Source: a virus
Lineage: Duplodnaviria > Caudoviricetes
IMG/VR virus record: IMGVR_UViG_3300030372_002666
Span: 1 to 36,463 of that record
Length of the DNA stretch: 36,463 bases
Reading direction: 5' to 3' (one strand)
The notes under the pieces were generated by a model that searched no databases, had not been told where the DNA came from, and worked only from the letters and a program-made list of their open reading frames with translations. Made by a program: the position numbers and the translations under genes. Below are positions 1-36,463 of the stretch, piece by piece (within the stretch, counting starts at the first letter, position 1; each line of letters begins with the position of its first letter).

Positions 1-86
1 GTAGTAATGTCAGCACCAGCTTGTTGCCCAAATAAGCAGTTATAATTCCCCCCACTTGCGATGTCATCTCCAGCTAAATAGCCAAA
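1..86. repeat. Exact 86-bp direct repeat of 34474-34559, with imperfect similarity continuing to ~155 / ~34625
   Basis: Base-by-base comparison: gtagtaatgtcagcaccagc...aaatagccaaa is identical; first mismatch at 87 (t) vs 34560 (a). Confidence 0.95.
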
Positions 87-1802
87 TATTGTATTATATG
101 CACCACTACCACTATTATTAGATAGTGAGATTCTGGAGTTGGCATCTAAAATTAAATAAGGTACATACGCACTTCCATTAGCAAAACTTTGAAATTTTAA
201 TTGCTTAGTAGTACTTCCATCAGCTTCAATTTGCCAAAAGTCACCATTAGCAGTAGCATTATCAGCTACAAGTGCAAGTACAGCATCTCCAGCAGATGTG
301 TCAGTACTTTTTATAGTTAATCTACCTGTAGAACCTTCAATACTTACCGAATTATAAAATGTAGAATTTCCATTAGTATCTATTTTAAGTCTTGTATCAC
401 TAGCTTCTCTAATTGAGAAAGAACCAGCATCATCACTCAATATATTATAAGTAGTACCACTTCCTTCTGATTGTTGTAATGAAAGGTGAGGTTGAGAATC
501 ATTTGACCTAATTATGTCTAAAGATGATGTTGTAGGAACTCCACCGATACCAACTCGACCATTTGCACGAACAGCAAACCTAACATTTCCAGCACTTTCG
601 TCTAATGTAGAGCTATTTGTTTTAATAAATAATGGATAAGATGTATCATTTTCATCTTGAACTCCTATAAATATTCCATTACCATAGTTTGTTGTATTTG
701 TTGGATTGTCTATATGTAAAGCATAATCGGCTGTGGTTTGCTGAATGTGAACTTTAGCTTCTGGACTTTCAACGCCTATTCCGACATTGCCATCCGAAAG
801 TAAAGTCATAACATTAACATCTGCATCTGTGGCATCTGCTACATTTGCATGAGCCAAAGCAATTTGTAAAGATGACCTTGAATGACTTCCAGCGGAATTT
901 TCCCATCTTCCTAATTTAAATTGTGCTTTTTGTCCCCAATATGAATCTCCATCCATAAACATTGTTATAGCTTTAAATTGGTCTACATCAATAGCTCCAT
1001 TATAAGGAGACCTTGTAATTTGAAGTTTACCTGTACTTGCGGCACTACCAATTTGCACGTTACCATCTGAACCTTGAACAAGAAAAGCTGGGTCTAGATT
1101 ATCTGATAATACTCTAAAATCTATATCTTGGCTATCTTGATTAAATATAACTGCTGGAGTAGAGCCAGACGCCATTCTCATATACTCTCGTAAGGTACCA
1201 GCAGTCATAACATCAAATTCTATCTGAGCATCTTCTGAACCATCTGATACATCACCAGTAACTACTTTTATCATAGCACCGACAAAATCCTGACTGTTGT
1301 CATTTCTTCCTTCAAAATCTATTTGACCAAAAACATCTGAGTCTGCTGGAGAGGATGAATTTCTATATAATCTTAAATTCGGCCCTGAATTTGAATCAGC
1401 ATCCGTAGATATAAGTGTTAATGTATCTGTATTGTCAGCAGTTGTAATTGTGGTATTGCTATTTACAGTTAATGTACTAGCCATATCAACTGCACCATCA
1501 ATATCTACTACATCTAAATTGGTAGTACCATCAATGTCTACATTCCCAGAAATATCTAATTCAAGTGCAATTACTTTTGAATTAGTTGTGTCTACTTTAA
1601 AGACATCTGTTCCATCAGCTTTTTCAACTAAAAATGCAGAAGTACTTGTAACCTTTACTTGTGATGTACCTTCTATGATCTCATCAAATGAAAGTGAGCC
1701 ACCACCAGAGACTTGTAAATCACCAGTAACTACTAAATCGCCATCTATTGTACCACCATTGCCAAGATTCTTGACATTGGTTTGTCCCATTGAACCAAAC
1801 AT
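1..1802 (-). CDS. Long fibre protein 1 (3'-truncated by window edge; absent from the ORF track because no stop lies in the window)
   Basis: ATG at 1802-1800 gives MFGSMGQTNVKNLGNGGTIDGDLVVTGDLQVSGGGSLSFDEIIEGTSQVKV..., similar to the N-terminus of 32892..36125. The same frame at the window start reads ...FGQQAGADIT, identical to fibre 2. Frame spot-checked, not every codon read. Confidence 0.85.
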   Translation of the reverse strand, partial: MFGSMGQTNVKNLGNGGTIDGDLVVTGDLQVSGGGSLSFDEIIEGTSQVKVTSTSAFLVEKADGTDVFKVDTTNSKVIALELDISGNVDIDGTTNLDVVDIDGAVDMASTLTVNSNTTITTADNTDTLTLISTDADSNSGPNLRLYRNSSSPADSDVFGQIDFEGRNDNSQDFVGAMIKVVTGDVSDGSEDAQIEFDVMTAGTLREYMRMASGSTPAVIFNQDSQDIDFRVLSDNLDPAFLVQGSDGNVQIGSAASTGKLQITRSPYNGAIDVDQFKAITMFMDGDSYWGQKAQFKLGRWENSAGSHSRSSLQIALAHANVADATDADVNVMTLLSDGNVGIGVESPEAKVHIQQTTADYALHIDNPTNTTNYGNGIFIGVQDENDTSYPLFIKTNSSTLDESAGNVRFAVRANGRVGIGGVPTTSSLDIIRSNDSQPHLSLQQSEGSGTTYNILSDDAGSFSIREASDTRLKIDTNGNSTFYNSVSIEGSTGRLTIKSTDTSAGDAVLALVADNATANGDFWQIEADGSTTKQLKFQSFANGSAYVPYLILDANSRISLSNNSGSGAYNTIFGYLAGDDIASGGNYNCLFGQQAGADIT

Positions 1803-1803
1803 T

Positions 1804-2148
1804 TTAAATCTCTACCATTCTTACTGCACCAGTAGTGGTGCTAGTACTGTTATAATTAAAGTAAACTGTATTACCTAGCCCTCTAGGAACAGTTATAAAA
1901 AATTGTGTGTTTGCTGGTATTAGTAAGTCATTACTAGCATTAACATTAGTTTCAGATGTAGTAAAATTATAATATATCTCTACTACTGAATAAATACCAA
2001 GCGTTGCCGTACTGCTTGCTAATAGTTTATGTGATGTGTTTGCAACATCTGCTGAACTTCCTGCTGTACCTGCTGAAGATACTGTCCAAGTACCACCTGT
2101 TGTTGCGTTAAGTGCTTCCTGTACGGAATGTGTATGTAGGTTTGCCAT
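1804..2148 (-). CDS. Small beta-rich virion protein, putative fibre base/adaptor; paralogue of 36127..>36453
   Basis: Shared motifs ESLNA/EALNA, WTVSSA, NDLLIPA/NDIIIPA, VPRGL/VPLGL, RMVE/RLVE. Both copies stop 1 nt before a fibre start codon. Confidence 0.75.
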   Translation of the reverse strand: MANLHTHSVQEALNATTGGTWTVSSAGTAGSSADVANTSHKLLASSTATLGIYSVVEIYYNFTTSETNVNASNDLLIPANTQFFITVPRGLGNTVYFNYNSTSTTTGAVRMVEI

Positions 2149-2200
2149 TTTTCTTCCTCTCTAAGCTAATGACAAAGCGTGAACGAGATCGTGCTTTATC

Positions 2201-2401
2201 TTATTTTTTTAATTTCTTTTTTAATTTTTTAACTGCTTTTTTTGCAGTGCTAGGTTTCTTGTATAAACTCCAATCAGATTCTCCCATTACTCTTTCATAA
2301 CCTTTTTCTTTTAATGCATCAAGTTTTTCAGGATGTTTTTTTAATATATCTTCTTCAAGTCTTTCAATTTTACCCAAGCTAGGTTTTTTCCAATATTGCA
2401 T
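2201..2401 (-). CDS. Small Lys-rich hypothetical protein downstream of the capsid gene
   Basis: ORF track; GGAG Shine-Dalgarno (SD) upstream; co-oriented with the capsid operon. Confidence 0.7.
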   Translation of the reverse strand: MQYWKKPSLGKIERLEEDILKKHPEKLDALKEKGYERVMGESDWSLYKKPSTAKKAVKKLKKKLKK

Positions 2402-2450
2402 AATATCTCCAAGTGTATGGGGGCAGGGCTAACCATACCCCCAAATATCA

Positions 2451-3347
2451 TTAGTCTACGTTAGTAAACTTAACACCTTTTTTGTTATCAGAATCATCTA
2501 TGATTTTACAACCATATAATAAATCTGCAACAACTTTAGTACCAAGAGCATCAACAGAATATTCTGATTGAACTCTAACTTCCTGTTGTGAAGCGAAAAC
2601 GCATGCACTTTTATGGAATATAGCACCTGATATTGTTGAACTTGTGCCTGCTGTACTTACAGTATTTGACATATATACGTCAATTCCGTAAAGTGAGCCG
2701 ACCATTCCAGAACGAAGTCCTCTGTTACCTTCGCCAACTGCATCATTTCTAATGAAGTATTGAGCGATACCAGCAGAAGGATTTAAAATGTCTGCAAATA
2801 AAGTTGGATTAACAACCATTGCACACTCTCCATCCATATAAGGCACATCTGCCTCACCTAGAGTAGCTAAAGCTGATTCAAAAACTGCGGCAGTCAAAGT
2901 ATCATCAGCAGAAAGAGCTTGAGAGCTATTTAAGCCATCTAACTCTGCCCAAATATCAGCATCTACTTGACGAGCAAGAGCCTCACCCATCATTCTACTG
3001 TATTTTTCTACCAAATCAGCCTCTGATTGAATTAATGCTACATCTTCAAATAACTTTGCGACATATTTGTGTTTATTAATTGCTAACTGAGTTGTTGTGG
3101 TTGCAGTTGCATCATAAGATACATCAGAACCAGCACTTTTATCTGAAGCACTAACAAGACTCATTTCAGGGATGTTGATCGCATCTCCATAGCCTTTTCC
3201 TGCCACCAAAGCAGAATAATCATCTACTAATCCACGAAAGACTGTTTTTCTTTCAAAGAATTTGTAAATCCCATCAGCCCAAATTTCAGGAATAAAATGT
3301 TGATCTGTTGTAGTCGTTACTGGACTACCTTGATAATGTTTAGCCAT
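2451..3347 (-). CDS. Major capsid protein (HK97 fold, P22-coat-like)
   Basis: 298 aa; FIPEIWA..., GYGDAINIP, GSLYGIDVYMSN, DLLYG motifs typical of this coat family; follows a scaffold-like gene. Confidence 0.88.
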   Translation of the reverse strand: MAKHYQGSPVTTTTDQHFIPEIWADGIYKFFERKTVFRGLVDDYSALVAGKGYGDAINIPEMSLVSASDKSAGSDVSYDATATTTTQLAINKHKYVAKLFEDVALIQSEADLVEKYSRMMGEALARQVDADIWAELDGLNSSQALSADDTLTAAVFESALATLGEADVPYMDGECAMVVNPTLFADILNPSAGIAQYFIRNDAVGEGNRGLRSGMVGSLYGIDVYMSNTVSTAGTSSTISGAIFHKSACVFASQQEVRVQSEYSVDALGTKVVADLLYGCKIIDDSDNKKGVKFTNVD

Positions 3348-3352
3348 TTATT

Positions 3353-3859
3353 TTACCTTTTTATATATGACTCTAGTATTGTATTCCAATTCCTTCTTCT
3401 ATTGACAGCATCCATATCAGTCCAATCTGCAATTTTTTCAGTAGGAATAGTTCCTTGCCTATCTGGAGGATTATCCTTTCCTGATTCAATTGCAAATTCT
3501 TCAACAATATCCAAAAGAACTTCTGTTTCAACACTAGAAAATTTTTCTCGTTTAGATTCAGGAAGTTTTGATAAAGCAGTTTCTCTGATCTTAGCATCCA
3601 TATTCTCCCATTTATCCTTATAAGATTTATAGGATTCTACTTCTTTAGTTAGCTCAGTATTAAGCTCTTGCCATTTTTCTTGATCTACTAAATCTGCCCT
3701 TTTCTTTTCTTCCTCTTTTATTTGTAAGGCTTTCATATCATTTCTCAGTTGATTTCTCTCGGAAATAACTTCATTAAGCCTTGATATTGGTACATTGTTT
3801 TCGTCTTGTGTGACGGCTTCCTGTTTTACATCTGTTTCGATGGTCGTTTCTTCAGACAT
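3353..3859 (-). CDS. Capsid scaffolding protein
   Basis: Acidic, coiled-coil-like, VPISRLNEV motif, directly upstream of the capsid gene. Confidence 0.75.
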   Translation of the reverse strand: MSEETTIETDVKQEAVTQDENNVPISRLNEVISERNQLRNDMKALQIKEEEKKRADLVDQEKWQELNTELTKEVESYKSYKDKWENMDAKIRETALSKLPESKREKFSSVETEVLLDIVEEFAIESGKDNPPDRQGTIPTEKIADWTDMDAVNRRRNWNTILESYIKR

Positions 3860-3900
3860 TTTTACCTCTTCAGTGAGTTGTGAAAATGCAAGATTTATCC

Positions 3901-3930
3901 TTGCATTAAAGTAATACCATAATGTAAGTT
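3901..3930 (+). promoter_or_regulatory. Putative sigma70-like promoter for terL
   Basis: TTGCAT-18 nt-TAAGTT; the -35 is one arm of the inverted repeat ATGCAAG-N7-CTTGCAT (3886-3906). Confidence 0.45.
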
Positions 3931-3944
3931 AGTAAAGTAATCTA

Positions 3945-5258
3945 ATGCAAGAAAAAAATTACGAATTTAAGAAAAAATGGTTTGATTATTTAGGTTACAA
4001 ACCACATAAGGGACAAATCCCTCTACATTACCCTGTAAAGTACGATGCAAGGTTTCAAGTTGTGGTATGTGGGAGAAGATTTGGAAAGACTTGGGCGAGT
4101 GCAATGGAGGCTACCTATGTAGCATCCCAACCTAATAAGCGTATATGGGTTGTGGGAATGTCTTATAAGAAAGCACGACTAATATTTCGTGAAATTTGGC
4201 AACGAATGGTTATCGGTCATCCTGATGATATAGATAAAGCATCAGAAAAAGATATGTACATTCGATTTAAGTGGGGAACTATAGTTGAGGGGATGTCTGC
4301 TGATAATCCTTCAAGTTTAGTGGGGGAAGGACTTGATTTACTTGTAATTGATGAAGTTGCTAAAATGAATAAAAAGATTTGGGATATGTATTTATCTCCA
4401 ACTGTAGCAGGTAGAAAAGGAAAGGTTATTTTTATTACTACACCTGAAGGAAGAAATTGGATATATGATTTATTTAAACTTGGAGCTGATGATCCAATGT
4501 GGGAAAGTCATACATCACCATCATGGGTTAATGAGCATGAATTTCCATTAGGTTTAAGTGACCCTGCTATCGTTGAAAGGAAAAGAAATATGTCTAAAGA
4601 GCTTTTTGGTCAGGAGTTCGGAGCAGAATTTTCTGTATTTGAGGGTAAAGTTTGGGATTTTAATAGAGATTTAGACACTGGAGATTTTCCATATGATCCA
4701 AATCTTCCTACATATTGCTCTATTGACTTCGGCTATCGTATGCCAGCAGTTTTATTTCTACAAACCTATTGGGATGGAGATATTGAACATATAAGAGTAT
4801 TTGATTCCATACTACATAAAAAAAATATTAAAACAGAAGATTTAATTAAGATGATTAAAACAAAAGGTTATCCTATTATGTCTTTTTATGGTGATCCAGC
4901 AGGTAGCAATGTTCAAGGACAAAGTGGTGCTGGAGATATGGAAATTTTTAGGCGTAGTGGCATACGGATTCTTTGTGCTAGAGATAGAACAAGTAGGAAT
5001 CTTGTTGCAAGTGTAGCATATGTTAGAGGCTTTTTTGAAAGTGCTGATGGAATTAGGCGTATTCATGTAGATAGTAAATGCAAAGAATTAATAGAGGACT
5101 TTGAGGAGTATAGGTATCCTGAAAGTGAAGATGGCAAACCTATAAAAGAAGAACCATTAAAAGATGGTTATCATGATCACGGCAATGATGCCTTTAGATA
5201 TTTCATAACCAATAGATTTCCAATGAGAAACCAAGAAATGAAGAGGATACAAAGATGA
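3945..5258 (+). CDS. terL: Terminase large subunit
   Basis: Walker A GRRFGKT, Walker B LLVIDE, coupling motif ITTP, nuclease SIDFG and HDHGNDAFRY. Confidence 0.96.
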   Translation: MQEKNYEFKKKWFDYLGYKPHKGQIPLHYPVKYDARFQVVVCGRRFGKTWASAMEATYVASQPNKRIWVVGMSYKKARLIFREIWQRMVIGHPDDIDKASEKDMYIRFKWGTIVEGMSADNPSSLVGEGLDLLVIDEVAKMNKKIWDMYLSPTVAGRKGKVIFITTPEGRNWIYDLFKLGADDPMWESHTSPSWVNEHEFPLGLSDPAIVERKRNMSKELFGQEFGAEFSVFEGKVWDFNRDLDTGDFPYDPNLPTYCSIDFGYRMPAVLFLQTYWDGDIEHIRVFDSILHKKNIKTEDLIKMIKTKGYPIMSFYGDPAGSNVQGQSGAGDMEIFRRSGIRILCARDRTSRNLVASVAYVRGFFESADGIRRIHVDSKCKELIEDFEEYRYPESEDGKPIKEEPLKDGYHDHGNDAFRYFITNRFPMRNQEMKRIQR

Positions 5259-6562
5259 TAAAGAAATTATTAAAAGACAAATTACTTGAAACCAAGTTAC
5301 TGATGTCGCATGAAAGAAGGAAGGAGATAAGAAAACATTTAGATTATTATTCAGGAACATCAACAGAGCAATATGTTAATCAATACTTCAGTGGAGATGC
5401 TTTTTCTGAAATTCCTTCAAGTATGACAAATTTTACAAGAAAGTTTATTAATAAAATAAGTAGAATATATAGCTTAGGTGCAAAAAGAAATATTGGTGAT
5501 ATTTCAGAAAGATATGAGGAGCTAACACCAACAAAAGATGTAAGAATGAAACATTCTGAAAGAATGACTAGACTTATTGGTACTATTGCAAATCGTATAT
5601 ATTGGATGAATGGAGTTTTTGAATACAGACCTATATATTACTTTGAGGCTTACTTTGATGAAAATCCATTTACTCCTAGTGCTATTACATATCCTTTATT
5701 AAATAATACAGCAGATTTATCAGATGCCAATAACTTACAATGGGAGTATTGGGATAATGAAAAGTATGGAATGATGAATGAAGAAGGAGAAGTGATAGAG
5801 GAAGTAGACAATCCTTATGGAATAATACCATTTGTATTTACGCATAGGGAAGATCAAGTAGATTCTTTTTTTGTTGAAGGTGCATCTGACATAATAAATT
5901 GTAACGAACAAGTTAATATTGCATTAACTGAAATGAATCTTGGAATGAGGTTTAATATGTTTGGTCAGCCGTGGGTTACAGGATTAAGAGCAGATCAAAG
6001 TATGTTAAGAGCAGGCTCTAATACTATTTTAGATATGGGAGAAGATGGAGCATATAACATAACAAGTCCAAGTGGAAATATTAAAGAGGCTATTGATAAT
6101 ATTAAATTTCAAATAGAACTTGTAGCATCTAATAATCATTTATGGATGCAATGGGCAGAATCAGGTGGTGAAGTACCTAGTGGCATTTCACTTATGATTA
6201 AAGATATGGAACGAAAAGAAGATTATTATGATGATATTGCACTATGGAGATTGTATGAAAAAGATTTCTATAGAGTAGAGCGTGTTATTGCTGAATATAA
6301 TGGAATTGCTTTACCTGAAGAGTTTGGTGTAGACTTTGAAGAAGTTGAATACCCTAAAACAGTTCAAGATCAAATTCTTAAAGATCAATTTGATATTCAA
6401 AATAATCTTACAACTAGAGCCAAGATAATGGTTAGGGAAAATAAAGACCTGACAGTAGAACAAGCACAAAACATTATAGATAATAATAGGGAAGTTAATG
6501 AGCAAGAAAGCACTCAGTCAATCTTTGAGAAAGTCCGTAAAGAAACTGGACAAGATCAATAA
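5255..6562 (+). CDS. Portal protein (SPP1 gp6-like)
   Basis: 435 aa, overlaps the terL stop; DYYSG, NPYGIIPFV and SGISL motifs. Confidence 0.88.
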   Translation: MIKKLLKDKLLETKLLMSHERRKEIRKHLDYYSGTSTEQYVNQYFSGDAFSEIPSSMTNFTRKFINKISRIYSLGAKRNIGDISERYEELTPTKDVRMKHSERMTRLIGTIANRIYWMNGVFEYRPIYYFEAYFDENPFTPSAITYPLLNNTADLSDANNLQWEYWDNEKYGMMNEEGEVIEEVDNPYGIIPFVFTHREDQVDSFFVEGASDIINCNEQVNIALTEMNLGMRFNMFGQPWVTGLRADQSMLRAGSNTILDMGEDGAYNITSPSGNIKEAIDNIKFQIELVASNNHLWMQWAESGGEVPSGISLMIKDMERKEDYYDDIALWRLYEKDFYRVERVIAEYNGIALPEEFGVDFEEVEYPKTVQDQILKDQFDIQNNLTTRAKIMVRENKDLTVEQAQNIIDNNREVNEQESTQSIFEKVRKETGQDQ

Positions 6563-6725
6563 TATAGAATTTAAATTTACAGGAACTTTAAAAGATGTTA
6601 TGGATGATCCAGTTAAGTGGGCAGAAAAACAAGCAGAAAGAGGTATTCTTGAAAATATAAATAAATATCTTGAGGCAAAAAAGTTAGGAGAGGAGTTTTG
6701 GGGTGAAGTTAAAGATAAAGACTAA
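6498..6725 (+). CDS. Hypothetical protein
   Basis: ORF track; fills the gap between portal and the next gene. Confidence 0.6.
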   Translation: MSKKALSQSLRKSVKKLDKINNIEFKFTGTLKDVMDDPVKWAEKQAERGILENINKYLEAKKLGEEFWGEVKDKD

Positions 6726-7128
6726 TTTTAGTTTTAATAAATTATCTAATCAACTAAATAACCTTATTGATGGATATACGGCTAGTTACGCAAAGGATTC
6801 TGCTGAGGGTAGTAAACAAGCAATTAATGCAGGTTTGACACCAGACTTAGAAGATAGTACAGTTTTAATTAGAAAAAAAAGAACGCAACCTACAAGCCCA
6901 CCATTAAAAGCATCTGGTAAGCTCTATAAAAGCATTAAGCAGAAAAAGAATGCTTTAGAAATGTTATATTATGGCGATTTACATGATAAGGGGTTTAAAA
7001 CTGAACCAGACTCAATGATTCCAAATAAAACAGTACCAGCAAGACCTTTTATTCAAACTACCCTCAAAAATAAGCAAAAAATAGATAAAAAATTTATGCA
7101 AGATATCAACAAAGCATTAAAAAAATAA
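6703..7128 (+). CDS. Virion morphogenesis/tail-completion-like protein
   Basis: PLKASGKLYKSI, YYGDLHDKG and VPARPFI pattern of Mu gpG-like proteins. Confidence 0.65.
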   Translation: MKLKIKTNFSFNKLSNQLNNLIDGYTASYAKDSAEGSKQAINAGLTPDLEDSTVLIRKKRTQPTSPPLKASGKLYKSIKQKKNALEMLYYGDLHDKGFKTEPDSMIPNKTVPARPFIQTTLKNKQKIDKKFMQDINKALKK

Positions 7129-7164
7129 TAAACATTGTATTAAATAAATTACTGGAACTATATT

Positions 7165-7632
7165 ATGGCAAATGGAAGAGATAATTTAGATGAACAGGAT
7201 AGAAGATTATTTACTGCGATTACTTCTCGAATGTCTTACGACTCAAGAATCTTCAATCAAAGAATTAGAAAAGAAATTGATAGGCTTAGAAGAGCTGGGC
7301 TTGATGAACAATCAATTATTAGGGTTCTTAGCCAAGACCTTGAATCCAATGGAAGGATATTCGGAGAACTTAGAAATGCAATTAAATACGGAATTGTGGG
7401 AGGAATTAATCAAGCATTCCGCAGAGCTGGAAAAATGGGGCAAAGCTTAAGATGGGTTGCTATATCTAAAAACCCTTGTGATGACTGTATTAGTGTTGCT
7501 GGTAAGGTTGATACATGGGAAGGATGGGAAAAAAGAGGAATGCCAGGATCAGGTTGGAGTATTTGTAAGGATCATTGCTACTGTCAGTTAGTTCCTGATG
7601 ATATGGATATAGATGACACTATTTTATTATGA
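7165..7632 (+). CDS. Minor head protein (MuF/SPP1 gp7-like C-terminal Cys motif)
   Basis: LRW...CDDC...G...CKDHCYC; located in the head operon. Confidence 0.65.
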   Translation: MANGRDNLDEQDRRLFTAITSRMSYDSRIFNQRIRKEIDRLRRAGLDEQSIIRVLSQDLESNGRIFGELRNAIKYGIVGGINQAFRRAGKMGQSLRWVAISKNPCDDCISVAGKVDTWEGWEKRGMPGSGWSICKDHCYCQLVPDDMDIDDTILL

Positions 7633-7769
7633 GAAAATACAACATATTGCATTGTTTTTGCTTGAATTGTTTTTGGGCATGGGAAGTATTAGCTGTTGGA
7701 GCTGATAGGGAACAGGAATGTCCTGAATGCAAATCTTACGATGTTAAAACTTTTATTAAGAAAGATTAA
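7629..7769 (+). CDS. 46-aa zinc-ribbon protein (below the ORF-track cutoff)
   Basis: MRKYNILHCFCLNCFWAWEVLAVGADREQECPECKSYDVKTFIKKD; CxxC...CxxC; ATGA overlap with the upstream stop. Confidence 0.6.
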   Translation: MRKYNILHCFCLNCFWAWEVLAVGADREQECPECKSYDVKTFIKKD

Positions 7770-8391
7770 GTGCTTTTTCTCTTTTTATTATTTGTTCCTG
7801 CCAAGCCTTTCTTTGTGCTGGGGTTTGCCTTCCTGTTTTTGAGCTTTCAATACCTACGGCTTTTGCTCTTTGCCTCCAACGCCTAGCCTCTCTACGCTTT
7901 TCATTTTTTCTATCTAATTTCTTTTGTTGGCGAGCTGATTCCCCTTTAGTAATTGGTTTATCAGGTATAATAGGTCTTTGAGGTAACACCTCTATATCAT
8001 CAAACTCAACATCCACTACATCTACTTCTTCCATATCCGATACTTGAGAGCTTAAGAACTTTTCAAAAGGACTTTGGTGGTTATTTACCTCTACTCTCTT
8101 AATAAGTTTGCCTGAATGCTCTAAGACTAACCTACCAGCCTGTACATTACCTGCCTCTGCCTCTCTAACCATACTATTTAATACAGTTGGTAGCCTAGAA
8201 CCAAAAGTAACCATATACTTCTGATAGAATACCTCTACAAACTCAGGGTCTTTAAGCCAATTATGTATTGTAGCTCTAGTTACCCCTGCTTTATCTGCAA
8301 CTTCTGTTATTTTAGCCTCAGGGTCATTAACCAAAAGGTCTATAGCAATAGCCATTGAGGGTTTGATCTTTGATGGTATATTAACACTCAT
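7756..8391 (-). CDS. HTH DNA-binding protein, candidate terminase small subunit
   Basis: HTH ITEVADKAGVTRATIHNWLK, then AEAGNVQAGRLVLE helix and a basic C-terminus; adjacent to the large non-coding region. Confidence 0.6.
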   Translation of the reverse strand: MSVNIPSKIKPSMAIAIDLLVNDPEAKITEVADKAGVTRATIHNWLKDPEFVEVFYQKYMVTFGSRLPTVLNSMVREAEAGNVQAGRLVLEHSGKLIKRVEVNNHQSPFEKFLSSQVSDMEEVDVVDVEFDDIEVLPQRPIIPDKPITKGESARQQKKLDRKNEKRREARRWRQRAKAVGIESSKTGRQTPAQRKAWQEQIIKREKALNLS

Positions 8392-8399
8392 TATGGTAT

Positions 8400-8428
8400 A
8401 TTATACGGAACTTACTATTCTTATACAA
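8400..8428 (-). promoter_or_regulatory. sigma70-like promoter for 7756..8391
   Basis: Minus strand TTGTAT-17 nt-TATAAT, 8 nt upstream of the ATG (nearly leaderless). Confidence 0.65.
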
Positions 8429-8527
8429 GGGTTTTGGAACTTCTTTTGGAACTTTTTTTAAAAACAGCCTCTAGGACTTTCCTATGGCGCATTTTATGGG
8501 GAATGCTGTTTAACACCAATAAAGTGG

Positions 8528-8557
8528 AATTTATCACTCCTTAGGGGTCAATGTCAA
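8528..8557 (-). promoter_or_regulatory. Leftward sigma70-like promoter
   Basis: Minus strand TTGACA-18 nt-TAAATT. Confidence 0.45.
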
Positions 8558-8703
8558 GTACTTTTTTAAATATTTTCATAATTTAACAATTTTTAAACAA
8601 GATGCAAGGAAAAAATAAATAAATCTTTTTTATTGTTTTTTAGGTGAGATGGTTGTATATACAAATTAAATTCCATTAAGTCAAGTAAAATATTTTAAGT
8701 TAA

Positions 8704-8718
8704 TGAGAATGAGACTCA
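8704..8718. promoter_or_regulatory. Fur-box-like 7-1-7 palindrome
   Basis: TGAGAAT-G-AGACTCA; same family as the four copies at 10408-10525. Confidence 0.55.
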
Positions 8719-8923
8719 ACAACCTAAAATCTTTCAGAGAGTAAACTCTATAAAATGCCCTTAAAAAGCTATAAAAAAAGTTTTTGATGTCTATATACTA
8801 GTAATTGATTATCTTTAGGATTCAGGTCGATTTTCAGCCATTAAAAGCTATTCTAATTTAATTCATAGATAAAATATAGATATAGAATTAATCTAGTCTC
8901 AATAAGCTAAAATAAATAAAAAA

Positions 8924-8976
8924 ATGTTAAAAAATAACAATTTTTTATTGACATATTAATGTATTCAATATATTTT
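8924..8976 (+). promoter_or_regulatory. Early promoter with upstream TGTTAA..TAACA palindrome
   Basis: ATGTTAA-AAA-ATAACAA (8924-8940), 7 nt gap, then TTGACA(8948)-17-TATTTT. Confidence 0.6.
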
Positions 8977-9012
8977 CATATACATTATTAATTAAAAAAT
9001 GGAGTTTAAAAA

Positions 9013-9291
9013 ATGAAACAAAACTATTTAGTCAAACAAGCTGTAAAGCATTTAGAAAACGCATTTTCTGAAATTAGCGAACTTATTGACATTTTAGATA
9101 ATTCTGATGACATTTTAAATCATATATCGGAAAAAAATAACCTTACTGATAATATACAAATATCAATAGAGAATATTCGATATAATATGGAAGATATTCA
9201 CTATCATATTCAAAATAATATCGATGAAATAAAACAGGATCAGAATTTACCATTATTAAATAAAGTATTAATAACAAAAGGGAGTAAATAA
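9013..9291 (+). CDS. Hypothetical acidic helical protein (first early gene)
   Basis: ORF track; GGAG SD. Confidence 0.7.
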   Translation: MKQNYLVKQAVKHLENAFSEISELIDILDNSDDILNHISEKNNLTDNIQISIENIRYNMEDIHYHIQNNIDEIKQDQNLPLLNKVLITKGSK

Positions 9292-9293
9292 CA

Positions 9294-10073
9294 ATGACTA
9301 AACACTATAAGGGGAAACTACTAAGTCCACCTAATATCAATATAAAAGCGATGAAAAATCTAGCCTTAAAAGTTCACACCTATTTTTTAAGCCTTGCTCC
9401 GAGTGATACCTCGGGCTTTAATGTTTGTGCAATGGCTAACAGGGTTAGCATAAATGAAAAAAACCCTAATAAATCAAATTGTAGTTATGTTTGTGTTGCT
9501 CATAACGGGAACGGGCGTTTTGAGGTAGTCGAAAAAGCTAGAATACGAAAAACTAGAAAATTCTTTCTAGATAGAGATAATTTTCTTATTGAGTTAGTTC
9601 AGGATATTTTCAAGGCTATTGAATACTCAAAGTATTATGGATTTGAACCTACATTTCGATTAAACGCATATAGTGATTTACCATTTGAAAGAATTAAAAT
9701 TAAATCTTTTGGGAATTGTACTATTCAAGAGCTTTTTCCAGATGTTACATTTTACGATTATTCAAAAGTGCCCAATAGGAAAACACCAAACAATTATGAA
9801 TTAACTTATTCACATTGGGGAAAGTGGGAAACTACAAACGATCAAATTAAAAAAGGTTATAATGTAGCGATGGTATTCAATACAAATAATGATAAAAACG
9901 CAAAACTCCCGACTACATTTAACAATTTAAAAGTAATTGACGGTGATAAAACAGATTTGAGAACAATGCAAAATGATGGTAAAAATACAATTGTTGGCTT
10001 AAGGGCGAAAATGTCACAGGCTAAAATTCAAAAGGAATTGAATGAAAAAAATCCATTTGTAGTCAATCCTTAA
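9294..10073 (+). CDS. GP88-family phage protein (three conserved Cys, radical-SAM-like)
   Basis: SLAP..SGFNVC, CSYVC, RLNAYSD, FYDYSK, LTYS, NVAMVF, VIDGDKTDLR and IVGLRAK motifs. Confidence 0.75.
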   Translation: MTKHYKGKLLSPPNINIKAMKNLALKVHTYFLSLAPSDTSGFNVCAMANRVSINEKNPNKSNCSYVCVAHNGNGRFEVVEKARIRKTRKFFLDRDNFLIELVQDIFKAIEYSKYYGFEPTFRLNAYSDLPFERIKIKSFGNCTIQELFPDVTFYDYSKVPNRKTPNNYELTYSHWGKWETTNDQIKKGYNVAMVFNTNNDKNAKLPTTFNNLKVIDGDKTDLRTMQNDGKNTIVGLRAKMSQAKIQKELNEKNPFVVNP

Positions 10074-10087
10074 CTAAACAAATAAAA

Positions 10088-10125
10088 ACCTATTTAAGCC
10101 CCTTTTTAGGGGCTTTTTGGGTATA
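10088..10125 (+). other. Hairpin-T-tract-GGGT element, copy 1
   Basis: ACCTA..AAGCCCC-TTTTTA-GGGGCTT-TTT-GGGTATA. Confidence 0.6.
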
Positions 10126-10152
10126 AATACAAATTAACAAGGAATAAAAAAT

Positions 10153-10236
10153 ATGTTAATTACATTAATAGAATTAATCGTTATGATTTTAGGCTTTTTA
10201 CTTTTTAGATACATAGGATTAAAAATATTTAAATAA
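10153..10236 (+). CDS. 27-aa hydrophobic peptide
   Basis: MLITLIELIVMILGFLLFRYIGLKIFK; AAGGA SD upstream; lies between two hairpins. Confidence 0.5.
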   Translation: MLITLIELIVMILGFLLFRYIGLKIFK

Positions 10237-10242
10237 AAAATT

Positions 10243-10268
10243 AAAGCCCCTTTTTTGGGGCTTTTTTT
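10243..10268 (+). terminator. Rho-independent terminator
   Basis: AAAGCCCC-T6-GGGGC followed by T7. Confidence 0.75.
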
Positions 10269-10407
10269 GTTTGTGCTTATTGAAAATTGATTAAAAATAA
10301 GGCTCAAATTTAGCGATTCTCGGTCGTTTTTTAGGTTAGGCAATAGTGACTTAAGCTAAAAAATAAAATGGCTTTTTTGAGCATTTTAAAAGATTTAAAT
10401 ATCTTAT

Positions 10408-10525
10408 TGAGAATAAGTCTCATTATCATATTTTTGAGAATGAATCTCAATAAAAACCCTATTGAGAATGAGTCTCAATAGCAAAAATAGATAAATCAAA
10501 TATTTCATAATGAGAATGAGTCTCA
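10408..10525. repeat. Four 15-bp imperfect palindromes TGAGAAT-N-A(G/A)TCTCA (Fur-box-like)
   Basis: Copies start at 10408, 10435, 10463 and 10511. Confidence 0.85.
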
Positions 10526-10577
10526 TTTATATTTATGCTTTATATTTTTGCTTTATATTTTTGGTGTATATTTTAGA
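10526..10577. repeat. Four tandem AT-rich 13-mers
   Basis: TTTATATTTATGC TTTATATTTTTGC TTTATATTTTTGG TGTATATTTTAGA. Confidence 0.85.
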
Positions 10578-10587
10578 AATTATAAAA

Positions 10588-10640
10588 TTGTTAAAAATTT
10601 AACAAAAAAAACTTGACTTTTATTTTAAATGTTATAAAAT
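10588..10640 (+). promoter_or_regulatory. Promoter with upstream TTGTTAA-N4-TTAACAA palindrome
   Basis: Palindrome 10588-10605, 7 nt gap, then TTGACT(10613)-16-TAAAAT. Confidence 0.6.
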
Positions 10641-10686
10641 TTGAAATAGATATTTTATTAAAACAAAACAAAGAGGAGAAAATCAA

Positions 10687-11289
10687 ATGTCTAATAAAAA
10701 TGGTAAACCAGTTACAGTATCACTAACAAAAGTAAAAGACTCAGAAGTTAAAAAGTTTTTTACCGATGGTGTTCAGCTTCAAAAATTAACTAAGAATATG
10801 ACTCAGTTAATTAAGCGTGACTTTTTTCATAGAGATAAAAAAACCAATACCACTAAGCTAACAAATGAACTTGATCGTATATTGGCTAATAAAGACCCTA
10901 GATCACAAAAAAGAATAGCTAATGTAAAGGTATTTGTTAGAAAACAGTTGCAGACTATTATAAAAACAAAACAAACTCAGCAAGTGTTATTAGGCGAGTT
11001 AGTTAATGTTAGACAAGTAACAATGAAAAAAGTGACTCAGCCAATGATTGATGATGTTAATAATGAAAGATTCGTAGGTAAATTTCATCAAGATGACTTA
11101 GGTAAGTTTAGGGTAGTTGAAGAAAAGAAAGAGAAAAAAGTAAATGATCTTGATCTTTGGAAAGATTTAACAGAATTAATTGACAAGCATTCAGTAGATA
11201 CCTCTATTATAAGAAATACTTGTGATGATCTTGATCAAGGTATATTTTCATTTGAACAAAAGGAGAGTAAGCATAGAAAAGTAGCATAG
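10687..11289 (+). CDS. Hypothetical basic protein
   Basis: 200-aa ORF with strong GAGGAG SD. Confidence 0.8.
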   Translation: MSNKNGKPVTVSLTKVKDSEVKKFFTDGVQLQKLTKNMTQLIKRDFFHRDKKTNTTKLTNELDRILANKDPRSQKRIANVKVFVRKQLQTIIKTKQTQQVLLGELVNVRQVTMKKVTQPMIDDVNNERFVGKFHQDDLGKFRVVEEKKEKKVNDLDLWKDLTELIDKHSVDTSIIRNTCDDLDQGIFSFEQKESKHRKVA

Positions 11290-11312
11290 GCAAAGTCCTC
11301 ATAACCACATAG

Positions 11313-11351
11313 ACCATTAAGCCGACTCATATAGTCGGCTTTTTGGGTGCA
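11313..11351 (+). other. Hairpin-T-tract-GGGT element, copy 2
   Basis: ACCA.TAAGCCGACT-CATAT-AGTCGGCTT-TTT-GGGTGCA. Confidence 0.7.
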
Positions 11352-11521
11352 GAGCCGATACAAGGTGAAAAGTAAATCTATGGAAATGTGTGAAAGACTC
11401 TAGAAGTAGAGTGTGCCAATTTAAGATTGGACAGAGCGTAAGGAATAGAGCCTTGTTGCCCCTCTTAACAATGGGTAAAATGGTAGATTAATAATCGAGG
11501 GTTCGACTCCCTCTCGGCTCA
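11352..11521 (+). ncRNA. tRNA-like structured RNA with greatly expanded D-arm
   Basis: Acceptor GAGCCGA(11352-58)/TCGGCTC(11514-20) plus A11521; T-arm GAGGG-TTCGACT-CCCTC (11497-11513); T8-A9; CAAGG/CCTTG stem; TTGCCC/GGGTAA stem; no long ORF. Confidence 0.8.
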
Positions 11522-11557
11522 CAAGATTATATTAAATAATAAAAGGAGAGAAAAACA

Positions 11558-11785
11558 ATGATGATATTAAATTATAAATCAAAAAAGCAGTTGAAGGAAT
11601 CTGTTGGACAACCATTAGATTATACTGAGACTTCATTTTTTGGCAATGAATATAAACCTGATGGCACTTTTTGTGGCTGTAATCGACCTTACTCACCTGA
11701 GTATCCAAAGTTTGAGCAGAGAAAAGGTCGTGAATTTTTTGCTGAAGTAACCATGAAAAATAACAAAATACATAAGGTAAAATAA
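11558..11785 (+). CDS. Phage hypothetical protein
   Basis: ORF track; AAGGAG SD. Confidence 0.8.
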   Translation: MMILNYKSKKQLKESVGQPLDYTETSFFGNEYKPDGTFCGCNRPYSPEYPKFEQRKGREFFAEVTMKNNKIHKVK

Positions 11786-11812
11786 AATCATAAATTGTTA
11801 AAATTTAACAAT

Positions 11813-11856
11813 ATCCAATTACAAAGCCGATTCATATAATCGGCTTTTGGGGTGCA
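11813..11856 (+). other. Hairpin-T-tract-GGGT element, copy 3
   Basis: AAAGCCGATT-CATAT-AATCGGCTTT-T-GGGGTGCA; compensatory base-pair change relative to copy 2. Confidence 0.7.
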
Positions 11857-11875
11857 AAAACTAAAGGAATTATAA

Positions 11876-12133
11876 ATGGATAAAATAGAAATAGATAAAG
11901 ACTGTCAATTCTTAAAAGACATTGAATCAAAGCCAAATTATAATGGAGTACCATTAGGAGTTTATAATTTGATAACTACAAAAGGTGCTTTAAAACTTTT
12001 AATAAAGGGTATTAAGCCACATAAAAATTTTGATACAAAAGATGTAAAAAAATATTTTGGTATAGATGGCGAACCTAAAACATTACTTTATAAATTAGAA
12101 ACTATTTCACAAATTATAAAAGGTGAAATATAA
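11876..12133 (+). CDS. Hypothetical protein
   Basis: ORF track; AAGGA SD. Confidence 0.75.
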   Translation: MDKIEIDKDCQFLKDIESKPNYNGVPLGVYNLITTKGALKLLIKGIKPHKNFDTKDVKKYFGIDGEPKTLLYKLETISQIIKGEI

Positions 12134-12286
12134 ATGAAAAAATTAACTCAGCGACAAAAAGAAATTGAAAGAATAAAAAAAACTTTAGATGAATTAATAA
12201 ATATAAGTAATAATTTAGGTCAATCTGTACCTTCAAATATAGTTTGGAATCTTGAAAAAAGACTTGATAGATTAGAAAATTCTTGA
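12134..12286 (+). CDS. 50-aa hypothetical protein
   Basis: MKKLTQRQKEIERIKKTLDELINISNNLGQSVPSNIVWNLEKRLDRLENS; ATG directly after the upstream stop; AGGTG SD. Confidence 0.65.
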   Translation: MKKLTQRQKEIERIKKTLDELINISNNLGQSVPSNIVWNLEKRLDRLENS

Positions 12287-12311
12287 CTATTATATTTATT
12301 ATATATAATTT
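12283..12311 (+). promoter_or_regulatory. sigma70-like promoter
   Basis: TTGACT-17-TAATTT. Confidence 0.55.
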
Positions 12312-12335
12312 CAAATTAACTAGAGGAGAAAAATA

Positions 12336-12503
12336 ATGAGTTTTATACTTACAATTATAATAGGTTTTATACTTTGCCTACCTATGGTATGGATCGCAAA
12401 GCTTAAAACAGAACTTAATATCACTAACTATAAGCTAGATTTTTATAGAGATAAAGCAGTCAGCCTCAATAAACTCTATGCTTTTAAAAATAGGAATCGA
12501 TAA
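12336..12503 (+). CDS. 55-aa protein with N-terminal transmembrane (TM) helix
   Basis: MSFILTIIIGFILCLPMVWIAKLK...; GAGGAG SD. Confidence 0.7.
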   Translation: MSFILTIIIGFILCLPMVWIAKLKTELNITNYKLDFYRDKAVSLNKLYAFKNRNR

Positions 12504-12616
12504 TGAAAGTTTCAAAATGTTGTGGTGCAATACAATATCGAGATTATGATATTTGTATTGAATGTGGGGAACATTCTGATTTTTGGGATGAAGAAGAGGA
12601 GAATCAATGCAATTAG
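12503..12616 (+). CDS. 37-aa Cys-rich (Zn-binding-like) peptide
   Basis: MKVSKCCGAIQYRDYDICIECGEHSDFWDEEEENQCN; TAATG translational coupling. Confidence 0.65.
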   Translation: MKVSKCCGAIQYRDYDICIECGEHSDFWDEEEENQCN

Positions 12617-12975
12617 AAATTAAAGAAATAGATAAAATCATAGATAGTTATAATTTACAATCTATGTATTTTATAACTGATTCGTTTCAGTTGAGAGGTC
12701 AATATATTGCAGAGGATGACGTTATTATATTGAATCCAAAACAAACCAAAAAAGAATTTATTATTTCATTGTTGCATGAGATATGCCATGCCTTAGATCG
12801 TAAAAGGCTAGGATTAAAAAAATATCTTAAGAAATACAATCAAGCCAGTCAAATGGCTTTATATAATGGATTGGATTTTTACGATGATAATAAATGGGAA
12901 ATAAGAGCAGAGAAGTTTGCTCAAAATGAATACAAATTGTTAAGGCTTAACAAAAAGGAGAAAATAAATGGCTAG
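12607..12975 (+). CDS. Zinc metallopeptidase-like protein (HExxH; ImmA/IrrE-like)
   Basis: LLHEICHALD ... WEIRAEKFA. Confidence 0.75.
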   Translation: MQLEIKEIDKIIDSYNLQSMYFITDSFQLRGQYIAEDDVIILNPKQTKKEFIISLLHEICHALDRKRLGLKKYLKKYNQASQMALYNGLDFYDDNKWEIRAEKFAQNEYKLLRLNKKEKING

Positions 12976-13222
12976 TATGGATGTATTACATCATCACGAT
13001 GCGATAAGAGCAGATCAATCAATCAGGTTTTGTACTAAGTGTAAAAAATGTTGGGAAAAAATAGACTTAACCAATATACGCTACATAGCTAAAGGTAAAG
13101 GATACACATATTATGAAAATTTTCCATCATTCGGAAAACAAAAAACCATTTGTGCAAAATGCTCAGGAAAAACAGTAATAAAAAATAAACTGCAAGATTT
13201 TATCTTGTATTTAGTAAAATAA
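12968..13222 (+). CDS. Zn-finger protein; paralogue of 19853..20101
   Basis: DAIRADQSIRFCTKCKKCW ... ICAKC. Confidence 0.7.
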   Translation: MASMDVLHHHDAIRADQSIRFCTKCKKCWEKIDLTNIRYIAKGKGYTYYENFPSFGKQKTICAKCSGKTVIKNKLQDFILYLVK

Positions 13223-13233
13223 AAGGAGAACAA

Positions 13234-13539
13234 ATGACTAAAATAGAAAGAAAAAATGCAGAAATACTTTATAATCTTATAAGTGATGCCTTATTTGAAT
13301 GGTATGATATAAAAGATAATTCAATAGATGATGAAGATGTAATAGTTCCTATTGTGTTTCAGGGTTTTTTAGCACAACATTATGCACATTTTTTTAGGAG
13401 AGAGCCAATGATTATTGATAAATATCTACGCTCATTTAAAGAAATGATTTTAGCAAAATTCAAACATGAAGAAGAAGAAGAACAAATGAAAAAAATAAGG
13501 GAAAATGATTTTCCCTTAACACAACAAGCCGTAGCTTAA
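13234..13539 (+). CDS. Hypothetical protein
   Basis: ORF track; leader AAAAGGAGAACAAATG, identical to that of 13551. Confidence 0.8.
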   Translation: MTKIERKNAEILYNLISDALFEWYDIKDNSIDDEDVIVPIVFQGFLAQHYAHFFRREPMIIDKYLRSFKEMILAKFKHEEEEEQMKKIRENDFPLTQQAVA

Positions 13540-13550
13540 AAGGAGAACAA

Positions 13551-13826
13551 ATGAGTTATTATAATACAACAAACCTAGAAAAAGAGGCATTAAAAAAATG
13601 CCGTAAAGCAGTAATAAGTCAGGAGAAAAAAATCTTAGATATATTTCAAAGACTTCAAATACCTTTAAGTCCTACTGATCTTTATACTCATTTCTTTAAC
13701 AAAACACCAATAACATCAATTAGAAGAGCATTATCTAATTTAACCAAAGATGGTAAACTTGAAAAAACACTATTGATGAAAATAGGTGGTTATGGTAAAG
13801 CTGAACATTGTTGGAAATTAAAATAA
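13551..13826 (+). CDS. Winged-HTH-like DNA-binding protein
   Basis: LSPTDLY..PITSIRRALSNLTKDGKLEK..GKAEHCW. Confidence 0.65.
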   Translation: MSYYNTTNLEKEALKKCRKAVISQEKKILDIFQRLQIPLSPTDLYTHFFNKTPITSIRRALSNLTKDGKLEKTLLMKIGGYGKAEHCWKLK

Positions 13827-13886
13827 TGCCATATCCAATGAAAAAAAAGGTCGAGAAAATTATTAAGAAAAGAGGAGAAAAAGTAA

Positions 13887-14105
13887 ATGTTAAGAATGAA
13901 CAGAGAAAAAAAGAATCTTAATACTTTTATAAAAAAAGAATGTGCTAACTGTGATGCTAGTTATAATTGTGATGGAGTCATGATAAACAAAGAACTAAAA
14001 CAGAAAATCAATGACAAGTATGCGAATACAAAATGCAGAGTTATAAATGGCAAAAAATGTACATACTATGATCGTTGTTTAAAACCCTTGCAAGGATCAT
14101 ATTAA
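13887..14105 (+). CDS. Cys-rich hypothetical protein
   Basis: ORF track; six Cys; GAGGAG SD. Confidence 0.7.
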   Translation: MLRMNREKKNLNTFIKKECANCDASYNCDGVMINKELKQKINDKYANTKCRVINGKKCTYYDRCLKPLQGSY

Positions 14106-14186
14106 TTAGTTAAATTACAAGGGTTAATAGTGCAAATTGGGTAGGGTTTTCATTCCTGCTCTACCCAATTTAAAAAAGGAGAAATT

Positions 14187-14987
14187 ATGAACTTTGGCAA
14201 TTATGGATTTATTCCATCAATCTTAAGACACCACCCAAAAATCAGAGCAAATGCAAAACTTTTATATTCTGAGATAACAGCTACTATTGAGCAAAGTGGC
14301 TACTGTGTAAAAAATAATATTTATTTTAGTAAAGTTTTACACCTATCTAAAACAAGTATATCACAACTTATAAATGAACTTAGGATTTATGGATTTATAA
14401 AAGTTGTTATTGAAAATGAGGAAAATACAAGCAGATTTAAAAAGCGTTATATTAGCCTAACCCCCCATGAGTTTTCGATAGGGGTAATGAGAAAAATAGA
14501 ATCTACCCATAGTGAGAAATCTAATGGGGTAACAGGAGATATAGTACCTACAGACACTTCTGAGCTAGATACCCCCTTAAATGACAAGCAATCTATATTA
14601 TTAGATAATAATATAAGTTATATATATACTTCTAATAAGAAGAGTAAAGTTAAATTACATAGTGATATTACTGATGATCAGTTGTTGTTTTTAAAAGATA
14701 TAGTAACTTACTTTTACGAAACACAAAGCTCTAGGTTTCCTGATATTGTCAAAGGGTGGAAAGATGAGAAGGTATTCAATGAATCTATAAATACAATTTA
14801 TTATTTAATCACTCAGGAAAAAATAGACCACCAAACTATTAAAAAAGTTTTACGATGGGCGTTAAATGATGAGTTCTGGCACAAGCATTTGTTATCAGTT
14901 AGACCATTGAAATCTAAGGCTAGTAATGGGCTTATAAAATTTAACAACATTTTACATTCATATAATTTAATTGAAAGAGGGAGATAA
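14187..14987 (+). CDS. Replication initiator-like protein (N-terminal HTH)
   Basis: IP..L....AKLLYSEI...GYC..N.YF..V...SK.SI...I.EL...GFI HTH; C-terminal WALNDEFW; directly upstream of the primase-helicase. Confidence 0.75.
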   Translation: MNFGNYGFIPSILRHHPKIRANAKLLYSEITATIEQSGYCVKNNIYFSKVLHLSKTSISQLINELRIYGFIKVVIENEENTSRFKKRYISLTPHEFSIGVMRKIESTHSEKSNGVTGDIVPTDTSELDTPLNDKQSILLDNNISYIYTSNKKSKVKLHSDITDDQLLFLKDIVTYFYETQSSRFPDIVKGWKDEKVFNESINTIYYLITQEKIDHQTIKKVLRWALNDEFWHKHLLSVRPLKSKASNGLIKFNNILHSYNLIERGR

Positions 14988-14988
14988 A

Positions 14989-16665
14989 ATGACTTTTGAG
15001 GAGAACGGCATTTATATCACAGAAACATCAGGAGAGGTACAAACTCAATGTCCTAAATGTTCTAGTAGTAGGAAAAAATCATCTGATCCATGTTTATCAG
15101 TTAATGCAGGAGAGGGGATTTGGTTTTGCCATCATTGTGGATGGAAAGGTGGATTAAAAAAAGTTAAGAACTTAACAAAAAATAATATCGTAAAAATACC
15201 TGACCCACCAAAAACAAATTTACCTGATCAGGTTTATCAATGGTTTGAGGATCGTGGTATTTCTAGGGTAGTAATTGATGCTGAAAAAATAGGATATGAA
15301 AACAGATGGATACAATTCCCATTTTATAAAGATGGTCAAGTAGTTAATATTAAATCAAGAACTGGAGATAAGAAATTTCGACAGTCTAAAAATGCAGAAA
15401 AGTGTTTTTATAGATTTGATTCAATGGTGGGAATGGAAACAATTATTATAACTGAAGGTGAAATGGATGCATTGTCTTTAGTACAATCAGGTTTTACTAA
15501 TGTTGTTTCAGTTCCTGATGGAGCACCAGCTCAAGGAAGTAAACCGAGTGATAAGAAGTTCAGCTACCTACTCTCAGCAGAAGAACATTTAATGAATGCA
15601 GAAACTGTGATATTATGCACGGACTCTGATGGTGCAGGTAAAACCTTGCGTAATGAATTAAGTAGGCGTATAGGGCGTGAAAAATGCTTTAGAGTGGTAT
15701 ATCCTGATGGATGCAAAGATATGAATGATGTCCTGATGAAACATGGAGAGGATAAGGTTCAGGATGTTGTAAGTAATGCTCATCCCTATCCGATAGATGG
15801 TGTTGTAATGGTTCAAGATGTTGAAGATGATGCTATAGATTTATTATTAACACCTGACTCTAAGGGCTTGTCTACTGGTTGGTCAGCAGTTGATCCACAT
15901 TATTTAGTTAGCCCTAGTGAGGTTACAGTAATTACTGGAGTACCTAATATGGGTAAGTCTGAATGGATGGATGCAGTGATGATTAATATGGTTCAGTTAT
16001 ATGGTTGGAAGTTTGGTATATTTTCAGCAGAAAATTTTCCAGTAAAACACCACTTATTGAAATTAGTTGGTAAATTTACAGGTAAACCATTTTGGGGCGA
16101 TGATAGAATGAGTGAGGAAACTGCTAGGAGTTCTATGAAGATATTAAATGATCATATTAAATTTATAGGGACTCAAGAAGATTGTATCACCATAGAGTCT
16201 ATCATGGAACAAGCTAAGATATTAAATTTTAGATTCGGTCTTAATGGTCTTATTGTTGATCCGTGGAATACACTTGAACATAAATTTGGTGATGGGGAAA
16301 ATGAAACTTTATATGTTTCAAGAGTATTATCACAGCTAAGTGCATTTGCTAAAATTAATGAAATGCATATTTGGATAGTTGCTCATCCTAGAAAAATGGA
16401 AAATGGAGTAGACAGAAAACCAGTTGTTCCAAGCCCTTATGATATATCAGGATCAGCTAACTGGTTTAATAAATGCGATAATGCCATTACAGTACATAGA
16501 CATAAATCAGAAGATGAGGATTATGCAGGTATTCATGTGCATAAAATCAGGTTTCAGTATAAAAATGGTAAACCCAATCAGGGGAATCCATGTAAATTAA
16601 AATATGATATTAATAGGGGGAGATATAGTGAATACATCGAAGAATTTAAAGAAAAGCTTTTCTGA
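14989..16665 (+). CDS. Primase-helicase (T7 gp4/Twinkle-like)
   Basis: Zn finger CPKC...CHHC; TOPRIM TEGEMDALS and DSDGAG; Walker A GVPNMGKS; IVDP; VAHPRK; YDISGS. Start placed at the ATG with a GGAG SD rather than the track's 14971. Confidence 0.92.
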   Translation: MTFEENGIYITETSGEVQTQCPKCSSSRKKSSDPCLSVNAGEGIWFCHHCGWKGGLKKVKNLTKNNIVKIPDPPKTNLPDQVYQWFEDRGISRVVIDAEKIGYENRWIQFPFYKDGQVVNIKSRTGDKKFRQSKNAEKCFYRFDSMVGMETIIITEGEMDALSLVQSGFTNVVSVPDGAPAQGSKPSDKKFSYLLSAEEHLMNAETVILCTDSDGAGKTLRNELSRRIGREKCFRVVYPDGCKDMNDVLMKHGEDKVQDVVSNAHPYPIDGVVMVQDVEDDAIDLLLTPDSKGLSTGWSAVDPHYLVSPSEVTVITGVPNMGKSEWMDAVMINMVQLYGWKFGIFSAENFPVKHHLLKLVGKFTGKPFWGDDRMSEETARSSMKILNDHIKFIGTQEDCITIESIMEQAKILNFRFGLNGLIVDPWNTLEHKFGDGENETLYVSRVLSQLSAFAKINEMHIWIVAHPRKMENGVDRKPVVPSPYDISGSANWFNKCDNAITVHRHKSEDEDYAGIHVHKIRFQYKNGKPNQGNPCKLKYDINRGRYSEYIEEFKEKLF

Positions 16666-16849
16666 TAGGCTATTAGCTATAGATAATGATAAGGTTAATA
16701 ATCAAAGTATAGAGAGAACAGCTAGGCACATGAGAAAAAGACTTTGGAAAGAATTTGATCAAGTATGGGTCAAGTACAATAACAATCAAGCTAACTATCA
16801 GCAATGGGATCATGCATTGGAAAAGTGGCTTAGATCGGAGGAATTATGA
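16604..16849 (+). CDS. Hypothetical protein (start uncertain)
   Basis: ORF track; ATGA coupling with the next gene. Confidence 0.65.
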   Translation: MILIGGDIVNTSKNLKKSFSDRLLAIDNDKVNNQSIERTARHMRKRLWKEFDQVWVKYNNNQANYQQWDHALEKWLRSEEL

Positions 16850-17610
16850 AAGTTAAAAGGTATATTGTAACACCTGATAAACATTTTCCTATGGCTGATA
16901 TGAAAGCTATAAGCGTTGTTTGTCAGGCTATCGAGATTATAAAACCTGATGGTTATATTGATCTTGGAGATACTGGAGAATGGGAGTCAGTTTCACATTG
17001 GCAGTGGAAGAAGAAAAAAAGACCACCATTAGAATATCAATTACCATTTGTTATAAAAGAGATTGAAGAAGTAAATAAAGGAATGGATATAATTGATGAA
17101 TCACTAGATAAAGTAAACATAAAGGAGAAACATTTTGTTGAAGGCAATCATGAGGACTGGCTTAATAGGTTTGTTGAAGAAAACCCTTACCTATCTAAAG
17201 ATTTTCAGGTTAAAAATGCTATTAAATTGGGAGATCGTGGCTATAAATATCACAAGTTGGGTAAAATGCTTAAGATTGGGAAACTCAATTTTTATCATGG
17301 ACATCATTTTGCTGGGATTAATCATACTCGTAACCATCTCCTTCGTCTTGGTGGTAATGTTATGTATGGACACCATCATGACATACAACAATCTTCAGTT
17401 ACTCATATTGACGGAGTCAAATCAGCATGGTCTATTGGATGCCTAAAAGATATGAGTGCAGAGTCAAATGCTTGGCTTGGTAATAGGCAACATAACTGGC
17501 AACATGCTTTTGCCATTGTTGATTTTTATCACTCAGGATTTTTTACAGTTCACATGGTTCAGATAGTAAATGGTAAAACATCTCTATGGGGCGAATTAAT
17601 TAAAGGATAG
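16846..17610 (+). CDS. Calcineurin-like metallophosphoesterase
   Basis: DxH (PDKH), GD (DLGD), GNHE, HGH and GHHH motifs. Confidence 0.88.
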   Translation: MKVKRYIVTPDKHFPMADMKAISVVCQAIEIIKPDGYIDLGDTGEWESVSHWQWKKKKRPPLEYQLPFVIKEIEEVNKGMDIIDESLDKVNIKEKHFVEGNHEDWLNRFVEENPYLSKDFQVKNAIKLGDRGYKYHKLGKMLKIGKLNFYHGHHFAGINHTRNHLLRLGGNVMYGHHHDIQQSSVTHIDGVKSAWSIGCLKDMSAESNAWLGNRQHNWQHAFAIVDFYHSGFFTVHMVQIVNGKTSLWGELIKG

Positions 17611-17613
17611 TAT

Positions 17614-17643
17614 TTGAATTATGTAATTATAATTCATTAACTT
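17614..17643 (+). promoter_or_regulatory. Putative promoter
   Basis: TTGAAT-18-TAACTT. Confidence 0.4.
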
Positions 17644-17665
17644 CAAACATCAAAGGAGAGCGAAT

Positions 17666-17806
17666 ATGAAGTTAGTTAAACCATCACAAGGGAAATTTAG
17701 AGTTGAATTTCCTGAAGAACTTACACAGGAAGAAATAGATGCAATTAGAATTATGGTCATTAAACTTCTTGAGCGTAATAACTGTAGGGTGATCCCAGTT
17801 GATTAA
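17666..17806 (+). CDS. 46-aa hypothetical protein
   Basis: MKLVKPSQGKFRVEFPEELTQEEIDAIRIMVIKLLERNNCRVIPVD; AAGGAG SD. Confidence 0.65.
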   Translation: MKLVKPSQGKFRVEFPEELTQEEIDAIRIMVIKLLERNNCRVIPVD

Positions 17807-18062
17807 TCAGGATGTATATATGGCTACAATATGTTGGGATGGGTATGATGAATATACTGAAGGCGAATACACTATTGTCAGGCAAACTATGGATGATCTT
17901 TTTGAGGGTGTTGAGGAATATCTTAATTTGTATGAAGCTCGTAATCCATATCTAGAATGTGCCAGTATTGAAAACTATAAAGATGATGATGTTGAGCCAT
18001 TTGGATATAAAGACATTACAGAATCAGTAAAAATAATTTTAAAAGCAAAGGAGAAAAAATGA
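17799..18062 (+). CDS. Acidic hypothetical protein
   Basis: ORF track; coupled to its neighbours. Confidence 0.65.
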   Translation: MINQDVYMATICWDGYDEYTEGEYTIVRQTMDDLFEGVEEYLNLYEARNPYLECASIENYKDDDVEPFGYKDITESVKIILKAKEKK

Positions 18063-18568
18063 GTAATCAAGATGCAATTAAACTATCCACAGACTCAGAT
18101 AATGTTGTACAGATATTAGATGTTAAGAGTGCTATGGGTAAAAATGGAATGTGGCATTTATATACAGTAAAAAAAGATGGTCAAAGAGTTAAGTTTTTTG
18201 CACCAACTGAAAAAGTACATGAAAAGCTAAGTGCATTCCAAATGAATGATGTAGTGAATATTCGTAAAGAGGAATGGGGTGCAGGTAAATCTGTATGGAA
18301 AGTAACATATCAAGGAAGTGAAAAAAGTTCAGGTAATGTATCAATAGATGATAGAACCCACGACATACACAAGCAAGTATGTTTAAAACTTGCTGTAGAT
18401 ATGGTAGCTAAAAAAGATACACACACTATCTTAACAGATGCTGAGTTAGTTATTATTAAAGCTAATATGACTGCCTTATTAGATGTGTTGGAAAATAATG
18501 ATGCTCAGGATTTAGATACTAGCCCTAAGCCTGAAGAAATAGGCGAAGAAGATAATTTTCCATTTTAA
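18059..18568 (+). CDS. Putative ssDNA-binding protein
   Basis: Beta-rich N-terminus and acidic tail ending EEDNFPF, like SSB C-terminal tails. Confidence 0.55.
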   Translation: MSNQDAIKLSTDSDNVVQILDVKSAMGKNGMWHLYTVKKDGQRVKFFAPTEKVHEKLSAFQMNDVVNIRKEEWGAGKSVWKVTYQGSEKSSGNVSIDDRTHDIHKQVCLKLAVDMVAKKDTHTILTDAELVIIKANMTALLDVLENNDAQDLDTSPKPEEIGEEDNFPF

Positions 18569-18574
18569 TGGTCT

Positions 18575-18937
18575 GTGAAAAAATCATTATCAAAAAAGTT
18601 AGATAAACTATGGTCAGACAAGATAAAAGAATATGGGATGTGCGAATATTGCCGAAAAACCAAACCCCTGAATGCACATCATTTCTACTCACGATCTATC
18701 AGGTCTGTTCGTTGGGATATTGATAATGGTTTTTGTCTCTGCGTTGGATGCCATGTGTTCTCCTCAAAGTTCTCTGCTCATAAAACTCCTGCTGAGTTTG
18801 TTGAATGGGCAGTTGAAAAGCGTGGCATCCAATGGTATGAAACAGTTAAGGAAAGAAAAAATACAGTGAAAAAATTTATAGATGCAGATTATGAGGAGAT
18901 TGCATTAAAACTAAAGCAGAAAACATTTGACTTTTAA
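18575..18937 (+). CDS. NinG/HNH-like nuclease
   Basis: KKLDKLWS, CEYC, AHHFYSR, VRWDIDN..CLCVGCH. Confidence 0.8.
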   Translation: MKKSLSKKLDKLWSDKIKEYGMCEYCRKTKPLNAHHFYSRSIRSVRWDIDNGFCLCVGCHVFSSKFSAHKTPAEFVEWAVEKRGIQWYETVKERKNTVKKFIDADYEEIALKLKQKTFDF

Positions 18938-18956
18938 GGATTATATTTATTAATTT
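18927..18956 (+). promoter_or_regulatory. Putative promoter
   Basis: TTGACT-18-TAATTT. Confidence 0.5.
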
Positions 18957-18977
18957 CATATATAGAGGAGAACAAAT

Positions 18978-19205
18978 ATGAAAGATATAGACAAAATAAG
19001 AAATAAAGTTAGTAGAATTTGGAATCATACAGAATTAGAAATGGCAGACTTATCAAGAACTGGATTGCAAAAAGAATTATCAGCCATTAGTAACATAGTA
19101 AATGATGTTATGCGTGATTTAGATAAGATCACTACTTGCTCTATGTGCAGTAAGCAGGTTTGTGGTAAATGTATAAATGATATGGCGAATGAATTAGATG
19201 TTTAA
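18978..19205 (+). CDS. Hypothetical protein with CxxC..CxxC
   Basis: ORF track; GAGGAG SD. Confidence 0.75.
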   Translation: MKDIDKIRNKVSRIWNHTELEMADLSRTGLQKELSAISNIVNDVMRDLDKITTCSMCSKQVCGKCINDMANELDV

Positions 19206-19207
19206 AA

Positions 19208-19350
19208 TTTGCCCCATTAATCACTTAATTAAACCTGTAAGCCGAACACATAAGCAAACAGGAAATATGAATTGGCGTATTATAGCGAATTTTTTAAATT
19301 AATGATAAATGTATTCTTATGGTTGGCACTAAAAGAAAACTTGGGGCAAA
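19208..19350 (+). ncRNA. Candidate structured RNA / cis-element
   Basis: Closing stem TTTGCCCCA/TGGGGCAAA; nested GCC-AAC-CATAAG / CTTATG-GTT-GGC; crossing CCTGT/ACAGG. Confidence 0.45.
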
Positions 19351-19390
19351 AAAATTGTTAAGTTCTTAACAAAATAAAAAAGGGGATAAT

Positions 19391-19564
19391 ATGTTATTAC
19401 ATTATTTAGATGAAGTATTACAAACACAAGCATTTGATGTATTACTTGCTAACTTTTTTTGGATATTATTATGGGGACTGATGACATGGAGACTCCATGT
19501 ATTAGATCGCAAGTTAAAACATATGAAAGAGTACCTAGTGTATGTTTTGGATGAGGTACAATGA
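19391..19564 (+). CDS. 57-aa single-TM protein
   Basis: MLLHYLDEVLQTQAFDVLLANFFWILLWGLMTWRLH...; AGGGG SD; ATGA overlap with the next gene. Confidence 0.65.
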   Translation: MLLHYLDEVLQTQAFDVLLANFFWILLWGLMTWRLHVLDRKLKHMKEYLVYVLDEVQ

Positions 19565-19881
19565 GAGTACCTGACTTTATGAAATGGGCAAAAGTGATGC
19601 AAGAAGAAGAAAATAGACTTATGCTTGTTAAAGGTGAGGAGTATACTGTTTCCGATGAAGATAAATTTAAAAATTTTAAAAGCATTGGAGACAGAATGAA
19701 TTTAGGGGCAGAGCATGTAGCTCTTATTTATTTATTAAAACATATGGACTCTATAAGAAATTATGTTTTAAACGGCAAAGAAGTATCAGAAGAACCAATC
19801 ACAGGCAGAATACAGGATGCACGAAATTATTTATTATTATTAGGTGGAATAATTGCCGAAAAACAACAAGAAGAAATTTGA
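19561..19881 (+). CDS. All-alpha NTP-pyrophosphatase-like / nucleotide-modification-associated domain protein
   Basis: KGEEY..D.FKNF...KHMDSI...EPI.GRI.DARNYL pattern. Confidence 0.55.
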   Translation: MRVPDFMKWAKVMQEEENRLMLVKGEEYTVSDEDKFKNFKSIGDRMNLGAEHVALIYLLKHMDSIRNYVLNGKEVSEEPITGRIQDARNYLLLLGGIIAEKQQEEI

Positions 19882-20101
19882 ATCTATCCAATGGGTTATT
19901 GATGCATTGGGTAGTAATGTTATAGAAAAAAAAGTCAGAGAAAACCATAAGACAGATGAAGTGAGGGCAGATGAAGATTTGTGGTGGTGTCCTCAATGTC
20001 GAAAGAAATGGAATATTTTTGAAGGTGAAGTATGGAGTTCTTCTGATATAAAATTATGGGATGCTAAGATATGTCCAAACTGCGATTTGCTTGTAAAGTA
20101 G
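19853..20101 (+). CDS. Zn-finger protein; paralogue of 12968..13222
   Basis: DEVRADEDLWWCPQCRKKW ... ICPNC. Confidence 0.7.
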   Translation: MPKNNKKKFESIQWVIDALGSNVIEKKVRENHKTDEVRADEDLWWCPQCRKKWNIFEGEVWSSSDIKLWDAKICPNCDLLVK

Positions 20102-20430
20102 AAAATGGAAAAATGATTTTATTAAATATAACAGAATTTGATAATGCTATTTCTAAATTACAAGGGGATTATTATATTGAGCTAAAAGAAACAGGTGTTC
20201 GCTCTGCTCAACAAAACAACTATTATTGGAAAATAGTAGATATACTAGGAGAAGAGTTAGGATATACAGAACAAGAAATGCACGCCACTATTAAAAATCA
20301 CTTCAACATAGAAAGCACAAAAACTCTATCAACAAAAGAATTTGCTCAGTTTATTGAAAGATTAATAAGATGGTGCGCTGTTGATTTAAATATTGTGATA
20401 CCTGATCCTAAAACTCTTCTTCAATCTTAA
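20071..20430 (+). CDS. NinB/YbcN-like recombination-associated protein
   Basis: RSAQQNNYYW...MH..IK...STKTLSTKEF..FIE...IVIPDP. Confidence 0.7.
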   Translation: MSKLRFACKVENGKMILLNITEFDNAISKLQGDYYIELKETGVRSAQQNNYYWKIVDILGEELGYTEQEMHATIKNHFNIESTKTLSTKEFAQFIERLIRWCAVDLNIVIPDPKTLLQS

Positions 20431-21484
20431 GTTTTATATTAAATACATCAGGGGCTACCTGATCCATTACTAATGAATTTTGAGCAAATCTAGCGTATAT
20501 AAATTCAGATTCAGCACCTGAACCTAAACTAGTAGAATCTATTGAAAAAACAAATGGGTGAAAATTACCTTCTGTAATCCCCCACACATCCCCAACAAAT
20601 GAATCATCGGTAAACTGTATTTGATTGTATTCATCAGGCATTACATCTGTATTTTGTAAATAAGAAAAAGACATATCATAAGCTATTCTACCACTCATTG
20701 GCTTTTTAAAATCAGAAGTGGTATTAAATGGAGATTTACTAGCAGTACTAGCTAGCCTTCCAAATGATGATAAGTTAGCGTATTTTTGACCACCTAATGA
20801 TTCTTGTATTGTTGTATTGTCATATATAATTGATCTTTTAACATTCAAATCAGGAGCTACTGGCATTGTGTATATCTCTCCAATTTCTATTCCACCAACA
20901 GTTAAATCTGTAGAGCCATTAAAATCAAAATTTCCTGTTTGACTACTTGCACTTGCATTGCCTTCAAATTGAACAGCCATATATCTTTGTCCAGTAAAAT
21001 CTGAACTATCACTAGTATTAACAATTTTTATAATCGTTGTGCCATCTGCTGTGGGATGGATATGGATATTTGAATTATTTTCAATGGCTATTGTTCCTGC
21101 ATTTAAAACTTCAGTTACATCTACAGAACTTAAAACTGTATCAGCATTACCCTCACCTTCAACATCATTTGATTCATCTCCAAACCATATCTGTATTTTT
21201 CCTTGTGATGTTACTAAATTATGATTTAGTATTGTAAAAAAAGTAGTTCGCCAATTACCTGTTCCCATATTATATTTAAATAATACATGACCATCAACAT
21301 CTCCAGTTGTGTCAAAAGAACATAAATCTAATGGTTTTCCATTATGTAATGATCCAATACTTCCAGATTGAAAATTTATAAATCCACTTCCAGTTTTTAT
21401 AGTTTGATTAGTGTCTCCTCTACCCCTTAAATGTCTTATTCTATCAGGATAAAATACAGGTGTTCTAATATTCATATTTGCCAT
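20408..21484 (-). CDS. Tail-tip structural protein
   Basis: 358 aa, beta-rich, last gene of the tail operon; C-terminal FNIKLKIEEEF. Confidence 0.6.
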   Translation of the reverse strand: MANMNIRTPVFYPDRIRHLRGRGDTNQTIKTGSGFINFQSGSIGSLHNGKPLDLCSFDTTGDVDGHVLFKYNMGTGNWRTTFFTILNHNLVTSQGKIQIWFGDESNDVEGEGNADTVLSSVDVTEVLNAGTIAIENNSNIHIHPTADGTTIIKIVNTSDSSDFTGQRYMAVQFEGNASASSQTGNFDFNGSTDLTVGGIEIGEIYTMPVAPDLNVKRSIIYDNTTIQESLGGQKYANLSSFGRLASTASKSPFNTTSDFKKPMSGRIAYDMSFSYLQNTDVMPDEYNQIQFTDDSFVGDVWGITEGNFHPFVFSIDSTSLGSGAESEFIYARFAQNSLVMDQVAPDVFNIKLKIEEEF

Positions 21485-21515
21485 TTTAAATTTCCTTTAG
21501 TGTAATCATTAGCAA

Positions 21516-23627
21516 TTATACTTCCCTTGCTTTAATACTTAATCTTCCGAGTGTTCTTTTTGTACTAACTATCATCATATTTATATTTGTCCATGTTCCA
21601 GAACTTTGTCCAAAAGGTGTTTCTGGATACATATTATCATTGTCAAAAGTTATAAAGTCACCTACCTCTAAGTCATAGAATTTGGGATTAACAATATCAA
21701 AGCTACATTCCAAAAATACATCTCCATTAATTGCATTGTAATAACTAGCATGATCATCATTCCTATTGGCTTTATTTCCTGAATTTGCTGGAGTACTTGG
21801 AATTGTTGGTGATACATAAGCATCTAGGTTTACACTTTCAATATTTTCTTTTGTTTGGATATTGTATGTAGTTCTAGGAGTTGCATTGGTAAATGTCTGA
21901 GTTGTCATATATCTACTATCTGCTGGATGTTTCTCATAAGAAATATTTTTCTTTGTACGAAGTTGAGTTAAACTTGTATTTAATATGGAAATATTTGCTA
22001 TATCATTTTTAGTTAGTGTAATAACACCAGAAATACTATCTGGTATATGTATATATTGCATCAGCCCAAATCTATCCCTAAAAATAAACCCACCTTCAAA
22101 TTGTAACTTTTCCAATACATCCTTTAATAAAGTTTCCTCAGTTACCCAATACCTAATCTTCCAATCTTTAGAACTATTTAAAGCACTCCAACCATCTATG
22201 TCCCCATCTGAATCATCTAATCCAGTATGATCATTTAATAATGCTCTATGAGCTTCATGTATTCCTGTTACTGTACCAGAGCCACCATCATAAGTTTTTG
22301 TTAATCCATCTGCTCCAGTGTATACTGCTTTTAATTTTGAAAGTTTATCTAGGGATGCTGTTTTTTCATTAGTGGTATCGTTTGCCAGTTTCATTTTAAG
22401 AACTATATCATATATTTTAGCTACACCTTGACCATCTCCATTTGAAGGGCTTGCACCACCTATGTATTGTGCTGTTGTGCGTACTTTAATAGAAAATGAA
22501 GTCTCTCCTAGTATACTTACTTTATTATAGTTATCATAAGTACCAGCTACAATATCTTCCGCAGATGTACTTACAGTGCCATCATTAGGATTTTGAACTA
22601 AAAGTATATTTCCAGCAACTGAATCATCACTACCCTTATAAACTGATAAAAAACTATTAGTAACACCACTTGTATCAGTATGCGTTAAGTCAGCTTTTAC
22701 ATAAACAGATAATTCTGTTAGTTCACCATCAACAGTAGGTAAATCAATACTAAGAGTATCTGTAGCCTCTGTAGAACCAGATGTTGCTATAGCTGGATCA
22801 GCAGTACCAGTAGCGTAAGTAGTTGCATCTGTATCGACTGCATTACTTGAATTTGAAAAACCTGATGGTGAATATGGTCTGATCCAAAAATATCCTCGCT
22901 CCATATCAATAGGAACACCTACTGTATTTACAGATACAGATGAAGAATTTGTATTATCATTTGCATCAGTAAAGGGAATAAATTTATCAATATTTGAATC
23001 ATAAAAATGTGGCTGTGCATCACTTGTATATGCCTTAGGATATACAAACAATACCTTACCATTAATTGCATAATTGACATTTGGACATGGAAATAAATTC
23101 ATAGAAGGTAAAAAAGTAGTAAGTGCAGTTGTGCTTTCTGTATTCTTGGTAAAATCACCATATGCAATCGGTTCATATACTTGTGTATCTGCTTTGTCTT
23201 GAGGTATTGTTATATTATCCCACGGTCTATGTGAAATCATATTAATTTTTATTGTTTTTCCATTATTACTGATTCCACTCACTCTAAATGCACCTATTTG
23301 ATTAGGAGTGTCAATATTAATTTGAGAGTGAACTGTACACTCTCTATTTAAATAGGAATTAGTTCCCCATAGTTCCTTAGATATTGGATTGCCATTATAA
23401 TTAAAATCTGGTATTGATATAGATAAACCACTTGTAGATGCTGTTGATTTATCAAGATTAATTGTTTCTGTTATGGCTGGCTTTCCAATTATTGCACCAT
23501 GATAAAAATTAGAACTATAAGTAACATCTGCAAAAGCTAGGTATAAATACCCACTATTATTATTAGATAATTTAAAAAGCCAATTTTCTTTAATGCTACT
23601 TGATTGTATTGATTCTCCAAATGCCAT
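21516..23627 (-). CDS. Tail hub/baseplate-like protein
   Basis: 703 aa, directly after the tape measure; PIAYGDF and C-terminal LEVGDFITF...IKAREV. Confidence 0.65.
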   Translation of the reverse strand: MAFGESIQSSSIKENWLFKLSNNNSGYLYLAFADVTYSSNFYHGAIIGKPAITETINLDKSTASTSGLSISIPDFNYNGNPISKELWGTNSYLNRECTVHSQINIDTPNQIGAFRVSGISNNGKTIKINMISHRPWDNITIPQDKADTQVYEPIAYGDFTKNTESTTALTTFLPSMNLFPCPNVNYAINGKVLFVYPKAYTSDAQPHFYDSNIDKFIPFTDANDNTNSSSVSVNTVGVPIDMERGYFWIRPYSPSGFSNSSNAVDTDATTYATGTADPAIATSGSTEATDTLSIDLPTVDGELTELSVYVKADLTHTDTSGVTNSFLSVYKGSDDSVAGNILLVQNPNDGTVSTSAEDIVAGTYDNYNKVSILGETSFSIKVRTTAQYIGGASPSNGDGQGVAKIYDIVLKMKLANDTTNEKTASLDKLSKLKAVYTGADGLTKTYDGGSGTVTGIHEAHRALLNDHTGLDDSDGDIDGWSALNSSKDWKIRYWVTEETLLKDVLEKLQFEGGFIFRDRFGLMQYIHIPDSISGVITLTKNDIANISILNTSLTQLRTKKNISYEKHPADSRYMTTQTFTNATPRTTYNIQTKENIESVNLDAYVSPTIPSTPANSGNKANRNDDHASYYNAINGDVFLECSFDIVNPKFYDLEVGDFITFDNDNMYPETPFGQSSGTWTNINMMIVSTKRTLGRLSIKAREV

Positions 23628-23636
23628 GTTTTTACC

Positions 23637-26057
23637 TTATGTATCTAATGTAGCTCTTTGTTCAGATAATGCTGATTGTATAGCAGGAATAAGAGTATCT
23701 ACTACAGTTTCATCTACTAAGGGAGCAGAAATATTTAAATTAATAGAAGGTGTTCCCTGACCTTGATTAATATTATTCATAGCCTCTACTCCAATAGATT
23801 CTACAGCCCTACGAGACATTACAAACTCACCTCTTTCAGCTTCAATCATTGTACCACCCTGAGAATGCCTATTGCCACCAACCAATCCACCTTGTGCATA
23901 GCTTGGGGGCTGTTGCGATAAAACAACACCTGCTTGTAAAGCTCCTAAACCCCCTACTAGAATAGATAATGGTATATTTGGTAATGCTTCAGCGATAGCA
24001 CCTGCTGTGTCAATAGCAATTTGACCAATAGTAGAGATTTTTTTCATATTAAAAAGTCTTTTCTCTTCATCAGCAAAAGTTCTATTTAGCTGATGTTCCA
24101 TATTTGCTCTTTCTTCATTTGTAGCATTTTGATATCGAGTTGTTGCTTTTAAAGTATTTAATTCATTTTGCTTTCTCTTATTGAGGCCTTGTTCCATAGA
24201 CCCAGTTAAATTATTAAAAGAACTTAATGCTAAATTAGACTGCTCAGAGATTAACCTAATTTTTTCTTGATGTTCTGCATTATTAATTAATGCTCTTTGA
24301 TCTGCAAAATATTTGTCAGATTCTAAATTATGCTCATGATGTGTTAAGAAAGCATCTTCCAAATTTTTTAATTCCTGTAATTGAAATGCAGTGCTTCCTG
24401 CCATAATAATTTTTTTTGCATCTTCAGATTGTTGCTTTAATTTTTCTTCTTCATCAAGTTTCAATTTAGTGATTTTAATTAATGCTTGCAAATTCTCGGC
24501 ATCTCTTGCCATAGAAGATTGCCTTGCATCTTCTTCTGTTTTTGTTTTTGAATTTACTAAGTTAGATTCTTTTTCTTGTAGATTTTGTAAAATAGACAAC
24601 CGCTCTTTTATTCTTGCAATTTCTTTTTCATGATTTTCTTTATCAAATTTAGCACTTAGTTCTTGTATTAACCTTCTAGACACTATTGAATCTATCGTAT
24701 GTTTATTATTCTGAATAAACTCTTCAGAAAAACCTTTTGTTTCTTCCCTAAAAAGTTTTTCTCTTAAGATTTCTTGTTCTTTAATAGCAATTTGCTTTAC
24801 CCTAGATTCGGATAATAAATCTATAGACTCAATCAAGCCCATCACCATTCTTTTTTCTTCTTGATAGGCATTTGAAAAAGTTTTTTCTATATTTTTAACA
24901 GTTGCTGTAACTACTTTTTCTCTATTTTCTAATTCAATAATATTATTTTGCATTGCACTAGATAATTCTCTTAATAATCTTTTTTCTTTTTCTTGTGCAA
25001 GTGATAAACCAAAAAATTTACTTGTTAGTTTGCCAACATTATTTGAAAGGTAAATTATAAGATGAGAAAAACTTAACATAAGAGGTGTTAACGCATCACC
25101 AATAGTAGAGCCAGTGTCGTCTAAGCTTGCTGATAAACTTTCAAAAACTGATTGTGCATTTTTTACCTCTGATCCAACTAATTGCACTTTTTGCCTAGCA
25201 GATTCTAAAGTAGCATTTAAAAAAGCCTGTTTTTGTTCTGCTTCGGTTAATTCATCCGCAGTTTTATTAAGTTCTTGAGCATATATAGCATATGCATCTT
25301 TTGTCTTAACTATAATACCAATATTATCAAGCATAAGTCTGGATTGTCTACCAATACCAGTAATTAAAGACTCTACTGAGCTTCTCGTATCTCTTCCAAG
25401 TGCTTTTCCCAGTCTTTGTGCGATATCAAACATTTCAGCCATCTCACCTGATGTTTTTGCCACACCTAAAACAAGAGCATTATTTGCTTGTTGCAAAAGA
25501 TCAAATTCTGACATAGTATTGTTAGTAGCATTTTTTAATTTATTTAAGGCTTTTTCAGAATCCATTGAGCCTCTAGATAAACTATCAAAAGCTGATCTCA
25601 TTGCATTTAATTTTGAAGATTGACTGGTAAATGAAATTAATTGCCTAACTCCTAAAGCCATTGCAAAGTTAAATAAAAGCATTTTTGACCTTAAGACAGC
25701 AAATGTACCACCTAAAATTCTTGTTCCTTTAGATGCTTTTTTTTGCTCTATATTATATTGCTTTACTTTATTCTTAACTCTTTCTAAGTCTACTGCACTT
25801 CCCTTTAATGCACTATTCCATAACTGTGTGGAAATTCCTATCTTCCTATAATCTAAATTTAAAGCTTCTAACCTTATTTCAATTTTTCTAAGAGCATTTG
25901 CGTTTTTTATAGAATTTGTTTTTTGTAATTTTCCCTGATTAACAAGTTTAGCTTGCGTATTGATTAAAGACTTGGTTGCTGTATCTAATTTATCTAAAGC
26001 AATTCGTAAATTCTTACTATCACCAATAAATTTAATTTCTACTGTGTTTTGTGCCAT
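23637..26057 (-). CDS. Tape measure protein
   Basis: 806 aa, helical and Ala/Gly-rich; GRQSRLMLDNIGI and YAQGGLV..EAERGEFV motifs; follows the chaperone genes. Confidence 0.9.
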   Translation of the reverse strand: MAQNTVEIKFIGDSKNLRIALDKLDTATKSLINTQAKLVNQGKLQKTNSIKNANALRKIEIRLEALNLDYRKIGISTQLWNSALKGSAVDLERVKNKVKQYNIEQKKASKGTRILGGTFAVLRSKMLLFNFAMALGVRQLISFTSQSSKLNAMRSAFDSLSRGSMDSEKALNKLKNATNNTMSEFDLLQQANNALVLGVAKTSGEMAEMFDIAQRLGKALGRDTRSSVESLITGIGRQSRLMLDNIGIIVKTKDAYAIYAQELNKTADELTEAEQKQAFLNATLESARQKVQLVGSEVKNAQSVFESLSASLDDTGSTIGDALTPLMLSFSHLIIYLSNNVGKLTSKFFGLSLAQEKEKRLLRELSSAMQNNIIELENREKVVTATVKNIEKTFSNAYQEEKRMVMGLIESIDLLSESRVKQIAIKEQEILREKLFREETKGFSEEFIQNNKHTIDSIVSRRLIQELSAKFDKENHEKEIARIKERLSILQNLQEKESNLVNSKTKTEEDARQSSMARDAENLQALIKITKLKLDEEEKLKQQSEDAKKIIMAGSTAFQLQELKNLEDAFLTHHEHNLESDKYFADQRALINNAEHQEKIRLISEQSNLALSSFNNLTGSMEQGLNKRKQNELNTLKATTRYQNATNEERANMEHQLNRTFADEEKRLFNMKKISTIGQIAIDTAGAIAEALPNIPLSILVGGLGALQAGVVLSQQPPSYAQGGLVGGNRHSQGGTMIEAERGEFVMSRRAVESIGVEAMNNINQGQGTPSINLNISAPLVDETVVDTLIPAIQSALSEQRATLDT

Positions 26058-26430
26058 TTTTTATTGCCTTTGCTTTTTGCCTTTCTATTAAACCTGTTAA
26101 TAAAAAACTTTTTTCTACCCATTTTCTAGGTTGATCTCCATAACTACCTTGATATGGAGATATTTTAAATTGTCTTGCATACATAAATCTTGCTATATCT
26201 TCTTGAGCTTTAATATCTGTTATCATATTTACACAAGCAAAAAAGGGTAGTTGTGCCATTACCGAACTAGCGATATTGAAACTTCCACCCTTTTTATTTT
26301 CTTCTTTTGTTTCGTCTATTATTAGCCGAATAACATCCCAAACATCATCATTTGATCTAAATGTGCGACTTGTATATTTCCCCTCAATTAAGACAGGAAT
26401 TTGAGCCTTATAGGGGTATTCGTGATACAT
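26032..26430 (-). CDS. Tail assembly chaperone, gpT-like C-terminal part (likely reached by -1 frameshift)
   Basis: Its frame stays open upstream to 26493 and is -1 relative to 26484..26738. Confidence 0.75.
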   Translation of the reverse strand: MYHEYPYKAQIPVLIEGKYTSRTFRSNDDVWDVIRLIIDETKEENKKGGSFNIASSVMAQLPFFACVNMITDIKAQEDIARFMYARQFKISPYQGSYGDQPRKWVEKSFLLTGLIERQKAKAIKNGTKHSRN

Positions 26431-26434
26431 ACAC

Positions 26435-26493
26435 CCCTCACATCTTTTATCTAATAAGAAGTTGGTTTCTAGAGTGAGGGATTCTACTCCCCC
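26435..26493 (-). other. Programmed -1 frameshift signal
   Basis: G-GGG-GAG directly before TAG; CCCTCAC/GTGAGGG stem starts 6 nt downstream. Confidence 0.7.
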
Positions 26494-26738
26494 AAGCGTT
26501 GATGTTCTTGTACAGCCAATGATAGTTCATTTTTTTCATCTTCAGAAAGTGCTTTAATAAATTTATCATCAGCACCTTCTACACCTTTGCGAATCCAAGC
26601 AGTTCTTGCTTTTGCTAAATTAGTGATAGCTACAACTTCGTTGCCCTCATATCTCATTTGGGGTAAGTCGTTACAATAATCCATGTCATCAACAGACATT
26701 TCTTTTAATTTAACTTCTTTACCTGTAGATAATTTCAT
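26484..26738 (-). CDS. Tail assembly chaperone (gpG-like)
   Basis: Small acidic ORF between the tail tube and tape measure genes. Confidence 0.8.
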   Translation of the reverse strand: MKLSTGKEVKLKEMSVDDMDYCNDLPQMRYEGNEVVAITNLAKARTAWIRKGVEGADDKFIKALSEDEKNELSLAVQEHQRLGE

Positions 26739-27733
26739 TAACTACTCACATCAAATGATATTAAAGCATCTGATCCATCATCAACGGCTTTCATTGCAAT
26801 ATCAAGCATCATTATGTCACCTTCATTATAAGCAACATCTGTTAATACTCCATTTTGCATATCTAAGCCAAAGGCATTATTATTTGTAATTACAAACATA
26901 TTCCCACTTAATGCAGTTGCTTGAGTATCAAATGAATTAATAAATCCTTTTGTATTGCCATCATACTTAACTGTTGCTTCGGCTGTAACTGCTGTTTCAG
27001 CACCTCTACTAACTTGTTGATACCCAGTTGATGAAAACCCAGTAAATACTGCTGGACTCTCTATTGTAGCTGTAAAATTTTGAAGTATAACATCTGTATT
27101 AAAAACTTTAATTCCACTTCCACTACTTAAAAAACAATCTGTTGTGTTTGCATATACATTATTCCCAGCCGCAGTTGAAGATTCGTTAAGGTCTGGCTTT
27201 ACTCCAGATTGTAAGGTTGCAGAAAATTTATATCTACCACCTTCTGCTGTGCTATCTGCTGATAATGCAAAGTTAGTCACAACCATTCCTGACATTTCTA
27301 ATGATCTTTGGTTTGAGTGATCTGATGATTTCACTATAACTGTCAATGCTGATGCTGAATTAGTTACTGCACTTCCATAAAGCTGAGTAGCTGGTGTGAA
27401 ACCACTTGCTACTGCTATGTCTCCACTTACATCATTACATATATTTTGCAATAATAAATTATGACCAGAATCATTGTGCATTGTACCTGATATAGAAATC
27501 TCTACAACTCTTAGTATATTATCTTGAAATACATCTTCATCTTTTAAAGTTCGACCTACGCCACTACGAACATCAAGAACTTGATTTACATTGAGTGATG
27601 GCATTCCAACTGAATCAACATCAAGTTGATACATATTACTAGCGTGAATACCAGATGTTCCAGCATATGTAGCATCAGATGCTATCCATACTTGAAATTC
27701 TTTTGGTGAAAAAGCGTGTCCTACGACTGCCAT
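26738..27733 (-). CDS. Major tail (tube) protein
   Basis: 331 aa, beta-rich, canonical position before the chaperones. Confidence 0.8.
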   Translation of the reverse strand: MAVVGHAFSPKEFQVWIASDATYAGTSGIHASNMYQLDVDSVGMPSLNVNQVLDVRSGVGRTLKDEDVFQDNILRVVEISISGTMHNDSGHNLLLQNICNDVSGDIAVASGFTPATQLYGSAVTNSASALTVIVKSSDHSNQRSLEMSGMVVTNFALSADSTAEGGRYKFSATLQSGVKPDLNESSTAAGNNVYANTTDCFLSSGSGIKVFNTDVILQNFTATIESPAVFTGFSSTGYQQVSRGAETAVTAEATVKYDGNTKGFINSFDTQATALSGNMFVITNNNAFGLDMQNGVLTDVAYNEGDIMMLDIAMKAVDDGSDALISFDVSS

Positions 27734-27906
27734 TATTTATCTCCTTTTTTGGATTTAGATACATCAAATAGATGATCTAGGTTATTTAAATTACTTACTT
27801 CTATGCTTTTACCTTTTTGAAGTTCTTCCCAATCTTCAAAAGAGCATCCACATTTTTTCCAGCAATTCGGCAATTTATTATTTTTATCTTTTAGTTTAAC
27901 TTTCAT
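27733..27906 (-). CDS. 57-aa hypothetical protein
   Basis: MKVKLKDKNNKLPNCWKKCGCSFEDWEELQKG...; TAATG coupling to the tail tube gene. Confidence 0.65.
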   Translation of the reverse strand: MKVKLKDKNNKLPNCWKKCGCSFEDWEELQKGKSIEVSNLNNLDHLFDVSKSKKGDK

Positions 27907-27923
27907 ATCTATTCCTTATTACT

Positions 27924-28367
27924 TTAAGATATATTTCCTAAGTGCATACCCCTCCACTCCCATCTCATCACATTAAGACCATCTATCTCATTTTCTTCAC
28001 CAGTCTTTTCATTAATACGACAAGATGTAAGCCTTCCATTGAAATAAGCATTACTACTTCCAGACATATTATCATGGAAAAGGGCTTCTATGTGTGATAC
28101 TTGACGAAGTATATGTTCCCAAGTATCTTTTTTTACTGTTTTTTCTTTAAATGTATATGATACATCCAAAATATATTCTCTAGTTTCTGATGTTATATTA
28201 AATTCAACTAAATCAGAACCTATTGGATTAAGGCGTATAGACTGATTGCCCATATCCTTAAAATTTCCTGTGTATATTGGGATACTACCTGCAAACTCAT
28301 TATTAAGAAAAGTTCTAATAGTGTCCAAAATTTTTGTTTCCCAGATATTAACAAAAGTAATTGCCAT
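27924..28367 (-). CDS. Tail terminator/completion-like protein
   Basis: 147 aa; position and alpha/beta pattern. Confidence 0.6.
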   Translation of the reverse strand: MAITFVNIWETKILDTIRTFLNNEFAGSIPIYTGNFKDMGNQSIRLNPIGSDLVEFNITSETREYILDVSYTFKEKTVKKDTWEHILRQVSHIEALFHDNMSGSSNAYFNGRLTSCRINEKTGEENEIDGLNVMRWEWRGMHLGNIS

Positions 28368-29317
28368 TACCTACGAGTCATCCTCATAGAGTATGGTGAT
28401 CCTGTTTCTAATATAGATTCATTCTTACCAAAAAACTCTATTTCCCATTTATCATTAATCGTAGCAGTATCTGCTGTGTCTCCTGCAAATCGTACAGTTA
28501 CTCCACTAGCTAAAGTTTGGTACTGACCATTTATGGTATCTATATAATCTGCTGTTTCACCATTATTCATTCGTTCAGCACCTAAGTTGTCACCATCTTT
28601 CAACCATACTGAGTATTTAGCTGTCCCTAAAGCACCTGCTGTTGTAATCTTTACACCAACTCTATCATATATATCATGGTATTGCCCTCTAGTATCTACG
28701 AGTCTTAAACTACCACTAACAGAGACTTCTCTAATAACACCTTGAGAAGAATCCCCTGTAACCTGCCATGATAGTTTCGTACTGCCTTCATTGAGAGATA
28801 GGATATTTCTATCAGCCTCTTCAAATAAAGCATTAGCAACTTCTGAAGTTGGGTCATTTGACCTAATTAAAAAATAACAAGCCAATAAAGCAGTGGTTCT
28901 AATGATTGTATAGTCATAATTACCATCTTTGTCTTTGAATTGTTTTCTGGGTAGTCTCCCATCCAACCTAGAATCAAGGTATTTTTCAGCATTTGAGATA
29001 TAGCGAGTTTTTAGTGTTGCCCAATCATCTCCTGATTCCATAAGCATATCATTTGGATTGGTTGCACTATTATAATAATAAACAGCATCTAAAGTAGATT
29101 CATAATACCATTCCCCATTAGAGTTTACTTCTCCACTGTTTGCTTGAGCATTGCCTAAGTCTTGTCCATTTGCAAAGAGTTGAGTGACAAGACCACAATT
29201 ATCTGCTCTGTATAAACTACTACTATGAACTACCCAGCCATATAAAGGAGTTTTGGTATCAAACTCATCTATTGATGGATAAACATCTTTTAAATCTCTT
29301 TCGGTGCAATAAGCCAT
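28367..29317 (-). CDS. Head-tail adaptor-like protein with extra beta-rich domains
   Basis: N-terminal MAYCT..DL, AEKYLDSRL and ALLACYFL connector motifs, but 316 aa long. Confidence 0.65.
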   Translation of the reverse strand: MAYCTERDLKDVYPSIDEFDTKTPLYGWVVHSSSLYRADNCGLVTQLFANGQDLGNAQANSGEVNSNGEWYYESTLDAVYYYNSATNPNDMLMESGDDWATLKTRYISNAEKYLDSRLDGRLPRKQFKDKDGNYDYTIIRTTALLACYFLIRSNDPTSEVANALFEEADRNILSLNEGSTKLSWQVTGDSSQGVIREVSVSGSLRLVDTRGQYHDIYDRVGVKITTAGALGTAKYSVWLKDGDNLGAERMNNGETADYIDTINGQYQTLASGVTVRFAGDTADTATINDKWEIEFFGKNESILETGSPYSMRMTRR

Positions 29318-29326
29318 ATCTTTCCT

Positions 29327-29379
29327 AAGTTACTACATGAATATTTCTAATGCAATACTAAATGTTAAGTTCTTAACAA
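29327..29379 (-). promoter_or_regulatory. Neck/tail operon promoter with upstream palindrome
   Basis: Minus strand TTGCAT-17-TAACTT; palindrome ATGTTAA-GTTC-TTAACAA (29362-29379) lies 6 nt upstream of the -35. Confidence 0.6.
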
Positions 29380-29382
29380 TTT

Positions 29383-29763
29383 TTAATCTTTTATCTCTAC
29401 ATGGACTAAGTCATCAAAAGAATTATCTTTTGTATCACCATCACTATTCCAGTCCCCTCCAAACCTGATATTTACACCCATCTGTTTTGCGATACCACGA
29501 ATCATTCCACCCATATAATAAAATCCATCTCTATTTTCCCAATCTATAGGATAAGGTGCTAAGTCAACAGCTTTTCCTTCCATGTGTTTAGAATACTTAA
29601 CTTTAGTTGCTCCTTTAGCCAAAAGTTCTTTTTGACGTTCAGCAGAGCGAAGTCCTTCAATAATAGTAACATCCATCATTTTAATAAGTTCATTTAAAAC
29701 ATTAATTAATCTACTATCTACCCCTTTAAGTCTTTCACGACTCCGCTTGCCGAATTTATACAT
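29383..29763 (-). CDS. Endolysin, M15 (L-alanyl-D-glutamate peptidase-like)
   Basis: EGLRS..RQ..L, SKHMEGKAVD, RFGGDW and DLVHVE motifs. Confidence 0.9.
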   Translation of the reverse strand: MYKFGKRSRERLKGVDSRLINVLNELIKMMDVTIIEGLRSAERQKELLAKGATKVKYSKHMEGKAVDLAPYPIDWENRDGFYYMGGMIRGIAKQMGVNIRFGGDWNSDGDTKDNSFDDLVHVEIKD

Positions 29764-29846
29764 TATTTCTTCTTCTTTTTCTTTTTCATTTTACGTTTTT
29801 TTAATGGCTTTGCTTTTCCAAAACCATATCCTTTTCCTTTTGGCAT
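29763..29846 (-). CDS. 27-aa poly-Lys peptide
   Basis: MPKGKGYGFGKAKPLKKRKMKKKKKKK; TAATG coupling at both ends. Confidence 0.7.
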   Translation of the reverse strand: MPKGKGYGFGKAKPLKKRKMKKKKKKK

Positions 29847-30091
29847 TATGCTCTCCTTACTTTTTTTGCTACTTTTTTAGTGTATTTTGCTTTTTGCTTA
29901 CCTTTAGCAGAGGCTTTTCTTTTTTTTCTGTTAGTGTAAGCCTTTTGACTGGGACTGAGACTTTCCCTAACTGCTTTAGGTAGGTAACGCCCTCTTTTTC
30001 TTCTTGGTTTTTTTGAATCACTTTTAGTTACATATCCCCATTTTTGCTTTGTCCATTTTTTTAAACTTTTTTGAGGTGACTTTAATGACAT
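29846..30091 (-). CDS. Small highly basic protein
   Basis: LKKWTKQKW..RYLPK; TAATG coupling. Confidence 0.8.
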   Translation of the reverse strand: MSLKSPQKSLKKWTKQKWGYVTKSDSKKPRRKRGRYLPKAVRESLSPSQKAYTNRKKRKASAKGKQKAKYTKKVAKKVRRA

Positions 30092-30273
30092 TACTTATAA
30101 CCTCCTCCAGCTTTTTTATAAGCTCTAGCTAACATTTGAGCTTTTCTTGCTGACCATTGACCTGCTCTGCCACCTTTGCTTCCTGATTTAATTCTATAAA
30201 AAAGTCTTTTTCTCATAGCAGGTTTTGTATAATTACCTGCTTTATTTACTGTTGATTTTTTTCTTCTTTTCAT
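30091..30273 (-). CDS. Small highly basic protein
   Basis: NYTKP..GSKGGRAGQWSARKAQMLARAYKKAGGGY. Confidence 0.8.
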   Translation of the reverse strand: MKRRKKSTVNKAGNYTKPAMRKRLFYRIKSGSKGGRAGQWSARKAQMLARAYKKAGGGYK

Positions 30274-30443
30274 TTTCCAACTTTTTTCATAGCTAATTTA
30301 TGTGACTGAGTAAAAGTTTTACCTTTTTTCATTGCCCTTACCATAGCTTTAATATGCTTTACTGTATGATGTTTTGAATGTCTCCTCATAGCTGTCATTT
30401 GTTTTTTATTTAAACCAGCTAAACTAACCCCTTTTGCTTTCAT
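30270..30443 (-). CDS. 57-aa basic His-rich protein
   Basis: MKAKGVSLAGLNKKQMTAMRRHSKHHTVKHIKAMVRAMKKGKTFTQSHKLAMKKVGK; ATGA overlap. Confidence 0.75.
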   Translation of the reverse strand: MKAKGVSLAGLNKKQMTAMRRHSKHHTVKHIKAMVRAMKKGKTFTQSHKLAMKKVGK

Positions 30444-30447
30444 AATA

Positions 30448-30738
30448 TTACCACTTTACTTTATTTGCCCAGTAACTGCCTGACATTTTTCCTCTTGCTA
30501 TGTTCTTACGATGCCTAGCTTTAAATGACTTACGTTTTGCTTTCATTCTAGCAGATTCCCCCTTCTTTGGTTTACCTGCTGTTTTAGCTCCTTGTTGACC
30601 AAATCTAATCAGTTTAACTTTAGTTCCAACTTTTGCAAGAACAACATGAGATTTTTTAGGATGACTAGGAGTACGCTTCGGCTTATTATATCCCTTTAAT
30701 CCATATCTAGATAATCTCGAATCACGCTTTTTAGGCAT
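30448..30738 (-). CDS. Small highly basic protein
   Basis: KKSHVVLAK..KLIRFGQQG..RKSFKARH..YWANKVKW. Confidence 0.8.
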   Translation of the reverse strand: MPKKRDSRLSRYGLKGYNKPKRTPSHPKKSHVVLAKVGTKVKLIRFGQQGAKTAGKPKKGESARMKAKRKSFKARHRKNIARGKMSGSYWANKVKW

Positions 30739-30965
30739 TATTTATCCTTAAAAACACCTGCTAATAAATCGGTAACAACATCCATCATTTCTTCAAAAAA
30801 CTTTTGCTCTTTTTCTTCTTTAACAAAAGGTATATTAATTTTTTCATTCATTTTTGTTGCTAACATATCAGAAAACTCATCTGACTCTAAATGACCCATA
30901 GCTTCTGATTTCATTTTTTCTGCTTGTTCTTCAGCTAACTTAACTAACATTGATTTTATATTCAT
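30738..30965 (-). CDS. Hypothetical protein
   Basis: ORF track; TAATG coupling. Confidence 0.75.
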   Translation of the reverse strand: MNIKSMLVKLAEEQAEKMKSEAMGHLESDEFSDMLATKMNEKINIPFVKEEKEQKFFEEMMDVVTDLLAGVFKDK

Positions 30966-31111
30966 TATGATTCCTTTATTTTTTTAATTTTATAATATAA
31001 ATAAATAATATTCATTACAGCGATTGTAATACCTAAAAAATATGGCAGTAAATCCATAAAAACGATTGCCATGCTACCAAAACTTCCAGTAGATACTTTT
31101 AAGCTATCCAT
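30965..31111 (-). CDS. 48-aa membrane protein, holin-like
   Basis: MDSLKVSTGSFGSMAIVFMDLLPYFLGITIAVMNIIYLYYKIKKIKES; coupled at both ends. Confidence 0.65.
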   Translation of the reverse strand: MDSLKVSTGSFGSMAIVFMDLLPYFLGITIAVMNIIYLYYKIKKIKES

Positions 31112-31446
31112 TAATGTTTTCCTCCCCCATTAATTCTTCCTGACAGATAACTTATCTTATCTGATAAGTCATCCACTTCTTTCATTAAGGCTTCATGCCT
31201 TCTATTTCTTTCATTAGATTGAGATTCTGAATCTCTTTGAACTCTGTCTAATAGCTTAAGCAATATTCCTTCAACATTAGAACTTGTCCCTTCTGCTTTA
31301 GCTAAATCTACTGCCATTTTATCTAATGCCTCATTTTGAGCTGATTGAGACTTGATAAGATTTGTAATCATAAATCCAAAAAGTAAAGAAATTACTCCAG
31401 TTGCTCCAAGAGTTCCGTATGCTTCTAATAATGTCGCTGTATCCAC
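31111..31446 (-). CDS. N-terminal TM + coiled-coil protein (holin/lysis-associated)
   Basis: Hydrophobic residues ~11-31, then heptad pattern. Confidence 0.65.
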   Translation of the reverse strand: MDTATLLEAYGTLGATGVISLLFGFMITNLIKSQSAQNEALDKMAVDLAKAEGTSSNVEGILLKLLDRVQRDSESQSNERNRRHEALMKEVDDLSDKISYLSGRINGGGKH

Positions 31447-31769
31447 TATTTTTTACCTCTTTTTTTACCCCATGAAAGGGGATTAATATTAAATTCTTTT
31501 TCATAAAATGCTACTTTTTCTGCCAGCTCTTTTCTCTCAATCCGTTCTTCCACGATGTGCTTATCAAGTAAGCTCCCAATTTGTTCAGTTTGAGTAAGAA
31601 CGCTATCTTCAAGTCGTCTAATCCTTGTTTCAATTTGCCAGTAACCATATACCAACATACCGATAAGAACTGCAATTTGACCAAGCCACTTAAGGTTAAT
31701 GCTAACAATGGCATTATCATCAAGAACAGTAGCACGATAACTTCTAGCTGTATCTGGTTTTTCACTCAT
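31446..31769 (-). CDS. Single-TM + coiled-coil protein
   Basis: WLGQIAVLIGMLVYGYW followed by coiled-coil-like sequence. Confidence 0.65.
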   Translation of the reverse strand: MSEKPDTARSYRATVLDDNAIVSINLKWLGQIAVLIGMLVYGYWQIETRIRRLEDSVLTQTEQIGSLLDKHIVEERIERKELAEKVAFYEKEFNINPLSWGKKRGKK

Positions 31770-32011
31770 TTAATCCTTATATCTTCCCATTCATCATGCC
31801 TATAGCACCAATTAGAATATTCATATATTTTTCCATGATACCAGTGCATCGTAGAATCAGCATCCACTATCTCTATAAAAACTGTATTTGTAACTGTATC
31901 CTGAGGTGTGAGAGGTAGACTCCCTACGACCCATCCTTGACTGCAATTTGGTATCCCTGTTATAATCAACAGAAATATCATAACTCGTACTAACAACTTT
32001 AAAATCTCCAT
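31766..32011 (-). CDS. Possible lipoprotein
   Basis: Signal-like hydrophobic N-terminus followed by Cys (IPNCS); ATGA overlap with the next gene. Confidence 0.5.
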   Translation of the reverse strand: MEILKLLVRVMIFLLIITGIPNCSQGWVVGSLPLTPQDTVTNTVFIEIVDADSTMHWYHGKIYEYSNWCYRHDEWEDIRIK

Positions 32012-32035
32012 TCTTTAATTTTTTAATAACTTTAT

Positions 32036-32329
32036 TCATAAAACCATCCACCATGCAATTCCAGTTTCTACTATTAAATCAGACATAGTATTATAAGCCC
32101 ATGCTTTTTTAGTTCCATAGGTCTCTTCATCACCCTCTATAAACCATTCAAATATTTCCCATAATACACCTATAATAAATACTCCCATCACACACCAGAA
32201 ATCTGTCCAGTGCAACCATTGAAATATTTTACATAAGAATGCCCCAGCACCAATGTGATAAGCAGTCCATCCATCTAACTGGCTGGTTCTTGTTTGCCAT
32301 GATACTAATGTTGCTAAAGGATTTTTCAT
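32036..32329 (-). CDS. Small multi-pass membrane protein
   Basis: DGWTAYH...GVLWEIFE...NTMSD pattern, Trp-rich hydrophobic segments. Confidence 0.7.
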   Translation of the reverse strand: MKNPLATLVSWQTRTSQLDGWTAYHIGAGAFLCKIFQWLHWTDFWCVMGVFIIGVLWEIFEWFIEGDEETYGTKKAWAYNTMSDLIVETGIAWWMVL

Positions 32330-32616
32330 CTATGTACTGCTTTATTATTTATTAATTTATGCTTTACGATGTCGATGCGTCCAAGACCCTTAGAATGTTT
32401 TTTAGAACACTCTTTTACATACTCTTCTTCAATAGTTTTAAAGGAATCAGATTTTTTTATAATTTCTCCATCTACCCAAAGAAAAAACTTTTTAGAGTCA
32501 GGATATGTAATTGATGTATAAGTCCCATCAGATAATAAAACTTTTTTTGTCATTCCTTTCTTATTATTGAAATGAATAACAATATCAAAATCTTGAACGC
32601 ATCTTCTGACAATCAT
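32326..32616 (-). CDS. Hypothetical protein
   Basis: ORF track; coupled to its neighbours. Confidence 0.7.
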   Translation of the reverse strand: MIVRRCVQDFDIVIHFNNKKGMTKKVLLSDGTYTSITYPDSKKFFLWVDGEIIKKSDSFKTIEEEYVKECSKKHSKGLGRIDIVKHKLINNKAVHR

Positions 32617-32870
32617 TAGTCGTTTTCATCTCCCATATCGTGAGGTGAATGATCGTTACTGTCTTTAGCTAACGATTCTTCCATTAACCTTACAAACCCA
32701 TCTCTAGAAACAGCTAATTGCTGTTGAATAAAGTTATTTTGGTTAATTTTATCATCAATATTTTTTAAATGTAAATACATTTGCTTTTGTTCGTCATTTA
32801 AATCCTTATTGACATCATATTCAACATCATTAAGGGTTAGTTTTGGCGATTGATTTTCTTTTTTAGCCAT
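32616..32870 (-). CDS. Small coiled-coil protein after the fibre gene
   Basis: ORF track; AAGGAG SD. Confidence 0.75.
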   Translation of the reverse strand: MAKKENQSPKLTLNDVEYDVNKDLNDEQKQMYLHLKNIDDKINQNNFIQQQLAVSRDGFVRLMEESLAKDSNDHSPHDMGDEND

Positions 32871-32891
32871 TTTCGACTCCTTGTTTGTTAA

Positions 32892-35800
32892 TTATTTCTT
32901 TTCTAATGCTTCTACTTTTGCACTTAATTCTTGCACTGCTTTAATTAATGGAGCTATGAACTGCACATAGTCAGCACCTAAATAATCGCCTTTGTCTGTA
33001 ATGCCAGCAAAATCTTCATTACCACTTTCTTTTAATACTTCCTGTACTTCTTGTGCAATAATACCATATTTTAATTTTTCTGGTTTTTTGTCATCAATAA
33101 ATTTGTAGCTAACAGGTCTAAGTGCATTAACAAATGACAGCCCTAAATCAGAGTCATTTATATTTTCCTTGAGCCTTTTATCTGATGTGTTTATTGTCCC
33201 ATTAGCATACATTTCAGCATCGCCATCTGAAGACATATAAACCTTAGTCACAGACCCATTACCAAGTGTTACTGAGTTGTTTGCTTGTCCAACTGCTCCA
33301 GTTCCTATAGAAATCTGATTATCTGCTGTAGCTGAACTTGTACTTGCTCCATCTCCTATACATACATTAGAAATTCCAGTTGTAATAGCGTTTGAGGCAT
33401 TTCCAGCTCCATAACCAATAAGTGTATTTGAATGAGCTATACCTTCTAAATTGTATCCAGCCAATGCTCCCAACGCACTATTCCCCTCTCCAGTAATTGC
33501 ATTTCCAGACGCTTCTCCCATTACTCCTTCACCAACTCCAGTATTATAATCTGCATTGGTTAAACTCATTCCAGAAGTATTGCCTACAAATGTATTAGAA
33601 ATACCTCCACTTCCAGCTAGGTTTGTTAATGAATTGTAACCGATAGCAATATTTTGCACATTGTGAGTCATATTTGCATCTAAGGCATAATTACCAATAG
33701 CGATATTTTTATTATTTGCCCCAGCATCGGTTCCACCTAAAGCTTCAAAACCTATTGCAATAGAATCATCACAAACATCAGCTTGATATAATGCGTTATG
33801 TCCTATAGCTAAATTTCGACTTCCTGTAGTAAGATTACCTCCTGATTGATAGCCCAATGCCGCATTCCCAGTTCCAGAGGTATTATTAGCTAATGACGCA
33901 TATCCTATTGCAGTAGTTCCACTTGCCGCAGATGTTAAAATTCCTTGTAATGATGCATATCCAACAGCAACACAAAAATTCACATCAGCAGTTGTAAAAG
34001 AACCATTCAGAGCATGAGCACCTATAGCTGTATTGTAATCTGATGCAGTTGTAGCTCTGTGCATTGCACTATATCCAAGTATAGTATTACTTCTTGAAGT
34101 AGTTAATGCTACTCCAGCATTATACCCGATAGCCGTATTTTCAATACCAGTTGTCAATGCACCGAGAGCATTATATCCTATCCCAATCGTTCCTGTATGA
34201 TTATTAGCACCAATAGACTGCATAACTCCAGTACCAATACCAACACATCCAATAACTTCACCAGCTCCAGCCCTTCCAGCAGAATCGCCAATAAAAATAT
34301 TATCTACTGTGGCATTATTATTTAAAGAATCTCCAGCAAAATAACCTATTCCAATATTTCTGGATTCAGTACCATCTAATGCCATTAATGCACCATACCC
34401 TAATGCAACATTTCTATCCCCATCGGTATGATTAAATAATGCTTGATAACCATAAGCAACATTTTTTTCTCCAGTAGTAATGTCAGCACCAGCTTGTTGC
34501 CCAAATAAGCAGTTATAATTCCCCCCACTTGCGATGTCATCTCCAGCTAAATAGCCAAAAATAGTATTGGATGCACCAGCATCATTATTAGTTAGTGAGA
34601 TTCTGGAGTTGTCGTCTAAAATTAATCTTGTACCATTACTTGAACCAGTTTTGAAAACTAATGAGCCTCCAATACTTCCATCGCTTATGCTACCATCATC
34701 AACCTTACCTCTAATACTTGCAACAGATTCATAACTATTACCATCTGAACCTTGAAATGTTATATCCCCAACTTCATCATTATCATTTACAACAGTATGG
34801 CTTCCAATAGTAGTGTTTCTACTTTGCCTTAATCGAATAGATGAACCACTTCCACCAGCAACATGAGAATCTATTAGCATTTGAGCTTCACCAGATTTTG
34901 CTACATGAAGTTCTTTTGCTGGGTTTGTAGTTCCAATCCCGATTTCACCATCATGGTTAATAGCTAAAGCATTTACAGCAGAACCAGCACTATCTTTTGT
35001 TTGAAATAAATATCCTGTTCCATTAGTAACTGCCGCAAAAGTTAAATCAGAAGCATCTCCAGTAACTAAATTATCAATATTAAAATCATATTCTGCAACA
35101 CTTCCTCTTTCAAGCCTCAAAGGGGTTGCTCCACTCACATGAAGAGGTCTGTCTGGAGAGCTAGTTCCAATACCGACATTGCTTCCTTGAATAACCAATC
35201 TTGAGCCCAATGAACCACCGCTTTGAGTTCTAAAATGCATAGTAGCATCTTCTGAACCATCAGATACATCATCGTGATTTACATATATTGTAGCATATTC
35301 AATTTCTTCTGGAGTACCAGCATCATTCATTCCTTTAAATCTTATAACCCCAGAATCATCATTATCATTAGCAGTTCCACTTGTTAAAAATATAAGACCA
35401 CCACCATTTACATTATTTCCAGATTGCTCTATTTTAATGATTGGTTTACCATCAGTAGATGATTTTAAATGCAATAATGCGTCTGGAGAAATTTCTCCGA
35501 TACCAAGCGAACCATTCTGCAAAACAGTTAAAACTTCTGTAGCGGCATTATCGTTTAATAAAGACATCCTACCATCCGTTTGCAACTTAAATTGCATATC
35601 TTTATTACTGCCTGTTTCTTTAAATAATAAAAATGGAGCAGAATCGTCTAATTGAATATCGCCAGAAACATGAAGAGCAACTGAAGGCTGAACACCAATA
35701 CCAAGCAAACCTCCCTCAGTCAATCTCATTAACTCTGTACCACCACCACTTGAACCATTAATACTGAACTCAAAAAATCTATTAGTATCATCATCATCTG

Positions 35801-36125
35801 TATCAATATTAAATGACATATTCTCAAAAGCATTTATATGACCAGAAGATGAATCAGCAGTTCCTAATTCTAATAAACCATTTGGAATTTTTACATTTGA
35901 ATTTGTGGTATCTACTATAAATACATCACCAGCATCTCCATTTTTTCTAACCAGTAGTGCTTCTGTATTGTCTACGTCTATTGTTGATGTACCTTGTATT
36001 ACTTCATTAACCGTAATAGAACTGCTTCCAGTTACCGATAAATCACCCGTAATAGTTACGTCACCTGTAAGTTCTCCACCTGCACTTAAATTTTTTGATA
36101 CATTATTTGTTATTGACCTAAACAT
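32892..36125 (-). CDS. Long fibre protein 2 with C-terminal intramolecular chaperone (peptidase S74-like)
   Basis: 1077 aa; repeated VGIGT..P..LHV modules; many N.AIG..AL beta-roll-like repeats; TSDKRLKENI..LRPVSY..GIIAQEV..LIKAVQEL. Confidence 0.9.
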   Translation of the reverse strand: MFRSITNNVSKNLSAGGELTGDVTITGDLSVTGSSSITVNEVIQGTSTIDVDNTEALLVRKNGDAGDVFIVDTTNSNVKIPNGLLELGTADSSSGHINAFENMSFNIDTDDDDTNRFFEFSINGSSGGGTELMRLTEGGLLGIGVQPSVALHVSGDIQLDDSAPFLLFKETGSNKDMQFKLQTDGRMSLLNDNAATEVLTVLQNGSLGIGEISPDALLHLKSSTDGKPIIKIEQSGNNVNGGGLIFLTSGTANDNDDSGVIRFKGMNDAGTPEEIEYATIYVNHDDVSDGSEDATMHFRTQSGGSLGSRLVIQGSNVGIGTSSPDRPLHVSGATPLRLERGSVAEYDFNIDNLVTGDASDLTFAAVTNGTGYLFQTKDSAGSAVNALAINHDGEIGIGTTNPAKELHVAKSGEAQMLIDSHVAGGSGSSIRLRQSRNTTIGSHTVVNDNDEVGDITFQGSDGNSYESVASIRGKVDDGSISDGSIGGSLVFKTGSSNGTRLILDDNSRISLTNNDAGASNTIFGYLAGDDIASGGNYNCLFGQQAGADITTGEKNVAYGYQALFNHTDGDRNVALGYGALMALDGTESRNIGIGYFAGDSLNNNATVDNIFIGDSAGRAGAGEVIGCVGIGTGVMQSIGANNHTGTIGIGYNALGALTTGIENTAIGYNAGVALTTSRSNTILGYSAMHRATTASDYNTAIGAHALNGSFTTADVNFCVAVGYASLQGILTSAASGTTAIGYASLANNTSGTGNAALGYQSGGNLTTGSRNLAIGHNALYQADVCDDSIAIGFEALGGTDAGANNKNIAIGNYALDANMTHNVQNIAIGYNSLTNLAGSGGISNTFVGNTSGMSLTNADYNTGVGEGVMGEASGNAITGEGNSALGALAGYNLEGIAHSNTLIGYGAGNASNAITTGISNVCIGDGASTSSATADNQISIGTGAVGQANNSVTLGNGSVTKVYMSSDGDAEMYANGTINTSDKRLKENINDSDLGLSFVNALRPVSYKFIDDKKPEKLKYGIIAQEVQEVLKESGNEDFAGITDKGDYLGADYVQFIAPLIKAVQELSAKVEALEKK
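34474..34559. repeat. Second copy of the 86-bp repeat (matches 1-86)
   Basis: Exact match. Confidence 0.95.
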
Positions 36126-36126
36126 T

Positions 36127-36463
36127 TTACGCCTCTACTAATCTTAAAGTTTTTGCACTAACGCTAGTTACCTGCTTAAAATGAACTGTAATTGCTGTTG
36201 TTGAGCTAGCTTTCAGTCCCAGGGGAACTCGAATGCTCATTAAAGTTTCAGCAGGAATAATAATGTCGTTAGCAGCGGAAATTGTGTCGCTAGCTGACTG
36301 GTCAAATCGCATGTAAACATCTGATGCGGAGTACACTAATATTGTATTTGTGTCTGCGGATAAAGTTTTATATGCGTGAGCTGCGCTAGAAATAGTTAGC
36401 GCGCTAGAAACGGTCCAACCAGCAGATACATCTGCATTTAAAGATTCAACCACACTTTTCTGG
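36127..36463 (-). CDS. Small beta-rich fibre base/adaptor 2 (probably 5'-truncated)
   Basis: Frame open to the window end (..QKSVVESLNAD..) and aligns with HSVQEALNAT of 1804..2148, so the true start is probably just outside the window. Confidence 0.75.
   Translation of the reverse strand, partial: QKSVVESLNADVSAGWTVSSALTISSAAHAYKTLSADTNTILVYSASDVYMRFDQSASDTISAANDIIIPAETLMSIRVPLGLKASSTTAITVHFKQVTSVSAKTLRLVEA

Follow-up and report, generated by a model that had tools for sequence, protein, structure and literature searches.

The general kind of molecule described here, a tRNA-shaped stable RNA encoded by a phage, is already known from T4 and T5. Phage T4 produces species 1 RNA (rnaC, 139 nt) and species 2 RNA (rnaD, 119 nt), the function of which is stated to be unknown (PMC3014915, PMC9697503). 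T5 has several RNAs with the annotation "tRNA-like stable RNA with unknown functions," among them RNA1 (144 nt) and RNA2 (125 nt), and the RNAs of both phages are still without an assigned role. Another small phage RNA, the C4 antisense RNA of P1/P7, is a substrate of RNase P (PMC11143913). As for tRNA-Lys itself, PMC12409363 describes the cleavage of tRNA-Lys(UUU) by AriB and PrrC and the countering of AriB by T5 tRNAs through resistance.

We analyzed a whole virus record of 36,463 bases (the window), which has a G+C content of 32.6% and a completeness rating of 100%. Scanning 46 of its 80 open reading frames (ORFs) identified terminase, capsid, tape-measure, primase/helicase, and endolysin genes. 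Around the locus of interest lies a series of small ORFs, mostly without annotation, and a 170-nt RNA (Table 1) takes up most of the 268 nt that separate ORFs 10687-11289 and 11558-11785. Two repeats were also seen in the window. The operator-like palindrome TGAGA-N5-TCTCA is present in three copies at 10396-10531, upstream of a promoter-like site at 10613-10640, and positions 1-155, at the contig start, form a direct repeat of ~150 nt with positions 34474-34625 in the tail-spike gene (87-93% identity).

Table 1. Parts of the tRNA-shaped RNA and elements near it or in relatives of the window phage (window positions unless a contig is named)
Feature	Position	Strand	Remark
Hairpin and short U run, lineage-specific intergenic motif outside the RNA	11319..11351	+	Second copy ~11824-11857; in 5/22 RNA-less relatives
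Whole RNA, G1 to discriminator A73, 170 nt	11352..11521	+	Similarity limits ~11351-11529; model R1, 218 bits
Acceptor 5′ strand GAGCCGA with U8 and A9, tRNA-Lys type	11352..11360	+	13/14 stem columns invariant
P2 5′ strand, D-stem position, pairs with 11451-11455	11361..11365	+	100% of cells paired
11-nt internal loop starting UGAAA, facing G11450	11366..11376	+	10/12 columns invariant
P3 5′ strand UCUAU, pairs with AUAGA 11445-11449	11377..11381	+	10/10 columns invariant, all paired; covariation absent
Purine-rich internal loop (GGAA/AAGGA), P4, exchangeable distal domain	11382..11444	+	
Distal hairpins of the window RNA	11397-11412 and 11416-11430	+	
GGAAUAGAGC, like the D-loop/D-stem 3′ side of tRNA-Lys	11442..11451	+	By-eye comparison with cellular tRNA-Lys sequences
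Anticodon-position arm, 6 bp (TTGCCC/GGGTAA) and 11-nt loop CU-CUU-R-A-H-AAU	11456..11478	+	9/11 loop columns invariant
18-nt linker, invariant GGUAG (11482-86), AAUAAUC ending in C48	11479..11496	+	Invariant columns between variable ones
T arm	11497..11513	+	Double changes: two pairs in A2, a third in L249/L268
Acceptor 3′ strand, A73 (11521), then CAA; CCA not encoded	11514..11524	+	
Shine-Dalgarno-like AAGGAG of ORF 11558-11785	11543..11548	+	22 nt past A73; from sequence
Mini tRNA-like units in relatives	L378 ~9239-9394; L369 9422-9465; L374 9484-9527; L355 from 16768; L365 10339-10383; L423; L425		
Hammerhead-like sequences in relatives	L342 13087, 13741; L350 9879, 10531; L391 8501; L411 ~16028-16101; L399 ~10108; others		

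Sequence inspection and folding located every element that a preliminary description of this RNA had listed, and the predicted fold agrees with that description except for a pseudoknot, discussed below. The canonical tRNA traits are a 7-bp acceptor stem (11352-58 paired with 11514-20), U8, a 5-bp T arm, and a 7-nt UUCRANY loop. None of 1000 dinucleotide shuffles of the window combined T8 with a 7-bp acceptor and a T arm that were both perfect, and the RNA has a folding z-score of -2.48, with 3 of 200 shuffles equally stable. A D arm with a short GG-containing loop is absent from the family RNAs, which have an arm of 85 nt or 59 nt instead; in the window RNA, P2 (CAAGG/CCTTG) encloses 85 nt. 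A 7-nt anticodon loop is absent as well, the loop being 11 nt long in all 21 aligned RNAs. The window RNA holds two TGAAA motifs, at 11366 and 11391, the first of which opens an internal loop and is changed in 2 of the 21 aligned sequences. Inspection of the internal loops against the definitions of the K-turn and loop E motifs led us to reject both identities. In the linker, 13 of 18 columns are invariant, and A73 is directly followed by CAA in all 21 distinct RNAs, with CGA at one locus. By eye, the segment GGAAUAGAGC resembles the D-loop/D-stem 3′ side of tRNA-Lys; it may be a relic of an ancestral D arm.

The preliminary description had expected that tRNA scanners would probably miss this RNA, and indeed ARAGORN made no call on it in the window and Rfam, including RF00005, was negative. 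It had also pointed out that a strong match to an existing Rfam family would remove the novelty; the search of the window returned nothing at the gathering score, and by E-value only sub-threshold, weak T-arm matches. In blastn comparisons with annotated phages, every record covered at most 15% of the query. A literature search found no description of the RNA; six carrier contig identifiers are absent from four supplement files of PMC10690425, the remaining supplements of which may contain such a motif. The RNA is apparently uncatalogued.

Homologues were collected by pattern scans. The first scan of IMG/VR gave 74 loci with 6 homologues, a pattern for the 3′ part gave 13 homologues out of 13 loci, and further scans added three contigs, for a total of 16. 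Among 62 loci from the metagenome scan, 26 belonged to the family, five being partial and some identical with IMG/VR contigs. GTDB, scanned with one pattern only, yielded 13 matches and no member, and a diverged cellular homologue may exist. Across the IMG/VR, metagenome, and GTDB scans, members occurred in viral and metagenome contigs only, and six motif patterns run over IMG/VR for distant homologues retrieved none, yielding just the close family along with ordinary tRNAs and chance matches. Several homologues sit on TARA contigs, and RNA-bearing sequencing runs are labeled seawater or marine wherever a label exists. Terminase relatives, used to look for the host, are labeled as uncultured viruses only, plus one Bacteroidota-bin label. 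Altogether, the scans yielded 22 different full-length RNAs, 17 long (170-171 nt) and five short (144 nt), in 26 distinct contexts; the nested pairings are kept, and the T stem and distal hairpins covary. One further candidate, at L441 301-464, was not counted, as it scored 25 bits with model R1 compared with 24.7 for an ordinary tRNA. This RNA is GC-rich, tRNA-shaped, and 164 nt long, shares the acceptor type of the family, and has an insert of ~90 nt and a similar 11-nt loop hairpin; it is possibly a distant analogue.

The alignment of 21 RNAs has a mean column identity of 92%, which could reflect recent spread rather than constraint. In the nested model as a whole, 99.9% of cells are paired. 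The T stem shows double changes in two pairs and, in L249/L268, in a third, and L170 has compensatory changes in both distal hairpins, one of which recurs in a run contig; the covariation counts of helix 6 are inflated by alignment of the nonhomologous hairpin of the short forms, and within the long form only L170 counts. The acceptor, P2, and the anticodon-position stem have one-sided changes only (a single A-U to G-U change and no double change in P2), and P3 has no change at all, so that support for these four helices comes from invariance and energy. Their single-sequence pairing probabilities vary for P2 and P3 from ~0.1 to 0.9 across versions and lie below 0.5 in about 9 of 22. The proposed pseudoknot between AATCTAT and GTAGATT is complementary in the window but did not survive comparison: 80% of its cells pair, and of its seven pairs three are disrupted, in 2, 20, and 7 of the 21 sequences. 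The other four compete with P3 for identical bases, making the two helices mutually exclusive, and the nested alternative, 11377-81/11445-49, fits all 21 sequences with 100% of its cells paired. Nor do the two hairpins and the second UGAAA form a fixed functional domain: 5 of the 21 aligned versions carry one different hairpin instead. In this distal domain 7 of 49 columns are invariant, compared with 10 of 12 and 13 of 14 in the internal loops and 9 of 11 in the 11-nt loop; the unpaired loops match the stems in their degree of invariance.

Two separate marks point to lysine. The Lys-type loop noted in the preliminary description held up across the aligned RNAs as C-U-CUU-R-A, a mark independent of the acceptor, with the position-37 equivalent varying between A and G only. 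The second mark, which that description lacked, is the acceptor stem. We scanned 696 genomes sampled from six phyla for GAGCC, a T arm, and GGCTC-A, reading the anticodons by eye; 52 of the 54 matching cellular tRNAs were tRNA-Lys, although multiple gene copies and kinship among the genomes mean that these cases are not all independent. By sample, there were 18 matches in 151 genomes (17 Lys, 1 Arg) and none in the 301 genomes of the phylum of G016; samples of 61, 81, and 51 genomes gave 25, 4, and 3 matches, every one of them Lys, and a further 51 genomes gave 4 (3 Lys, 1 Arg). Viral contigs also include non-Lys tRNA genes with the GAGCC acceptor, which makes this mark somewhat weaker. In the T5 tRNA region, the top match of model R1 was tRNA-Lys, by a small margin (20.1 versus 18.9 bits).

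The limits of the RNA are sharp. Six homologous loci resemble the window at 94-96% within the similarity limits of Table 1 and share at most one further stretch with it, and in a second phage lineage the match to the window ends at the ends of the RNA. The motif GGAAC-N-GT(A/T), which we take to resemble promoters of ECF sigma factors, ends exactly 12 nt before G1 in 23 of the 26 contexts, arguing for a discrete gene. A second copy lies within 20 nt after A73 in 12 of the 26, so the RNA does not have to be the leader of a gene. There are 4-5 copies per genome, ahead of early ORFs, and the copy upstream of the RNA is a feature of the second lineage. Contigs from RNA libraries (four runs, low depth) extend across the promoter-like motif and do not mark transcript ends. 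The preliminary picture of a conserved, discrete, tRNA-shaped noncoding gene with a Lys-type loop is upheld.

G001-G004, the four carriers examined over their full length, represent a lineage other than that of the window. Their terminase, capsid, and primase genes have no match in the window; what they share with it is the tail spike (30-36%) and one 106-aa protein (42-49%), to which G003 alone adds an endolysin match (44%) and G004 alone GP88 (65%). G003 has a P22-like portal and an SU10-type capsid. No tRNA gene was found in the window or in G001-G004. Of 80 loci from relatives of the window phage, 22 were long enough for comparison (at least 8 kb beyond the terminase). Since the RNA is absent from all 22 of these close relatives, the window phage probably gained it as a cassette.

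How such an RNA might act can be proposed from its predicted structure. We tentatively favor, with slightly less than even confidence, a non-decoding tRNA-Lys mimic that is likely matured by RNase P and acts in trans, as bait for a tRNA-Lys-reading host protein. Its predicted fold combines the tRNA-Lys top half and anticodon arm with a long additional arm. Transcription would be early and start a few nucleotides ahead of G1 or, in the window phage, arise from read-through. Host RNase P would cut the 5′ end at G1, and 3′ trimming followed by CCA addition would repair the CAA end. The invariant GGUAG of the linker matches the D-loop of cellular tRNA-Lys genes, and we infer that its GG docks on the T loop in place of a D-loop, forming the elbow of an L shape. 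P2 and the 6-bp stem, 11 bp together, would place the CUU loop roughly as far from the acceptor end as in a tRNA; its size of 11 nt and the bulky arm would bar it from the decoding site. The 11-nt loop, the missing D-loop, and the CAA end are the reasons to regard the RNA as probably non-decoding. As a guess, the target might be a tRNA-Lys-cleaving defense nuclease of the PrrC or AriB type, or lysyl-tRNA synthetase. What is documented for AriB and PrrC sets a precedent as regards the target but not as regards a decoy: their documented targets are tRNA-Lys(UUU), whereas the loop of the family RNA reads CUU, and the documented counter-measure to AriB is a resistant working tRNA rather than bait. 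We consider it unlikely that all of the following hold at once: a mobile tRNA-Lys decoy serving as an RNA anti-defense factor, binding and inhibition of tRNA-cleaving immune nucleases, an elbow built from a relocated D-loop motif, and a swappable arm.

The main rival is suggested by the hammerhead-like cores, mini units, and hairpin found at early gene boundaries in the relatives. In this somewhat unlikely scenario the RNA is a processing signal in cis: RNase P would cleave the polycistronic early transcript at G1, leaving the tRNA-like fold to cap or release the downstream message. Among the 22 relatives, which lack the RNA, the early region has hammerhead-like cores in 10, mini units in 4, and the conserved hairpin in 5; in the window lineage, the RNA occupies the site where relatives have these probable processing signals. 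Such elements usually sit just ahead of a Shine-Dalgarno sequence, and the window has one shortly after the RNA (Table 1). RNase P is reported to act on phage RNAs and mRNAs (PMC11143913). Nevertheless, a cis signal does not account for the promoter-like motifs that lie directly upstream and, in the 12 contexts, directly downstream, and since ~45 nt suffice for cleavage, the invariant loops and the Lys marks would be unneeded.

The elements of the relatives have features of their own. In at least 10 of the 22 relatives, hammerhead-ribozyme-like sequences lie at the boundaries of early genes, and one of them scored 41 bits (E = 7e-6) with the RAGATH-1 hammerhead, below the gathering score. The mini tRNA-like units, 44-45 nt long and mostly just before Shine-Dalgarno sites, consist of a covarying 5-6-bp acceptor, a AAUGGUUU linker, a 6-bp T arm, and a discriminator A; they have no Rfam match at gathering score, and their 5′ GGGYRAAUGG resembles window positions 11473-11483. 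They are candidate RNase P processing sites. In both window copies of the hairpin, the stem AGCCGA/TCGGCT equals the acceptor stem of the RNA, and behind it come a short T run and GGGTGCA; this hairpin and its copy are candidates for a terminator or an RNase III-like site.

An atypical but working tRNA-Lys(CUU), charged and decoding directly or after removal of inserts as a nuclease-resistant replacement, would explain the Lys acceptor, A73, U8, C48, the intact T arm, and the CU-CUU-R-A loop. Phage tRNA-Lys genes that bear inserts do exist: L442 and L443 (301-454) carry one that we read by eye as tRNA-Lys(UUU) and that ARAGORN calls as Thr with a 78-nt intron, in which the insert interrupts the anticodon, contains its own T loop, and ends in ACCA. 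To make a canonical tRNA of the family RNA, however, at least three separate excisions would be needed (the D region, 4 nt of the loop, and ~13 nt of the linker), and it lacks the 5′ D-stem strand of tRNA-Lys, which leaves a working tRNA quite unlikely. An intron-containing tRNA that one excision would make canonical was rejected on the same inspection, and ARAGORN allowing introns called none of 14 family loci.

Just as improbable in our estimation is a trans-acting antisense regulator on a tRNA-like scaffold, comparable to C4. Invariant single-stranded segments would suit this role, C4 is a known phage substrate of RNase P, and the loop CUCUU could pair with Shine-Dalgarno sequences. In five carrier genomes, however, no C4-type complementary targets were found in the phage's own transcripts: the longest complements, counted with no shuffle control, were 11-12 nt and in unrelated places, the shared 7-8-mers near the locus were all AU-rich, and Rfam was negative. 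An attP relic or a tRNA-Lys decayed by random insertions, to which the resemblance of the 3′ 25 nt to tRNA-Lys 3′ ends might lead, is very improbable and largely refuted by conservation. Both acceptor strands are retained, the hairpins covary, there are two alternative folded distal domains, and no tyrosine integrase (PF00589) was found in the 10 carriers, of which the window is 100% complete, one other 99%, and most are fragments.

The traits of the family make the role of tRNA-shaped phage RNAs directly testable: it is solitary, has its own promoter-like motif, appears as a precise cassette moved between two lineages, comes in long and short natural forms, and has a readable Lys identity. 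Bacterial anti-phage nucleases attack tRNA-Lys, so that a non-decoding Lys mimic, if it serves as bait, would represent counter-defense of a new kind. The D-loop GG also appears to have been relocated, which would be a new way of building a tRNA elbow.

Compared with known systems, the RNA shares with bacterial tRNA-Lys (RF00005) the GAGCC/GGCUC acceptor, U8, A73, C48, the T arm, and the CU-CUU-RA loop. It differs in its 85-nt arm, 11-nt loop, and 18-nt linker, and in that the D-loop is not in place. Two other classes combine a tRNA top half with an extra domain. tmRNA (RF00023) is characterized by G3-U70 alanine identity, a tag reading frame, and circular permutation, whereas the family RNA has an invariant G3-C70, no room for a tag frame, and no circular permutation, and ARAGORN and Rfam were negative. 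In the Y RNA YrlA the tRNA domain is permuted and the acceptor closed by a loop; in contrast, the acceptor of the family RNA is formed by its two paired ends, with no Rfam match. C4 is, like the family RNA, a small phage RNA, although processing of the latter by RNase P is only inferred. A tRNA-like RNA of another build occurs in L095, L097, L150, L172, L205, and L208; it has a normal D arm, a large branched anticodon-position arm, and GGTAG..AATAAT before the T arm, and lies amid repeated tRNA-like units.

The closest likeness is to the stable RNAs of T4 and T5, whose plan of a tRNA top half, enlarged inner arms, and a length of 120-170 nt the family RNA follows. With rnaC it shares a long arm directly after the acceptor-like strand, a second hairpin, UAAUAA before the T arm, and a genomic A-CAA end. 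However, rnaC is part of a tRNA cluster and reportedly a late RNA, whereas the family RNA is solitary, in an early-type region, and bears Lys marks. RNA1 and RNA2, similar in size, also have a T arm, an acceptor-like closing helix, and enlarged inner arms, but they keep a D-arm-like hairpin, with the next arm enlarged, and are located in a tRNA cluster. Family members score 215-218 bits with model R1, in contrast to 10.7 bits (E 0.5) for rnaC, below T4 tRNA-Leu at 20.8, and 12.5 and 7.4 bits, as partial matches, for RNA1 and RNA2. By this model, no homology of sequence or structure to rnaC, rnaD, RNA1, or RNA2 was detected, all scoring at most 12.5 bits and under ordinary tRNAs. Judged by sequence and predicted fold, the family RNA is thus built like the tRNA-like RNAs of T4 and T5, yet stands outside their sequence families.
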